From assembly GCA_947064765.1 (NCBI GenBank), contig CAMSWH010000003.1, positions 9,990 through 73,989 on the forward strand: DNA of 64,000 bases, read 5' to 3'. Origin of the DNA: an uncultured Clostridium sp. (GTDB taxonomy: Bacteria > Bacillota > Clostridia > TANB77 > CAG-508). Each line of letters opens with the position of its first letter. Position 1 is the stretch's first letter. The notes beneath the pieces are model-generated. The model was given only the letters and a program-made list of their open reading frames with translations. It made no database searches and had not been told where the DNA came from. Shown here in pieces: positions 1 to 64,000 of the stretch. A program made the position numbers and the translations under genes.

Positions 1-450
1 AATATAAGCATCTAATATATCATCTTCAGTTTCAATTACATATGAATTATCTCCTGCATACCCTTTTGTTCCTATTATTTCTGGATGATTTTTTTTGCCT
101 ATTATAATAATAAAAGAACTTTCTTTTTCTCTTTCAACTTTAAAATGTACTGATTTAACATTTCCACATGTTAAGTCAATTATTTCTAATTTTTTTTCAT
201 TTGCTATATCATATCTAATTTTTGGTTCTCCATGAGATCTAAATATTACTTTTGAATTATTTGGTATTTCATCAATATTTTCTACTGTAATCATACCACT
301 TTTCTCTAAAGTTTGTATAACATGTTTATTATGTACAATCTCCCCTAAGCAATATATTTTATCTTCTTTTTTTAAAGATTCTTTTGCTTTTTCTACTGCA
401 TTCCTCACACCTGGACAAAAACCAGCTGTTTTACCAATTATTACTTTCAT
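1..450 (-). CDS. ispH: IspH/LytB 4-hydroxy-3-methylbut-2-enyl diphosphate reductase, N-terminal 150 codons (gene runs off the left edge)
   Basis: Not in the ORF track because it is open at the edge. Reverse translation from CAT 448-450 gives MKVIIGKTAGFCPGVRNAVEKAKESLKKEDKIYCLGEIVHNKHV..., an IspH-type N-terminus (GFCxGV, LGxIVHN). AGGAGG RBS at 455-460. Confidence 0.8.
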   Translation of the reverse strand, partial: MKVIIGKTAGFCPGVRNAVEKAKESLKKEDKIYCLGEIVHNKHVIQTLEKSGMITVENIDEIPNNSKVIFRSHGEPKIRYDIANEKKLEIIDLTCGNVKSVHFKVEREKESSFIIIIGKKNHPEIIGTKGYAGDNSYVIETEDDILDAYI

Positions 451-747
451 ATTTCCTCCTAGTATAATAAGCATATATTTCATTATATATCTTTTTATTT
501 ATTAAAATTTCATGTAATGTTTTTTATTAACTATTGATTTTTAAATTATATAATATTGTATATAGGAAATCAAAGTTTTAGAAGAATAATTCACAAACAA
601 TTTACAATAATTTCAATATATATTTTTAGCACACTTCATGAATTTAGTATTATTTTCGAAAAATTAGTAATAAAAGCAATTTATATGAATATATATTATA
701 ATATCTAACTTTGGTTAGATTGCAAATTTACGAAAGAAGGTATTTTT

Positions 748-852
748 ATGAAAAAAATTTGGTTAGGATTATTATTAATTAGTACAAGTATTAGTTTTAT
801 TATTTTAGGTTACTTATTATATAATTTTGTGGCAATACTTAATACTTTATAA
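748..852 (+). CDS. 34-aa hydrophobic peptide (MKKIWLGLLLISTSISFIILGYLLYNFVAILNTL), hypothetical
   Basis: ATG at 748 preceded by GAAAGAAGG, single predicted TM, TAA at 850-852. Below the ORF-track size cutoff. Confidence 0.3.
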   Translation: MKKIWLGLLLISTSISFIILGYLLYNFVAILNTL

Positions 853-873
853 AATTAATCTCTTAATATAATT

Positions 874-902
874 TTGACATTTTATGTAAATTATATTATA
901 AT
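874..902 (+). promoter_or_regulatory. sigma-A type promoter for the Cys-rich peptide gene
   Basis: TTGACA (874-879), 17-nt spacer, TATAAT (897-902). Both hexamers match consensus exactly. Confidence 0.6.
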
Positions 903-952
903 ATTACTATGATAGTATTTGTCTATTGATTATAAAAAATCGAGGTATGTTT

Positions 953-1159
953 ATGAAAAATGATGCGAATGCAACTACTAAAAACCGGATGGATGCAAAA
1001 CAGATAAATTTTACAGATGCATCTCCCACATATGATGGATTACCCCATGATATTACAGTTACTGACAATCCCCAATCTGTGAAGTGCGGAGGAAACTGCT
1101 CCTGCAAAGGCGGATGCAAAGATGGCGGGCCATGCTGTGGAGGCAAGTGTCATCATTAA
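953..1159 (+). CDS. 68-aa Cys-rich peptide; C-terminal CGGNCSCKGGCKDGGPCCGGKCHH (metallothionein-like or RiPP-precursor-like), function unknown
   Basis: The ORF-track frame 926-1159 starts at TTG. I prefer ATG 953, which lies 7 nt after GAGG (942-945). 8 Cys and 2 His fall in the last 24 residues. The C-terminal coding part is strongly GC-rich (44/78 by hand count). Confidence 0.65.
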   Translation: MKNDANATTKNRMDAKQINFTDASPTYDGLPHDITVTDNPQSVKCGGNCSCKGGCKDGGPCCGGKCHH

Positions 1160-1185
1160 TATCAAATAACATTTTTGGGATATTA

Positions 1186-1225
1186 AAAAGGGCTTTGCTG
1201 GTCTTCCAGCAAAGCTCCTCGCATT
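1186..1225. terminator. bidirectional rho-independent terminator between the Cys-rich peptide gene and uvrC
   Basis: Stem CTTTGCTGG (1193-1201) / CCAGCAAAG (1206-1214), flanked by an A-run upstream and T-rich sequence downstream. Confidence 0.6.
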
Positions 1226-1269
1226 TTATATTTTATAATAACTTTATTTTGTACTTTAAATGTATTTTA

Positions 1270-3057
1270 CTAAAGTTCATTTTTTATTTTTTCTGCTAGA
1301 GCTTTATTAATGCCTTTAACTTCAGATATTTCCTCAATACTTGCTTCTTTTATATTTTTTATGCTTCCAAACTTTTTAAGCAACTCTGTTCTTTTCTTAT
1401 CTCCTATTCCTTCAATATAATCTAACTTTGATTTTGTCATTTCTTTATCTCTAACTTTTCTATGATATTCTATAGCAGTTTTATGAACTTCATCTTGAAG
1501 TGATGTTATAAAGTTGAAAAGATTTTCTGAAATTCTATATTCATTTTTATCTTCATCTACTAATGCTCTCGTAGAATGTTTATCATCTTTTACCATACCA
1601 AATACTGGTATACTAACATTTACATCATTCATGGCATTTTTTATTGCTCTTATTTGCGTAATACCACCATCTGCTAAAATCAAATCTGGCAATGCTCCAA
1701 ATCCACTACTATTAGAATCTTCTATAGAATGCTTTAATCTTCTTGTTACTACTTCTTGCATACATCTTGGATCATCTTGACCATAAACAGTTTTTATTTT
1801 AAATCTTCTTGATAAATTTCTTTTTATTACTCCGTTTTGTGCTACACACATACCTGCAACAATAAACGTTCCAGATATATTTGATATATCAAAACTTTCA
1901 ATTTTATAAGGAATTTCATCTAAATCTAATACATCTCTTAATTCTATTAAAATATCTGTTTTATCTTTTGTTTTATTTTCTAAAGTTATTCTACTATTTA
2001 GTTCTGCCATCTCAACAAATCTTAATTTCTCACCTTTTTGTGGGCTTTTTAATTCTACTTTTCTATTACCTTTATTTGAAAGCCAATTTTCTAAAGCTTC
2101 TTTTTCTTCTAATTTATATCTAAGCATTATTTTACTTGGAAAATCTTTTTTATCCATATAATATTGTTTAATAAATCCAGATACAATTTCGCTTTCTTCC
2201 ATATCTTTTAGTTCATCAAAAAAGTAATGTTCTCTTCCTATCATTTTACTGTTTCGTATAAAGAACATTTCTATACAAACTGTAACTTCATTTTTATATA
2301 GTCCAATTACATCAATATTATTTTCAGAAATATTAGATACTTTTTGTTTTTCAGATATTCTTTCAATCGCTAAAATTCTATCTCTAACGGATGCTGCTTT
2401 TTCAAATTCTAATTTTTCTGAAAGCTCTTCCATTTCCTCTTTCAAATTTTTTATTATACTATCAATTTTTCCATCTAATAATAAACTAATTTGATTAATT
2501 TGATTCTTATATTCTTCTTTAGTAACATATCCCATACAAGGTGCTAAACATTTTTTTATATGGTAATTCAAACAAGCTCTATCTTGATTTCTAAAATTCT
2601 TACATTGTCTTATTTGAAATTTTTCTTTAATAAAACTTACCATTTCTTTTGCAGCCCCTGCGTTAGCATAAGGTCCAAAATATTTTGCACCATCATTTTG
2701 TATTCTTCTAGTTATAAATACACTAGGATAATCTGATTTTACATCTATTTTTATATATGGATATGTTTTATCATCTTTAAGTAATACATTAAATTTAGGT
2801 CTATATTTCTTTATTAAATTACACTCTAAAATCAAAGCTTCATCTTCACTACCAACCACTATATATTCAAAATGGTCTATTAAAGAAACCATTTTTTCTA
2901 TTCTTGGAGTTTTATTATTTTTTCTAAAATATTGTCTAACTCTATTTTTTAGAACGATAGCTTTTCCTACATATATAACATTATCATCTTTATCATGCAT
3001 TAAATAAACTCCTGGTTTTTCAGGAAGCTTTTTTAATTCTTCTTCAATATCAAACAT
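1270..3057 (-). CDS. uvrC: excinuclease ABC subunit C (UvrC)
   Basis: 595 aa. N-terminal GIY-YIG (GVYLMHDKDDNVIYVGKA), a central Cys-containing UvrC region, C-terminal (HhH)2 (GIGDKKRTELLKKFGSIKNIKEASIEEISEVKGI). Confidence 0.95.
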   Translation of the reverse strand: MFDIEEELKKLPEKPGVYLMHDKDDNVIYVGKAIVLKNRVRQYFRKNNKTPRIEKMVSLIDHFEYIVVGSEDEALILECNLIKKYRPKFNVLLKDDKTYPYIKIDVKSDYPSVFITRRIQNDGAKYFGPYANAGAAKEMVSFIKEKFQIRQCKNFRNQDRACLNYHIKKCLAPCMGYVTKEEYKNQINQISLLLDGKIDSIIKNLKEEMEELSEKLEFEKAASVRDRILAIERISEKQKVSNISENNIDVIGLYKNEVTVCIEMFFIRNSKMIGREHYFFDELKDMEESEIVSGFIKQYYMDKKDFPSKIMLRYKLEEKEALENWLSNKGNRKVELKSPQKGEKLRFVEMAELNSRITLENKTKDKTDILIELRDVLDLDEIPYKIESFDISNISGTFIVAGMCVAQNGVIKRNLSRRFKIKTVYGQDDPRCMQEVVTRRLKHSIEDSNSSGFGALPDLILADGGITQIRAIKNAMNDVNVSIPVFGMVKDDKHSTRALVDEDKNEYRISENLFNFITSLQDEVHKTAIEYHRKVRDKEMTKSKLDYIEGIGDKKRTELLKKFGSIKNIKEASIEEISEVKGINKALAEKIKNEL

Positions 3058-3081
3058 ATTATCACCTAATTTTAATTAATC

Positions 3082-3597
3082 TTAATTATCTATATAACCA
3101 ACATATGGTAAATTTCTTCCCTTTTCGTCAACATCAAATCCATATCCTACCACAAATTTATTTGGAATTACAAATCCTGTATAATCTATATCAACATCAA
3201 CTTGTCTTCTTTCCTTTTTATCCATAAATACTGCTATTTTTACACTCTTTGCCTTTTTTGATATTAGATATTCTTTTAAAAATTTTAAAGTATGTCCTGT
3301 ATCAACAATATCTTCAACTATTAAAACATCTCTACCTTCTATACTATTATCTAAATCTTTTTTCATATTAATTTTTCCAGTACTTTCTGTACCTTGATAA
3401 CTTGAAACTTGAACTGTCTCCAACTCTATTGGAGTTTTCATTTTCTTTACTAAATCAACAGTAAAAAATATAGCTCCTTTTAAAACTGAAACTACTACTA
3501 TATCTTTGCCAACATAGTCTTTATCAATTTCTTCTGCTACCTCTTTAATTCTTTCTTGAATTTCTTTTTCTTCATACATTACTTTTAAATTTTCCAT
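3082..3597 (-). CDS. hpt: hypoxanthine phosphoribosyltransferase
   Basis: 171 aa. PRPP-binding loop VLIVEDIVDTGHTL. Typical Hpt length and C-terminal VVGYGFD motif. Confidence 0.9.
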   Translation of the reverse strand: MENLKVMYEEKEIQERIKEVAEEIDKDYVGKDIVVVSVLKGAIFFTVDLVKKMKTPIELETVQVSSYQGTESTGKINMKKDLDNSIEGRDVLIVEDIVDTGHTLKFLKEYLISKKAKSVKIAVFMDKKERRQVDVDIDYTGFVIPNKFVVGYGFDVDEKGRNLPYVGYIDN

Positions 3598-3810
3598 AAA
3601 AACTCCATTTCAATTATTATAAAAATCTTCAATTTTTTAGCAAATTAATTCATATGCAAAAGCTATTAAAAGTTTATTTATTATATCCTCAGTATGTATA
3701 TATTTATATAATAAATATATATGCTATGAAAATTTACTTAATTATTTTTGTATTTCGATTATATTATATTTATTTTCTCGTGTAAACAAGTTTGTTCACA
3801 AAAAATTCAT

Positions 3811-3839
3811 TTGACATTTTTTAATCTTTTACATATTAT
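3811..3839 (+). promoter_or_regulatory. sigma-A type promoter upstream of the glmS ribozyme
   Basis: TTGACA (3811-3816), 17 nt, TATTAT (3834-3839). Confidence 0.55.
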
Positions 3840-3949
3840 AATATAGAAATAGGTATACTAGAAATTAAGCAAATATAAATTATTCATGTATTTGTTTATC
3901 TAGTTTTTGTAAGCTTAAATTTTGAAAGGAGTAAAATTTAAAACAAAGG

Positions 3950-4140
3950 TTAGCGCCAGAACTATTTATATTTTTACATATAATTGTAAAAAATATTTTT
4001 TAGAATAAAAGTTTTATATAAAAATAGTTGACGAGGTTTAGAGTTATCGAAATATTCGGCGGATGCTCTAATGGTACAATTACTACCACAGGTTAAATTA
4101 AAAAATAGTAGCAATACTATAACAGACTTTTAACCAGTAA
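3950..4140 (+). ncRNA. glmS ribozyme (GlcN6P-dependent self-cleaving leader)
   Basis: AGCGCCAGAACT at 3952-3963, GACGAGG at 4030-4036, TCGAAATATTCGGCGGATGC at 4047-4066, P4-like GGTTAAA...TTTAACC. Lies directly upstream of glmS. Long AT-rich P1 insertion at 3964-4029. Confidence 0.85.
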
Positions 4141-4234
4141 TTTTGCTTACACCCTATTTATAAACTAGATTTTATGGCAATTTTATTGTCTTTAAAAATT
4201 ATACTCTAGTTTATTTAAGAAAGGTGGTTTTTTT

Positions 4235-6070
4235 ATGTGTGGAATAGTTGGTTATATAGGAGAAAAACAAGCAAAACCAATATTAATTAATGGTCTTTTA
4301 AGACTAGAATATAGAGGTTATGACTCTGCTGGAATCGCTACTATCGAAAATAGTGGTATTAAAAATATAAAAAATAAAGGTCGTGTTAACGAACTTGAAA
4401 AAATTGATGATATAAATTCTTTAACAGGAACAATAGGAATTGGTCATACTAGATGGGCTACTCATGGTAAACCTTCTAGTGTCAATTCACACCCTCATAT
4501 GGATAATTCAAATAAATTTGCTGTTGTTCATAATGGTATAATCGAAAATTATTCAGGTTTAAGGGACTTCTTAAAATCTCGAAAATATACTTTTTTATCA
4601 GAAACAGATACTGAAGTTATACCAAATCTAATTCATTTTAATTATGAAAGCTCTAAAGAAAAAGGTGAAAAACGTCTTTTATCAGCTGTTATAGATACTT
4701 GTAAAATGTTAAAAGGTAGCTATGCTATTGAAGTTTTATGCTCTGATTTCCCAGACAATATGATTGTAGTTAGAAAAGATAGCCCTTTAGTTATTGGAAA
4801 AGGAAATAATGAAAGCTATATCAGCTCTGATATTCCTGCAATTCTATCTTTTACAAAAGACTTTTATCTTTTAAATGATAATGAATTTGCTTTTATTAGT
4901 AGAAATAATATTGATTTCTATGATGCAAATTCAAATCCCATAAATAAAGAAATTAAAAATATTACTTGGGATGCTGGAGCCGCTGAAAAAGACGGTTATC
5001 CTGACTTTATGTTAAAAGAAATCAATGAACAACCAAAATCAATAAGAGAAACTATTGGTTCTAGACTTCCTGAAAACTCTAATTCTGTTATTCCAGAATT
5101 AGATATAGATAAAAAATTCTTACAAACAATTAATAAAGTTTTTATAATTGCGTGTGGTACAGCTATGCATGCAGGTCTTGCTGGAAAAAATATTTTAGAA
5201 AGTTTATGTGAAATCCCAACAGAAGTTGAAGCTGCATCAGAATTTAGATATAGAAATCCAATACTAAATAAAAATACTCTTTGTATATTTATTAGTCAAT
5301 CTGGTGAAACAGCTGATACTATTGCTGCTTTAAAGCTTGCAAAATTGAAAGGTTCAAAAACTATTGCTATATCAAATGTAGTTGGATCTTCAATTTCAAG
5401 AGAAGCAGATTATACAATTTATACTCATGCTGGTCCTGAAATAGCTGTTGCTTCTACAAAAGCTTATACTGCTCAAATTGTTTTACTTGCAATTCTTGCA
5501 ATCAATTTTGCAGAAAAATTAGAAATAAATAAGGAAAAACTTGAAGAACTAAAAAAAGATATACTTCTTCTACCTTCTAATCTTGAAGAAGTATTAAAAA
5601 ATACAGAAAAAATAAAATCCTTTGCTCAAAATATCTATAAAGAAAAAGATGTATTTTTTATTGGTAGAGGTATTGATTATACTGTTGCAATGGAAGGATC
5701 TTTAAAACTTAAAGAAATTTCATATATACATTCAGAAGCTTATCCTTCTGGTGAATTAAAACATGGGCCTATTGCATTAATAGAAAATGGTGTAACTGTT
5801 ATTTCAGTTTTAACTAATAGACTTTTAGTAGAAAAATCAATTAGTAATATTCAAGAAGTCGTAACTAGAGGAGCAAAAACTTTTATAGTTACTAACCAAG
5901 AATTAAATCATGATTTTGATGAAATAATAAAAATTCCAAAAACAAATATCCTTATCTCTCCTATTCTTTCTGTAGTACCTCTTCAAATTTTAGCATACTA
6001 CATTTCTAAAGAAAAAGGATTAGATGTTGATAAACCTAGAAATCTTGCAAAGTCAGTAACTGTAGAATAA
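4235..6070 (+). CDS. glmS: glutamine--fructose-6-phosphate aminotransferase (isomerizing)
   Basis: 611 aa. MCGIVGY N-terminal nucleophile, two SIS domains, C-terminal KPRNLAKSVTVE. Confidence 0.97.
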   Translation: MCGIVGYIGEKQAKPILINGLLRLEYRGYDSAGIATIENSGIKNIKNKGRVNELEKIDDINSLTGTIGIGHTRWATHGKPSSVNSHPHMDNSNKFAVVHNGIIENYSGLRDFLKSRKYTFLSETDTEVIPNLIHFNYESSKEKGEKRLLSAVIDTCKMLKGSYAIEVLCSDFPDNMIVVRKDSPLVIGKGNNESYISSDIPAILSFTKDFYLLNDNEFAFISRNNIDFYDANSNPINKEIKNITWDAGAAEKDGYPDFMLKEINEQPKSIRETIGSRLPENSNSVIPELDIDKKFLQTINKVFIIACGTAMHAGLAGKNILESLCEIPTEVEAASEFRYRNPILNKNTLCIFISQSGETADTIAALKLAKLKGSKTIAISNVVGSSISREADYTIYTHAGPEIAVASTKAYTAQIVLLAILAINFAEKLEINKEKLEELKKDILLLPSNLEEVLKNTEKIKSFAQNIYKEKDVFFIGRGIDYTVAMEGSLKLKEISYIHSEAYPSGELKHGPIALIENGVTVISVLTNRLLVEKSISNIQEVVTRGAKTFIVTNQELNHDFDEIIKIPKTNILISPILSVVPLQILAYYISKEKGLDVDKPRNLAKSVTVE

Positions 6071-6113
6071 GATAAAAAAGAATTTATAATACTATGCTAA
6101 ATTTCATAAATAA

Positions 6114-6145
6114 TAAAAAGAGGAGATTATATCTCCTCTTTTTAT
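6114..6145. terminator. bidirectional terminator between convergent glmS and the PAS-domain gene
   Basis: AGAGGAGAT (6119-6127) / ATCTCCTCT (6131-6139) with an A-run before and a T-run after. Confidence 0.7.
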
Positions 6146-6159
6146 TATTTATGTATAAA

Positions 6160-6501
6160 TTACATTTGTAAATTTAATTCAAATCTTTCTATAAATCCAA
6201 TCCAATCACCTTTTGAATTTTTTACTCCTTGCATGTATACTCTTTGATTTCGAGTAGTTACACATACAAAAACTTCTTTTCCATTTCTTTTTATACCTTC
6301 ATACCCTTGTTTTATTTTCTCTATTGATTTATCATTACTATGACAGTCAAATAAACTTTTTCCAATTAAATCTTTGTATCCTCTTTCTTGATAGTAATGA
6401 TATTGTGCATTTTGATTCATAAATCTAATAATATAATCATTATCTACAAATACTATTGGATATGGGTAACTATTTAAAATTCCTTCTAATATTTCTTCCA
6501 T
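6160..6501 (-). CDS. small stand-alone PAS-like domain protein
   Basis: 113 aa. The pattern ILNSYPYPIVFVDNDYIIRFMNQNA...GKSLFDCH resembles a PAS fold. No other domain. Confidence 0.5.
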   Translation of the reverse strand: MEEILEGILNSYPYPIVFVDNDYIIRFMNQNAQYHYYQERGYKDLIGKSLFDCHSNDKSIEKIKQGYEGIKRNGKEVFVCVTTRNQRVYMQGVKNSKGDWIGFIERFELNLQM

Positions 6502-6515
6502 TTTTTACTCCATTA

Positions 6516-6749
6516 TTATATATTTATATTTCTCTTTTTAGCTTGTTTAATAAGATAACCATATTTAGCCTCTTCAGCTTTTATCTGATATGAATAATAA
6601 TCAATCAAATCACTATCTGCAAACTGTAAATTATTATACATAGTAGTTAAACTTTCTTTAACAATTTCTATATTTCTTAAAAGCTCTATATTTTTCTCAT
6701 TATCATTTTGTTCATTTATTTTGATTTCTCTAACATATTGATTATACAT
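6516..6749 (-). CDS. YaaL/DUF2508 family protein
   Basis: 77 aa. The C-terminal KAEEAKYGYLIKQAKKRNINI closely resembles the B. subtilis YaaL tail as I remember it. Confidence 0.55.
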   Translation of the reverse strand: MYNQYVREIKINEQNDNEKNIELLRNIEIVKESLTTMYNNLQFADSDLIDYYSYQIKAEEAKYGYLIKQAKKRNINI

Positions 6750-6849
6750 AAATTATCTCCTTGTCCAAAACTAAACGTTAATTATAAAATATTTATAACT
6801 AAGGTCTAATATAGTATTCTATATATATATTTATGCATAATTAAACAAT

Positions 6850-7440
6850 TTATTCATTATTTGGAATAAAATTTTCAATTTCTTTCCATACCGCTTCTGT
6901 ATAGATTTTCCTTTCAGCAGAAAATGGCAATATTGTACTATATGATATTCCTAAAGTTTCTTTTATTCTCTCTACTTCACCAGATACCTTTGTTATTGCT
7001 ATTTTATCAGCTTTATTTGTAACAACTATAAATGGTAAATTACTTCTTAAAATATAATCATACATTAACATATCATCTTCTGTCGGTTTATGCCTAATAT
7101 CTAGTAAAAATACAATTAAAGAAATATTTTTTCCTTCTTCTAAATATTCTTCAATATACTTTCCTGATATTACTTTTTCTGTTTTAGACATTTTACTAAA
7201 ACCATATCCTGGTAAATCTACAAAATAAAATTTTTCATCTATATTATAAAAATTTATTTGTCTAGTTTTTCCAGGAACATTACTTGTTCTTGCTAAACTT
7301 TTTCTATTAATCATTGTATTTACAAAAGAAGACTTCCCTACATTTGATTTTCCCACTAATACTATTTCTGGTAAATCTCCTTTTGGATATTGTTTTTTGC
7401 TTACTGCTGATATTTCAAATTTAGGATTTTTTACTATCAT
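6850..7440 (-). CDS. engB: ribosome biogenesis GTP-binding protein YsxC/EngB
   Basis: G1 GKSNVGKSS, G3 DLPGYG, G4 NKADK. I place the start at ATG 7440 (GGAG 7 nt upstream) rather than the track start 7455. Confidence 0.9.
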   Translation of the reverse strand: MIVKNPKFEISAVSKKQYPKGDLPEIVLVGKSNVGKSSFVNTMINRKSLARTSNVPGKTRQINFYNIDEKFYFVDLPGYGFSKMSKTEKVISGKYIEEYLEEGKNISLIVFLLDIRHKPTEDDMLMYDYILRSNLPFIVVTNKADKIAITKVSGEVERIKETLGISYSTILPFSAERKIYTEAVWKEIENFIPNNE

Positions 7441-7474
7441 AATTTCTCCATTCATTATTGTTTTTATATAATAA

Positions 7475-8758
7475 TTATTTTTTTTCTATTTTTTCTGCTC
7501 CTCCCATATAGCCTTGTAAAACTTTTGGAATACGTATGCTTCCATCTTCTTGATAATTATTTTCTATAACAGCTATTAATCCTCTTGGACTTGCTACTAC
7601 AGTATTATTTAATGTAGCTACTAAATAATTTCCTTTTTCTCCTTTAGCTCTAATTCCTAATCTTCTTGCTTGTGCATCTCCTAATGTAGAACAGCTACCT
7701 ACTTCAAAGTATTTCTTTTGACGTGGACTCCAAGCTTCAACATCACAAGATTTAACTTTCAAATCTGCTAAATCTCCACTGCAACATTCTAATGTTCTTA
7801 CTGGTACATCTAGACTTCTGAAAAATTCTACTGTGTAACTCCACATTTTATTGTACCAATCCATTTGTTCTTCTGGTTTGCAAAGTACAATCATTTCTTG
7901 TTTTTCAAATTGATGAACTCTATATAAGCCTCTTTCTTCTAATCCATGAGAACCTACCTCTTTTCTAAAACATGGAGAATATCCTGTTATAGCTATAGGT
8001 AATTCTTCTTCTTTCACTATTTGACCTTTAAATTTTCCTATCATAGAATGTTCACTTGTACCTATTAAGTAAAGATCTTCACCTTCAATTTTATACATCA
8101 TAGCTTCTAATTCTTCAAAACTCATAACACCATTTACAACATCACTTCTTATCATAAAAGGTGGTATACAATAAGTGAAGCCTTTATTTATCATAAAATC
8201 TCTAGCATATGCAATCATTGCTTCATGTAATCTTGCTACATCTCCTAGTAAATAATAAAATCCATTTCCACTTGTTCTTCCCGCACTTTCTTTATCTAAA
8301 CCACATAAACTTTCAATTATATCTGCATGATATGGTATTTCATAATCTGGAACAACTGGATCTCCAAATTTTTCATTTTCTACATTTTCACTATCATCTT
8401 TTCCTATAGGAACTGATTTATCCATAATATTAGGAATTTTCATCATTCTACTTTTTATTTCTTCTTTTAAGACATCTTCTCTTCCTTCATTTGCTGCTAA
8501 TTTATCATTGATCTCTTGTACTTCTTGTTTTTTGCTTTCTGCTTCTTCTTTTTTTCCTTGTCCCATAAGATTTCCAATTTCTTTACTTATAGAATTTCTT
8601 TTCATACGAAGATCATCACACATTAATGTTAACTCTCTGCTTTCTTTATCTAATTCTAGCACTTCATCAACTAAATTTAATTTATGATCTTGAAATTTTT
8701 TTCTAATATTTTCTTTTACCATTTCTGGATTCTCTCTTAATATTTTTATATCTATCAT
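7475..8758 (-). CDS. serS: serine--tRNA ligase
   Basis: N-terminal coiled-coil arm MIDIKILRENPE..., class II motifs (FRKEVGSHG, GSCSTLGDAQARRL). Start moved to ATG 8758 (GGGGGA RBS). The track start 8785 adds 9 residues. Confidence 0.95.
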   Translation of the reverse strand: MIDIKILRENPEMVKENIRKKFQDHKLNLVDEVLELDKESRELTLMCDDLRMKRNSISKEIGNLMGQGKKEEAESKKQEVQEINDKLAANEGREDVLKEEIKSRMMKIPNIMDKSVPIGKDDSENVENEKFGDPVVPDYEIPYHADIIESLCGLDKESAGRTSGNGFYYLLGDVARLHEAMIAYARDFMINKGFTYCIPPFMIRSDVVNGVMSFEELEAMMYKIEGEDLYLIGTSEHSMIGKFKGQIVKEEELPIAITGYSPCFRKEVGSHGLEERGLYRVHQFEKQEMIVLCKPEEQMDWYNKMWSYTVEFFRSLDVPVRTLECCSGDLADLKVKSCDVEAWSPRQKKYFEVGSCSTLGDAQARRLGIRAKGEKGNYLVATLNNTVVASPRGLIAVIENNYQEDGSIRIPKVLQGYMGGAEKIEKK

Positions 8759-8787
8759 ATTATATCCCCCAATTCTAAAAATCAATT

Positions 8788-9021
8788 TTATTCTTCTATT
8801 AATTCAAATCTATGTTTTTGACCTGTTGTGTTTCCTTCTTTATTACTTACATCATCTTCTTCTAAAAACATTACTTCTGGTCTTGCCCACATATCTCCTG
8901 TTCCTAGATGAGTATAAATAACTAAATTTTCTAAAGTTTCGGAGTGTTTAGCTATTCCTAAAACCTCAACAATATGACCTTTAAAATGTCTATACTTTTT
9001 ACCTACTTCAACTTTTTCCAT
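8788..9021 (-). CDS. DUF1653 domain protein (copy a)
   Basis: 77 aa. YRHFKG...SETLE..VIY..L......W.RP..MF.E.......TGQKHRFE, the DUF1653 signature. Confidence 0.75.
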   Translation of the reverse strand: MEKVEVGKKYRHFKGHIVEVLGIAKHSETLENLVIYTHLGTGDMWARPEVMFLEEDDVSNKEGNTTGQKHRFELIEE

Positions 9022-9032
9022 AACTATTCCTC

Positions 9033-9284
9033 CTATTTTAAATTATAATCTTTTAAATTATCTATACGCTCAAATCTATATTTTTGGCCTGTTACATTAT
9101 CTGGTCTTTCTGGTATTTCTTCTAAAAACATTTTTTCAGATCTCACACAAATTATTTGCGAATTATCTAAATGTTTATATACAACCATTCTTTCTCTTGT
9201 TTCCGAATCTAACCCTACACACATTACATAATAAAATGGTCCTTTAAAATGACGATATACTTCTCCTTCTTTTACTTCATTCAT
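9033..9284 (-). CDS. DUF1653 domain protein (copy b)
   Basis: 83 aa. YRHFKGPFYYV...SETRERMVVYKHL...MFLEE...VTGQKYRFE. Confidence 0.75.
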   Translation of the reverse strand: MNEVKEGEVYRHFKGPFYYVMCVGLDSETRERMVVYKHLDNSQIICVRSEKMFLEEIPERPDNVTGQKYRFERIDNLKDYNLK

Positions 9285-9332
9285 AATTTTTTCCTCCTTT
9301 ATCTTATAATAAACTTATATTAAATTCTTTAT

Positions 9333-10133
9333 TTAATCCTTTTTTATATAATCCTTAGTTAAATCTTCTACTACTTCAAATCTATGTTTTTGTCCTGTTA
9401 CATTGTCTTTTCTATTTTCATCAATTTCTTCAAAAAACATTTTTGCAGGCCTTGTCCAAAGCATTGAGTCTTCTCTTTCATACAGTGGTCTATATACTAT
9501 TATATCTTCCTTAGTTTCTGAATCCATACTTATATTTTCTATAAAATAATAATTTCCTTTAAAATGTCTAACTACTTTTCCTATAAAATCAACATAGATT
9601 TTTGATCCTACTGTTCCATCTTCATTTTGATACATTGGAGTTTTCTCATTACTATATATTAAATCATCTGTAATTCCATCTGTTAATTCTTCAAATACTA
9701 TCTGACCTATTCTCATTCCTGGTTTCATTTTATAAGTATTTGGAGATAAATTGTACATTGCAATATTTAAAATTCCTTCATATCCTGCATTTATATGTTG
9801 AAAATTTATTACTATTCCTAATCTACTTAAAGATGTTCTTGGTCTAATATGTGCAACCATATTACTCGTAAGTTTTACTTTTTCATTAAGTATAACAAAA
9901 ATTACTTCATTAGGTTTAAAATTATAGCTCTCTTTTATTTCAATTTTTTCATACATATTTTCTATTTTTTCAGGCTCTGATAAATCAATTGCTTTAAATG
10001 TTTTCTTAATTTTTAAAATCTCACTACTCATTGATATATCACAAGATCCTGAACTAATATATTCTTTATTACAATTTTCTAATATATTTTCTTCATCAAT
10101 TAATTTTCTTATATCATTTCCATTAAATATCAT
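9333..10133 (-). CDS. dCTP deaminase (Dcd)-like domain fused to a C-terminal DUF1653 domain
   Basis: The N-terminal ~190 aa align by eye to Dcd (DIRKLIDEENI; RPRTSLSRLG; KPGMRIGQIVFEEL; YQNEDGTVGSKI). The C-terminal VRHFKGNYYFI...SETKEDIIVYRPL...MFFEE...VTGQKHRFE is DUF1653. Start set at ATG 10133, 5 nt after GGAGG. The track start 10145 is a TTG inside the RBS. Confidence 0.75.
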   Translation of the reverse strand: MIFNGNDIRKLIDEENILENCNKEYISSGSCDISMSSEILKIKKTFKAIDLSEPEKIENMYEKIEIKESYNFKPNEVIFVILNEKVKLTSNMVAHIRPRTSLSRLGIVINFQHINAGYEGILNIAMYNLSPNTYKMKPGMRIGQIVFEELTDGITDDLIYSNEKTPMYQNEDGTVGSKIYVDFIGKVVRHFKGNYYFIENISMDSETKEDIIVYRPLYEREDSMLWTRPAKMFFEEIDENRKDNVTGQKHRFEVVEDLTKDYIKKD

Positions 10134-10249
10134 ATTTTCCTCCAAACATATTATTTTTATATTTTCATCTTATGTTTAAATATAATATTATTAAAAATCT
10201 TATTATTCAAATAAAACTTTTTAGTAAAAATCATTTTACTTTTCCATAA

Positions 10250-10495
10250 ATACAAAAAAATCCTTATGCAAAATTGCATAAGGGCGAATATTTCGCGGTA
10301 CCACCTTTTTTTAGATTAAAATAAATTAATCTTCTCATTATATTGCTATAACCTGCAACAACTCGGTCTAGTTTACTAGAAACATTTTAAGAGTAGATTT
10401 CATAAATACTTTTATCTATTTACACCTGCCATAGACTCTCTTTAAAAAGTTTATTTATTACTTAGTTCTTAATCAATCGTCTTAAATATTATGTA
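10250..10495 (-). promoter_or_regulatory. T-box riboswitch leader, candidate Ser (UCU) specifier
   Basis: Minus-strand RNA shows, in order: an AGUA S-turn; the AAAGAGAGUC AG bay; the distal loop GGCAGGUGUAA; the specifier region GAAAUCUAC; stem III GAUUAA/UUAAUC; the T-box AAAAAGGUGGUACCGCG (plus 10294-10310); and the terminator CCUUAUGCAAUUUUGCAUAAGG plus U7 (plus 10254-10283). Confidence 0.85.
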
Positions 10496-10499
10496 ATAC

Positions 10500-10527
10500 A
10501 TTATAACATATTTTTATAATTTGTAAA
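10500..10527 (-). promoter_or_regulatory. promoter of the T-box leader
   Basis: Minus strand TTTACA (10522-10527), 16 nt ending in TGT, TATAAT (10500-10505). Confidence 0.5.
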
Positions 10528-10571
10528 TACTTGATTTATAAATAGATAAAATTTATATATAATTTTCAATT

Positions 10572-10604
10572 ATAAAAAATGCTAAACGGGCCTTTTGCAG
10601 CCCG
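10572..10604 (-). terminator. terminator after the 67-aa orphan
   Basis: Minus strand CGGGCUGCAAAAGGCCCG hairpin (plus 10587-10604) followed by UUUAGCAUUUUUU. Confidence 0.55.
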
Positions 10605-10646
10605 CCTCGCACTTTAAAAACTCCCCTATAATTCCGCTGTTTGCAC

Positions 10647-10850
10647 CTATTCGTAAGCTCTTACCTCAATGCCTGACTTTCCATACATAAGTCTCCCATA
10701 GGACAATTTGAGCATCGGCGGTAATACAAGTTCCTCTGCCGCTGTCTCTGACCATATTACAGAGGTACTTCTGCTTGAAAGACCGATATTTGCAAACGGA
10801 TTTAAGAGTTGCAATTTGTGGGTTACTGTGTTAAATTCTTGCTGATTCAT
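10647..10850 (-). CDS. 67-aa hypothetical protein in a GC-rich islet
   Basis: ORF-track ORF with AAAGGAG 8-9 nt upstream of the ATG, plus its own extended -10 (TGTTATAAT) and terminator. No recognisable motif. Confidence 0.4.
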   Translation of the reverse strand: MNQQEFNTVTHKLQLLNPFANIGLSSRSTSVIWSETAAEELVLPPMLKLSYGRLMYGKSGIEVRAYE

Positions 10851-10974
10851 GTTGTTTTATCTCCTTTTCTCCCACACTAGGCAGTGGGCTCCATAAATAA
10901 TAATTTAAATTTTTCCACTACCCTATATATAAGAAACAACTATGTGTTCCAATATATTTATTATAACATATTTA

Positions 10975-11012
10975 CAAAAAATGCTCAAGCTAACATATAT
11001 TTTAGCTTGAGC
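10975..11012 (-). terminator. terminator after the 95-aa orphan
   Basis: GCTCAAGCTA (10983-10992) / TAGCTTGAGC (11003-11012), with a U-run on the minus strand (plus A-run 10975-10981). Confidence 0.65.
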
Positions 11013-11084
11013 AATCATATTTAATTTCTATTTATATGAATCTTAGTTGCCTTAAATATTTTCATATAAAAGGCAACATCTCAT

Positions 11085-11372
11085 TCACTTTTTCTTGAAA
11101 GATTTGAGTTTGGGATTTGTAATTCTTACTTCTATCTCATACTCTGTACTTCCTTGGCTTTGAAATCTTAACTTTTTATACTTTCTTTTAAGTTTTTCAA
11201 AAGCTTCTTCAAACCAATCTTCTTGGAATGCAATAAAAAGATCATCAATTTCTTTTTCTGTTATCTTTTTACTTACATCTATCACCGTTAGCCGGCAATA
11301 TCCTACTTCATAAGAGCCCTGATTCCACATTTCCCTAATCCCTTGCCTATTGTACGTATTTGCTTCTGCCAT
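11085..11372 (-). CDS. 95-aa hypothetical protein, paralog of the 108-aa ORF at 12536-12862
   Basis: RBS GGAGAAAAGGG, extended -10 TGCTATAAT upstream. Shares GYCRLTVIDVS / WFEEAFEKL / EVRIT blocks with the 108-aa ORF. Confidence 0.5.
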   Translation of the reverse strand: MAEANTYNRQGIREMWNQGSYEVGYCRLTVIDVSKKITEKEIDDLFIAFQEDWFEEAFEKLKRKYKKLRFQSQGSTEYEIEVRITNPKLKSFKKK

Positions 11373-11529
11373 ACTGCCCTTTTCTCCAATTCTAATAGTT
11401 TTTTCAATAAATTATTATAGCATAAAATAAAAAAAAGTAAATAATTTAATAAAGTTTTTTCCTTATTAATCATCTACTTTTATATTCTACATATTCCTTA
11501 TAAATAAAGCTTTCCAAAGATTCTAGTTA

Positions 11530-12282
11530 TTACATCTCAGGTCCATCACTATAGCTTTTCTTATCACTTGTTTCGCCAAAATATGGTATACTATAAATCT
11601 TCATAATTTCATCTACAGATTTTGCATATAAAATTTCACCAAAATCCGAATATTTTTGTACATCTAAAACATTTGCAGTTGAATATTCATCAGAATTTCT
11701 AAATCCACTTTTTCTTCTCATTTCATTTCTGTTTTTCCATATTTCTAATAAATCTCTTCTATATTTTTCTATATTAGGAGATGTTTGCATATCTGAAAAA
11801 CATGGCATTATTGCTACAATTCCATTATTATTAATCATTTTTGTAAAATCATTAAAAAATCTTTCATCCGCATCTAAAGTATATTGTACTACTAATTCCA
11901 TTGCTTCTCCTTGCCAGTCTTCACCTTTTTGCATTAAACTACTTAAATACTTCAAATTATTTTGATATGTAGTATAATAACTTTCTTCTTGTATACTATC
12001 TTTTATATTTCCTGTTGCTGGATCTACACTACCTCTTCTTGTAAGTGGAAAATCTGGATCATTAGGCTTATCTGTAAATCTTGCATAATATTTACAAGCT
12101 TCTATAAAAGCTCTATCTTCTGGAATAATAGAATCCCATGATACAAAAATTCTATCTGTATCATCTTCTGGGTATCTTAAAACTTGTACCAAAAACCTAC
12201 TATCTCTAATTTTGTAGTCATCATGACCATTATTATGTGTTCCTGGCATTTCATCACAAAGTACAAGTAATTTTCCATCCAT
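11530..12282 (-). CDS. 250-aa conserved-looking hypothetical protein, translationally coupled to DUF951
   Basis: Host-like composition. AAAGGAG RBS overlaps the DUF951 stop, with a 17-nt gap. No motif recognised. Confidence 0.7.
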   Translation of the reverse strand: MDGKLLVLCDEMPGTHNNGHDDYKIRDSRFLVQVLRYPEDDTDRIFVSWDSIIPEDRAFIEACKYYARFTDKPNDPDFPLTRRGSVDPATGNIKDSIQEESYYTTYQNNLKYLSSLMQKGEDWQGEAMELVVQYTLDADERFFNDFTKMINNNGIVAIMPCFSDMQTSPNIEKYRRDLLEIWKNRNEMRRKSGFRNSDEYSTANVLDVQKYSDFGEILYAKSVDEIMKIYSIPYFGETSDKKSYSDGPEM

Positions 12283-12299
12283 ATTATTACTATTCTCCT

Positions 12300-12470
12300 T
12301 TATTTTTTTATTATTATTTTTAATGCTTTTTCACGTGGAAGAACAACTACATGCTGGCATCCACAACATTTAAGTTTAAAATCCACACCTACTCTTGTTA
12401 TTTCCCATTCTTTACTTCCACATGGATGCTGTTTTTTAGTTTTAACTATATCCCCAATATTATATTCCAC
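12300..12470 (-). CDS. DUF951 family small protein (56 aa, GTG start)
   Basis: Not in the ORF track. The minus-strand frame from GTG 12470 (GAGG 6 nt upstream) reads VEYNIGDIVKTKKQHPCGSKEWEITRVGVDFKLKCCGCQHVVVLPREKALKIIIKK. The GD.V..KK.HPCGS..W...R.G.D...KC..C pattern is characteristic of DUF951. Confidence 0.7.
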   Translation of the reverse strand: MEYNIGDIVKTKKQHPCGSKEWEITRVGVDFKLKCCGCQHVVVLPREKALKIIIKK

Positions 12471-12535
12471 ATTCTACCTCTATATATAAATTTATTAAAT
12501 TTCATATTTTTTCGCTGTTTCCAGCGAAGCCACAT

Positions 12536-12862
12536 CTAGTGGCCTCTAAAAAAAACAGCAATTAATCTTCTAATGCTCCACCGCTTCGTAATTCTTACCT
12601 CTGCAGTTAGATCATTTCCTTGTTCTGAAATTTTGACAAATGTGATATATCTCTTACTGCTAAATTTCTCTTTAACTCTTGTTTTAAGCCTATAATTTTT
12701 AAAAGCCTCAAAGAGTTCTTTAAGAGTTTCTTCTCGATAATCTGTATCTCTCAGCACTCCAGAACTATCTACTACGTTAAGTTCGTAGTATCTCTCCTGC
12801 AAGTAAACCTCCTTTTGTGAGCTTGAAATCTCATAAATTTTTGGTTTTAACAAGTTATTCAT
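12536..12862 (-). CDS. 108-aa hypothetical protein, paralog of the 95-aa ORF
   Basis: GGAGG RBS. Promoter TTGAGG-16-TATAAT (minus). Blocks RYYELNVVDSS / ELFEAFKNY / EVRIT. The C-terminal tail (IAVFFRGH) runs into hairpins, so the end is uncertain. Confidence 0.5.
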   Translation of the reverse strand: MNNLLKPKIYEISSSQKEVYLQERYYELNVVDSSGVLRDTDYREETLKELFEAFKNYRLKTRVKEKFSSKRYITFVKISEQGNDLTAEVRITKRWSIRRLIAVFFRGH

Positions 12863-13050
12863 TATTTCTACCTCCTAACTTGCTCTCAGGACAACATTGT
12901 TACTTTCCTATTATATCATAAAAACATCTATGCCTCAAGATTATAAGTACATTTTAATTGTTGATTTTATGTAAATTACTTTTTTAGAACAAAAGTAGAC
13001 TATATTTAAATGCAAAATAAAAAACTTTACTAAATCATCCATGTATTTGT

Positions 13051-13088
13051 AAAAAAAGTGATAAGAAAAATATCTTATCACTTTTTTA
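13051..13088 (-). terminator. gltX terminator
   Basis: AGTGATAAGA (13057-13066) / TCTTATCACT (13073-13082), with a U8 run on the minus strand. Confidence 0.7.
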
Positions 13089-13151
13089 TTTCATATTAAA
13101 AACTAATAATAGCTCTATAAAATTCTATAAATTTATAAATCTATCAAAATA

Positions 13152-14780
13152 TTAAATTCTATTTTTTATTTCATCTATTCCTAAAACTTGCATTATTTCA
13201 TAAAGATCTGGTGTATTACTTCTTCCAGTTATTTTTACTCTTATAACTGTACTTATATCACCTACATAACCTTTATATGAATCTGGATTTGCTTTATATT
13301 CCTTTACTTCTCTTGCATATCCAAATTCTTCTGCTAAATCTTTCATTTTATCAAACCATGTTTGTTTATCATCTGATTCATTATAATATTTTTCAAAATA
13401 TGTTTTTAATATTTTTTCTATTTCATCTTTATCAGTTATTTTTTGATATTCATATTCTGAATTTGTTTTAAATTTTTCAGGATACATGTAATAAATAATA
13501 TTTTTTACATCAGACCATTTTGCTATATCTTTACGAGGTTTTACATTTCCTCTTTCAATTCCTAAAACTTTTAAAGAATATTCTTTATTTGCTAGCATCT
13601 CTGCAAGTTCTTCATCATATTCTTTTGCCCATTCTAAAGCTTCATTGTAGACTTTCTCTGCTGAATATCTTGAAATAACATTTTTTGATACATCAAGCAT
13701 TTTTACCATATCAAAAAGTGCCCCACTTACACTCATTTTCTTTAAATCAAATGGAAATTCATACATTGATTTATCTGGATTTTGTTTTCTCCAAATTTCA
13801 AAATTTGAATTTGCAATATTCATTAAATATTCTAAAACTGAATCTTTAGGAATTCCCTCTTCTTTATAGTAGCTTACAGCTGATTCTGGATCTTTTCTTT
13901 TACTTAATTTACGTTTGCCTTCTCCATCCATTTTCATCATTGGAGCTATATGAGCATATTTAGGAGCTTTAAATCCCATTACATAGAAAAGTTGTAAATG
14001 TAGTGGAACTGAAGCAAGCCATTCATCTGCTCTTATTACCATATTTGTTCCCATTAAATGATCATCAACTAAATGTGCAAAATGATATGTTGGTAATCCA
14101 TCAGATTTTATTATTACTATATCTTGATCATTTTCGGGAAAATCAACACTTCCTTTAATTGCATCTTTATGTTTTATTTTTTTATCTGGATTTCCTGGTG
14201 ACTTAAATCTCACTATATATGAATCACCATTTTTTATTTTTTCAATAGCCATATCTACTGGCATATTTCTACATTTTGTCCATTTCCCATAATATCCTGT
14301 TCTTTCCTTTGCTTTTTCTTGATCCCCTCTAATTTTTTCTAAATCTTCTGAACTGCAAAAACAAGGATACGCATTTCCTTCTTCAAGCAATTTTTTTGCA
14401 TAAGATTGATATATATCTTTTCTTAAAGATTGTTTATATGGTCCATATTCACCATAATCCACATTATTTTCATCTATATATTCATCAGGTGATAAATCAA
14501 AATCTTTCAAAGCATCTAAGATTTGTTTTGTTCCACCCTCTACTTCTCTTTTTTGGTCTGTATCTTCAATTCTTACGAAAAATACTCCATTATCTTTTGC
14601 CATAAGTTTTGCAATTAAACTTTGATAAATTCCACCAATATGAACAAATCCTGTTGGACTTGGTGCAAATCTTGTTACAATAGCTCCCTCTGGTAAATTT
14701 CTTGATTTATATTTTTCTTCATAATAAGTGTAATCCTTTACATCTGGAAATATTAAATTTGCTAAATCTTTATTATCCAT
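13152..14780 (-). CDS. gltX: glutamate--tRNA ligase (long clostridial form)
   Basis: 542 aa. Class I HIGH (PSPTGFVHIGG) and KMSKS-like (KLSKRK) motifs, GluRS-type catalytic core. Confidence 0.9.
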   Translation of the reverse strand: MDNKDLANLIFPDVKDYTYYEEKYKSRNLPEGAIVTRFAPSPTGFVHIGGIYQSLIAKLMAKDNGVFFVRIEDTDQKREVEGGTKQILDALKDFDLSPDEYIDENNVDYGEYGPYKQSLRKDIYQSYAKKLLEEGNAYPCFCSSEDLEKIRGDQEKAKERTGYYGKWTKCRNMPVDMAIEKIKNGDSYIVRFKSPGNPDKKIKHKDAIKGSVDFPENDQDIVIIKSDGLPTYHFAHLVDDHLMGTNMVIRADEWLASVPLHLQLFYVMGFKAPKYAHIAPMMKMDGEGKRKLSKRKDPESAVSYYKEEGIPKDSVLEYLMNIANSNFEIWRKQNPDKSMYEFPFDLKKMSVSGALFDMVKMLDVSKNVISRYSAEKVYNEALEWAKEYDEELAEMLANKEYSLKVLGIERGNVKPRKDIAKWSDVKNIIYYMYPEKFKTNSEYEYQKITDKDEIEKILKTYFEKYYNESDDKQTWFDKMKDLAEEFGYAREVKEYKANPDSYKGYVGDISTVIRVKITGRSNTPDLYEIMQVLGIDEIKNRI

Positions 14781-14841
14781 ATAAACTCCTCTTTTCTCTT
14801 TTAAATCTTTTCAATTATATCAAAGTTATTTATTTTTTTCA

Positions 14842-14953
14842 AGACACGGAGACTTAGGTTTTGTCTAAAATATTAAAAAACAATAATTAAATATTAAATA
14901 TAGTCAATTTATATATTTATTTTGTTTTAGACAAAACCTAAGTCCCCGTGTCT
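14842..14953. repeat. REPIN-like long palindromic element, copy A
   Basis: Arms AGACACGGAGACTTAGGTTTTGTCTAAAA (14842-14870) and TTTTAGACAAAACCTAAGTCCCCGTGTCT (14925-14953). 29 bp, 1 mismatch, 54-nt AT loop. Confidence 0.8.
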
Positions 14954-14968
14954 ACAATAATTTATATT

Positions 14969-15631
14969 TTATAAAATTTTCAATAGTTCTTTCATATCTT
15001 TTATAACTACATAATTTTCTACTTTTACTTCTTTATTATCCCTTTTTCCATTGTAATCATAAAGAATAGATTTCATACCTATATTGCTTGCAGCAGCAAT
15101 ATCTTTTGCCTTTGTATCTCCTATTAGCATACACTCTTCTGGAATAGTACCTAGTTCATCTAATATTTTCTGAAAAGCACTTTTAAAAGGTTTGCTTCCA
15201 TATACATCAGCACTAAATATCTTTTTGAAATATTTAGAATATCCTATTGTTTCAATCCTTTTAATTTGAGAATTTTTAAAATAATTTGTATAAATATATA
15301 AATTATACTTTTCTGATAATTTACTAACAATATCTTCTGTTAATATAATTCTTTTTGTCCATTTTTCTGCTGCTTTAATAAGATCATCCATAAGGTTATA
15401 TGAATAATTTTTATTCATATAATTATTAATAAAATCTATCATCTTCTTTTTATCATATATGTTATCCTCTTCAGTAAAATCTCTTTCATATTGGTCTATT
15501 GCAACATATACATCTAAATAGTCTTCTTCATTATATCCATATTTTTTTAAAGCTTCTTTATACTCTTCAGCATCACTTTTATCATCTTTTATTATTGTAT
15601 CATCTAAGTCAAAAAATAAATTCTTAATCAT
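14969..15631 (-). CDS. HAD superfamily hydrolase
   Basis: 220 aa. Motif I FFDLDDTII and a C-terminal GDT..D motif (LIGDTKAKDI). Confidence 0.8.
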   Translation of the reverse strand: MIKNLFFDLDDTIIKDDKSDAEEYKEALKKYGYNEEDYLDVYVAIDQYERDFTEEDNIYDKKKMIDFINNYMNKNYSYNLMDDLIKAAEKWTKRIILTEDIVSKLSEKYNLYIYTNYFKNSQIKRIETIGYSKYFKKIFSADVYGSKPFKSAFQKILDELGTIPEECMLIGDTKAKDIAAASNIGMKSILYDYNGKRDNKEVKVENYVVIKDMKELLKIL

Positions 15632-15639
15632 TTTTCCTC

Positions 15640-16059
15640 CTAAATTTTTTTAGAAATAATTACATTACTTACTAAAAAGATTATTAATTGTGCTCCAATT
15701 AGCCATCCTAAATATACACCATATTCAAGGTTTGCACAAACTAATCCTATTGCTAAAAAAGCCTCTAAAAACATACTTAATCTAAAAGAAATAGCCATTG
15801 CTTTTGTACAAATTGTAACTTTTCTTTCATCAGTTTCTTCTATTTCTCTTTTTCTCATTTTTTCTGGATTTTTTAAAGCTATTATATTCTTTACTAATAA
15901 TATAAAACTTCCTAACCCCAAACTTGTTCCAAAACCAGTCATAAATCCACTTTGCACCTCACTAAGGTTTTCAAGCGCTAATGCTAAAACTAAAACTATA
16001 ATTCCTATTACTACACAAATTGATGATATAACACATTTTATTTTTAATTTTCTTTCCAT
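15640..16059 (-). CDS. small integral membrane protein partnered with the XRE regulator
   Basis: 139 aa with about 4 predicted TM segments. Its start abuts the stop of the upstream HTH gene. Confidence 0.6.
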   Translation of the reverse strand: MERKLKIKCVISSICVVIGIIVLVLALALENLSEVQSGFMTGFGTSLGLGSFILLVKNIIALKNPEKMRKREIEETDERKVTICTKAMAISFRLSMFLEAFLAIGLVCANLEYGVYLGWLIGAQLIIFLVSNVIISKKI

Positions 16060-16260
16060 TTATTTATCCTCCTCATAAATAAAAACTTCCTCGATAGATT
16101 TTCCAAAATGATTAGCAATTTTAAAAGCTAGTAATATAGAAGGATTATACTTCTCTTTTTCTATTGAAATAATCGTCTGTCTTGTTACTCCTAAAATATT
16201 AGCTAAATCTTCTTGTTTTTCATTTAACAATTTCCTAAATTCTTCAACTCTATTTTTCAA
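16060..16260 (-). CDS. XRE-family helix-turn-helix transcriptional regulator (YozG-like)
   Basis: 66 aa. QEDLANILGVTRQTIISIEKEKYNPS is a classic Cro/C1 HTH. Confidence 0.8.
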   Translation of the reverse strand: MKNRVEEFRKLLNEKQEDLANILGVTRQTIISIEKEKYNPSILLAFKIANHFGKSIEEVFIYEEDK

Positions 16261-16283
16261 TCTATCACTCTCCTTATTTTCAA

Positions 16284-16305
16284 AAAGTAAAGTTAACTTT
16301 ACTTT
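16284..16305. promoter_or_regulatory. perfect 22-bp palindrome, probable operator of the XRE regulator
   Basis: AAAGTAAAGTT|AACTTTACTTT lies immediately downstream of a minus-strand TATAAT and 24 nt upstream of the regulator start. Confidence 0.45.
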
Positions 16306-16410
16306 ATTATAGTATTATTATTTTATAATGTCAAGCATACTTTACATTTTTCGTTTACTATTTTATAAAATTTAAATTCTATTCGTAATCACTTTGGCAA
16401 CAAATTAATA

Positions 16411-16446
16411 GAAAAAAATAATACCAAGCAATAAAAAGCTTGGTAT
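16411..16446 (-). terminator. RNase J terminator
   Basis: ATACCAAGC (16421-16429) / GCTTGGTAT (16438-16446), with a U-run on the minus strand. Confidence 0.7.
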
Positions 16447-16458
16447 TTATATATTTTA

Positions 16459-18348
16459 TTAAATCTCCATAATAATAGGCAGGATCATTGGATTCCTTTT
16501 AGTTGTTTGGAATATATAATCTTTTAAAGAATCTCTTATTGTTGTTTTTATTGTAGACCAATCAGAAATATGATTATCTACACATTTCATAACTTCTACA
16601 TTTACTAATGTTTTAACTTCATCCATTAAATTCTCAGACTCTCTTACATATACAAATCCTCTTGAAATTATATCTGGTCCTGCAACAACATTTCCTGATT
16701 GGTCCATAGTTAGAACTACTATTATTAAACCATCTTGTGATAAATGTTGTCTATCCCTTAATACGATATTTCCTACATCTCCTACGCCTAAACCATCAAC
16801 AAATACTTTTCCAACAGGTACTGTTCCAGTAAATTTAGCTTCATTTTCATTTAATTCTAAAACTTTTCCGTTTTTCATTAATAACACATTATCTGCTGGT
16901 ATTCCCATTTGTCTTGCTGTATTTCTATGAGCAATTAATTGTCTATATTCACCATGAACAGGTATAAAGTATTTTGGTCTTACTAAAGATAACATTAATT
17001 TTTGTTCTTCTTGGCAAGCATGACCAGAAACGTGTACATCTGCTAAAGAACTATATACAACTTCTGCACCAATTTTCATTAAATCATCTATTACTTTTGC
17101 AACAAATTTTTCATTTCCTGGAATTGGTGTTGCTGAAATTATAACTAAATCATTAGAATTAATGTTTACTTTTCTATGTTCACCATTTGCCATTCTTGTT
17201 AATGCTGACATAGGTTCTCCTTGACTTCCAGTTGTTATTATTACTAATTGATCATCTGTATAATTTTTTATCATATCAAGTTCTATAAATACATTTTTTG
17301 GAGCATGTATATACCCCAATTCAACAGATGTTTGAATCATATTTATCATACTTCTACCACATACAGCTATTTTTCTATTATTTGCAACAGCTGAATTTAC
17401 TATTTGTTGAACTCTATGCATATTAGAAGCAAAAGTTGCTACTACAATTCTTTTTTTGCAATTCATAAATAGTTTATCAAACACTTCTCCTACTGTACTT
17501 TCTGACATTGTATATCCTTTTCTTTCAGCATTTGTACTATCAGAAAGTAGTGCTAAAACTCCTCTATTTCCAAGTTCAGCTAAACGACCTAAATCAATTT
17601 TTTGATCATCTATCGGTGTATAGTCTATTTTAAAATCTCCTGTATGAACTACTGTGCCAACTGGTGTATGAATAGCTAAAGCTACAGAATCTGGTATACT
17701 ATGACAGCTTCTTATAAATTCAACTCTAATTTTTCCAAGTACAATAGTTTGTCCTTGTTTCACTACATGTAACTTAGTTGTTTTTAATAATCTATGTTCT
17801 TCTAATTTATTAGATATTAATCCTATAGTTAATTTGGTAGCATAAATAGGTACATTAATTTGTTTTAATAGATATGCTATTGATCCAATATGATCTTCAT
17901 GACCATGTGTTATAACTAATCCTCTTATTCTATCTTTGTTTCTTTCAAGATAAGTAAAATCTGGAATAACTAAATCAATACCAAGCATATCATCTTCTGG
18001 AAATGCAACTCCACAATCTACTAAAACTATATCATTTCCATATTCAAAAACAGTAATATTTTTTCCGATTTCTTCAATTCCCCCTAAAGGAATTATTTTT
18101 AAATTGTCCTTTTTAAAAGAAAATTCTTCTTTTATTGCTAAGCCTTTTTCTGGTACTCTAGCTATAGAATTTTTTTCTTTTTTTATTGGCATTACTGATT
18201 TTGTATTTTCTACATTATCTTTCTTGTTATTTGCTCTTTTAGTATTTTTTTGAGCATTTGAATTTCTAGGATATCTTTTTGTAATTTTAGTCCCCTTTTT
18301 TTCTTTTGATATATTATTTTCCTCCATACTATTTTGTATATTAAACAC
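16459..18348 (-). CDS. rnj: ribonuclease J with a Lys/Asn-rich N-terminal extension; start uncertain
   Basis: Metallo-beta-lactamase HxHxDH (THGHEDHIG), beta-CASP and a C-terminal domain. The core begins at KIIPLGGIEEIGKN, around residue 83. GTG 18348 has no well-spaced SD. ATG 18327 and ATG 18192 are alternatives. Confidence 0.9.
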   Translation of the reverse strand: MFNIQNSMEENNISKEKKGTKITKRYPRNSNAQKNTKRANNKKDNVENTKSVMPIKKEKNSIARVPEKGLAIKEEFSFKKDNLKIIPLGGIEEIGKNITVFEYGNDIVLVDCGVAFPEDDMLGIDLVIPDFTYLERNKDRIRGLVITHGHEDHIGSIAYLLKQINVPIYATKLTIGLISNKLEEHRLLKTTKLHVVKQGQTIVLGKIRVEFIRSCHSIPDSVALAIHTPVGTVVHTGDFKIDYTPIDDQKIDLGRLAELGNRGVLALLSDSTNAERKGYTMSESTVGEVFDKLFMNCKKRIVVATFASNMHRVQQIVNSAVANNRKIAVCGRSMINMIQTSVELGYIHAPKNVFIELDMIKNYTDDQLVIITTGSQGEPMSALTRMANGEHRKVNINSNDLVIISATPIPGNEKFVAKVIDDLMKIGAEVVYSSLADVHVSGHACQEEQKLMLSLVRPKYFIPVHGEYRQLIAHRNTARQMGIPADNVLLMKNGKVLELNENEAKFTGTVPVGKVFVDGLGVGDVGNIVLRDRQHLSQDGLIIVVLTMDQSGNVVAGPDIISRGFVYVRESENLMDEVKTLVNVEVMKCVDNHISDWSTIKTTIRDSLKDYIFQTTKRNPMILPIIMEI

Positions 18349-18753
18349 CGATCATTTAATATACTCTCCTTTCTTAAATACTCTCTTTTCTCGCATACAA
18401 AATCTATATACAAATAAAATTAAGACTATTATAATACAATTACACTTTAACTAATTGCCTTTTCTCTCTAAATCACATTTTGTATAAGCTTTTATTAAAA
18501 CACAAAAAATAGTCTATTTCTAGACTATTAGAAAATATCATAACTACAAATAATTAATAAACGTTATAATTTTTATAACTAACTAAAATATTTATTAAAA
18601 TTATACACACCAATAAATATTAGAGACTAATCTCGTATCTCTAACTAAAAAAATCTTAATAATATTTAATTTTATTCCGTACATTTTTTATTTTAATATT
18701 TTCCGAACACGTCTTTTTTTATTTTTATATAAATCTCATTAATACTGTTTAAT

Positions 18754-18782
18754 ATTATACTATTATTTTAAATTTTTGTCAA
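18754..18782 (-). promoter_or_regulatory. consensus sigma-A promoter about 400 nt upstream of rnj
   Basis: Minus strand TTGACA (18777-18782), 17 nt, TATAAT (18754-18759). Confidence 0.6.
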
Positions 18783-18784
18783 AT

Positions 18785-18917
18785 AGAACAAATCTGAAAA
18801 ATCAAAGATTTTTCAGTAAATTTCTTCGTGTGCCAAATTTATGCAATAAATTTGTGTACAAATTTTAGCGTAGCTTTTATATAATAGGAAAGTATAACTT
18901 TCCTATTATATAAAAAA
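18785..18917. repeat. multi-hairpin element family X, copy 1 (candidate structured RNA)
   Basis: P1 GAACAAAT/ATTTCTTC encloses P2 CTGAAAAAT/ATTTTTCAG (18794-18816). P3 is CAAATTTAT/ATAAATTTG (18834-18854). P4 is a 19-bp stem at 18875-18893/18897-18915. Confidence 0.6.
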
Positions 18918-18938
18918 TAACCCGCCATAGTGGCGGGG
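18912..18938 (-). terminator. terminator after the 105-aa orphan
   Basis: CCCGCCA (18921-18927) / TGGCGGG (18931-18937), with U-rich UUAUUUUUU on the minus strand. Confidence 0.75.
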
Positions 18939-18991
18939 TGCCAAAGTCAATCAACATAAACTCTTCTTTCTTCTTAACTTCGGCAAGCTGA

Positions 18992-19309
18992 TTATACTAC
19001 GATTTCCTCAGGCATCAGGCGCAGCTGGGTGAAAATCACAGGCTCATATTTCTCTCCTGCTTTGTTTTTTCTTGTGTCTTTTGAACAGCTGAGATACTTA
19101 TGCATCACCAACTCCCAACATACATCATGCCCTTCAAGCCGTCTTACTTCATAAGCGTTCTTTCTTACTTCCTCAACAAATATCTGTTGCTCAGTATTAT
19201 TAAACATGTTTACCATATCTTTAAACTCCTTCAACATTTCCTGATCTTTGAAGATTAGAGTAAACACTCCTGAGTAATACAGCTCCCGCATTGTAACAAC
19301 ATTTCCCAT
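18992..19309 (-). CDS. 105-aa hypothetical protein in a GC-richer islet
   Basis: Same frame as track ORF 18992-19351. I prefer ATG 19309, which lies 9 nt after GGAGG. No motif recognised. Weak resemblance (ELYYSGVF, LKEFKDMV) to the 95/108-aa pair. Confidence 0.5.
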   Translation of the reverse strand: MGNVVTMRELYYSGVFTLIFKDQEMLKEFKDMVNMFNNTEQQIFVEEVRKNAYEVRRLEGHDVCWELVMHKYLSCSKDTRKNKAGEKYEPVIFTQLRLMPEEIVV

Positions 19310-19433
19310 ATAATCATTCCTCCAAAATGTGTTATTAAACTTCTGTTCCAACTTTAATTATACTACTTTATGTAAATTATGTCAATTTTAAGAGGTCATA
19401 ATTGTATGACCTCTTTCGACGTTTTATGACAAT

Positions 19434-20333
19434 TTATACTGTTGCTCCTATTATCCCTGCATCATTTTTAAATTCTGCAGTTAATATTTTTGGTTTTCCT
19501 TCATTAAATGTTGAATCAGTTTTATTTATCTCTTTTTTTAATTTTTCTAATACTGGATGTCCTTCATAATATGAAAAACTACCTCCTAAACAAACCACTT
19601 CTGGTTCAAATATATCTATTAAATTGCAAATTCCAATTTTTAAGTAATCAATAAATTCATTAATATCATTTTGTACTTCATCATGATATTTCACCATTAT
19701 TTCTTCTCTTAGATATTGACCTGATATATCACTTCCATCAATATTTAAAGTTTTTGTTATATTTGTTTTTAATGCTTTTATTGAACAATATCTTTCAAAA
19801 CAACCTTTTTTTCCACATGTACATTGTATTCCATCTTTTACTAGTGTCATATGACCAAACTCAAATCCAGAATATCTTTTAGGTTCTAATAAATTTCCAT
19901 TAATAAATGCAGCACCGCCTATTCCTGTTCCTATATTTATAAATATGCAATCTGAATAATCTTTCATTGCACCATATTTCTTTTCTGCAAGTGCTGCACA
20001 TTTTCCATCATTTCTAACTACCACTGGTAAATTATACTTTTCTACTAACTTAGACTGAAGATCAAAATTTTTAAGTCCTAAATTCCAAGAAATTATATGA
20101 CCTTTGGTTACCGTTCCTGGAGATGCTACACCTATTTTCTGTATATCCTTTAATTCTAATTCTTTTTCATCTAAAACTCTAGTAATAAGTTCATCAATAT
20201 TATTTAATATTGCTTTTTCTATATCTTTTCTATCTTCTTCTGAAAAAAACTTATCAGCTGATATTATTAAATTATTCTCTTTTACCAACCCTACTCCTAT
20301 ATGACTTCCACCTAAATCAATTCCAATATCCAT
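19434..20333 (-). CDS. glcK: ROK-family glucokinase
   Basis: 299 aa. N-terminal DIGIDLGGSHIG ATP-binding motif and ROK zinc motif CTCGKKGCFERYCS. Confidence 0.85.
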   Translation of the reverse strand: MDIGIDLGGSHIGVGLVKENNLIISADKFFSEEDRKDIEKAILNNIDELITRVLDEKELELKDIQKIGVASPGTVTKGHIISWNLGLKNFDLQSKLVEKYNLPVVVRNDGKCAALAEKKYGAMKDYSDCIFINIGTGIGGAAFINGNLLEPKRYSGFEFGHMTLVKDGIQCTCGKKGCFERYCSIKALKTNITKTLNIDGSDISGQYLREEIMVKYHDEVQNDINEFIDYLKIGICNLIDIFEPEVVCLGGSFSYYEGHPVLEKLKKEINKTDSTFNEGKPKILTAEFKNDAGIIGATV

Positions 20334-20455
20334 ATTTTAATAAATTCCTTTCTCGATTTTATAAAAAAACATAAATAGCTATTAAAATTTTATATATTAA
20401 CTTATCTAACATCTATACAATAATATTAAAATTAAATACTTTTTCCTTAAATATT

Positions 20456-21739
20456 CTATCTAAATAAAAATCCTCCTAAATATACTTGCATTACTGGCAT
20501 TAAAATTGTAATAATAAATATAAGTACTGCAATTCCAACAATAATATACGAAATCTCTGGCAATATTCTTAATAGCTTATTTATTTCATTTTCTATTTCA
20601 AAATCAATATATTGTTCTACTTTTTCCATTAATTCTGATAAATTACCACTAGAGCCTTTTTTTAACATCTCAATTACTATTGGACTTAATACATTTTCAT
20701 TTTCAAATGGCTCTATCCAAGATTTTCCTACATAAATATTATTAATTGATTTATCTACAATATCTAATATATAAGTATTTTTTATAACATTTTTACTGAT
20801 ATCTAATGCATCCTGTATTCTCATTTTATTTTTCAAATTTATTAATACACTACCTATTAATCTTGAAAAGCTTAATAAAAAGCCAATCCTACCAAATAAT
20901 ATATTTGTAGCAATAAATTTATCAATTTTATATTTTCCATTAGTAGTATTTATATATCTTATAATTGCTATAACAGTAATTATAATCATTATAAATATTA
21001 CATACCAATATTTTATAACTCTTTCCATAAAAAATGATACTACTAATAGAATTTTAGGAAATCTAATACTAGATTCATTTACTAAAAATATATTTTTAAG
21101 TAATGGCACACCTATTAATATTGACAATACTGTCATAAAAATTATTCCTAAAAACATTACTATATTAGGTATTAAAGCTTTTTGAATTCTTTCTTTTATT
21201 TCTTCCTCGTTCTCTAAATATCTAATTGCATGCTCTAGTGAATCTTCTAACTTTCCTGTTAATTCTCCTGTTTTTATTAAATATATATATTCATATGGAA
21301 ATATGTCTCTAAATTCCTCCATTGTTTTATATATAAGTTTTCCACTTTCTAAATTATTTAGCATAACTTTCAAAACTTTTTTTAATTGCAAATTTTTAGT
21401 ACTATTCATAATAGTTTTTATTGCATGATGATTAGTAAATTTTGCTTTTTTTAAAATATAAAAATTATTTGTAAATATTTTTACTTCTTCTATTGTTACT
21501 TTATCAGATAATTGTATAATTTGATTTCTTATTTTGTTTTTATTTTTTCTTCTTGATGAATATATTTTAGCTGTTGTCTTCTCATCATTTCTTGATATAT
21601 TAAAAGAACTTTTTATACTTATTGGTGTCATCCCATTTTGTTTTAATTTTTTTAAACATGAAATTTTATCATTTCCATTCATTCTAATTTTTACAATTTG
21701 TCCTTGCGGTGTAAGTACCTTACATATAAAACTAGCCAT
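20456..21739 (-). CDS. pilC: type IV pilus / type II secretion platform protein (PilC/GspF family)
   Basis: Two T2SSF repeats with 3 TM blocks. Start moved to ATG 21739 (GAAAGGAGG upstream). Confidence 0.85.
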   Translation of the reverse strand: MASFICKVLTPQGQIVKIRMNGNDKISCLKKLKQNGMTPISIKSSFNISRNDEKTTAKIYSSRRKNKNKIRNQIIQLSDKVTIEEVKIFTNNFYILKKAKFTNHHAIKTIMNSTKNLQLKKVLKVMLNNLESGKLIYKTMEEFRDIFPYEYIYLIKTGELTGKLEDSLEHAIRYLENEEEIKERIQKALIPNIVMFLGIIFMTVLSILIGVPLLKNIFLVNESSIRFPKILLVVSFFMERVIKYWYVIFIMIIITVIAIIRYINTTNGKYKIDKFIATNILFGRIGFLLSFSRLIGSVLINLKNKMRIQDALDISKNVIKNTYILDIVDKSINNIYVGKSWIEPFENENVLSPIVIEMLKKGSSGNLSELMEKVEQYIDFEIENEINKLLRILPEISYIIVGIAVLIFIITILMPVMQVYLGGFLFR

Positions 21740-21769
21740 ATTTCCTCCTTTCTTCAATTTTTTAATTTT

Positions 21770-22792
21770 TTAGTGTTTATTTATAGGTGCATATTTAGTA
21801 AGATTAAAATTATTATAATATTCATCTTGCTCATCACCTAATTTTCTCCAAACTCCATAGACACCATTAAAATTACATGTTTCTGATATATCTTCAATTT
21901 CTTCTGCAACAGTATTCATATTCAAGTATTCATTATTTATATATATTAAATCCATTTTTATACAATTTTTTCCTGTTGCATATCTAAAATAAGATTTATT
22001 ATCTTTTATAGAAAAATTAGGAATCCAAACATACATATAATTATTTATATTAATTTCATAACCATTATAGTTTATATTATTTTTAACAATCCCATTTTCA
22101 GTAATAAACTGACCTTCTAAATCATCACCATCTTTTAGAAATACTAAAACTCTTGCCCATTCTTTTGCTGCATAATTATACCATTCTTTATCTCCAATAG
22201 TTGTCTTAACATATGAATTTAATTCATTAGAATATTTAATTGGTATAACATTATAATAATCAGTATTTATTCCAATCTTATCAAAATAACTTTCTGAAAT
22301 AATAGGGCTATTACATTCTTGTATTTTCTCACGTTCTATAACAGTTGATAATTCTTCATGATATTCAAAATTATTAATAAAAAATGTTATATTAATATTT
22401 ACATTTTTTATTATATTAAAAATATCATCAGAATTACTGATTTCTAATTCTACATCATAACCATTTGGAATTTCTGTACCTAAAAATTTATCTTTACAGG
22501 CATCTCCATTAATAATAATATTTTGAGTATTAGCCTCCATAGTTTTAGAAATTCCTATTATAGATACATCTTCTATATACTTTTCAAAATCTGTATATGT
22601 TCTTGAATTTATATTTTCAAGCATACTTGTTATAATTAATGTTGCTTTAGATTTTTCTCGTATAGCTTTAAATTCTAAATTCATTCTAATACAAACAGTT
22701 GTAATTATAAATACTATTGTAGTTATTACTAAAAAAGCAAAAATAATCTCTATTCTTACAATATTTTTTTTTGAAAATTCTCTTTTTTCCAT
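21770..22792 (-). CDS. 340-aa membrane-anchored protein of the pilus cluster (possible minor pseudopilin)
   Basis: The single N-terminal hydrophobic helix is preceded by KKN|IVRIE, a degenerate prepilin-like motif with Glu at +5. The rest is unrecognised. Confidence 0.55.
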   Translation of the reverse strand: MEKREFSKKNIVRIEIIFAFLVITTIVFIITTVCIRMNLEFKAIREKSKATLIITSMLENINSRTYTDFEKYIEDVSIIGISKTMEANTQNIIINGDACKDKFLGTEIPNGYDVELEISNSDDIFNIIKNVNINITFFINNFEYHEELSTVIEREKIQECNSPIISESYFDKIGINTDYYNVIPIKYSNELNSYVKTTIGDKEWYNYAAKEWARVLVFLKDGDDLEGQFITENGIVKNNINYNGYEININNYMYVWIPNFSIKDNKSYFRYATGKNCIKMDLIYINNEYLNMNTVAEEIEDISETCNFNGVYGVWRKLGDEQDEYYNNFNLTKYAPINKH

Positions 22793-22875
22793 TTATTTAT
22801 CCAAATCTTAATTTTTATTATACAAATAGGCATACACATTGGTACACAAATGCATATGCCTATTATTTATTTTTA

Positions 22876-23040
22876 CTAATTAATTTCATTAGTACTTTTA
22901 TTTTCAATTACTTGATTATTGTTATCATTTGAGAAAAGCTCGCTGTCTATAACAACATATGTTGCAACACTGGCTATTAGTATTAATGCAACCATTAAAA
23001 CTAGAAATTGTGTTAGTGTTCTTCCATTTTGTGTTTTCAT
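22876..23040 (-). CDS. 54-aa pilin-like peptide (MKTQNGRTLTQFLVLMVALILIASVATYVV...)
   Basis: Not in the ORF track. ATG 23040 follows AAGGAG at a 7-nt spacing. G|RTLTQ plus a hydrophobic helix resembles a prepilin N-terminal domain with Gln instead of Glu at +5. Confidence 0.45.
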   Translation of the reverse strand: MKTQNGRTLTQFLVLMVALILIASVATYVVIDSELFSNDNNNQVIENKSTNEIN

Positions 23041-23060
23041 ATATAATCTCCTTAAATATT

Positions 23061-23657
23061 TTATTTTGAACCTTTATTCTCAAAATATGTTCCTGTCTGT
23101 GTTTTATCAGATGTACTAACTGTTGTATTAGTATTTTGTGGTTCTTTACTATTGTTTTTTACTGTATTAGTCTGATTATCTTTTACTGGAGTAGATGCTA
23201 CTGTTGTATTTGTTGGTTTTACAGTACTACTTGTATTTGTATTAGAATTATTATTTGAAGTAACTGTATTAGGTGTTTCGGTAGTTGTATTTTCTGGTTC
23301 TTTAGAAACATTTGTAATACTTACAACTTCATCTTCAACTCTTTCTGAATACTCTGCAAAAGGATCCTTTTTTCCACTTTCATAATAATTCTCTGATTGA
23401 TATCCTGATAAATCATCTTTATTAACACTGTAAGATTTTAATAAGGAATTAGTATTATCATTTGAACTATCTACACCTGTATTAGCATGTATTTCTGCAA
23501 GTGTTGCTCTAACATCTTCATTTTGTAAATATTCTATTGAACTTAATTTTTCATCATTTGAAGGCATAAATTCATAAAATAAAATTCCTATTGTAAACAT
23601 TACTACTATAAAAAGTAGTATCATAATAAATATTTCTTTTGCAAATTTACTATTCAT
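23061..23657 (-). CDS. 198-aa N-terminally anchored Thr/Asn-rich protein of the pilus cluster
   Basis: One TM (IFIMILLFIVVMFTIGILFY), then a low-complexity T/N/S-rich C-terminal half. The position between the pilO-like and pilin-like genes is the only functional clue. Confidence 0.55.
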   Translation of the reverse strand: MNSKFAKEIFIMILLFIVVMFTIGILFYEFMPSNDEKLSSIEYLQNEDVRATLAEIHANTGVDSSNDNTNSLLKSYSVNKDDLSGYQSENYYESGKKDPFAEYSERVEDEVVSITNVSKEPENTTTETPNTVTSNNNSNTNTSSTVKPTNTTVASTPVKDNQTNTVKNNSKEPQNTNTTVSTSDKTQTGTYFENKGSK

Positions 23658-23720
23658 TTTATTTACCTTTCTTTTCTAAAATTCTAGTTTTAGAAATCTA
23701 ACTTTATTAAAATCTTTGAG

Positions 23721-24389
23721 TTAGTTACTTGAATCATCTGTGTCTATAGTATTATCATAAGTTGGTTCTGGTGAATTTGGTATTGTTGATAAATTTTCAC
23801 TATTTATTGGAACATCTCTAACTATAAATGTAGCTTGCAAATTTTCTCCACCTTTTTCCATTGCAAAATCCCTTATTTCAAATCCTAATTGATCATCATC
23901 TTCTATGCTATAAACAAAATTTGTTATAGATATATAATCACCTGTTATTGTAAAATTTAAGTTACACATAACATATTCAGAAGATACTGATGTAGATGTA
24001 TTGCTTTTTGTTATATCAAGTTGCAATGTAACACCTTTATTTGTAGCCCAATTTCCTATGGTTATCATTAAAAAGTCTACATCATACAGATTAATGGATC
24101 CATTAGCTACACCATCTTCTATTTCACCTTTTTTTACTAAATCATTATATTCTTCTTTTTTTTCTTTATATTCTTTAATTGCTGTATTTAATGCTGATTT
24201 TTTAGCTTCATATTCTACATTATTTTTTTCATTTAATTCTGCAAATAAACTTTTCTTAATTGCATTCGCAGACTCAATATCACTGTAACTATTTATTTTA
24301 AAACTACCTATTGTTATTCCAAAAAACATTATCCAAATACAAAGCACACCTGTAATTATTAGCAAAATTGTTAATACAAATTTTCTCAT
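23721..24389 (-). CDS. PilO-like type IV pilus assembly protein
   Basis: 222 aa. N-terminal TM, then a coiled coil (EYEAKKSALNTAIKEYKEKKEEYNDL), then an alpha/beta domain. Overlaps the pilM/N stop by 4 nt. Confidence 0.5.
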   Translation of the reverse strand: MRKFVLTILLIITGVLCIWIMFFGITIGSFKINSYSDIESANAIKKSLFAELNEKNNVEYEAKKSALNTAIKEYKEKKEEYNDLVKKGEIEDGVANGSINLYDVDFLMITIGNWATNKGVTLQLDITKSNTSTSVSSEYVMCNLNFTITGDYISITNFVYSIEDDDQLGFEIRDFAMEKGGENLQATFIVRDVPINSENLSTIPNSPEPTYDNTIDTDDSSN

Positions 24390-25999
24390 GGTAAATCTCC
24401 TTCTATTATAATTGGTACTAACGAGTCACTTTCTGAACCATTTGTTAGTTGTATATTTTGAAGCATACCATCATTTTTTATTGCAGCTGTAAAATATCCT
24501 AATTGTTCATGTTTTTCTGAAACAGCCTCGATTACAATATGCTTATCTTCAGTATTCTTTATTGAAATAATTTGTACTTGCTGTGGAATTATAAACATTA
24601 TTTTAGTTAATAAATTTGGTATAGCATCTTTTGAAATTATTCTGCTATTTTGTGCATTTGTACTTGCTTCATCTAACGAATATGCACTATTTATTAAACT
24701 TGAATATGTATTTGTTTGACTTTCAATTTGTGATAGTTCATTGTCCATTGTTGAAATCTGAACTAAACTTTCTGATAGTTTGTCTTTTACTTCATCCTTT
24801 TGTTTATTTATTTGAAATGTAACAATACTTCCAACTACTGAAAAACATACTGATGTCATTAAAAGTGTTGCTACTGCCCTTGTTATCATTTTTTCTTTAA
24901 TATCAAAAGGTTCTTTAAAAGATTTCCCTAATTCTTTTACATTTATATTATCTGCTGTATCTCTTAATGTATCTATATCAAGACTATCAAATCTAGATAC
25001 TGGAGCAAAATTTAAATCTTTATTTAAATATCCTAAACCATCTAATGCAAGAGCTATAGCTGAATTCACTTCAATATACTCTTTAGCTGGTACTTTCATC
25101 AAACTTTGATCAATAAAAAATGGTTTTAGTACTTCACATTTTGAATTTTTGAAAAAATCTTGGAAGTATAAATCTATATTATTTATTGTTGCTCCCATTC
25201 CTGTTATATAAACTTTATCTATTCTTTCTTTAGATGTATTTATTATTTTTTGAGTTTCATTTGCTATTTTAAATAAAACTGGCATTACAACTTCTATATA
25301 TTCATTCTCATTTTCATCTAAACTTAAAACTTCATGTCCATAAATTGTAATATTTTTAAATACTTCATATGCTTTTTTTCTTGAAAGTTCAACTTTATTT
25401 ATTTTTTCTACCGCTTCTTCCATTCCTGTATTAAGCACATCTACTCTATTTATTTGACCATCTACAATAGTAGTTATTCTTGTTTCATTTTCTATATTAA
25501 TAATTGCTATATTTTCATTTTCTACTGGTTCAATAAGATTTGTTATACTTGTTGAAACTGGTGCCATTGAAACTAATTTATAATCAGATAAAATTCTAAG
25601 ATTTCTCTCTATTTCATTTTTGTTTGCTGAAATATAAATAGATTTATATTTATCAAAATTATTTTTGCTTTCCATTAATATATATCTTGATTCAAGTAAA
25701 TCCTTATTATATCCTTTTTCATTACATAACATCTCAAATTCAATATCTAATGATTTTGTAATGTCTTTCTTCTCTAATATTGAAAATACTTCAAAGTAAT
25801 TATATAATTCATCTGATATATTAATGCTTATTGGAATTTTGTAGCTATTTGTTTCACTAATAACTTTTTTTAATCCTTCTTCTAAGTTTTCAAAAGGTTC
25901 AACATTAAAAGCTTCCATTTTAAAAGAATCTCTATTTTTTCTTACTCTAGCATATTTAATTAAGTTCTTATCTACATAAATTCCCAAACAGCTTAACAT
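24386..25999 (-). CDS. pilM: PilM (actin-like ATPase) fused to a PilN-like TM/coiled-coil region
   Basis: 537 aa. The N-terminal ~330 aa have PilM-like layout (LGIYVDKNLIKYARV...ITGMGATINNI). A TM follows at about residues 375-397 with a downstream coiled coil, typical of PilN. Confidence 0.75.
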   Translation of the reverse strand: MLSCLGIYVDKNLIKYARVRKNRDSFKMEAFNVEPFENLEEGLKKVISETNSYKIPISINISDELYNYFEVFSILEKKDITKSLDIEFEMLCNEKGYNKDLLESRYILMESKNNFDKYKSIYISANKNEIERNLRILSDYKLVSMAPVSTSITNLIEPVENENIAIINIENETRITTIVDGQINRVDVLNTGMEEAVEKINKVELSRKKAYEVFKNITIYGHEVLSLDENENEYIEVVMPVLFKIANETQKIINTSKERIDKVYITGMGATINNIDLYFQDFFKNSKCEVLKPFFIDQSLMKVPAKEYIEVNSAIALALDGLGYLNKDLNFAPVSRFDSLDIDTLRDTADNINVKELGKSFKEPFDIKEKMITRAVATLLMTSVCFSVVGSIVTFQINKQKDEVKDKLSESLVQISTMDNELSQIESQTNTYSSLINSAYSLDEASTNAQNSRIISKDAIPNLLTKIMFIIPQQVQIISIKNTEDKHIVIEAVSEKHEQLGYFTAAIKNDGMLQNIQLTNGSESDSLVPIIIEGDLP

Positions 26000-26158
26000 T
26001 ACTTTTCTCCTTTGTTATATCTAAACATATAATATCACATTTTAATTTACTTTTATATGTATATTTATATCTTTTTTTACAATAAATGTCAATATATTTC
26101 AGAAGTTAGTAATATAAAAGTAGTGCAAAAGTAATAAAATTGTAATATAATTTTAAAA

Positions 26159-28105
26159 TTATAAATTTTCCTTCAAAATTCCCTCCCTATATGCTGTTAA
26201 TAATTGTTTTAAATCGTTAATTTCTTCATTCAATTTTTTACCTATATCAGTATCTTTTACTCTTTTTCTATTTACTATATTTTCTTTTAAAACTGTTTGA
26301 GCTTTAATATCTAAACCTTCTTCTATAGCTTTATTTTTAGATTCAAATGGTTCATTCATTGCTAGAACAAGACCATTAGAATTATAAGTTAATGTATATC
26401 CTGCAATTCCTGTTGTTGATTGATATGCCTTTGCAAAACCACCATCTATAACTATCATTTTTCCATTTGCTTTTACTGGACTTTCTCCATCTTTAGCTTT
26501 TACAGGCATATGTCCATTAATTATATGTCCATCTTCTACATCTGACTCAAAGTTTTCTAATATCTTATTACAAATTTCTTCATCATTTATTAAAGTATAA
26601 TAAGGATTTTTATGTTCCTTATGAAGTTCTTTTTCTTCTATAAAATATCTTTCAAAAGTTGCAGCTTTATCTTTTCCAAATAATGGTGATTTCGGTCCAC
26701 ACCAAAAATACCACATCAAATCTATAGCTTCTTGATTTCTCTCATTTTTCTCTCCGAAATAGGCTTTATGTGCAATATTTTCAATATGCTCTAATAGTTC
26801 TTTTCCTTTAAGTGCTTTTCCCATAAGTTCAACCTTATCAAATTCTCCATTTTCTTTCATTGGTATGCATCCATGAAATAAAATATTTGAATTAAAACTT
26901 TGATACATATGACCTTTTGCATATAAAAAATTAACATGTTTATTAAGTTTTTCACTATGCATAAATGAAATTTTTAATCTTTCTATAATCTGCTCTTCTT
27001 CTTTTGTTAATTTGTATGGATTTTTTACATCTATTGTTGGAAAATTAGTATCTGTAAGTTTATATTCTTCATCATTTATTTTTACAATTCCTCTTTCTAA
27101 ATCCATTTTATCAAGTAATAATCTATCTTTCATCTTATATTCAGGATGTCTTTTTATAAGTTTACCTTCAAGTTTTAATTGAATAACAGATATTGCTTTT
27201 TGTATTTTTGATAAAACTATTTTATCTGTATTACTATATTTTGACATTTCTTTATTTTTAGGTAAAAATGCTTTACAATCATCATCTTTATAAGTTTCTG
27301 TTGCAAAAATAGATAAAGGTCTTATATTTATTCCATATCCCTCTTCTAATGTTGATAAATTATCATATCTACTACATATTCTTATAACATTACTAATACA
27401 TGCTTCATTTCCACTTGCAGCCCCCATCCAAAGCACATCATGATTTCCCCACTCTATGTCCAAACTGTGAAAATTCATTAATTTATCCATTATAATTGGA
27501 GCTCCTGGTCCTCTATCATAAATATCACCTACAATATGTAAATGATCTATCGCCATTCGTTTTATTAATTCTGATATTGCAATAATAAAATTATCAGCTC
27601 TATTTAAATCAATAATGCTTTCAACAATTTGTTTATAATATTGTTCTTTATTTGCATCTTCTCCTTGAAGATGTAGTAATTCATCTATTATATAATCAAA
27701 TCCTTCAGGCATTGCTTTTCTAACTTTTGAACGAGTATATTTTGAACTTACAGCTTTTGTAACTTCAATTAATCTATATAAAGTAATTCTATACCACTCA
27801 TTCAAATTATCTTTTTCTTTTTTTACTAAATTTAATTTTTCTTCTGGATAATATATTAAAGTGGCTAAATTTTTTCTATCCTCTTCTGCTAAAGTTTTTT
27901 CATAAATATCTTCTATCTTACTTTTTATTATTCCTGAGCCATTATTAAGAATATGTATAAATGCCTCATACTCTCCATGAATATCACTTAAAAATAATTC
28001 TGTTCCTTTTGGAAGGTTTAAAATTGCTTGAAGATTTATAATCTCTTCACTAACTTCTTGTATATTTTTATATGTTTTACTTAATAAACTTAAATATTTG
28101 TCCAT
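26159..28105 (-). CDS. fbp: fructose-1,6-bisphosphatase class 3
   Basis: Firmicute-type FBPase_2 with metallophosphoesterase motifs (GDIYDRGP, GNHD). Start moved to ATG 28105 (AAGGAG upstream). The track start adds 27 residues. Confidence 0.95.
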   Translation of the reverse strand: MDKYLSLLSKTYKNIQEVSEEIINLQAILNLPKGTELFLSDIHGEYEAFIHILNNGSGIIKSKIEDIYEKTLAEEDRKNLATLIYYPEEKLNLVKKEKDNLNEWYRITLYRLIEVTKAVSSKYTRSKVRKAMPEGFDYIIDELLHLQGEDANKEQYYKQIVESIIDLNRADNFIIAISELIKRMAIDHLHIVGDIYDRGPGAPIIMDKLMNFHSLDIEWGNHDVLWMGAASGNEACISNVIRICSRYDNLSTLEEGYGINIRPLSIFATETYKDDDCKAFLPKNKEMSKYSNTDKIVLSKIQKAISVIQLKLEGKLIKRHPEYKMKDRLLLDKMDLERGIVKINDEEYKLTDTNFPTIDVKNPYKLTKEEEQIIERLKISFMHSEKLNKHVNFLYAKGHMYQSFNSNILFHGCIPMKENGEFDKVELMGKALKGKELLEHIENIAHKAYFGEKNERNQEAIDLMWYFWCGPKSPLFGKDKAATFERYFIEEKELHKEHKNPYYTLINDEEICNKILENFESDVEDGHIINGHMPVKAKDGESPVKANGKMIVIDGGFAKAYQSTTGIAGYTLTYNSNGLVLAMNEPFESKNKAIEEGLDIKAQTVLKENIVNRKRVKDTDIGKKLNEEINDLKQLLTAYREGILKENL

Positions 28106-28277
28106 CGTTTTTACTCCTTGTATTTTTATCAAAACTTTATCATTAAAATAACACAAATCATTTGCCAATTCTATAATAAAATTCATTTTAAAATTTTATT
28201 AATAATTTATGAAATTTATATGAATAACTAATGTATTTTTTGGAAAATATAACTTTAAATATTTCTATAAAAAGGAG

Positions 28278-28751
28278 ATGATTTTTTTGAAACCTATTCA
28301 AAGTAAAGAAGAATATCAAACATATGTTGATTATAAAACACCTAATTCTCCAATATTAAAAAATTGCTTTAATGCATTTTGGGTTGGTGGATTAATCTGT
28401 GCAATTGGTCAAATTATATTTGAAATATGTAAAATGCGTGGAATTGATGAAACAAATTCCTATACTATAGTATCTATGCTTCTAGTTTTCTCTAGTGCTT
28501 TTTTAACAGCTCTTAACATATTTAACAAAATTGGAAAATTCGCTGGAGCAGGTTCTTTAATTCCAATTACAGGTTTTGCAAACTCAATAGTTTCACCAGC
28601 AATGGAATACAAATCAGAAGGATATATAATGGGTGTTGGTGCAAAAATGTTTACTGTTGCAGGTCCTGTACTTGTATATGGAATTTCTGCAAGTATTATT
28701 GTAGGTATAATTTACATTATATTTAATACACAAAGTTTAATACTCGTCTAA
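28278..28751 (+). CDS. spoVAC: stage V sporulation protein AC
   Basis: About 150 aa, 4-TM SpoVAC/SpoVAEB family (FWVGGLICAIGQ, GAGSLIPITGFANS). The true start may be TTG about 9 nt downstream. Confidence 0.9.
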   Translation: MIFLKPIQSKEEYQTYVDYKTPNSPILKNCFNAFWVGGLICAIGQIIFEICKMRGIDETNSYTIVSMLLVFSSAFLTALNIFNKIGKFAGAGSLIPITGFANSIVSPAMEYKSEGYIMGVGAKMFTVAGPVLVYGISASIIVGIIYIIFNTQSLILV

Positions 28752-28777
28752 TCAATACAAAATATTTATTAAGGAAG

Positions 28778-29791
28778 GTGATTTTTATAAAAAAAGTCGG
28801 TAATCAAAGTTATATTTTATCTAATCCTGTAAACATTACATCAACTGCAGCTATTGTAGGACCTAAAGAAAAAGAAGGTCCACTCCATCAATATTTTGAT
28901 CAATGTTTAGAAGATGAATTTTGGGGTGAAAAAAGCTGGGAGTCAGCTGAAAGTAAAATAGTAAAAGAAACTGTAAATATGGCAATTTCAAAATCTGGAA
29001 TTGCATCAAGTGATATTGATTTTTGTTTTGCAGGAGATTTATTAAATCAATGTATTGCATCATCTTTTGGATTAAGAGAAACTAATATACCATTTATTGG
29101 TCTATTCGGTGCATGTTCTACATTTGTTGAATCACTATTAGTTGGTTCTAGTTTTATAGATGGAGATTTTGCAACTAATGTAATATGCTCTGCATCAAGT
29201 CATTTTTGTAGTGCAGAAAAACAATTTAGATTTCCATTAGAACTTGGAAATCAACGTCCCCCATCAAGTCAATGGACTGTTACAGGTGCTGGTTGTGCTG
29301 TTCTTACAAAAAATGGAAATGGTCCATTTATAACAAGTTTTACACCAGGAAAAATAGTGGATATGGGAATTAAAGATGCAAATAATATGGGGGCTGCAAT
29401 GGCAGGAGCTGCTGAAGATACTTTAATTTCTCATTTTAAAGATACTGGTAGAAATCCAAGTTATTATGATGCTATATTCACTGGTGATTTAGGTCATATT
29501 GGAAAAGATATTTTAATAGATTTAGCCTCTTCAAAAGGTTATAATATAAAATCAAACTATAATGATTGTGGTGTTCTTATTTTTGATAAAGAAAACCAAG
29601 ATACACACTCTGGAGGCTCTGGATGCGGATGTATAGCAAGTGTATTTTCTGGATATGTTTATAAAATGCTACAAGAAAAAAAATATAAAAAAGTTTTAAT
29701 GATAGCAACTGGTGCATTAATGAATTCAACAAGTACTCAACAAGGTGAATCAATTCCTGGAATTGCTCATGCTGTGAGTATCGAACTTTAG
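28778..29791 (+). CDS. spoVAD: stage V sporulation protein AD
   Basis: 337 aa, thiolase-like SpoVAD (GACSTFVESL, GGSGCGC). GTG start overlaps the RBS, so the start is uncertain by a few codons. Confidence 0.9.
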   Translation: MIFIKKVGNQSYILSNPVNITSTAAIVGPKEKEGPLHQYFDQCLEDEFWGEKSWESAESKIVKETVNMAISKSGIASSDIDFCFAGDLLNQCIASSFGLRETNIPFIGLFGACSTFVESLLVGSSFIDGDFATNVICSASSHFCSAEKQFRFPLELGNQRPPSSQWTVTGAGCAVLTKNGNGPFITSFTPGKIVDMGIKDANNMGAAMAGAAEDTLISHFKDTGRNPSYYDAIFTGDLGHIGKDILIDLASSKGYNIKSNYNDCGVLIFDKENQDTHSGGSGCGCIASVFSGYVYKMLQEKKYKKVLMIATGALMNSTSTQQGESIPGIAHAVSIEL

Positions 29792-29806
29792 AAAGGAGCA
29801 ATTTTT

Positions 29807-30175
29807 ATGGATTGGTATATGGTTTTAAAAGCTTTTATTGTTGGAGGTATTATTTGTATTATTGGACAGATTTTAATAGATAAAACTAAACTTACTCCAG
29901 CACGTATTCTAGTAACATATGTTACAACTGGTGTTATTTTAGGCGGACTTGGATGGTATAAATATTTAATAGATTTTGCAGGCTGTGGTGCTACTGTTCC
30001 ACTTACTGGATTTGGAAGTTTACTAGCTAAAGGTACTATAAGTGAAGTTAGTTCATCTGGTCTAATTGGCGCTTTCACTGGTGGAATTAAAGCAGCTGCT
30101 GGTGGAATTGCTGCAGCAATATTCTTTGGATATATTGCCTCTTTAGTTTCAAAACCAAAAATAAAAAAACAGTAA
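29807..30175 (+). CDS. spoVAE: stage V sporulation protein AE (SpoVAEb type)
   Basis: 122 aa. Paralogous to SpoVAC (FIVGGIICIIGQ, GATVPLTGFG). Third gene of the spoVA block. Confidence 0.85.
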   Translation: MDWYMVLKAFIVGGIICIIGQILIDKTKLTPARILVTYVTTGVILGGLGWYKYLIDFAGCGATVPLTGFGSLLAKGTISEVSSSGLIGAFTGGIKAAAGGIAAAIFFGYIASLVSKPKIKKQ

Positions 30176-30177
30176 TT

Positions 30178-30206
30178 TTGAAAACAACTCCAATATATGG
30201 TATAAT
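30178..30206 (+). promoter_or_regulatory. sigma-A type promoter of the secreted orphan gene
   Basis: TTGAAA (30178-30183), 17 nt, TATAAT (30201-30206). The ~110-nt leader carries a 9-bp hairpin TAGCTTAAC (30224-30232) / GTTAAGCTA (30260-30268). Confidence 0.55.
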
Positions 30207-30317
30207 TATTTTATAGGGATTCTTAGCTTAACTCTTTTACTAGCACTTCGCATGGTATTGTTAAGCTATATGCTTTTGGGATTTATCATTTTTTTCTTTT
30301 TGAAGGGGGCTCTTAAT

Positions 30318-31559
30318 ATGAGTACGAAAATGATTAAATCTATGATGAGTAACACGTTAACCTTAGCATTGGCATTAGTGATTTTTATGATGTCCTTTGC
30401 CCCATCCATTGCATATGCAGCAGCAGATCAGTCTCCATATGGTTTTACTTATGATGACTCTGCAAGTGGAAAAACAGAATATATTTACTATAACTATTCC
30501 GCCAAAGAAGACTCTTTCGTTCAGTCTCGGGAATTTTATAGCAAAGCTACCTCTGTATATACCTCTACTGGAGTTTTTGTATCTAGTACACTTGCTTCAG
30601 GATCACTGTGTAATGGTTTTGGATTATTAGGTGCGTTTTATATCATCACACCAGAAACTGCTGTTAAGATTGTAACTCTTAATAACGAAGTTTATACTGT
30701 CGTTCAAAGTGGTGCAATCAAATTTCTTTACAATTCAAACGATCTGGCCATTAGTGTTGTAACAACATCTGGAACTTATGATTTATCTACACTCAAAAAG
30801 ATTTCAGATACTGATGATGGTACTTCATTAAATCCAATTAAGAAATCGGCAAATCGTGTTGAAATGTATTCCAATTCTGCTGGCGAACTGACTTATGATG
30901 CTTATAAAAATGGCATTTTAAAAACTCAGCTTGTAGTCAGTAAAAATGGTAAAAAAGTATTAAATGTAACATCTGATGTTATACTTACAGATTATCTGAA
31001 AGGTGCAAAATTTGTTGGATTCGATAGATCCTACAATGTTTATTTGTACGAGACCGACATCCTTTATAGGTTCATAAATGGTCAGTGGTATTCCGCCGAA
31101 AAAATTTCGCTTAGTGGAACTTACAAAACTTTCAGACCTGATGATAATGGCTTTATCGAATCAATAATCATTAAAGAATCAGATGGTGCAGAAAAAACTT
31201 TAGGAATAAAACAACTAACTGCTTCTGGCAAATGGAGAGCAAAAAAAACATATACAGTAACAAAATCAAACTATGTTACGCTTTACGTTAAAGGCAGCAG
31301 TAAATCGAACACACTCATGAAAACTTCAGGAAATTTGCAATTTAATGGAAATGTTATTGCTCTTAAGATTTCAAAATATGGCTTTACAAAATCCAAAAAG
31401 ATTTTTTATGTAAAAAATGGAACAGCCTATACAGCAAGTCTTAGTGATCCATATAATGCAAAAAAACTTTGTTCAAATGTAAAGTCTGTTAAGAAAAATA
31501 AACTTGGACTTATTTACAAAGTTATTTTGAAAAATGGAAAAAGCAAAACAGTGCGTTAG
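30318..31559 (+). CDS. 413-aa secreted protein of unknown function (GC-richer than surroundings)
   Basis: ATG 30318 after GAAGGGGG. Signal peptide MSTKMIKSMMSNTLTLALALVIFMMSFAPSIAYA|AAD. The upstream part of the track ORF (from 30252) covers the leader hairpin and is unlikely to be coding. Confidence 0.7.
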   Translation: MSTKMIKSMMSNTLTLALALVIFMMSFAPSIAYAAADQSPYGFTYDDSASGKTEYIYYNYSAKEDSFVQSREFYSKATSVYTSTGVFVSSTLASGSLCNGFGLLGAFYIITPETAVKIVTLNNEVYTVVQSGAIKFLYNSNDLAISVVTTSGTYDLSTLKKISDTDDGTSLNPIKKSANRVEMYSNSAGELTYDAYKNGILKTQLVVSKNGKKVLNVTSDVILTDYLKGAKFVGFDRSYNVYLYETDILYRFINGQWYSAEKISLSGTYKTFRPDDNGFIESIIIKESDGAEKTLGIKQLTASGKWRAKKTYTVTKSNYVTLYVKGSSKSNTLMKTSGNLQFNGNVIALKISKYGFTKSKKIFYVKNGTAYTASLSDPYNAKKLCSNVKSVKKNKLGLIYKVILKNGKSKTVR

Positions 31560-31631
31560 TTGCTACCTGTAATTATATCTGTTAGTTAATCCCTATTTAC
31601 TAATTGACATGATGAGTCCCAAGAGCGTACA

Positions 31632-31660
31632 AGAAGTGGTGCATACCGCTTCTTTTTTTA
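31632..31660 (+). terminator. terminator of the secreted orphan gene
   Basis: AGAAGTGG (31632-31639) / CCGCTTCT (31646-31653) followed by T7. Confidence 0.8.
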
Positions 31661-31674
31661 TTTTTTAAAAATAC

Positions 31675-31688
31675 CGAACATTTTTTCG
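31675..31688. promoter_or_regulatory. LexA (Cheo-box)-like site, weak
   Basis: CGAACATTTTTTCG versus the Firmicute consensus CGAACnnnnGTTCG (one core mismatch), just upstream of the -35. A weaker CGAACATTTATTTT lies at 31746-31759. Confidence 0.3.
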
Positions 31689-31697
31689 AAAAAAGTA

Positions 31698-31726
31698 TTG
31701 ACATTTTAAATTTTAAAATGTAAAAT
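31698..31726 (+). promoter_or_regulatory. promoter of the DUF45/YgjP-like gene
   Basis: TTGACA (31698-31703), 17 nt, TAAAAT (31721-31726). Confidence 0.55.
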
Positions 31727-31774
31727 AAGACAAACAGATTTTTAGCGAACATTTATTTTATAGGAGGAATAAAA

Positions 31775-32350
31775 ATGAATATTTTTAAAATAGTAAAAAA
31801 TGGTAATATCAAAGGAAATTCACACATTAGCAAGGATGAATTTATATTAGGAAAAGATGAAACATTATTACCAAAATTCACAAGAATATTTGGGTTAAAT
31901 TACTCTATTAATGTATATTATTTAAAAACAGAAAAACCAGAATTAAATCTTAAAGAAAATTGTATAAATATTCATTTACCTATGAATTATAGAAAAAGAA
32001 ATAATCAAAAATTATTAAATGCTATTTTATTAAAAATGTATACTCAAATAGCAGAAAATGAATTAGAAAATGTTATGGAAAAAGCAAGACATATATTTGG
32101 ATTTGCACCAGAAGATTATAAAATACAAAAAATTTCAGGAATGCTTGCTACTTGTGATAAAGATTTACAATCAATATTAATAAATCCGTATATTGTAATG
32201 TATTCAAAAGAAATTATAGAATATATTGTATTTCATGAATTTTGTCATTTAAAATATAAAACACATTCAAAAAAATTCTATGAAATGTTAAAACAATATA
32301 AACCCAATTATGAAAAAATAGCAAAACAAATACCTAATTTAAAATATTAA
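31775..32350 (+). CDS. YgjP/DUF45-family (SprT-like) zinc metallopeptidase
   Basis: 191 aa. The pattern ...LATCDKDLQSILINPYIVMYSKEIIEYIVFHEFCHLKYKTHSKKFYEML matches the DUF45 layout (WGSC-like block, then HExxH). Confidence 0.75.
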   Translation: MNIFKIVKNGNIKGNSHISKDEFILGKDETLLPKFTRIFGLNYSINVYYLKTEKPELNLKENCINIHLPMNYRKRNNQKLLNAILLKMYTQIAENELENVMEKARHIFGFAPEDYKIQKISGMLATCDKDLQSILINPYIVMYSKEIIEYIVFHEFCHLKYKTHSKKFYEMLKQYKPNYEKIAKQIPNLKY

Positions 32351-32471
32351 TATCTTTTAATAAAAATATTTAATGCAAAAAACTTTACTAGCTCATACAT
32401 ATAATTTAATTTAAGAAATAAATATTTTTATGTATAACTTTACTAAATAGTTTGTATTTTCGTTTTGGTAT

Positions 32472-32508
32472 AAAAAAAGTATTTCTAAAAATTAGAAATA
32501 CTTTTTTA
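32472..32508. terminator. bidirectional terminator between the DUF45 gene and leuS
   Basis: AGTATTTCTA (32478-32487) / TAGAAATACT (32493-32502), flanked by A7 and T6 runs. Confidence 0.75.
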
Positions 32509-32523
32509 TATATTCAGCTATAT

Positions 32524-35115
32524 TTATTTAACTACTATATTGTAAATCTTTCCTTTTACATATATTTCTTTTACTACATTTTTTCCTGCTAAAACATTTT
32601 GAATTGTCTCATTACTATTAACTATAACTTTCACTTCTTCCTCTGTTGCTTCTTTTTCAGCAGTAATAACAGCTTTTACTTTTCCATTTACTTGCACTGG
32701 AATTTCTATTTCATCATCAATAGTTTTACTTTCATCATATTTTGGCCAAGATGTTTCATTAATAGTCTTGCTTTCTCCTATTATATTAAATAATTCCTCC
32801 GTCATATGTGGCGCAAATGGATTTAATAATTGTAAAAATGTTTTATATTCTGCTTTATTTATTTTTTTATCTTTATAAAATTCATTTGTCATTTTCATAA
32901 ATTCAGCAACTGATGTATTGAATTTCATTTCTTCTATATCTGATGTAACTTTTTTGATAGCTTTATGCATCATCTTCTCATGTTCTTTAGAGTATTCTTC
33001 TCCATCTACTAAAATATCTTGCATATTCCATACTCTATCCAAAAATTTACCACAACCTCTAATACTCTCCATAGACCATGGTGCTGTTTGATCAAAAGGT
33101 CCCATAAACATTTCATATACTCTAAATGTATCTGCTCCAAATTCTTTAACTATATCATCTGGATTTATAACATTTCCTTTTGATTTAGACATCTTCTCAC
33201 CATTTCCGCCTAAAATCATACCATGAGAAGTACGTTTTTGATATGGTTCTTTAGTAGGAACTACTCCTATATCATATAAGAATTTATGCCAAAATCTTGA
33301 ATATAATAAGTGAAGTGTTGTATGCTCCATTCCACCATTATACCAATCAATTGGTGACCAATATTCTAATGCTTCTTTTGAAGCTAAAGCTTCTTTATTA
33401 TGAGCATCCATATATCTTAAGAAATACCAAGAAGATCCTGCCCATTGTGGCATAGTATCTGTTTCCCTCTTTGCATCTTTACCACAGCATGGACATTTAG
33501 TTTTTATCCATTCTGTTTGTTTTGCTAAAGGCGATTCTCCATTTTCTCCAGGTTCATAATCTTCTATATCTGGAAGTACAAGTGGTAATTCTGACTCTGG
33601 AATTGGATTCCATCCACAGTCTTCACAATATACCATTGGTATTGGCTCTCCCCAATATCTTTGACGAGAAAATACCCAATCACGTAATTTATAATTTACT
33701 TGTTTTTTTCCTAATTTATTTTCTTCTATATAATCTATTGCTTTTTTTATAGCTTCTTTAGAAGTTAATCCATTTAAGAATCCTGAATTTACAGCTACAC
33801 CATTTTCCACATCTGTATATGGTTCTTTCATAAACATATCAGAATTGTCATTATTCATCAAATAGTCAAACTTAGCTTCTGCTTCACTTTGTAGCATATT
33901 CGTTTCATTATCGGATTTTGGAATAATAACTGGTTTTATAGGTAATTTAAATTTTTGAGCAAATTCAAAATCTCTATCATCATGTGCAGGAACTGCCATA
34001 ATAGCTCCTGTTCCATAAGTAATTAAAACATAATCTGAAATCCAAATAGGAATAGTTGTATTTGTTAAAGGATTTATAGCTTTTATTCCTTTTATTTCAA
34101 CACCTGTTTTTTCTTTATTAAGCTCAGCTCTTTCAAAATCAGATTTTAAAGCTGCTTTTTGTTTGTATTCATTTACTTCATCTAAATTTGTAATTTTATC
34201 TTCATATTTTTTTATTAAGTCATGTTCTGGCGCAATAACCATATATGTTGCACCAAAAATTGTATCTGGTCTTGTTGTATATATTTTTAAATATTCTCTT
34301 TTTAGTTTTTCATTTTCAACTTCTTTATTATAAAGTTCAACATCTTTTTTTAATACTTGTTCTTCTACTGATAATGTTTTATATACTTTTAAAGCAGATT
34401 TTTCAGGCATTACTTCAAAATTAACCTCTGCTCCTTCACTTCTACCAATCCAATTTTTTTGTTGAGCTTTTATTTTATCTAAGTAATCTATATCATCTAA
34501 ATCATCAATTAATCTTTGAGCATATTCTGTTATTTTTAACATCCATTGTGATTTTTCTTTTTGTACTACTGGACTACCACATCTCTCACAAACACCATTA
34601 ACAACTTCTTCGTTAGCTAAACCTACTTTACATCCTGTACAGAAATTGATTGGCATAGTTGCTTTATAAGCTAAACCATGTTTATATAATTGTATAAAAA
34701 TCCATTGAGTCCATTTATAGTATTCTGGATCTGTTGTATTTACTTCTCTTGACCAGTCAAAAGAAAAACCTAGAGCTTTTAATTGCTCTCTAAAATGATT
34801 TATATTATTTTCTGTTGTAATTTTTGGATGAACATGATTTTTTATCGCATAATTTTCAGCTGGGAGTCCGAAAGCATCAAAACCTATTGGATATAAAACA
34901 TTATATCCTTCCATTCTTTTCTTTCTTGCAATAATATCAAGTGCAGTATAAGATCTTGGATGACCAACATGTAATCCTTGTCCTGATGGATATGGGAATT
35001 CAATTAATCCATACCACTTTTTCTTATTTGTAAAATCTTGTTTTGCATTAAATGTACCTTCTTTGTACCATTTTTTTTGCCACTTTTCTTCTACTTCTTT
35101 AAAATTATACGCCAT
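32524..35115 (-). CDS. leuS: leucine--tRNA ligase
   Basis: HIGH ([10 protein letters not shown]) and KMSKS (KMSKSKGN) motifs, CP1 editing domain. Start moved to ATG 35115 after GGGAG. Confidence 0.95.
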
Positions 35116-35185
35116 AACTTTCACTCCCTCTTATTTTATGATGTTTCATATTATATATCACTCTAAGTTTTTTTGCAATAATATA

Positions 35186-35214
35186 ATAAAAAAAGAGATT
35201 AAAAATCTCTTTTT
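35186..35214 (-). terminator. terminator after rplT
   Basis: AAAGAGATT (35192-35200) / AATCTCTTT (35204-35212), with a U-run on the minus strand. Confidence 0.65.
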
Positions 35215-35236
35215 CATTTATCTTTGATATTTCATT

Positions 35237-35587
35237 TTAAGCTTTTTTTGCTATTTCTGCAAGTTCTGCAAATGCTTTACTATCTGAAACAGCTATTTCT
35301 GCTAACATTTTTCTATTTATAGTTACATTAGCTTTCTTTAAGCCAGCTATCATTTTGCTATATGTTAATCCATTCATTCTAGCTGCTGCATTAATTCTAA
35401 CTATCCATAATTTTCTAAAATCTGATTTTTTATCTTTTCTTCCTACATATGCATACATTCCAGATTTCATAACTGCTTGTTTAGCATTTCTATATCTGTA
35501 ATGTTTTGCTCCATAGTATCCTTTTGCTTGTTTTAATACTTTTTTATGTCTTGCTCTTGTTGTTCTTGCTGTTTTTACTCTTGCCAT
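35237..35587 (-). CDS. rplT: 50S ribosomal protein L20
   Basis: 116 aa. [28 protein letters not shown] is the canonical L20 N-terminus. Confidence 0.97.
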
Positions 35588-35622
35588 TTATTTTCAACTC
35601 CTTCTATTCTAAATTTCTTCTA

Positions 35623-35826
35623 CTAATTACCATATGGTAATAATCTTTTAATTCCTGCTACTACAGTTTTATCTGCATATGCATTTTGAACTTTTCCTGT
35701 TTTTCTTTGTCTTGCTGTTTTTGTTGCTAAACGGTGTCTTCTATTAGCTTTTGTTCTTTTTACTTTTTCTGTAGCTGTATAAGCATATCTTTTGCTTGCA
35801 GCTTTATTTGTTTTTAATTTTGGCAT
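35623..35826 (-). CDS. rpmI: 50S ribosomal protein L35
   Basis: 67 aa. MPKLKTNKAASKRY... is the canonical L35. Confidence 0.95.
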   Translation of the reverse strand: MPKLKTNKAASKRYAYTATEKVKRTKANRRHRLATKTARQRKTGKVQNAYADKTVVAGIKRLLPYGN

Positions 35827-35849
35827 AATCTAAAACTCCCTTCAATTTT

Positions 35850-36362
35850 TTATATTTTTTTTGTTAAAATTACAAACATTGTTTTACCTTCCAAGAACGG
35901 CTTTTTTTCAACCGTTGATATATCTGATAAATCTTCTGCAAATTTATTTAAAACTGTTTCACCAGCTTTAACATTATTTAGCTCTCTTCCTCTAAATCTT
36001 ACAGTAAATTTTACTTTATTTCCAGCTTCTAAAAAAGCTCTAGCATTTTTACTTTTAAATCCAAAGTCATGATCACCAATATTTGGTGTAACTCTTATCT
36101 CTTTTAATTCAACAGTTTTTTGATTTTTTCTAGACTCTTTTTCTTTTTTTGCTTGTTCAAATTTATATTTTCCATAGTTCATTAATTTACAAACTACTGG
36201 AGTAGCATTTGGAGAAACTAAAACTAAATCTAAATTCTTTTCTTCAGCAATTTCTATTGCTTCATCTATTGAAAGAACTCCTAATTTTTCTCCATTATCA
36301 CTAATGACTTGAACTTCTTTTTCTCTTATTTGTCTATTTATAGGCAATTCTTGTTTTATAAT
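35850..36362 (-). CDS. infC: translation initiation factor IF-3, probable AUU start
   Basis: INRQIREKEVQVI... matches IF-3. In-frame ATT at 36362-36360 lies 6 nt after GGAGG. The track TTG 36347 is 5 codons downstream. A non-AUG start is the known IF-3 autoregulatory feature. Confidence 0.9.
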   Translation of the reverse strand: MIKQELPINRQIREKEVQVISDNGEKLGVLSIDEAIEIAEEKNLDLVLVSPNATPVVCKLMNYGKYKFEQAKKEKESRKNQKTVELKEIRVTPNIGDHDFGFKSKNARAFLEAGNKVKFTVRFRGRELNNVKAGETVLNKFAEDLSDISTVEKKPFLEGKTMFVILTKKI

Positions 36363-36510
36363 AAAACACCTCCAAAAAAAAAATTTGACTTATTTTAAAA
36401 AGTCAAATCCACATATCAATTCATTATAATTACTATTGCATTATTATTGAATTTTAACCTTATACTCTCATTTAAGATAAGGTGAGAAGTGGATACTTCT
36501 TCTTAAAACA
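36363..36510 (-). promoter_or_regulatory. L20-type leader / attenuator of the infC-rpmI-rplT operon
   Basis: The ~145-nt leader has hairpins (GAAGAAGUAUCCACUUCUC, ACCUUAUC...AUAAGGU). It ends in the terminator AUUUGACU/AGUCAAAU (plus 36383-36408) plus U10, directly before the infC RBS. Assignment is by position and architecture only. Confidence 0.5.
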
Positions 36511-36515
36511 TAAAT

Positions 36516-36544
36516 ATATTACTACTTTTTTCTCTTTTTGTCAA
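36516..36544 (-). promoter_or_regulatory. promoter of the infC operon
   Basis: Minus strand TTGACA (36539-36544), 17 nt, TAATAT (36516-36521). Confidence 0.55.
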
Positions 36545-36759
36545 CACATATATGATAATTTATTAAAATTTTATTGATTTAATTTCTTGAACTAATAAAT
36601 TTTGTTGCATTATTTTTTATTTAAAACTTTTACAATTAAAATTTTTAATCATTATCTTATAGTCAAATATTTTTTTATTAATTATTAAATTTTGTTTAAT
36701 TATAATAATGATAAAAAAATTACCTAATATAAAATAGATATTAGATAATTTTTAATTCA

Positions 36760-37353
36760 TTATATTTTTTCTTTTTTCTTAAATATAGAAAAGATCTTAT
36801 CTTTTATTTTTTCGATAAAACTTTTTTGTATAACATTATTCCTCTCAGAAAGTAAATTTTGAGTTGTAACTGTTTCTTCTACATGATCTGTATAATCTTG
36901 TATATCACTATTTTGCTCTGTATATTGACTATATCTTTGAACTACTCTTGGTTTTGAAAAATCTTCTTTTTGTAAATCATTTTCCTCTTTTACAACTTTT
37001 GCAGAAGCATTATCAAATAATTTTTCTACACTATATTTATCTCTCATTTGTTCTTCTAATTTTTCTTGATTACGAATCATTATTCCATATAATTCTTTTT
37101 TTCTTTCCTCATCTTCACACCAATATTTTAAGTGTAATAAAGCTATAATTTCCAAAGTATATCTTTTTAAACCTTGTTTTTGAAGTGGCACATATGGATC
37201 AACTTTAACTTCATAATTTGGATCTTTAAGTTCACTAAAAAAATTTAATATTTTTTTAGGTACTTTTTCTATATATTTTTCATTCATATGATTAATTATA
37301 TAATCAACTTCAGCATATGCACGAATATCATCAATTGTAATTACAACTCCCAT
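36760..37353 (-). CDS. 197-aa hypothetical protein
   Basis: ORF with GGGGGA-type RBS and host-like composition. No motif recognised. Lies 26 nt downstream of the 154-aa ORF. Confidence 0.6.
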   Translation of the reverse strand: MGVVITIDDIRAYAEVDYIINHMNEKYIEKVPKKILNFFSELKDPNYEVKVDPYVPLQKQGLKRYTLEIIALLHLKYWCEDEERKKELYGIMIRNQEKLEEQMRDKYSVEKLFDNASAKVVKEENDLQKEDFSKPRVVQRYSQYTEQNSDIQDYTDHVEETVTTQNLLSERNNVIQKSFIEKIKDKIFSIFKKKEKI

Positions 37354-37379
37354 TTGTAATCCCCCATTATCATTGGTAT

Positions 37380-37844
37380 TTATCTTTCTATATTATCTTT
37401 ATTCACTTCTTGTCCTATTTCTGTTTTTCCATTTTCTATTACATCATTTACAATTTCTTCTGCTGTTCTAGAATCTTTCTCTAATGCCTTTGATTGTTCA
37501 CTTACTTTTTGACCAGCTTCTATTGTAGCATTAAGGTTTGTTTTTTCAGCATTTTCTAGAGAAGCTTGTAATAATGCATTTTCATCTTTTGCTGTAGTAA
37601 CAGTTTCAGCTGAATATTTTGCAACTAAAATAAGTTTTTCTTGAACAGAAACCATTTTTTCTTCACCTATCCAACCATTAAAAGTATATGTTACTTGATT
37701 AGTTGGTTCTTTTGATGGAGTTTTTCCTTTATATTTTACAGGTTCTCCACTATTTACAAATTGGTGATCTAAAACAGTTTTTCTATCATCATCTAAAAAA
37801 ATTACCTCATACTGTTCCAATTCGCTGTACCTCCTATTTATCAT
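37380..37844 (-). CDS. 154-aa hypothetical protein with one Listeria-Bacteroides (Flg_new)-like repeat
   Basis: YEVIFLDDDRKTVLDHQFVNSGEPVKYKGKTPSKEPTNQVTYTFNGW resembles the Y.V.F....G......V..G......P..P....Y.F.GW repeat. Confidence 0.5.
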   Translation of the reverse strand: MINRRYSELEQYEVIFLDDDRKTVLDHQFVNSGEPVKYKGKTPSKEPTNQVTYTFNGWIGEEKMVSVQEKLILVAKYSAETVTTAKDENALLQASLENAEKTNLNATIEAGQKVSEQSKALEKDSRTAEEIVNDVIENGKTEIGQEVNKDNIER

Positions 37845-37972
37845 TTGTATTTTTACATAATAATTATATTATTATTGATTTTTTTTTGCAAGTATTTTTC
37901 CTATATATTTAGAAAATACTTTATATAGTAGAAAATTATAAATATTATTATATGTAATAACTTTCTTATCTA

Positions 37973-38053
37973 TAGACATGGAGACATATATGTTGTCTAA
38001 ATTAAAAATTTAAAATCAAATTAATTTAGACAACATCTACCTCCCCATATCTA
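37973..38053. repeat. REPIN-like palindromic element, copy B (degenerate)
   Basis: TAGACATGGAGACATATATGTTGTCTAAATT ... AATTTAGACAACATCTACCTCCCCATATCTA. Several arm mismatches, short 19-nt loop. Confidence 0.7.
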
Positions 38054-38105
38054 AATTTGGTCAAAGACTTTATATTATAGGAATTGTTAAACAATTTTCT
38101 ATAAT

Positions 38106-38140
38106 ATAAAAAAAAGTAGTGTAAGTTAAATTACACTACT
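38106..38140 (-). terminator. hup terminator
   Basis: AGTAGTGTAA (38115-38124) / TTACACTACT (38131-38140), with U8 on the minus strand. Confidence 0.8.
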
Positions 38141-38171
38141 TTCTATGAATTCATATAAATTTTATATAATT

Positions 38172-38450
38172 CTATTTTTTATTTACTAAATCTTTTAATG
38201 CTTTACCAGCTTTGAATACTGGAGCTTTTGATGCAGGTATTTTGATTTCTTCTTTAGTTTGTGGGTTTCTTCCTTTTCTAGCTGCTCTTTTTCTTACTTC
38301 AAAAGATCCAAATCCAACTAATTGAACTTTGTCACCTTTTGTTAAAGCTTCTGTTACAACGCTAACGAATGCGTTTACAGATTCTTCTGCAGATTTTTTT
38401 GTTTCTCCTGTTTTTGCAGCTATTGCTGCGATTAATTCAGCTTTGTTCAT
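38172..38450 (-). CDS. hup: DNA-binding protein HU
   Basis: 92 aa. [15 protein letters not shown]...[20 protein letters not shown] is the canonical HU. Confidence 0.95.
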
Positions 38451-38625
38451 TTTAAATTTACCTCCTAATAGATTTTAGTTGTTATGTAGAATATCTATTA
38501 ATTTGTTCTACAATATTTTTATTCGCCAAAATGTGCTAAAATCCTTCTTTTTTTTATATTTTTTTATTTTTTTTATTTATTTTTCAAGTTTTTCAGCATC
38601 TTATTGTTGATATTTTTCAGTAATT

Positions 38626-40203
38626 TCAACACTTTGCTGTTTTTTCAAAAAAATCATTTTTATTTATAATTTTTATAGAAAAACAGCAAAAAACATATAT
38701 TACTACTGCAGAAAAAATAGAAATTATTGTACAAATATTAACATTTAAATTTTTTAAATACAAAATATTATATATTTTTTCTGAAATAAATATCATAATT
38801 ATACTTGCTAAAATTGGTTTTATGCTATACCTTATAATATTTAATTTTATTTTTATATTTCTCTTTAAAATTATAAGTACAATTATAAAAGAAATAATAT
38901 TAGATAAAATATTTCCTATTACTGCACCTTTTTCATATATTCCATTTATTGGTATTAATATAATATTAGATAATATTTTAAAAATTAAACCTATTATTGA
39001 TGCATAAACTGGTACATTATTTTTTCCTAATCCTTGAAGAACTCCATTTAAAGTCTGTACTAATAGCGAAAATATTATACTAAATGATGCTAAACTTAAA
39101 AGTCCCGCTCCATCATTAGCTTTTGGATACAATAAATCAAATATCCTATCTGCATAAAAATACATTCCAAAAGTACATGGTATTCCTATTATAATAGTAA
39201 TTAATATAGAAGTTTCTATTTTTTTTATTATCCCATCTAAATCATTAATTGCTCTTTTTCTAGATATTTCTGGTATTAAAGCTGTTGAAATAGCAATATT
39301 AAATGAAAGTGGTAACGATATTAATATATCCACTTTTGAACTTAATATACCATATTTAGCTATTGCTGTTTCTTCTCCTAAAATTTCTTTTAATATTCTT
39401 ACAACTGTAACTGAATCTATATTTTTTCCTAAAGATGATAGAATTGCACTTGTTGTTATTGGAATTGATATTATTAAAACTTTTTTTACAATATTTAAAA
39501 TTCTTTCTCTTGGAAAATTCACTCTATCTATGTAAATATTTTCCTTCTTAATTTTTATATATTCTTTAATTATAAATATTAAACTGCATAATGTTGCCAT
39601 TGTTGTTGCAAAATTCGCAACTGCTGCAAGAACTTCTTTACTTGATCTTGAAAATTTTGAAACTATTTCTACAAAAGTAATTGTAAAAATTGACTTCAAA
39701 ACTTGTTCAAAAAATTGTGATTTAGCTGTTATGTATATTTTATTTTCCCCATTACAGTATCCTCTAATAACTGAGGAAACTGATACAAAAAAAATTGCTG
39801 GTGATAAAACCATCAAACTTAACTTTGTTTCTGGTATTTGCAAAATCTCTTCAGATATAAATCCAGAAAATAAAAATAATAATATGCACCCAAAAAATCC
39901 TATTACAGAAAATAGAAATACAGATATTTTAAAAATTCTTTCAGAATTAGTATAATCTTTTATTGAGATTTTTTCTGAAATAATTTTAGAAATCGCATTT
40001 GGAACTCCTATAGATGATATTGTAAGTAGTAATGCATATATTTGATATCCACTCATATATATTGCATTACCTTCATCACCAAAACCACTTTTATTTGTCA
40101 TATATAAACTATATATAACTCCAAAAATCTTTATAAGTATTTGTGATATTACAAGTGATAATATACCTTTTAAAAAATCTGTTATCTTCAATTCTTCCTC
40201 CAC
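38626..40203 (-). CDS. MOP-superfamily flippase (SpoVB / MurJ-like polysaccharide biosynthesis protein)
   Basis: 525 aa with about 14 TM segments. Size and layout match stage V sporulation protein B. Confidence 0.75.
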   Translation of the reverse strand: MEEELKITDFLKGILSLVISQILIKIFGVIYSLYMTNKSGFGDEGNAIYMSGYQIYALLLTISSIGVPNAISKIISEKISIKDYTNSERIFKISVFLFSVIGFFGCILLFLFSGFISEEILQIPETKLSLMVLSPAIFFVSVSSVIRGYCNGENKIYITAKSQFFEQVLKSIFTITFVEIVSKFSRSSKEVLAAVANFATTMATLCSLIFIIKEYIKIKKENIYIDRVNFPRERILNIVKKVLIISIPITTSAILSSLGKNIDSVTVVRILKEILGEETAIAKYGILSSKVDILISLPLSFNIAISTALIPEISRKRAINDLDGIIKKIETSILITIIIGIPCTFGMYFYADRIFDLLYPKANDGAGLLSLASFSIIFSLLVQTLNGVLQGLGKNNVPVYASIIGLIFKILSNIILIPINGIYEKGAVIGNILSNIISFIIVLIILKRNIKIKLNIIRYSIKPILASIIMIFISEKIYNILYLKNLNVNICTIISIFSAVVIYVFCCFSIKIINKNDFFEKTAKC

Positions 40204-40461
40204 ATTTTCCTAGATATCTTTTTTATTTTTATACTTAAATTTTATTATGGATTTAAACTTATATTCTTTTTTATCTAATATATGTTAAAATCAATAAATT
40301 TTTCTAAATTTGTATAATAATTATAGTATTTTTTTTATTCAAATATAAAAATCAAAATTTTTCTTACGGAAATCAAGGTTTTTTACCGAAAAAGCTTGAT
40401 TTTTTTTCGATTTTGTAAGATAATATATATGTATATTTTTGAAAAAAGGATTTTTTAAATT

Positions 40462-42795
40462 ATGAAATACATTGATAAATTTTTAAAGAAATTAAAAACA
40501 GATAGAAATACTTTTGCTACGTATGTATTAACACTAATTTCTATATATTTATGTATAGATAGAATTGTAGAAGTATTATTTATGATATTCTCAGGTTTAT
40601 CTGTATCATATTGGGGACCTATAACATACACAATTGCGCTAGCATGCCCTGTATTTGCATTTTACTTTTCACCTGCATCAAAATTTGCTGAAAGCAAATA
40701 CACAAAAACTACATTCTTTTATATATATGCTTCAGCATTGCATATAATGGTAGTTTCAATGATTGTTCAGTGGATTAATCAAATAGGTTGGCTATTACTT
40801 TTCTCAGTTCCAAATTATTCATACATAATTACCACTTTTATGGATTTGATAAAACCTGCATTTTCAGCTCTTGCTTGGTATGTACCAGTATGTACAATAT
40901 ATCCTTTCTTTAAATGGTTATATTTAAAAGTTCAAGATACACTATATATTCAAGAATCAATTTGGGATTATAGTGGAATAGATTTATCAGATAAATCTAT
41001 TGGTATGGGACCATTTACTTGTGAAATGTTCTTATGTAAAGATAGAGAAACTAATAAAACAATTAAAACACCTGAATCTAGAAGATTTGAATCTACTTTA
41101 ATTGTTGGTGTTTCTGGCTCAGGAAAAACCTCAATGATGTTTGAACCAATGATTGCAAGAGACATAGAAAGAAAATACTTCTTTAAGGAAACAGCAAAAG
41201 AATTAGGATATACAGCATTACGTACAAATATTGCAAGTTTAACTTGTCCTTTCTCTAATGAATATATAAACGAAAACTTTACATTAAATATGATTACTCC
41301 TGTAGCTGGTAAAGAAAAAGTATATAAAGCATATTTCTCAAAAATGCTTTACAACTATGATGGAGAAAATTCAATTTACAAAAATCTTGGTATTACCTAT
41401 ATGGCTCCAGATTATGAGTCAATAACTCATATGAAGGAAGTAGCTAGTAACTTTGGAATTAAGTATCATATAATTGATCCAAATGACAATACATCTATTG
41501 GATTAAATCCATTTACATATGAGGATCCAATAAAAACATCTATAGCTATTTCATCTATTTTAAAAAGAATGTATGCTTCTGAAGAAGCACCTAACTTTGG
41601 AAATCATGATGAAGCTTTTATGGAGAACGTTGTTACTCAAGCTATAGAAAACTTAGTATTATTATTAAAAGAAGTTTACCCTAGAGAAAACGAAGGAGCA
41701 ATACCAAACTTAGAAGATTTATTAGAATTATTAAATGATTTTGATTTAATAGAAGAAATGTCTGAAAAAATGAAAAAATACCCAGAACTTGTAGAAAAAT
41801 ATAAAATTCAGCTTGGATATTTTAAAAAGACTTTCTATAAAACTGCTCATGGTAGAGATGAAACAGAAAGATATTTACAGGCCTCTGCTTCTCAACTTGA
41901 AAACTTGTTAAGATATCCTGGTGTTAGAAGTATTTTATGTAATAGAGTAAATAATTTAAATTATGATAAAGCTTTATCAAATGGAGATGTTACTTTTGTT
42001 TGTACACGTCGTGGTGATTTAGGAGCTAGTGCTCATAAAGCCTTTGGTCTATTCTTTATATTACTTATGCAACAATCTGTTTTATCAAGACCTGGAAATG
42101 AAAAAACTAGAATCCCCCACTTCTTATACATTGATGAGTTTCCACCTTTTGTATGTAAAGCAACAGAAGATATATTTACTTTATATAGAAAATATAGAGT
42201 TGGAACAATTATATCTTCACAAAACTTATCACAATTTGGTATAAAAAATGATTATAACTTTAGACAAACTCTTCTTGCTAACTGTACTACAAAAGTTGTT
42301 TTCGGTAACAATACTCCTGAAGACAACGAATGGTGGGAAAAAGAATTTGGTGATAAGAGACGTTGGATGTTTACACATGATTATAAAACTGATCAAGGTA
42401 AATATGATGATACTTATAAAAGTATCAAATGGCAATGGATTCCAAACTTCAAACAAGGTAAGGTTCAAGCATTAAAATTCAAATTTATAATTTACAAAAC
42501 AAAAGACTTAAAAGGAAAGAACCTTGTTGGTCAAGCTAAAATTGATTTCTTAGAATCAAGATATAAAGAAAAACAAAAAATCAAAAATTATAACTTTAGT
42601 AAATTCACAAGTGGAATTAGTACTAATGAAAGTGATGATTCAAATAAGCACAGATTTGATTTAAGAAATGTAAATTCCCATGCTAACCCAGATAACCCAA
42701 ATGATATGGATCCAATTCAAAATAATGAATCTAGTCTATCTTATAAATTTGATGATGAAAATGCAATAACATCATTCAATTCAAATAATGAATAA
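40462..42795 (+). CDS. membrane-anchored VirD4/TraG/TraD-like (type IV coupling protein-like) P-loop NTPase
   Basis: 777 aa with about 5 N-terminal TM segments. Walker A VGVSGSGKTS, Walker B HFLYIDEFPPF, TIISSQNLSQF and KVVFGN blocks in the order seen in T4CPs. Confidence 0.7.
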   Translation: MKYIDKFLKKLKTDRNTFATYVLTLISIYLCIDRIVEVLFMIFSGLSVSYWGPITYTIALACPVFAFYFSPASKFAESKYTKTTFFYIYASALHIMVVSMIVQWINQIGWLLLFSVPNYSYIITTFMDLIKPAFSALAWYVPVCTIYPFFKWLYLKVQDTLYIQESIWDYSGIDLSDKSIGMGPFTCEMFLCKDRETNKTIKTPESRRFESTLIVGVSGSGKTSMMFEPMIARDIERKYFFKETAKELGYTALRTNIASLTCPFSNEYINENFTLNMITPVAGKEKVYKAYFSKMLYNYDGENSIYKNLGITYMAPDYESITHMKEVASNFGIKYHIIDPNDNTSIGLNPFTYEDPIKTSIAISSILKRMYASEEAPNFGNHDEAFMENVVTQAIENLVLLLKEVYPRENEGAIPNLEDLLELLNDFDLIEEMSEKMKKYPELVEKYKIQLGYFKKTFYKTAHGRDETERYLQASASQLENLLRYPGVRSILCNRVNNLNYDKALSNGDVTFVCTRRGDLGASAHKAFGLFFILLMQQSVLSRPGNEKTRIPHFLYIDEFPPFVCKATEDIFTLYRKYRVGTIISSQNLSQFGIKNDYNFRQTLLANCTTKVVFGNNTPEDNEWWEKEFGDKRRWMFTHDYKTDQGKYDDTYKSIKWQWIPNFKQGKVQALKFKFIIYKTKDLKGKNLVGQAKIDFLESRYKEKQKIKNYNFSKFTSGISTNESDDSNKHRFDLRNVNSHANPDNPNDMDPIQNNESSLSYKFDDENAITSFNSNNE

Positions 42796-42816
42796 TAATA
42801 ATAATAATAATAATAA
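42793..42816 (+). repeat. (TAA)8 microsatellite beginning with the stop codon of the T4CP-like gene
   Basis: Eight consecutive TAA triplets read directly from the sequence. Confidence 0.9.
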
Positions 42817-42820
42817 AACT

Positions 42821-42854
42821 AACTCCCCTAACATAAAGTTAGGGGAGTTTTTTC
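42821..42854. terminator. bidirectional terminator between the T4CP-like gene and the YhgE-like gene
   Basis: AACTCCCCT (42821-42829) / AGGGGAGTT (42841-42849) followed by T6. Confidence 0.8.
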
Positions 42855-42876
42855 TATGTTACTATTACTCTTTTAT

Positions 42877-44892
42877 TTAATCTTCTTTATCATTATTTTC
42901 ATCTTTACTAGGAAGTACTATCTCTTCTTCTTTTTCTTCTTTAGAACTATTTTTTACACTGTCAATTATATTAATAAATTTTATAGCCTCTCTCTCTTCA
43001 CTTGATGAAAATTTATTATAATTATTTGATAACTCTTCCATTTTCTCTATTCTTGTTACAGTATCTTTTAAATCTCCATTTACAAAATTGTGTATCTTCT
43101 TTATACCTTCATTATTAAACTTTTTAATACCATCTACCAATGTATTACTTCCTTCTAATAATGTATTTGTTCCATTTGATAATTCACTTGTTCCGTTTTT
43201 TAATACTATTGAACCATCTGATAATTTTTTAGCACCTTCATCTAATGTTGCTGCTCCACTTGCTAAATCTGAAGCCCCATTTGCTATTGTACTTGCTGCT
43301 TGAGTTAATTGACTATTAGCTTGAGTTAATTCAGTTGTTGATGTCTCTAAAGTATTTAATCCAGCTTTTACTTGATTTGCTCCTGCTGATAATTGTCCTA
43401 TAGCACCAGCCGCTTGTGATGTTCCTGCATATACAGCTTCGGCACCTTGTGCTAATCCTACTGAACTTGTAGCTAAATAATTTATTGTTTCTTTTAATTT
43501 TGCTATACTACTTGCATCTATTCCGTTAGTAATATTTGATGTTGTATATGTTACTGGTGTACTTAAACTTGCAATAACACTTGATAAAGTATTATTATTT
43601 GCTTGTAATGAAGCTATAGCATTTGTATTTGAAGCCATTTGAGCACCTAAACTTGCTTTTAGTCCTTCGTCTTCTGATGCATCTATTGCCATTTGTAAAC
43701 TTGTATTTGTAGCACCTAGAGTATTGATAACAGCTTCATTATTTGCTATTGTACTTTGTAATTCTGGTATTTTTTGACTATTATTTGGTATCGTTACAGT
43801 TTCTGATGTAGAAGTTACTCCTCCAATTATAGAAGTAAGCATATTATCTACACTTGTTAATCCAGCTGATAAAGCTACAGCTCCATCACTAACCCCTTTT
43901 GCCCCATCTACTAAAGCTGTAGAGCTTTGATTTAAAGCAGCTAACCCATCATTAATACCATTGTAACTTGAATTTAATGAGCTAACTCCAGTTGATACTT
44001 GATTCATAGCACTATTAAATTCTTTTGATTTACTTGTATATTCTGCTGTTCCTGCTTTTAATGAATTGGCTCCATTAGTAATTTTGGAAGTTCCACCTTT
44101 TAATGTATCAATTCCATTATTCAATTCGTTTGCACCACTATTTAAGCTTTGTGCTCCATTATTTAAAGTAGAAACACCATCATTTAATTTTACTGCTCCA
44201 TCTTCAATTTGTTTACTTGCACTTTGTAATTCATTTACTTGATCAAAAAGTTCATCTGTTTTGTCTAGTATTTTATCTAAATCACCTTCTTCAAAAATTT
44301 TAGGACTGCAAAAACTCATAATATTACCTAATTTAAAATCTTTACTATCCATAGTAATTTCTATACTACTAGGTATTTCTACATCTTCTTTAGAAACATT
44401 TAAACTTTCCTGCATACCTGGCACCGCAAATCCTATTACTATTGTTTTACTGCCATCATTTATAACTTTTCCATTTGAAACTTGAACATTCTTATTATTT
44501 TCGTTATCTATTATTGCTCCAGAAACTACAAAAAATGGTGTATATATATTTTCTGTCTTTCCATTTATATATGTCTCATTTGACTCTTTATTTGTATATT
44601 CTAATATAATTTTTACTTTTCCAGTCTTTCCAGCTAAGTCTTTAGCATCAATAACCTTTCCATCTAATTCATATGTTATTTTACAATCAACAGGTAATTC
44701 TTTCTCTATTTCATTTTGAATTATCTCCTCTGATTCTGAATAAGTACTTACAATTGACTTATATTTTTCTCCACTTGAATTTAGTTTTGAATAAATAGTT
44801 TCTTCATTAGCAAAAGCAAATATAGGCATTGTATAACCTAACATTGTAATTAATACTGTACCTGAAATAACTTTCTTTTTTAAATCCTTCAT
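42877..44892 (-). CDS. YhgE/Pip N-terminal-domain-like secreted/anchored protein
   Basis: 671 aa with an N-terminal signal/anchor. The long central region carries repeated L..G...L..G heptad-like units (LNNGAQSLNSGANELNNGIDTLKGG...), typical of YhgE/Pip. No C-terminal TM bundle. Confidence 0.6.
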   Translation of the reverse strand: MKDLKKKVISGTVLITMLGYTMPIFAFANEETIYSKLNSSGEKYKSIVSTYSESEEIIQNEIEKELPVDCKITYELDGKVIDAKDLAGKTGKVKIILEYTNKESNETYINGKTENIYTPFFVVSGAIIDNENNKNVQVSNGKVINDGSKTIVIGFAVPGMQESLNVSKEDVEIPSSIEITMDSKDFKLGNIMSFCSPKIFEEGDLDKILDKTDELFDQVNELQSASKQIEDGAVKLNDGVSTLNNGAQSLNSGANELNNGIDTLKGGTSKITNGANSLKAGTAEYTSKSKEFNSAMNQVSTGVSSLNSSYNGINDGLAALNQSSTALVDGAKGVSDGAVALSAGLTSVDNMLTSIIGGVTSTSETVTIPNNSQKIPELQSTIANNEAVINTLGATNTSLQMAIDASEDEGLKASLGAQMASNTNAIASLQANNNTLSSVIASLSTPVTYTTSNITNGIDASSIAKLKETINYLATSSVGLAQGAEAVYAGTSQAAGAIGQLSAGANQVKAGLNTLETSTTELTQANSQLTQAASTIANGASDLASGAATLDEGAKKLSDGSIVLKNGTSELSNGTNTLLEGSNTLVDGIKKFNNEGIKKIHNFVNGDLKDTVTRIEKMEELSNNYNKFSSSEEREAIKFINIIDSVKNSSKEEKEEEIVLPSKDENNDKED

Positions 44893-45068
44893 AATTTTCC
44901 TCCTAATACATTTTCTTATAAATATTTAATATTTGGTATTGTACTTTATACTATAAATTCTTAGTTTTTATTTATTTGACATATTTATATTATAAATAAT
45001 ATTTTACTTTAATTTATTTTCATAGCTTTGACCATAAATAATATTTTCATTTTAATTTATATTTAATA

Positions 45069-47138
45069 TCAATTTTCTAACTTAGTCATTTTAGATGTTG
45101 TCTTGCAAATTATTTTATCAAATAATAATAAAAATGCTGGTAATGCAAGTACTACAGTAAACATACTAACAATTGCTCCTCTTGACATTAATGTACACAA
45201 TGAACCTATCATTTCTATTTTTGAATAAACACCAACACCGAATGTTGCTCCAAAGAAGCAAAGTCCACTTACAGCTATAGAACTTATTGATGTTCCCAAT
45301 GCTACATCAATTGATTCTTCTTTATTTTTTCCTTCTTTTCTAGCAGTAGCATATTTTGTAGTTATTAAAATTGCATAATCTATTGTTGCTCCTAATTGAA
45401 TTGTTCCAATAACAATAGATGCTATAAAAGGTAATATTGTATTTGTATAATAAGGAATTCCCATATTAATAAATATAGCAAACTCTATAACACAAATTAA
45501 TATAACTGGTAATGAAATAGATTTTAGTACTAATATCATAAGTATAAATATAATTCCTATTGAAACTGTATTAACACTATTAAAATCATGATCACTTATC
45601 TCAACCAAATCCTTCATTAAAGGTCCTTCACCAGCAAGTATTGCGTTTTCATCATATTCTTTCAAAATAGCATTTACCTTGTCAACTTGATCATTTAATT
45701 CATCTGTTGCCATTTCATAACTTGAATTTAATATTACTAATTGATATTTATCATTCTCTACTTTGCTTAATAAATCTTCTGGTAACATTTCTTTTGGAAT
45801 ACCTAAATCTGCAATTTTAGATAAACTTAATGTCCATTCAATTCCATCTATTTTTTCTATTTTATCAAGCATTTCATTTGTTCTCTCATTAGATATATTT
45901 TTATCTAATAAAACAATCTCTGTTGATACCATATTAAATTTCTCTTTTAATTCTGTATTTGCAGTTATACTTTGAAGAGTTTTTGGTAATGATTTATCTA
46001 AGTTATAATATATATCTGTATTTTTATATCCATAAAAAGCTATTGGCAATATAATTAAAAATACTATAATTGTTAGCTTGTAATGTTTAATTGTAAATTC
46101 TTTTAATCTTGTAAATTTAGGCATAATTTCTTTATGTTTAGTTTTCTCAATTAATGTATTTAATTCAAGTATCATACTTGGTAGTACTGTTACTACACAA
46201 ACAACTCCTAAAAATACACCTTTAGCCATTACTAAACCAATATCTTTTCCAAGTGTTAAATCCATACTACATAATGCTAAAAATCCTGCTATTGTTGTTA
46301 ATGAACTTCCTACTACCGAAACTAAAGTTTTTGAAATTGCAGTAGACATTGCTTTTTCTATATCTTGATTACATTCTTTTTCTTGCATATAACTATGATA
46401 TAAGAAAATTGCAAAATCCATTGTAACACCTAATTGTAAAACTGCACTAATTGCTTTTGTTATATAAGATGTTTCTCCAAGTAATATATTACTTCCCATA
46501 TTATAAAGAATTGCTATTCCTATATTTAAAAGCAATAAGAGTGGCGCTAAATATGAATCTAATGCTATTTGCAAAATTGCAAAACAGAATATAACAGATA
46601 TAACAACATAAATTACTACTTCTGAATTAGATAAATCTCTTGTATCTAAAACAACTGCTGACATACCACTTATCTTGCATCTCTCATCTGTAATTTCTCT
46701 TAAAGTTTCTATTGTTTTTAATGTCTCATCAGAAGATATTGCTTCTTTAAAAGTTGCCATCATTATTGTAGAATTCTCTTTATACGCTATATCTTTTATA
46801 TCATCTGGTAACATTTCTATTGGTATACTAGTTCCTAAAACATCTGCTATACTCCCTACCATTTCTACATTGTCTATTTTTTTAATTTCATCTTCTAATT
46901 TTAAAATCTCTTTTGTAGGCATATTATCTAAGATTATAATTGAGAATGCCCCCATATTAAACTCTTCAGACAATATATTCTCACCCTTAATAGTTTCTAT
47001 GTCATCTGGCAAATATACCAATATATCATAGTTTATTCTAGTTAATTTAATTCCTATTATAGATGGAATTAGTAATATTAAAGCTATTATTAAAATTATT
47101 TTTCTATATTTGCATATAATTTCACCAAACTTTTCCAT
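45069..47138 (-). CDS. MMPL/RND-superfamily transporter
   Basis: 689 aa. Two 6-TM-like bundles, each preceded by a soluble loop domain, which is the MMPL architecture. Confidence 0.85.
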   Translation of the reverse strand: MEKFGEIICKYRKIILIIALILLIPSIIGIKLTRINYDILVYLPDDIETIKGENILSEEFNMGAFSIIILDNMPTKEILKLEDEIKKIDNVEMVGSIADVLGTSIPIEMLPDDIKDIAYKENSTIMMATFKEAISSDETLKTIETLREITDERCKISGMSAVVLDTRDLSNSEVVIYVVISVIFCFAILQIALDSYLAPLLLLLNIGIAILYNMGSNILLGETSYITKAISAVLQLGVTMDFAIFLYHSYMQEKECNQDIEKAMSTAISKTLVSVVGSSLTTIAGFLALCSMDLTLGKDIGLVMAKGVFLGVVCVVTVLPSMILELNTLIEKTKHKEIMPKFTRLKEFTIKHYKLTIIVFLIILPIAFYGYKNTDIYYNLDKSLPKTLQSITANTELKEKFNMVSTEIVLLDKNISNERTNEMLDKIEKIDGIEWTLSLSKIADLGIPKEMLPEDLLSKVENDKYQLVILNSSYEMATDELNDQVDKVNAILKEYDENAILAGEGPLMKDLVEISDHDFNSVNTVSIGIIFILMILVLKSISLPVILICVIEFAIFINMGIPYYTNTILPFIASIVIGTIQLGATIDYAILITTKYATARKEGKNKEESIDVALGTSISSIAVSGLCFFGATFGVGVYSKIEMIGSLCTLMSRGAIVSMFTVVLALPAFLLLFDKIICKTTSKMTKLEN

Positions 47139-47160
47139 TTGTTACCTCCTTTGAATTTTA

Positions 47161-47242
47161 TGACTATTGGTCACTTTAGATATTATACTCTCATTCTGAC
47201 TATTAGTCAATACTTTTTTAATATTTTATTGACTAATAGTCA
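47161..47242. promoter_or_regulatory. three palindromic TetR-type operators in the MMPL/tetR divergent region
   Basis: TGACTATTGGTCA (47161-47173), TGACTATTAGTCA (47197-47209), TGACTAATAGTCA (47230-47242). Confidence 0.55.
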
Positions 47243-47350
47243 TTTTTATGACATAATAATTTTAGAGGATAATAAAAATGAATATTATTTTATTCTATTT
47301 AAACTTAATATTTAGCGTTATCTTAATAAATCTCTGAAAGGAATTATAAT

Positions 47351-47944
47351 ATGAAAAATAATAAAACTGAAAATAAAGAATCAAGATTATTAAATACTGC
47401 CTTTAAATTATTTACTGAAAAAGGTATTAAAGATACTTCTATTCAAGAAATAGTTGATAATGCTGATGTTGGAAAGGGTACTTTTTATTTATATTTTAAA
47501 GATAAATATGAAATAAGAGACATTTTAATTGCAAAAAAATCACATAAACTTTTCTCTGATGCTTTAACAAATCTAAGAAAAGATAATATTAATAATTTAC
47601 CTGATCAAATTATTTCTATAGTAAATTATGTTATAGATGAATTAAAAAAGAACCCTATTTTATTAAAATTTATATCTAAAAATTTATCTTGGGGAATTTA
47701 TAGTCAGACTGTAAAAAAAATATATGCAGAAACTGAAAATGAAGAAGATGGAATTCATAATTTATTTTTAAAAGGTATTAAAGATAATAATATAAAATTA
47801 AAAAATCCTGATGTTACTTTATTTATGATTATAGAACTTGTGAGTTCTACTTGTTTTAATTCTATTTTGTATGATGAGCCTCTTCCTATTGAAGAATACA
47901 AACCTTATTTATATGAAACAATTAGGAAATTAATAAAAGAGTAA
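47351..47944 (+). CDS. TetR/AcrR-family transcriptional regulator
   Basis: 197 aa. N-terminal HTH FTEKGIKDTSIQEIVDNADVGKGTFYLYFKDK. Confidence 0.85.
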   Translation: MKNNKTENKESRLLNTAFKLFTEKGIKDTSIQEIVDNADVGKGTFYLYFKDKYEIRDILIAKKSHKLFSDALTNLRKDNINNLPDQIISIVNYVIDELKKNPILLKFISKNLSWGIYSQTVKKIYAETENEEDGIHNLFLKGIKDNNIKLKNPDVTLFMIIELVSSTCFNSILYDEPLPIEEYKPYLYETIRKLIKE

Positions 47945-47976
47945 AAATAATAATATCATATAAATTATATATTCAA

Positions 47977-48140
47977 AGAACAATAGTGGACAATATATAA
48001 TCTGTAAAAGACAAAACTATACTGAATTGTCCACGTCATTGTTCGAAGCACCAAATTTATGAAATAAATTTGTGTGCAAATATTGGCGTAAGCCTTTATT
48101 TAATAGGAAAGTTCAAAGGACTTTCCTATTAAATAAAAAG
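47977..48140. repeat. multi-hairpin element family X, copy 2
   Basis: P1 GAACAAT/ATTGTTC encloses a different P2 (GTGGACAAT...ATTGTCCAC). P3 is CAAATTTAT/ATAAATTTG. P4 is AATAGGAAAGT...ACTTTCCTATT. Confidence 0.6.
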
Positions 48141-48236
48141 AAATTATATATATTATCATTCGCTATCTACTAATCGCTTTTTTTAAAGCTTCCAAGGTTA
48201 CGCATCACTTCGTTTTAATATATATAATTTCTTTTT
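48135..48236. repeat. perfect 21-bp inverted repeat flanking a 60-nt GC-richer core
   Basis: AAAAAGAAATTATATATATTA (48135-48155) and TAATATATATAATTTCTTTTT (48216-48236). Confidence 0.6.
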
Positions 48237-48274
48237 TATATAATAGTTAATATTTTATATAAAAATATTAGATT

Positions 48275-49210
48275 TTATTCTAATATTTTAAATTCTACAT
48301 TTTTAGCTACAAATTTTCCTGTTGACTCACTTTTTGTAAATTCAGTTAATGATTTTTCTAATGAACCTGCATTTTGTTTTAAATCTGTAGTAAAGTAAAC
48401 TTTAATTTTCCCTAAATCTAAATCATTTTTTATAATTTCTTTAAATGTTTCTACCATATGCTTGTCATCTTCACAAACTAAAATAAGTTGTGGTCTTGCT
48501 TCATATCCAGAATCAAATTGAACAAAATTCTCTAAAAAATCTTTATATAATCTCATTCTTTCTACAAATTTTGTTTGCCACTCTTCTTCTCTTCTAACAC
48601 ATTCAAAAATTAAGCTTAATGATTTTCCTGCTTTAGAAATCTTAACTTCTCCATGACATTTAAATGATTTTCCTGCCATTTTTGCAGTTATATTTGGTTT
48701 AACTTTATATGAATCAAAGTTTTTTGCCTTTCTCATATAAGCAACAATAACTTGATTTCCTGCCAATCTCTTTTTTATTAGAGCTACTGGTTTTGTATTA
48801 TCTGTAGGTTGCCATTTACACTCTACTTCTTTGGAATTTAGTAAATACTTACCCATTTTTTCCATACAATAAACTCTATATATACCTTTTCCTTCTTCTG
48901 AAGTAAAATAATATCTTGTTAAAATTTTTGTTTTAACTAATTGATCTAACTTAGTATTTAATTTGTCTTGAGATTTTATTTCAACTCCTCTGTATACAAG
49001 CATTTGATAAATTTGTCTTGAAGTTAAAAATTCAAATTCATTTACTAAATCTAGTATCTTGAAATGTACATCTGATATATGTCCTAAATTAATTTTGTGG
49101 ATAATCTGATTAATAGATACATATCCATCCTTCCCATCAAATGTCTTTATTTCTCCTTCTCTAATAGCGAATGGAGAAACGGTAGTTTTTATTTGTTCAT
49201 CATCTACCAT
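48275..49210 (-). CDS. 311-aa protein with Replic_Relax (replication-relaxation)-like winged-helix N-terminal region
   Basis: HFKILDLVNEFEFLTSRQIYQML......LNTKLDQLVKTKILTRYYF....GKGIYRVYCMEKMGKYLL fits the LT..Q...L....RL..L....L.R.....Y.L...G pattern I recall for PF13814. The functional call is tentative. Confidence 0.4.
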   Translation of the reverse strand: MVDDEQIKTTVSPFAIREGEIKTFDGKDGYVSINQIIHKINLGHISDVHFKILDLVNEFEFLTSRQIYQMLVYRGVEIKSQDKLNTKLDQLVKTKILTRYYFTSEEGKGIYRVYCMEKMGKYLLNSKEVECKWQPTDNTKPVALIKKRLAGNQVIVAYMRKAKNFDSYKVKPNITAKMAGKSFKCHGEVKISKAGKSLSLIFECVRREEEWQTKFVERMRLYKDFLENFVQFDSGYEARPQLILVCEDDKHMVETFKEIIKNDLDLGKIKVYFTTDLKQNAGSLEKSLTEFTKSESTGKFVAKNVEFKILE

Positions 49211-49224
49211 TTTCTAAAACCTCC

Positions 49225-50031
49225 TTAAATAATTAAAAGTTTAATTTTTTTTCTATCTTTTATAATTTTCTTTATATAAACATTTACTCTTTGTCCATAT
49301 TCTAGTCCCTCTTTATATTCTGCTAAACCGACTAAATTAGGCTTAAGTTCAATAAAAATACCGTTTTTATATTTATCTGTTTCTTTTACTGTTCCTTCAA
49401 CAACCGTTTTTTCATTGTATTCTTTTATATTCTCTTCCCAATCTCCAAGTAATTCTTTATATGATAAAACAACTTTATTGTTTTCTTTGTCAATAGATTT
49501 TATCATAACATTAATTTTTTGTCCAATACTAAATCTTTCTTCTGGTGATTTTATTCTTGAAACTGAAATATCTTCTATATGAAGTAATCCGACTATTCCT
49601 CCACCTATTTCTACAAAAGCACCAAATTTTCTTATATTTTTAACTATTCCATTTACTACCATACCTGACTGTAAACTAGTTTTTAACCAATTTAGTGCTT
49701 CTTGTTGAACACTTTTTCTTGAAAGGATAACATTATTATTAATATCATTTATTTCCTTTACCTTAAATTGAACAAAATTATTAACCTTGTTTTTACAAAT
49801 ACTAGGATTGCAGAATCCAAATTCATCTACATTTATAGCTTCTAATTCATTTCTTGGAATTATTCCTTTTATGTTATTACCTAAGTCTATATGTAAATTA
49901 AAATCTGAATCACAATTATTTACTATTCCTTGTAGTATTTGTCCATCTGAAAATGCTGTTTGAATTAAACTCTTATCTAATTCATCTTTTGTGTCTAACC
50001 ATCCTTCTGGAATAAATTTTTGATATTCCAT
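49225..50031 (-). CDS. S1 RNA-binding domain protein (about three S1 repeats)
   Basis: 268 aa. Central canonical S1 (GMVVNGIVKNIRKFGAFVEIGGGIVGLLHIEDIS) flanked by two degenerate S1-like repeats. Confidence 0.8.
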   Translation of the reverse strand: MEYQKFIPEGWLDTKDELDKSLIQTAFSDGQILQGIVNNCDSDFNLHIDLGNNIKGIIPRNELEAINVDEFGFCNPSICKNKVNNFVQFKVKEINDINNNVILSRKSVQQEALNWLKTSLQSGMVVNGIVKNIRKFGAFVEIGGGIVGLLHIEDISVSRIKSPEERFSIGQKINVMIKSIDKENNKVVLSYKELLGDWEENIKEYNEKTVVEGTVKETDKYKNGIFIELKPNLVGLAEYKEGLEYGQRVNVYIKKIIKDRKKIKLLII

Positions 50032-50056
50032 TTTTTTCCCTCTTTCGTATTTTCTT

Positions 50057-50153
50057 TAGACATGGGGACGTAGTTTTTGTCTAAACTAATTTGATTTTTT
50101 AATTTCAGTTTTAATCTAAAATAATTTAGACAAAAACTACGTCCCCATGTCTA
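50057..50153. repeat. REPIN-like palindromic element, copy C (perfect 29-bp arms)
   Basis: TAGACATGGGGACGTAGTTTTTGTCTAAA (50057-50085) / TTTAGACAAAAACTACGTCCCCATGTCTA (50125-50153). Abuts the rluB stop codon at 50154-50156. Confidence 0.85.
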
Positions 50154-50870
50154 TTAAATTAATTTATTTATTTCTTCTTTTCTTAAATATCTCCAAGTTC
50201 CTATTTTTAAATCTTTTACTCCAATGTTGCCTATTTTTGCTCTATGAAGTGCAATTACTTTTTTACCTAACGCTTCACACATTTTTCTAACTTGTCTATT
50301 TTTTCCTTCATGTATTATAATTTCAACTCTTGATATTTTTTTGTCATTATCTATCTTTAAAATTCTAGCTCTCGCTGGTTTAGTAACATATTCCCCATCA
50401 ATTTCAACACCAGATTGCAATTTTTTTATATCTTCATCTGTGACTATTCCAATCACTGTTACTGTATAAGTTTTTGTTATTTCATGCTTTGGATGTGTTA
50501 CTTTATATATAAAATCTCCATCATCTGTTAAAATTAATGCTCCTGATGTATACATATCTAATCTTCCTACTGGAACAATTCTTTTATCTGTTTTTATTAA
50601 ATCAAGTACTGTTTGTCTATCAAATTGATCATTAGCTGTTGTAACTACTCCAATAGGCTTATTCAGCAATATATAAGTATAATCTTTCTTCTCTAATTTT
50701 ACTATTTTTCCTAAATATTCTATTTTGTCTTTTTCTGGATTTACCTTTTTTCCAAGCTCTGCTACTTCCCCATTTACTGTTATTTTGCCATCTTCTATTA
50801 ATTCTTCACATTTTCTACGAGAGGCTATTCCTGTTTGAGCTAAATACTTTTGTAGCCTTATTTCTTCCAT
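50154..50870 (-). CDS. rluB: RsuA/RluB-family pseudouridine synthase
   Basis: 238 aa. S4 domain (RLQKYLAQTGIASRRKCEELI) and catalytic GRLDMYTSG. Confidence 0.85.
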   Translation of the reverse strand: MEEIRLQKYLAQTGIASRRKCEELIEDGKITVNGEVAELGKKVNPEKDKIEYLGKIVKLEKKDYTYILLNKPIGVVTTANDQFDRQTVLDLIKTDKRIVPVGRLDMYTSGALILTDDGDFIYKVTHPKHEITKTYTVTVIGIVTDEDIKKLQSGVEIDGEYVTKPARARILKIDNDKKISRVEIIIHEGKNRQVRKMCEALGKKVIALHRAKIGNIGVKDLKIGTWRYLRKEEINKLI

Positions 50871-51796
50871 TAGTTACCTTTATTTTCCTTTCTTAGCTCC
50901 TCTAATACTTTTTCAAAATATTCTGGCAATTTTGCCTCTAACTTCATTTCTTTATCAGTAATTGGATGCTTAAATTCTAGTTTTTCACTATGTAACATTT
51001 GCCCCTCTACACCAAATGGATTTTTTCCATTTGAATAGACATAATCTCCAACTATTGGGTATCCTATTTGAGACAAATGAACTCTTATTTGATGTGTCCT
51101 TCCTGTTTCAATATTTACTTCTAATAATGTATATTCTTTAAATCTTTCAATAACCTTTATATGCGTTATTGCATTTTTTCCACTTTTTGATACAGCCATT
51201 TTTGTTCTATCTTTTGTACTTCTTCCTATTGGCATATCTATAGTTGCTTCATTTTCTTTTACTTTTCCTCTTACTAAAGTAATATATGTCTTCTTAACTT
51301 TATGATCTTTTATTTGCTCACTCATATTTACATGAGCTCTATCATTTTTAGCAATGATTAAAAGTCCTGATGTATCTTTATCTATTCTATGTACAATTCC
51401 AGGTCTAATTTCTCCTCCAATTCCAGATAAACTATCTTTGCATTTATTCATAATAGCATTAACTAATGTTCCATCTGGATTTCCATTTCCTGGATGCACA
51501 ACTAACCCTTTTTGCTTATTTACTACTAATATATCGTTATCTTCATATATTATATCCAATGGAATATCCTGTGGTTCGATTTCAACCTCTTTAGGTTCTT
51601 CTTTATTTATAGTTACTATATCATTAAAATTTAATTTATATGAAGCTTTGCTACTTTTTCCATTTACTAAAATATTTTCTTCATCAATTAGTCTCTGTAC
51701 GCTCGCTCTAGAAAGAGTATTATCTTTCATACTTACTGCTTTGTCTAACCTCATACCTACTAATTCTTCATTTATTTTATAATCTTTTTTTTCCAA
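50870..51796 (-). CDS. rluD: RluA-family pseudouridine synthase (RluD-like)
   Basis: 308 aa. S4 domain, catalytic HRIDKDTSGLL, and RTHQIRVH motif. Confidence 0.9.
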   Translation of the reverse strand: MEKKDYKINEELVGMRLDKAVSMKDNTLSRASVQRLIDEENILVNGKSSKASYKLNFNDIVTINKEEPKEVEIEPQDIPLDIIYEDNDILVVNKQKGLVVHPGNGNPDGTLVNAIMNKCKDSLSGIGGEIRPGIVHRIDKDTSGLLIIAKNDRAHVNMSEQIKDHKVKKTYITLVRGKVKENEATIDMPIGRSTKDRTKMAVSKSGKNAITHIKVIERFKEYTLLEVNIETGRTHQIRVHLSQIGYPIVGDYVYSNGKNPFGVEGQMLHSEKLEFKHPITDKEMKLEAKLPEYFEKVLEELRKENKGN

Positions 51797-51806
51797 TATC
51801 TTTCCC

Positions 51807-52622
51807 CTATTTGCTAAATTTTCCTTTTGTTATATCTTTTACAAAAGTAATTTTTAATAAATAAATTGGTAGTACAATCATCCTAAAAATTCTTGAAGGT
51901 TCTAACATCAATCTCCACAGCCATTCTATACATAATTTTTGAACTATTTTAGGCGCTCTTTTTATTTTTCCAGCTTCATAATCAAATGTACCACCTTGAC
52001 CTGCTGCAATATCTACTTTTAATTCATTTTTATGCTTTGAAATCCATTTTTCTTGAATTGGTGCTCCCATTGCAACAAATAATACATTTGGTTTTAAATT
52101 ATTTATTTCCTGTATTACTTTTTCTTCACCATCTTCTTCAAAAAAACCTTCATGATACCCTACAATTTTTATATTTGGATAAATTTTCTTTAAATTCTCA
52201 GTTGCAAGTTTTGGAACTTCTCCTCTACCTCCAAGTAAATAAAAAGTCCAATTCTCTTTTTCTCCAACCTCTAAAACTTTTCTAAAGTATTCTTGACCTG
52301 GTATTCTTTGTTTAAAAGGTTTGTTTTGAAATTTTCCACCTAACATTACACCAACGCTATCTGGAGTTGCAAGCTCTGCACTTTTCAATATTTTATAAAA
52401 CTCTTCATCCTTTTGAGCTATCATTATAAATTCTGTATTTGGAGCCACCACAATTTTGCAAGACTTGTTACTTTCTTCTATTAAATTTTTAGTTATTTCT
52501 CCTGCTTCTTCAATATTAATATTATCTATGTCTACACCTAATATTCTAACTGTATTTCGCAAATTATACACCCCTATTTTTTCTTTGAAAAATCTATTAA
52601 AAATATTATTAATAGAATCCAT
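51807..52622 (-). CDS. WecB/TagA/CpsF-family glycosyltransferase
   Basis: 271 aa. RILGVDIDNINIEEA N-terminus and family-typical length. The ATG start overlaps the lspA 3' end by 49 nt, so the start is uncertain. Confidence 0.75.
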   Translation of the reverse strand: MDSINNIFNRFFKEKIGVYNLRNTVRILGVDIDNINIEEAGEITKNLIEESNKSCKIVVAPNTEFIMIAQKDEEFYKILKSAELATPDSVGVMLGGKFQNKPFKQRIPGQEYFRKVLEVGEKENWTFYLLGGRGEVPKLATENLKKIYPNIKIVGYHEGFFEEDGEEKVIQEINNLKPNVLFVAMGAPIQEKWISKHKNELKVDIAAGQGGTFDYEAGKIKRAPKIVQKLCIEWLWRLMLEPSRIFRMIVLPIYLLKITFVKDITKGKFSK

Positions 52623-53050
52623 CCAATTAGTACATATAAATCAGCTATGTTGAAAGTTGGAAGTTTATATATTTTTATAAAATCTAAAACTCCACCTCTA
52701 AAAAATCTATCAATTAAATTACTAATTCCTCCTGCTAAAACTAATGACAATGATATTATTGTTTTTTTATCAAGTCTTTCTAATTGATTCTTTATAAAGT
52801 TGATAACTATTGCTAAAACAAAAATCGTTAAAAATATATTTCTAATATTTCCTTCATTAAATCCAAATGCCATACCTGTATTTTTCACTGTTTCAATTTT
52901 TAAATAATCATTTCCTATTCCTTCTGGAACAAAAAATATAATTAAAAATTTACTTACTTGATCTATTACAATTAATATAGTTATAATAATAATCAAACTT
53001 CTAACTATTTTATTTTTCAAATTTATCCCCCCAATTAATTGTAATTTCAA
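52574..53050 (-). CDS. lspA: lipoprotein signal peptidase II
   Basis: 158 aa. NTGMAFGF and ISNLIDRFFRGGVLDFI motifs, 4 TM, TTG start. Confidence 0.9.
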   Translation of the reverse strand: MKLQLIGGINLKNKIVRSLIIIITILIVIDQVSKFLIIFFVPEGIGNDYLKIETVKNTGMAFGFNEGNIRNIFLTIFVLAIVINFIKNQLERLDKKTIISLSLVLAGGISNLIDRFFRGGVLDFIKIYKLPTFNIADLYVLIGWILLIIFLIDFSKKK

Positions 53051-54816
53051 TCTTTAGCAACATCTAATTTCTCAAAAATTTTAAAATTACCTTCACTATA
53101 AATCCTTCTATAATTAGCATCATCTTCTAATATCATAGCAAGTTTTGAATTTTCATATAGTATTATGTGTGTTACTCCATATTCTTCAAATTTTGTTTTA
53201 TAATCAACTGCTATTCCTGCTATATTTAATGCATCTGAAAAAATGTCTCTACCATCTATACCATTTTCTTTATCTTCATTAAACTCTGGTGAATACAAAT
53301 CACATCTTGAATCAATAAATACTGGTATCCCTCTAAATAATAAATAACTTCCATAATTATATTCATTATATAATTTTATATTTTTTACATCTAAATTGCT
53401 TAATATCCAATCTGATGCAGCTACTGGATATGTTGATTCATCTATATAATCACTTCTAAAATGTGGTTTCACAATATTAGTAGAAAGTATTATAAATAAA
53501 CAAATTATAACTGTTGCCCCAAACCATCCTGATATAAAGTTTTCTAATTTTTTAAAGTTCTCTTTATCATATTTTTCAACCATTTGACCTATTAAATTTG
53601 CAAGTATTGGTCCACAAAAAATTGCAAACATAGATACTTGTCTTCTTGATTTAAACGCTAAAAATGTTATACCTGCAAGCATAAATAAATCTGATAATTT
53701 TATTTTTGTATCTGTAAATATCAAAATCATTAAAAACACTATAATAGCAACTGCAAATTCTTCATTTTCAATTAATGTAAGTGGCAAATGTTCATTAATT
53801 GACTGAGTCGTATTTCCTTGCATTGTTTTATACAAATAAGTAAATGCACCATCTCCTGCTGGATTTAAGAACCCTGTAAAAACAGCTATTGCCATTATCG
53901 CAATAAGTAATAATATAACATGATTTTTTTCTGTTTTTATTTTATATGGGTTTTCTCTTAAAAGCTCTCTTTTTTTTGTTCTTTTTAATATTGCTAATTT
54001 AATTTTTTCTATTTTATTATCACACTTTTCTTTTGCTTCATCTTTTTTAGAAAGTTTTTTCTTTATTTTAGTTATTAACGAAACAAATCTTAAGTCTAAA
54101 TCTTTTTCATCTAATACTACACAAACATATTCTCCTATATAAGGTAAGAATAAAACAAAATAAAATGGAAATACTGCACAATGTAAATTTGCAATTAATA
54201 ATGGTATCAATATAAGCATTAATCCATATCTTTTTTTCTTTGTTTCTAAAAATTTTTCTATAAAATATACTGCTAAAACAAATAAAATAAATGTTACAAG
54301 TTGTGCTCTAGCTGCAATAAATGATTTCATTAAATATATTGAAAATATAGTTATTATTAATGATACCACTTTATTTTTTGACTTTTTATTACTTAACAAA
54401 TATATTGAGAAACCAAGTAATGCAGTAAAAATCATTGTTGATGCATAAATACCAGGTTGTCCAAATGCATTATATATTAAAAACATTCCTAAATCATAAA
54501 GCCAATGTGGATAAGTATATGGTAGTTCATGCCAAGAATACAAATCTGTAGTTAAATCTGATATTCCATTATTATATATATATTCTCCTATTGTTACTGT
54601 ATAATATGTATCATTTTGTAATGTTTTTGGTGATATTGCTGCACAAAATAATGCAATGCATATAAGAGCAACAATATGAAAAACAATATTTTTTATTTTT
54701 TTAGTTTTTACTAATTGGTTTAAATTTTTATCTTCTGTATTTTCAGAAGTTTCTTTTTCTAGATTTTCTGACTTAACTTCTGATTCTACTTTTTCTATCT
54801 CTTCTTCGTTTTTCAT
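53047..54816 (-). CDS. 589-aa polytopic membrane protein, possibly a GT-C (ArnT/PMT-like) glycosyltransferase
   Basis: Acidic N-terminal tail, about 11 TM segments, C-terminal soluble domain. Overlaps the lspA start by 4 nt. The family call comes from topology only. Confidence 0.4.
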   Translation of the reverse strand: MKNEEEIEKVESEVKSENLEKETSENTEDKNLNQLVKTKKIKNIVFHIVALICIALFCAAISPKTLQNDTYYTVTIGEYIYNNGISDLTTDLYSWHELPYTYPHWLYDLGMFLIYNAFGQPGIYASTMIFTALLGFSIYLLSNKKSKNKVVSLIITIFSIYLMKSFIAARAQLVTFILFVLAVYFIEKFLETKKKRYGLMLILIPLLIANLHCAVFPFYFVLFLPYIGEYVCVVLDEKDLDLRFVSLITKIKKKLSKKDEAKEKCDNKIEKIKLAILKRTKKRELLRENPYKIKTEKNHVILLLIAIMAIAVFTGFLNPAGDGAFTYLYKTMQGNTTQSINEHLPLTLIENEEFAVAIIVFLMILIFTDTKIKLSDLFMLAGITFLAFKSRRQVSMFAIFCGPILANLIGQMVEKYDKENFKKLENFISGWFGATVIICLFIILSTNIVKPHFRSDYIDESTYPVAASDWILSNLDVKNIKLYNEYNYGSYLLFRGIPVFIDSRCDLYSPEFNEDKENGIDGRDIFSDALNIAGIAVDYKTKFEEYGVTHIILYENSKLAMILEDDANYRRIYSEGNFKIFEKLDVAKD

Positions 54817-54974
54817 GTAAAACTCCTCTGTTTATTATAAATTTATTTGGATTATATCAAATAATAATAAAAAAATATATACCTATAGCATAAAAAATTC
54901 AGAATCAAAATTTTATACGTAGTACAAACTGCTATAAAATCTTGATTCTGATATGGTTGTCTAATACTAAAATT

Positions 54975-56762
54975 TTAAATAGCATATTTTTCATTACATT
55001 CATTTAATTTATTTTTTAAAAGTTGACTTTCAGTCTCATATATTCTTTTAAAAAAATCTTGTTTTGTAACAAAATTTTCATTTGTCATATAATTTAATGT
55101 TAATACAGATATATTTGAACAATGATCTATAATTTTTTCACATATAATTAAAAGTTCTAAAAATGCAATTCCACTTTCTACATTACATTTTCCTTCTTTT
55201 AATCTTTCTATATGGGCATTTTTATATTCTTCTCTTTTAATTTCTGAAAACTCTTTTAAAGCTTCAATTTCTACAACATATTTTATCTTTTTTTCCTTAT
55301 ATGCTTTTATAGTACTTAAAAGTGCATCTTCTGTAATATCATATATTAATTCAAATTCTCTATATGCGGTATCAGAAATTTTAATATTTTTTTCATTCAT
55401 GTTCTCTACTATTTTAGAAAATTTATATCCGTAATCTCCAATTTTTTCAAATTCAGATTCCATTTTCAGTAAAGTTGATATGATTACACTTTCCTTATCA
55501 GATATGTCAAGACTTCCAAGTTTAATTAAAAATTCTGTAACTTTTTCTTCTAATTTATCTATTGAATTTTCTCTTTCTAAAATTTTATCTAACTTTTTAG
55601 TTTCAAATTCTTTTAGCAAAATATTAGATTTTCTAAAATTTTTTTCTGCTATCTCTCCCATCTTTTCTATAACACTTGTACTATTTGTAATAGCCATTTT
55701 AGGCATTTTTAATATTCTATCATCTAACATATTTAATACTGATAAATAATTACTATCATCCTCATCATCTTTAACCTTTTCATCTTTAATAGTAATTAGA
55801 GTTAATTTCTCAATTAAATTAATGCATGGTAATAATATTATTGTTGATACTACATTAAATATTGTATGAAAGTTAGCTATTTGTCCCATTTCTATAGTAT
55901 CCTCCCAGAATGTAAATCCTATAAAAAATTGATATGTGTATATAAATATTAAAAATATTATTGTTCCTATTAAATTAAAATATAAATGTACTGCCGCAGC
56001 TCTTTTGGCATTTTTAGTTCCACTAATACTTGCACATATTGATGTAAAACAAGTTCCAATATTTTGACCTAATATAATTGGAATAGTTGTAGAATAAGTT
56101 ATTATTCCAGTAGTAGATATCGCTTGCAATAGACCTACTGTAGCTGCTGAACTTTGAAGTAAAACCGTAATTAGTGCACCTGCTAAAACTCCTAATATAG
56201 GATTAGATAATTTTGATAATATTTGTGATAATATAGGTAAATCACTAAATCCACTAGCAATTTCAATCATTGTTATCATTCCTGTAAATAATAGTCCTAT
56301 TCCCATTATCATTTCACCAATATTTTTCATTTTTCTATTTTTAGCAAGTTCTATAAAAAAAACTCCAACTAAAATAAGTATTGGTGCTATTACTTCTGGA
56401 GTAAATAATGATATAAAGCTTCCATTATCTAAACTTGTAAGTCTTAAAATTTGTGATGTTATAGTAGTTCCAATATTAGCTCCCATTATTATTGGTATTG
56501 CATTTTTTAATTTTAAAATTTCAGAATTAACAAGTCCAACTACAAGTACAGTTGTTGCAGCTGAGCTTTGTGTTGCTACTGTAATTAATATTCCTGTTAA
56601 TAATCCTTTAAATACATTATCTGTAGCTGATATTAAAAATTTTTCTAGTTTTCCTCCTGATATCATTTTTAAATTTGTACTTAATATTCTCATGCCATAA
56701 ATCAGTAATGCTACTCCACCAAGTAATTTTATAATTGAAATTATTATATCCAATTTTTCCAC
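54975..56762 (-). CDS. Na/Pi cotransporter family protein with C-terminal PhoU-like domain
   Basis: 595 aa. Duplicated QSSAAT motifs (ATQSSAATT, LLQSSAATV) and a helical C-terminal domain. Confidence 0.85.
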   Translation of the reverse strand: MEKLDIIISIIKLLGGVALLIYGMRILSTNLKMISGGKLEKFLISATDNVFKGLLTGILITVATQSSAATTVLVVGLVNSEILKLKNAIPIIMGANIGTTITSQILRLTSLDNGSFISLFTPEVIAPILILVGVFFIELAKNRKMKNIGEMIMGIGLLFTGMITMIEIASGFSDLPILSQILSKLSNPILGVLAGALITVLLQSSAATVGLLQAISTTGIITYSTTIPIILGQNIGTCFTSICASISGTKNAKRAAAVHLYFNLIGTIIFLIFIYTYQFFIGFTFWEDTIEMGQIANFHTIFNVVSTIILLPCINLIEKLTLITIKDEKVKDDEDDSNYLSVLNMLDDRILKMPKMAITNSTSVIEKMGEIAEKNFRKSNILLKEFETKKLDKILERENSIDKLEEKVTEFLIKLGSLDISDKESVIISTLLKMESEFEKIGDYGYKFSKIVENMNEKNIKISDTAYREFELIYDITEDALLSTIKAYKEKKIKYVVEIEALKEFSEIKREEYKNAHIERLKEGKCNVESGIAFLELLIICEKIIDHCSNISVLTLNYMTNENFVTKQDFFKRIYETESQLLKNKLNECNEKYAI

Positions 56763-56860
56763 CTCAAAATTTCTCTGTTTTCTTAGAATTCTAATCTTTT
56801 GTATAGTTTTAACTATCTCTACCTATTATATTCAAAAAATAAGTATTGTCAATATCGTTT

Positions 56861-56908
56861 TAGACATGGGGACGCAGTTTTTGTCTAAAACCTTCGTCCC
56901 TGCATCTA
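56861..56908. repeat. REPIN-like element, copy D (full left arm, truncated or diverged right arm)
   Basis: TAGACATGGGGACGCAGTTTTTGTCTAAAA followed directly by CCTTCGTCCCTGCATCTA. Confidence 0.6.
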
Positions 56909-57008
56909 TATCAAAAAAGAAAACGTCCATATACCAACCTAAAGTTAGCACATGAACGTTATATAATTTGCTAAAATCTATATAAATTTAATTTATATAC
57001 AAAAATTA

Positions 57009-57686
57009 TTAAACAACTTCTGCTTCAACCTTTTCTTCACTTTCATTTTCTTCTTTATTTGCAATTTCCATACTTGCAATTGAAACTTCATAAGCAACTC
57101 TTGTTTCAACAGTTCCATCTTCAAATTTTTTCTCATAATTTCTTGATTGAACTCTACCTGTTATTTTTACTTCTGTTCCAACTTCCATATTTTGACAAAA
57201 TCTTGCATTTCTTCCCCAAGCTATACTTGGTATGTAATCTGATTTGTTATAAGCTCTATTTACTGCTAATAAAACATCTGCAATTTCTCTTCCAAATGGT
57301 GTTTGTCTATAAATAGGCTTTTTACAAATATAACCTATCAAAACAACTTCATTTGTAAGTTCATCTTTTTCGTCTTCTACTTCTTCTGCTTCAGTTATTT
57401 CTTTTGCAAAAACAGTTAAAATTAATCTGTTTCTTTCGTTCTCATAGTTGTTATAAGATCTAAATTGTCCCTCAACTTTTACTTTTTTTCCTACTTTTAA
57501 ATTTAGTTCTGTTAATAATCTTTCAGATATTGTAATTGGAATAATATCAACAGTTGAACTTAGTCTAATAACCTCTAAATTAAAAACATAAAATTTTTCT
57601 CCATAAATTTCATGACTGTAACTCTTATCACTTACTACCTTTCCTACTAATACTAAGTGATTATTTTCTGAATAATTTGTATTCAA
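57009..57686 (-). CDS. SSB-like protein with two tandem OB folds
   Basis: 225 aa. Each half shows the N.V.L.G........ / W....A / G..V...G pattern of SSB/PriB OB folds. Acidic linker and acidic tail, but no DDD(I/L)PF tip. Confidence 0.6.
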   Translation of the reverse strand: MNTNYSENNHLVLVGKVVSDKSYSHEIYGEKFYVFNLEVIRLSSTVDIIPITISERLLTELNLKVGKKVKVEGQFRSYNNYENERNRLILTVFAKEITEAEEVEDEKDELTNEVVLIGYICKKPIYRQTPFGREIADVLLAVNRAYNKSDYIPSIAWGRNARFCQNMEVGTEVKITGRVQSRNYEKKFEDGTVETRVAYEVSIASMEIANKEENESEEKVEAEVV

Positions 57687-57918
57687 TTTTCGTTCCTCCT
57701 TAAAATTTATCTACTGTATTTCATATAATGTTTTATCTATTTTCCGTTTTTTCCCTAAAACACTTATAGTATAACACATTTTTTAACCTTTGTCTACATA
57801 AAATTGGATATTTTTTATCTTTTTTACAACTTTTGTTATATTTTATTTAAAAATATTGGCTTTTTATAGTGTTATATTAGTAAACTTATTATTTGTAACT
57901 TCTTTAAATTTATGTTAA

Positions 57919-59281
57919 TTAGTTATTAGAAGATACATACTTTTTAAATAAATTACCTCTTTCTTCAAAATTTTTAAAATATCCATAACTAGATGCCGCT
58001 GGAGAAAGCAAGCATACCATTCCCTTTTTAGTTACTTCTTTAGCAATCTTTACAGCCTCTTCTAGTTCATTTGTAAATTGTATATTTTTATCAGAATCTA
58101 TTAATCCATCCCTAATATATTCCCCTGTTTTTGGAAGACATATAATATTTTCAATACTACTATCTTTTAAAGCATTTATTAATTCTTGAAGATTAACTCC
58201 TCTATCTTTACCACCTACAATAATTGTATTAATATTTTTTATAGCTTTCATATCACTTATAGTTGCTTCTGGTATCGTTGCAATTGAATTATTATAATAA
58301 TCTATACCATCAAAATTTCCCACAAACTCCATTCTATGTTCTAATGGTTTGAAGGTCTTTATTGTATCTACAGTTTTATCCATATCTAAATTTAAAATAT
58401 CACACACTGCAAAAATAAACATTATATTGTTAATATTGTGTTCACCTTTAAGATTTATCTTTTCATTAATATCCATAACTTTTTTACTATTACAATATAT
58501 GAAATTATTTTCTAAAAATACACTATTTTTTGTATTAGGTTTTTGAGTAAAAGAAACTGCATAATCATTTGGTTTATAATTAAAATTATATTTTCTCATA
58601 AATTCATTATCAAAATTATAAATTAAGTAATCACTACTTTTTTGATATTTAGCTAAATTATATTTTGCTTCTATATATTTTTCTAAAGATTTATAATGGT
58701 CTAAATGCTCCTCAAAAATATCTAAAATTATTCCAATATTCGTAGATTTTTTTACAAACTCTAGTGCATGTGATGAAAGTTCTATAACTCCTATACTATC
58801 TTTTGTAAAGCTTTCTATATCATTAAAAATTGGTTCACCTATATTTCCTAAAAGAAAAGCATCTTTTTGCTGATCTATTAATATTTTATACATTAAAGAT
58901 GTTGTTGTACTTTTCCCCTTAGTTCCTGTTATCCCTATTGTAAATATAGGAACATACTCTAAAAACAATTCTAACTGACTTGTAATTTTATCTTCAAATT
59001 TTGAAATGTCTATATCTTTTAATGAAATTCCTGGAGCTTTTAGAATTAGATCATATTCTTCAATTCCATTTAAATAATTTTCCCCGCACTGATACTTCTA
59101 AATTAATATCTTCCATTAATTCTGGTTTGTTATCTAATAAATCTATTTTTTTATCAGCTATAAATATTTTTTTATCTGGAAAATTATTTCTTAAAAATCT
59201 ATAACTAGATTCCCCTTCCATTCCAAATCCTAAAATAACTATATTTTTATTTTCTAAATAGTTTAATAATTTTTCTAACAT
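57919..59281 (-). pseudogene. murD: UDP-N-acetylmuramoyl-L-alanine--glutamate ligase (MurD), interrupted by a +1 frameshift near 59086
   Basis: The N-terminal 73-aa ORF (59060-59281, NIVILGFGMEGES...) and the C-terminal ORF (GITGTKGKSTT...) are in different frames. The second frame reads GENYLNGIEEYDLILKAPGISL... from 59085 downward, continuing the protein. Confidence 0.75.
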
Positions 59282-59395
59282 CTATTCTCCTTCTATTTTT
59301 AACAATAATAAAATTAAAATATAATTTTATAAAATACCAGAAAAGTATTTATTTAATTTAATAGTTTTATAGTAATTAATATTTTTCAAAAATAT

Positions 59396-60748
59396 CTATT
59401 TTATTAAAGTTTTTAATTTATTTTTTAATATATCTTCAAATTCTTTTGGAATATTATTATTATCATTATAATATGTTAATAAATTTTCTGTAGATAATTC
59501 AAAATTGTTTTTGTAATATTCTAATAAAAATGGTAATTCTCTATTACATTTTTTTATTGTTTCAGTTATAGCAAATCTAATTTCACTATAGGTTCCTACA
59601 CATTCGAATGGTTTAGTTTCCCCATATCCACAAAGCTCTATAAATGTTTTTAATAAATCTTCTCTTTCAAATAAATCTTCTCCAAAAATATTTACAAGTT
59701 TTTCTTTATATAAAAATGGACTTAAAATTGTATATACAAACAAACACTTTGGACAATTACAGCACCATTTCCAAGGCACTGATTTACTTCCAACATTGCA
59801 ACTTTTAAATACTTGATGATACTCTTCTATATTAGAAAATAACATTGCAATTTGTAGTTCACTTATAGGTCTTAACATACTAAAATATTCCACATTAGTT
59901 TTTAAAACTTTTTGTCCATATTCCCTAAAATCATTTTCAAACTCAATAGTTTTCGAATATTGATGATTTATATTCTCACCTTCTACATTAGTTTCATTTG
60001 CACTATCCTCATTTGATAATGCTATATATTTTTTTCCTAATAAATATGAACATAAGTAAGTTAGAAACGCAACAATTGCAGAAAATGGTGTGTGACCATT
60101 TAAAAATCCCTTACCATTTAAATCTAATAAATTTTTATCTATAGTTCTTTTTACTTCAATTATTTCTTCATTACTAAAACCGGCTACTTTTGCACATCCT
60201 TCTGATACACTATTACTTCCTATACGAAAGGCAAGAGAATCTTTTTTATAATCTTTTAACAATTCTAAAGTAACATTAGAATCTTTACCACCACCAACAG
60301 GAATAATTATTCCTCTTAGATCATCTTTTGAATCTGACACTTTAATTTCTTCACCTTCAGAAATAAATTCTATCCAATCTTCATTAGATATATTGATATT
60401 ATTAATATATCTAAATTCTCCAAGACCAACATAAAATAATTTTTTAAACCAAGCTTCTTGAAAATTATTTAATTTTCCACATTTTATAAAAAATTGTGGA
60501 GAGCATGTTGCTTTAAAGTAACTAATTGCTTCTACCATTCCCATGCTAAAAACAATATTTTTTACAGTATCAGAATTTATATCTTTAAATTTAAAATTCT
60601 TTTTTAAAATTTCTACTTTAGGATTAAACTTTGACAATTTTTCAATTTCAAATTCATATTCTATATAAATTTTATTCTCATCTTCAAATATTTTATAATT
60701 ATTATATAAAAATTTTGGATACTCTTTTCTTAAAAACTCAATTTCCAT
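59396..60748 (-). CDS. 450-aa PP-loop ATP-pyrophosphatase-like protein; candidate MurL-type UDP-MurNAc-L-Ala-L-Glu epimerase
   Basis: IIPVGGGKDS PP-loop and C-terminal Cys cluster CNVGSKSVPWKWCCNCPKC. Lies immediately upstream of murD. The MurL assignment is an inference from neighbourhood and my memory of that family. Confidence 0.45.
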   Translation of the reverse strand: MEIEFLRKEYPKFLYNNYKIFEDENKIYIEYEFEIEKLSKFNPKVEILKKNFKFKDINSDTVKNIVFSMGMVEAISYFKATCSPQFFIKCGKLNNFQEAWFKKLFYVGLGEFRYINNINISNEDWIEFISEGEEIKVSDSKDDLRGIIIPVGGGKDSNVTLELLKDYKKDSLAFRIGSNSVSEGCAKVAGFSNEEIIEVKRTIDKNLLDLNGKGFLNGHTPFSAIVAFLTYLCSYLLGKKYIALSNEDSANETNVEGENINHQYSKTIEFENDFREYGQKVLKTNVEYFSMLRPISELQIAMLFSNIEEYHQVFKSCNVGSKSVPWKWCCNCPKCLFVYTILSPFLYKEKLVNIFGEDLFEREDLLKTFIELCGYGETKPFECVGTYSEIRFAITETIKKCNRELPFLLEYYKNNFELSTENLLTYYNDNNNIPKEFEDILKNKLKTLIK

Positions 60749-60958
60749 AGTATACTCCTTCCAAAATTATCCTATTCATTATAATTTAGTTTTGTTATAA
60801 ATATTTACCTATTTAAACTATAATTCTTAGATTATAAATATACACCTATTTTATATTTTTGTAAATATTAAGAAATAAATAACCATTTTCAAATAAAAAT
60901 CATAAACTTTATTATGACAATAATTATTGTTTAAATAATTTTGAAAGGATAAAATATT

Positions 60959-61393
60959 ATGGAATTTGAAAAAAAAGTTATCGTTGATGTTGATGGTGTT
61001 ATAGAAAAAGGAAAACAATTTGACTTAGATTTAAGATTACCAGAAGATGATAGAAATGTTGTTTATGGAATTATAAGAGATTGTCATGGTGATCCAGTTT
61101 GTGATGCCGTTGTAAAATTAGTAGAAGTTTGTAAAGATGAGAGAAAACCAGTTTCTCACACTTTCACAGATAAAGAAGGTGAATTTGTTTTTGGTCCACT
61201 TTGCCCAAACAAATCTTATGCTATAGAAATATGGGTAAACAGAGTAAAACACATCAAAATATGCAAAGTATGTGATCATGAAGGAAAATGCTTAAAAGGT
61301 GTTGATTTATACTGTGATAAAGATATGATGCCAGATCATAAAAAAAGATATGATGAAGAAGAAAAAGAAGAATCTTGCGGTTGCGAAGAATAA
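60959..61393 (+). CDS. 144-aa protein with a carboxypeptidase-regulatory-like (beta-sandwich) domain and Cys-rich acidic tail
   Basis: GIIRDCHGDPVCDAVVKLVEV....TDKEGEFVFGPLCPNKSYAIEI fits the G.V.D..G.P...A.V.L....TD..G.F.F..L pattern. The tail is ...EEEKEESCGCEE. Confidence 0.5.
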   Translation: MEFEKKVIVDVDGVIEKGKQFDLDLRLPEDDRNVVYGIIRDCHGDPVCDAVVKLVEVCKDERKPVSHTFTDKEGEFVFGPLCPNKSYAIEIWVNRVKHIKICKVCDHEGKCLKGVDLYCDKDMMPDHKKRYDEEEKEESCGCEE

Positions 61394-61553
61394 TTTTCTA
61401 TACAATTTAATAAAATCTTCTAAATCTTTTTATTAGTAGAAAAACTCTAAAAAATAGTTTTCCTACTAAAGAATTAGAAGTTGCTATTTTAACAACTAAA
61501 ATGATTTCAGATTGATAAAAGCGAAGTTTTGCTATAAAACTTCGCTTATTTCT

Positions 61554-61697
61554 TTATACTGACATTTTAATTCTTTTAGCTATTTGTTTTCCTTTTTTCA
61601 TCATTTTCTTTTTATTTTCATCTACACCTTCTGAATACATCATCATTGTTCCAGCAGTAATTAAAGTTCCTACCATAATACCTTTTACAAAATTCAT
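61554..61697 (-). CDS. 47-aa small membrane/amphipathic peptide (MNFVKGIMVGTLITAGTMMMYSEGVDENKKKMMKKGKQIAKRIKMSV)
   Basis: Not in the ORF track. ATG 61697 after GAAAGGTGG. Downstream hairpin AAGCGAAGTTTT...AAAACTTCGCTT at 61520-61548. Confidence 0.4.
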   Translation of the reverse strand: MNFVKGIMVGTLITAGTMMMYSEGVDENKKKMMKKGKQIAKRIKMSV

Positions 61698-61780
61698 AAT
61701 TTATACCACCTTTCTTTTTTATTACTAAAAGAAGACTTTAGTTTACTAAAATCCATTCTTGCAAAACTATTTATTATTAA

Positions 61781-61918
61781 AGAACAAATCTGAAAAATTA
61801 AAGATTTTTTCAGTAAATTTGTTCACGTACCAATTTTACTTTGTAAAATTGATGTATAAATATCACTAAAGCCTTTATTTTATAAGAAGTGTAAAGCACT
61901 TTTATATAAAATATAAAA
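61781..61918. repeat. multi-hairpin element family X, copy 3
   Basis: P1 GAACAAAT/ATTTGTTC (perfect), P2 CTGAAAAAT/ATTTTTTCAG, P3 CAATTTTAC/GTAAAATTG (61831-61851), P4 GAAGTG.../CACTTT.... Confidence 0.6.
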
Positions 61919-61932
61919 ATCTTCTTTTAATA

Positions 61933-62322
61933 CTATCTAATTTTATTATCTTCTTTTTTCTTTAATATATACTTCTTAAAAAATGAATAAATTTCAAAAA
62001 TTGCTATACAAAGTAAAAAAATTCCAAAATATTTTTTTAGCGAAGAATTATCTATTTTAAAAGAAAGTTTGCTTCCTAAAATAGCTCCTATAATTCCTGC
62101 TATAATTATAATAAATGACATCTTATAATTTATCGTTTTATTTTTTACATTCATACAAATTGCTGTTATTGACGTAGGAATAAAAAATATAAGATTAGTT
62201 CCTTGAATTAAATGTTGATCCATACTTGTAAATATTCCCAATAATAAAATTAATATTGTTCCTCCTCCCATTCCTAAAGCTGCAACAGTTCCAGAAAGGG
62301 TCCCGATTAAAATCTCTTTCAT
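61933..62322 (-). CDS. TauE/SafE-family half-size membrane protein (C-terminal-half type)
   Basis: 129 aa, 4 TM, G-rich first helix (GTVAALGMGGGTILILLL). Confidence 0.7.
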   Translation of the reverse strand: MKEILIGTLSGTVAALGMGGGTILILLLGIFTSMDQHLIQGTNLIFFIPTSITAICMNVKNKTINYKMSFIIIIAGIIGAILGSKLSFKIDNSSLKKYFGIFLLCIAIFEIYSFFKKYILKKKEDNKIR

Positions 62323-62466
62323 ATTCCCTCTTTATCATAGTTAAATTTTACCTAAAATTTAATATTATAGTTTTCACATAATATATCAAATTCTTTTTAA
62401 TTTTTAAATTAAGATAACTTTTTTATTATATTTACAAACTTCTTTATAAACTTAATTTTCTATTTT

Positions 62467-62823
62467 TTAAATAATCATTTTTATTCCAGCATAAATTAAA
62501 AAAATAACAAATAATATTCTTAAAATATTTTTGTTTAAATTTATAAGTAACTTTGATCCAATATATCCGCCTATAACTCCGCCAATTGCACACTTTCCTG
62601 CAATCCACCAATCAATAGAATTTTCTTTAAAATAAAAAAAACTACTGGTTAAAACCATAAAAAAAATACACATTATTGTAGTAGCTCTAGCAGTTACTTC
62701 ATTTTCTTTTAATAAAAAAGTCATAAATGGAACAAGAATAAGCCCTCCACCTGCTCCAAAAAATCCACTAATCATTCCTGCAAAAAATCCAGCAATTATA
62801 CATAAAAAAATACTCTTTTTCAT
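62467..62823 (-). CDS. TauE/SafE-family half-size membrane protein (N-terminal-half type)
   Basis: 118 aa, 4 TM, GFFGAGGGLILVPF motif. Confidence 0.7.
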   Translation of the reverse strand: MKKSIFLCIIAGFFAGMISGFFGAGGGLILVPFMTFLLKENEVTARATTIMCIFFMVLTSSFFYFKENSIDWWIAGKCAIGGVIGGYIGSKLLINLNKNILRILFVIFLIYAGIKMII

Positions 62824-62897
62824 AAGAGTATTTTTGACTTTTTAAAATTAATTATTCAATTTTTATAAAAATAAACATTTATAATAAATATATTTCG

Positions 62898-62995
62898 TAG
62901 ACATGGGGACGTAGATGTTGTATAAATTAATTTGATCTTAAATTTTTAACTTTTAATCAAAAATAATTTATACAACATCTACGTCCCCATGTCTA
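62898..62995. repeat. REPIN-like palindromic element, copy E (perfect 32-bp arms)
   Basis: TAGACATGGGGACGTAGATGTTGTATAAATTA (62898-62929) / TAATTTATACAACATCTACGTCCCCATGTCTA (62964-62995). Abuts the rarA stop codon at 62996-62998. Confidence 0.85.
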
Positions 62996-64000
62996 CTATT
63001 CTATATTTTCATCTTTAATAAAATACTTTGTTCCAAGCATTTTATCTGGCAAATATTGTTGTTCTACCCAATGACCTGGATAATCATGAGGATATTTATA
63101 TCCTTCACCATATCCAAATTGTTCCATTCCCTCAGCTGGCGCATTTCTTATATGCATTGGTATTGTTCCTGTATCCTTACTTGAAACATCTACTATTGCA
63201 CTATTTATTGCATTATATGTAGCATTAGACTTTTTAGAAGTTGCAACATATACAGCCGCTTCTGATAATATAATTCTGGCTTCTGGCATTCCTACCATTG
63301 CTACTGCTTGCATTGCAGACGTTGCTATTACTAAAGCATTTGGATTTGCTAATCCAACATCTTCTGCTGCAGCAATTACTATTCTTCTTGCTAAAAATAC
63401 TGGATCTTCTCCACCATTAATAGCTCTTGCTAAATAAAATACTGTAGCATCTGGATCACTACCTCTCATAGACTTTATAAAAGCACTAATATTATCATAA
63501 TGACTATCACCAGTTTTATCAAACATTGCTTTTCTTTTATTTAAACTTTGACTTGCTATTTCATTTGTTATTTCTATAACTCCATCTGAATTCATTTTAG
63601 TTGTCAAAACAGCAACTTCTAATCCATTCAATGCTGTTCTAACATCTCCACCAGAAACTTCTGCAATAGTATCTAGTGTTTCATCTGAAATTTTTATATT
63701 ATAATTTCCTAATCCTTCTTTATTCGTAATTGCATTTTTTAAAACCTTTAATATATCTTTTTTTTGAAGTGGCTCTAATTTTATAACCATTGATCTTGAT
63801 ATTAAAGCTTTGTTTACTTCAAAATAAGGATTCTCTGTAGTTGCTCCTATTAAAATTACTGTTCCATCTTCTACAAAAGGAAGTAGCGCATCTTGCTGAA
63901 GTTTATTAAATCTATGTATCTCGTCTATAAATAATATGCATTTTCCACTTGGATTTAATAATGGATTTTCTGCCTCTTCAACAGCTTTTTTTATATCTCC
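62996..64000 (-). CDS. rarA: replication-associated recombination protein A (RarA/MgsA AAA+ ATPase), N-terminus beyond the right edge
   Basis: The track ORF starts at an internal Met (63790). The frame stays open to 64000 and reads ...GKCILFIDEIHRFNKLQQDALLPFVEDGTVILIGATTENPYFEVNKALISRS (Walker B, sensor 1). The C-terminal MgsA domain is present. Confidence 0.9.
   Translation of the reverse strand, partial: GDIKKAVEEAENPLLNPSGKCILFIDEIHRFNKLQQDALLPFVEDGTVILIGATTENPYFEVNKALISRSMVIKLEPLQKKDILKVLKNAITNKEGLGNYNIKISDETLDTIAEVSGGDVRTALNGLEVAVLTTKMNSDGVIEITNEIASQSLNKRKAMFDKTGDSHYDNISAFIKSMRGSDPDATVFYLARAINGGEDPVFLARRIVIAAAEDVGLANPNALVIATSAMQAVAMVGMPEARIILSEAAVYVATSKKSNATYNAINSAIVDVSSKDTGTIPMHIRNAPAEGMEQFGYGEGYKYPHDYPGHWVEQQYLPDKMLGTKYFIKDENIE

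Follow-up and report, generated by a model that had tools for sequence, protein, structure and literature searches.

Our analysis leads us to propose that a class-I, transcription-attenuating T-box riboswitch, which would respond to tRNA-Ser, controls an operon in which a gene for a DCD-like::DUF1653 fusion protein and two stand-alone DUF1653 genes stand ahead of serS, the gene for seryl-tRNA synthetase (SerRS), and that the DCD-like domain of the fusion is a pseudoenzyme. We put the probability of this explanation as a whole at about 0.75. The operon lies on the minus strand of contig CAMSWH010000003.1 (assembly GCA_947064765.1) from an uncultured Clostridium sp., of which a stretch of 64,000 nt, here called the window, was analyzed. 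A first-pass annotation of the same DNA had pointed to this arrangement; its observation is confirmed here, and its interpretation is partly supported.

The predicted DUF1653-serS operon and its conservation

Four minus-strand genes follow the leader. The first encodes the 266-aa fusion protein (9333-10133; Pfam PF22769, E 4e-24, and PF07866, E 6e-17), and the next two encode stand-alone DUF1653 proteins of 83 aa (9033-9284; PF07866, E 1.5e-17) and 77 aa (8788-9021; PF07866, E 1.5e-18). The fourth is serS (7475-8758), whose 427-aa product scores 400.4 bits against the seryl-tRNA synthetase equivalog TIGR00414 (cutoff 301.65) and has an N-terminal coiled coil and a class II core (Pfam Seryl_tRNA_N and tRNA-synt_2b). 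The genes are separated by 48, 11 and 29 nt, and each gap contains a ribosome-binding site (RBS): AAGGAGG in the 48-nt gap belongs to the 83-aa DUF1653 gene, and the 29-nt gap holds only the RBS of serS, GGGGGA. The first-pass annotation had given the same genes, boundaries and gaps, and the Pfam and TIGRFAM matches agree with it. It had also reported no terminator before serS, and our terminator scan of the minus strand over 7300-10800 likewise found none between the genes, returning just the T-box terminator and that of the upstream gene at 10607-10584; from 10262 to 5900 on this strand, the scan found no terminator-like site.

The same annotation had suggested asking whether related Clostridia share the arrangement. 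The T-box, DUF1653 genes and serS are found in this layout in at least 23 genomes at species level (21 species-representative genomes, two further MAG contigs with one locus, L068/L069, and the window), loci with the T-box occupy both deep branches of a SerRS tree, and on this comparative evidence we take the layout to be conserved within a clade of uncultured gut Clostridia. Across 35 tabulated loci, the gap between the last DUF1653 gene and serS is mostly 11-80 nt and without a terminator. At 12 loci, the DUF1653-serS pair is kept behind a plain promoter with no T-box leader. As for the fusion gene, no T-box adjoins it at any of the 22 DCD::DUF1653 loci without serS, as judged by motif and nhmmer scans only, and its neighbours at such loci are not conserved. 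Because these serS-less loci lack the T-box and the 12 others place DUF1653-serS behind an ordinary promoter, the T-box appears from the sequences to go with serS and not with DUF1653. It would be the ancestral serS leader of the clade, and the DUF1653 genes would be cistrons conserved ahead of serS in its operon.

The same facts can be read to mean that the T-box regulates serS only, and that the DUF1653 genes, with or without the DCD-like domain, lodged between the two in an ancestor and persist by synteny, in which case co-regulation would carry no functional meaning for DUF1653. This has somewhat less than an even chance in our judgment and is the most serious alternative. It would account for a T-box that is present just where serS lies downstream and for the changing neighbours of the fusion gene; stand-alone DUF1653 genes occur elsewhere in unrelated contexts (recG-gpr, era-recO and upstream of Ham1), the entire serS-engB-DUF951 neighbourhood is syntenic across related loci, and serS T-boxes are near-universal in Firmicutes (PMC2494555). 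What it explains less well is the persistence of the DUF1653-serS adjacency, whose order, orientation and short gaps have survived at least two to three independent losses of the T-box, gain and loss of the DCD-like domain, changes in copy number from 1 to 3 DUF1653 domains, and divergence of SerRS down to ~70% identity. Moreover, the promoter in T-box-less genomes precedes DUF1653, not serS, and engB, by contrast, drifts from ~5 to ~2000 nt away (serS-match end to engB-match start). The first-pass annotation had taken the T-box wiring itself as a clue to DUF1653; since the T-box tracks serS, the useful clue would lie in the conserved DUF1653-serS operon and not in the mere fact of belonging to a T-box regulon.

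It is improbable that serS has its own promoter in the window, leaving the T-box in effective control of only the three upstream genes. Two relatives do have such sites between DUF1653 and serS (a terminator and a promoter in L051, a promoter-like site in L057), and the minus strand of the window has weak promoter-like matches at 9255-9228 and 9064-9035, but each of these reaches 9/12, a chance-level match (21 promoter-like matches over 7300-10800 against 22.6 expected in shuffles), and the gap before serS contains nothing but its RBS. Furthermore, a terminator before serS was not found in the scanned region, and T-boxes with a Ser specifier occur in related loci only when serS is downstream. 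The DNA is AT-rich, and many weak promoter-like matches arise in it; an internal promoter within the operon could be present. From the Ser specifier described below, the conserved layout, and the lack of a terminator or convincing promoter before serS, we infer that the three upstream genes would, as the best reading, be co-induced with serS. The engB/ysxC GTPase gene (6850-7455, minus strand; TIGR03598, 203.7 bits) starts 19 nt past serS with no terminator-like site in 5900-7600, and it may be on the same transcript, its membership being uncertain.

A DCD-like domain with a Dcd fold and probable loss of catalysis

The fusion protein contains a complete Dcd fold in residues 1 to ~185 and DUF1653 in residues 187-253. 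Its AF2 model (pLDDT 90.4) matches E. coli Dcd (1xs1) with E 1.9e-14 and a TM score of 0.83, and comparison with Dcd and bifunctional DCD-DUT structures (1xs1, 2qxx and 1ogh) gives the same fold over ~190 residues at TM 0.83-0.88. Common to both sides of this comparison are the Ser/Arg motif, the Gln-His pair, the motif-IV Gln and the C-terminal lid motif; the window protein differs in lacking the catalytic Glu, which is variable in its family, in having Asn for Asp, and in carrying DUF1653 fused C-terminally. Database sources label the fusion protein as dCTP deaminase.

In Dcd, the catalytic Glu (E. coli Glu138, M. jannaschii Glu145) activates the deaminating water, and the motif III catalytic Asp of the dUTPase superfamily corresponds to E. 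coli Dut Asp90 and Mtb Dut Asp83. We placed these positions by profile alignment to Mtb DCD-DUT and E. coli Dcd E138A. The Glu138 position is Ala125 in the window protein, which sets it apart from deaminases, and in 56 family members this column reads A21/L13/T11/S6/E2/P2/M1. The motif III position is Asn115, a departure from the dUTPase superfamily, and here the column is Asn in 54/56 members, with one Gln and one His. By contrast with these losses, the nucleotide-contacting residues are retained, namely the Ser/Arg motif, the Gln-His pair and the C-terminal lid motif; Ser101, Arg104, His113 and Gln144 are conserved in the DCD-like family, and Q112, H113 and Y118 are invariant. Because the catalytic Glu is lost, Asn stands at the catalytic Asp and the nucleotide contacts remain, the most likely reading of the domain from its residues is a pseudoenzyme that binds pyrimidine (d)NTPs, not a dCTP deaminase. 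The first-pass annotation had spoken of a nucleotide-deaminase-fold protein; the fold is indeed complete, but the protein is not to be taken for an active deaminase.

Serine donates one-carbon units for thymidylate synthesis (textbook knowledge), and an active dCTP deaminase/dUTPase encoded here would let the operon tie the synthesis of dUMP/dTMP to the supply of serine and one-carbon units. Such an enzyme would agree with the database name, with a score above the cutoff of the dCTP deaminase equivalog TIGR02274 (105.7 against 92.8 bits), with the modeled Dcd fold including its C-terminal lid, and with the conserved Ser101, Arg104, His113 and Gln144. We nonetheless consider it unlikely, with Ala, Leu, Thr, Ser, Pro or Met at the Glu138 position in 54/56 family members and Asn at the equivalent of Dut Asp90 in equally many; changes at both positions have served to make inactive enzymes. 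The Dcd crystal-structure variants 1xs4 and 2v9x have Glu138 changed to Ala or Asp, and D83N Mtb Dut binds its substrate intact with a catalytic efficiency 0.0002 of wild type (PMC5519681). With Q112, H113 and Y118 invariant, the domain may carry out a chemistry other than the canonical Dcd reaction. An analogy for the dead domain that we favor comes from the trimeric dUTPases of staphylococcal phages, which use the dUTPase fold as a nucleotide-gated interaction module (Stl derepression; 3zf0). These phage Duts differ in being still active enzymes with a motif VI insert, so the DCD-like domain resembles them by analogy and not by membership. As for a part in anti-phage dCTP-deaminase defence, the PADLOC defence-system profiles gave no match to the fusion or to either DUF1653 protein.

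The T-box leader and its predicted tRNA

The first-pass annotation had described a complete T-box on the minus strand, with a promoter and a terminator, and had proposed a search with the Rfam model, which bears it out. The RF00230 covariance model matches 10277-10485 over its full length (model positions 1-219/219; 93.0 bits, E 4.7e-19); its gathering score is listed as 93, equal to the match score, and the E-value makes the match safe regardless. The match comprises Stem I, a reduced Stem II, Stem IIA/B, Stem III and the antiterminator. About 15 nt upstream of its start lies a sigma-70-type promoter at 10527-10500, TTTACA-16 nt-(TG)TATAAT, with 11/12 consensus matches and an extended -10 TG, the top-scoring promoter-like site in 7300-10800. 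Downstream, the T-box sequence GGUGGUACCGCG (10305-10294) contains the UGGU bulge (10303-10300), the partner of the tRNA NCCA end, and is followed by an intrinsic terminator found in the terminator scan (10283-10252), a 9-bp hairpin CCUUAUGCAAUUUUGCAUAAGG (10283-10262) with a U-run.

In Stem I, the AG bulge AGAGA and the GGUGNRA-like distal loop GGCAGGUGUAAA align to RF00230 as a tRNA-elbow platform, and their positions are invariant or near-invariant across 20 leaders. The 3' part of the leader has an MFE of -25.6 kcal/mol (z = -4.0 against shuffles), and in the Rfam alignment CCUU is both the 5' arm of the terminator and the 3' strand of the antiterminator, so that the two structures are predicted to be mutually exclusive. 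The predicted helices show compensatory changes in 15/27 pairs across 20 related leaders, located in the Stem I distal helix, Stem IIA/B, the antiterminator and the terminator (4/8 pairs in the last). The leader has a specifier loop (GAA S-turn, codon and purine by the closing helix), a UGGN bulge and an antiterminator competing with a terminator; these, together with the AG bulge, the distal loop, the Ser specifier and serS in the operon, are shared with the serS T-box leaders of Firmicutes (RF00230; Grundy and Henkin). It departs from the RF00230 consensus in its shortened Stem II, a 13-position deletion in the alignment, and the operon departs from the usual serS T-box operon in that serS comes fourth among the cistrons instead of first, with three DUF1653-containing genes between it and the leader. 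By its sequence features, we regard the leader as a real and ordinary T-box with unusual but conserved cargo.

The specifier codon is predicted to be UCU (Ser) at 10397-10395, in the context GAA-A-UCU-A-C of the Stem I specifier loop, which is closed by the helix UUAAGA/UCUUAA. Across 23 related leaders, the codon is UCU in 22 and the synonymous UCC in one (L058), and seven of them (L014, L016-L019, L041 and L068) have the canonical GAA-UCU-A directly followed by the helix. The variable base of the T-box bulge is U in 20 leaders, the other three (L003, L043 and L068) having C. The discriminator base is G73 in tRNA-Ser and A73 in tRNA-Ile and tRNA-Leu; a tRNA-Ser gene of a related MAG carries G73, which a UGGU or UGGC bulge fits. 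It is very improbable that the leader senses tRNA-Ile (AUC, 10398-10396) or tRNA-Leu (CUA, 10396-10394) instead: AUC, UCU and CUA all lie within the 3' side of the specifier loop, GAAAUCUAC, and AUC, one register upstream of UCU, occurs in all 23 leaders, but in the seven canonical leaders AUC overlaps the conserved GAA and the purine by the helix follows UCU alone, the CUA frame is not kept (CUC in L005, CCA for Pro in L058) where UCU varies only synonymously, the UGGC bulge would mismatch A73 but pairs with G73, and the conserved aaRS gene downstream is serS. The Ile reading is therefore rejected on loop geometry and the discriminator, and the 23 leaders together fix the predicted specifier as Ser, in agreement with the first-pass annotation. 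That annotation had named a non-Ser specifier, a promoter or terminator separating serS, and a layout unique to this strain as findings that would overturn it; none of these was encountered.

Proposed mechanism and meaning of the operon

In the mechanism that we propose, RNA polymerase would start at the promoter at 10527-10500. With charged tRNA-Ser in excess, the hairpin at 10283-10262 would end transcription. Under serine limitation, uncharged tRNA-Ser would base-pair at two sites, through its anticodon at UCU (10397-10395) and through its free NCCA end at the UGGU bulge (10303-10300), the latter pairing stabilizing the antiterminator together with the former. Read-through would then give a polycistronic message for the DCD-like::DUF1653 fusion, the two DUF1653 proteins, SerRS and possibly EngB.

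The first-pass annotation had considered DUF1653 and Dcd-like genes unexpected in a T-box regulon. The cargo is unusual but not unprecedented: Wels et al. (2008) found that 8% of T-boxes precede genes that are unknown or unrelated, and noted that aaRS genes such as cysS and asnS can come second in a T-box operon (PMC2494555). Along with the rtpA (anti-TRAP)-ycbK operon of B. subtilis, these operons set a precedent for a T-box that governs additional or regulatory genes, with the difference that their extra genes are linked to the amino acid (cysE for cysteine, anti-TRAP for tryptophan). We know of no link of DUF1653 or the DCD-like domain to serine.

What DUF1653 itself may do can be approached from its structure and contexts. 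The three DUF1653 domains of the window score 62.2, 64.2 and 67.3 bits (PF07866 cutoff 23.5), and the 83-aa protein shares 50% identity with the DUF1653 domain of the fusion protein. The AF2 model of the 77-aa protein (pLDDT 95.5) has a sole significant fold match, 3be3 (E 8.7e-4, TM 0.71), a structural-genomics entry for a DUF1653 (PF07866) protein of Bordetella bronchiseptica with a small beta-barrel as in the window; the structure search gave no informative neighbour. As modeled, DUF1653 folds into a small barrel of the Tudor/SH3-like type, which is characteristic of adaptors that bind proteins or nucleic acids. Outside the clade we found no consistent partner, and its fusion partners are scattered; in the open-access literature, a single paper names DUF1653, as an entry in a proteomics list. 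A phage-like contig has Dcd-like and DUF1653 as a pair of unfused genes, which argues for joint action of the two modules in every setting where they appear.

The conserved DUF1653-serS operon is a modest clue to the function of DUF1653, which may have a role alongside SerRS. One speculative scheme, which we hold to be a long shot, is that DUF1653 is, in this clade, a dedicated partner of SerRS or tRNA-Ser, with the dead Dcd module as a pyrimidine-(d)NTP sensor gating it. If this were true, the cell would use a T-box-induced pseudoenzyme-adaptor complex to link the charging of tRNA-Ser, or its serine (one-carbon) status, with its pool of pyrimidine deoxynucleotides.

Results

On the minus strand, the gene for a fusion of a DCD domain (PF22769) with DUF1653 (PF07866), at 9333-10133, is followed by two DUF1653 genes (9033-9284 and 8788-9021), all three assigned by profile matches, and by serS, encoding SerRS (7475-8758; TIGR00414, 400 bits). 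The intergenic gaps of 48, 11 and 29 nt each contain an RBS, and engB/ysxC, on the same strand, starts 19 nt past serS and may belong to the same message. Gene calls and profile matches thus bear out the order, coordinates and gaps of the first-pass annotation. Its description of a complete T-box with promoter and terminator also holds: a covariance search (cmscan against Rfam) gave a full-length T-box (RF00230) at 10277-10485 (minus strand; 93.0 bits, E 4.7e-19), and a consensus scan found TTTACA-16-(TG)TATAAT at 10527-10500 (minus strand; 11/12 matches), the top promoter-like site within 7300-10800, together with an intrinsic terminator at 10283-10262 (minus strand) followed by a U-run. In our fold, the 3' part of the leader forms the terminator hairpin at -25.6 kcal/mol (z = -4.0 versus shuffles). 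In the Rfam alignment, the antiterminator uses as its 3' strand the same CCUU that makes up the 5' arm of the terminator, and the two structures are therefore mutually exclusive; RNAalifold on 20 leaders showed compensatory changes in 15/27 pairs, terminator pairs among them.

The scan for terminator-like sites on the minus strand from 10262 to 5900 found none, in line with the earlier statement that no terminator precedes serS. Promoter-like matches were not commoner than chance (21 versus 22.6 expected in shuffled sequence), and it is very improbable that serS is driven by an independent promoter of its own. A leader peptide rich in serine codons was considered and dropped, serine making up 3/83 residues of the 9033-9284 product. 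We propose that a tRNA-Ser-sensing transcription attenuator would yield one polycistronic message comprising the DCD-like::DUF1653 fusion, the two DUF1653 genes, serS and possibly engB; we give this regulatory part of our best explanation a probability of about 0.75. Elsewhere in the window, a glmS ribozyme (RF00234; 3941-4145, plus strand; 68.5 bits, E 1.2e-13) lies directly upstream of the glmS ORF (4235-6070), an ordinary arrangement. Upstream of the T-box operon are three ORFs of 95, 250 and 108 aa without a Pfam match (11085-12862, minus strand), a DUF951 gene (12300-12470) and a Glu/Gln-type class I tRNA synthetase gene (13152-14780) with no T-box ahead of it.

For comparison we used 62 related loci from species-representative genomes and further ones from metagenome contigs (denoted by L numbers). 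The Rfam table sets the T-box gathering score at 93, equal to the score of the window match itself, so that "gathering" mode might overlook weaker T-boxes; the related loci were scanned in E-value mode and with an nhmmer profile instead. In the minimum free energy fold, the specifier loop is closed by the helix UUAAGA/UCUUAA, and the 3' side of the loop, GAAAUCUAC, offers the candidate triplets AUC, UCU and CUA. Our leader comparison covered 22 aligned leaders plus that of L068, read directly. Fifteen leaders have the arrangement GAA-A-UCU-A-C-helix, and six, together with L068, have GAA-UCU-A-helix; since the latter is the canonical T-box geometry, UCU is the sole remaining codon in those leaders. 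The specifier of L058 is UCC, synonymous with UCU, and L005 has UCU-C. A Leu (CUA) and an Ile (AUC) specifier were both rejected, on the geometry of the loop, the variation of the codon and the base that pairs with the discriminator. In some leaders the CUA frame reads CUC or CCA (Pro), and the AUC frame shifts into the conserved GAA. At the discriminator-pairing position of the bulge, 20 leaders have U and 3 have C, a variation that fits G73 because either base can pair with G. The discriminator is G73 in bacterial tRNA-Ser and A73 in tRNA-Ile and tRNA-Leu. Among 60 fetched loci the sole tRNA-Ser gene, in a Bacilli MAG, has G73, and no tRNA genes were found in the window. That the leader would sense tRNA-Ser is well supported by loop geometry, codon variation and bulge base across leaders, which agree with the serine specifier (UCU) first proposed, and a specifier for any other amino acid is highly unlikely.

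The order T-box, DUF1653, serS recurs across the related loci and is not specific to one strain. A T-box, the DCD::DUF1653 fusion, zero to two more DUF1653 genes and serS are found in L001-L012, L014, L016-L019 and L035, and a T-box, a stand-alone DUF1653 gene and serS in L041, L043, L058 and L068/L069. In most cases serS follows the last DUF1653 gene by 11-80 nt, with no terminator in between; the exceptions are L051, with a terminator and a promoter between the two genes, and L057, with a promoter-like site there. Loci with a T-box occur on each of the two deep branches of our neighbor-joining SerRS tree, and the layout is therefore probably ancestral in this clade of low-GC, uncultured gut Clostridia. 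As a separate observation, L009 has an additional 133-aa ORF between the last DUF1653 gene and serS (7071-7472 of that locus), and L012 a similar-sized gap (region partly covered). This ORF weakly matches nucleoside 2-deoxyribosyltransferase (PF05014; E 6e-4, 20.3 bits versus a cutoff of 28.8) and may, at this sub-threshold score, be another nucleotide-related gene inside a T-box operon.

DCD::DUF1653 occurs without serS in 22 loci, mostly from Bacilli-like, RF39-like and Erysipelotrichaceae MAGs; motif and nhmmer scans found a T-box adjoining the fusion gene in 0/22 of them, and no recurrent partner was found near the fusion, the neighbors not being conserved. Twelve loci have DUF1653-serS without a T-box, two of them (L036 and L037) with the DCD part as well; here the upstream intergenic region is short and a plain strong promoter directly precedes DUF1653. 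No hidden T-box was found by the Rfam E-value scan in six of these leaderless loci or by nhmmer with a clade-specific leader profile in all of them. On the SerRS tree, the leaderless loci fall into three subclades, which implies at least two to three independent losses of the leader with the operon kept. From gene order, then, the T-box goes with serS rather than with DUF1653, and the DUF1653-serS pair nonetheless outlives the T-box.

The fusion scores above the NCBIfam equivalog cutoff for dCTP deaminase (TIGR02274), and its public name, "dCTP deaminase," stems from this. The AF2 model (pLDDT 90.4) superposes on E. coli Dcd and Mtb DCD-DUT over ~190 residues (TM 0.83-0.88). In a profile alignment to PDB chains, however, Asn115 occupies the position of the motif-III Asp, and Ala125 that of E. 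coli Glu138. Within the family, the former column is N in 54/56 members, and the latter is A, L, T, S, P or M in 54/56 and E in 2/56. These substitutions fall on positions that experimenters changed to disable Dcd/Dut enzymes: Glu138 is mutated to Ala or Asp in the Dcd structure entries 1xs4 and 2v9x, and Mtb Dut D83N binds substrate normally with an efficiency 0.0002 of wild-type (PMC5519681). The nucleotide-contacting Ser/Arg motif, the Gln-His pair, the motif-IV Gln and the C-terminal lid motif are conserved. The most economical reading is that the Dcd-like domain is probably a nucleotide-binding pseudoenzyme; altered chemistry is conceivable, and an active deaminase, as the name implies, is very doubtful given these residues. 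The naming of the fusion family (P0001-P0120) is thus probably a systematic mis-annotation. An anti-phage defense reading was rejected, with no PADLOC matches and with PHROGs giving a generic dCTP deaminase family and unknown families only.

The three DUF1653 copies in the window are 44-50% identical pairwise, and the duplications are therefore old. The family, with 10,322 cluster representatives at E <= 0.001 in our profile search, has invariant His, Lys, Glu, Arg and Gln residues and is predicted to form a small beta-barrel (pLDDT 95.5), whose sole significant structural neighbor in a Foldseek search of the PDB is the uncharacterized 3be3. Similarity to adaptor domains of the Tudor, SH3 and KOW type was weak (E > 0.1) and insufficient for a functional assignment; the Pfam fusion partners among 71 longer DUF1653 proteins (HAD_SAK_2, AAA_28, OGT_N and PG_binding) are scattered singletons. 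A search for "DUF1653" in the open-access literature found one paper, which was uninformative. After the domain, the fusion, the 83-aa copy and the recG-gpr-type homologues (L044-type) share a short C-terminal motif, (D/N)L-x-KDY, which the 77-aa copy lacks and which could be an interaction tail.

Stand-alone DUF1653 genes are also present outside the clade, in L071 (4001-4882), L070 (2994-4958) and L044/L045/L047/L048/L073. Several of these loci have the order recG-DUF1653-gpr (gpr encodes the germination protease), one has era-DUF1653-recO with DUF1653 overlapping recO by 8 nt, and in one DUF1653 lies immediately upstream of the NTP pyrophosphatase gene Ham1/RdgB. Judged by gene neighbors, these surroundings appear nucleotide- or DNA-repair-flavored, without a single consistent partner. 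In the phage-like contig MT835477.1 (L075, 4953-6270; unverified, human feces), a Dcd-like gene, a 143-aa ORF and a DUF1653 gene stand in a row, unfused, among HTH-regulator-like ORFs and a transposase-like ORF (translations judged by eye). The Dcd-like gene reads QHCNSTYSG...LQVGLFN, with the same Asp-to-Asn change as the fusion and Gly at the Glu position. The modules therefore travel together unfused too, which suggests a mobile functional pair. In one lineage only (L065, 6001-8092), a PolyA_pol-family gene (CCA-adding or poly(A) polymerase type) lies ~240 nt after DCD::DUF1653, a second tRNA-related neighbor.

Discussion

The regulatory RNA described here is a textbook one, like the serS T-boxes of Firmicutes, at least 29/34 of which have kept this control of serS (PMC2494555); what differs is the cargo. 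That survey also places 8% of T-boxes ahead of genes that are unknown or unrelated and describes T-box operons whose second cistron is an aaRS gene. Unusual and conserved as the present cargo is, it involves no new principle, and the finding by itself reveals no new mechanism. The first-pass proposal that T-box co-regulation is a clue to DUF1653 function stands in part: the DUF1653-serS operon is conserved, but the switch tracks serS and is absent beside the serS-less fusions. It may be that the T-box serves serS alone and that the DUF1653 genes lodged between leader and serS in an ancestor, co-regulation then having no functional meaning for DUF1653; with the switch tracking serS on one side and the conserved operon on the other, we consider this a serious contender at somewhat less than even odds. 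We consider it unlikely that DUF1653, along with the dead Dcd module, works with SerRS or tRNA-Ser.

More than 200 proteins lacking the catalytic residues are annotated "dCTP deaminase" by pipelines, which bears on metabolic reconstructions of these uncultured organisms. Our comparison also shows a way to assess T-box cargo, since the switch tracks the aaRS gene and not the genes accompanying it. The DUF1653 family numbers ~10,000 cluster representatives and has a single orphan crystal structure and next to no literature. A reproducible genomic association is now in place: throughout a clade of gut Clostridia, a DUF1653 cistron stands upstream of serS, in most cases behind a Ser T-box. For this large orphan family, the association provides a lead, with serine limitation as a condition to test and SerRS as a candidate partner.
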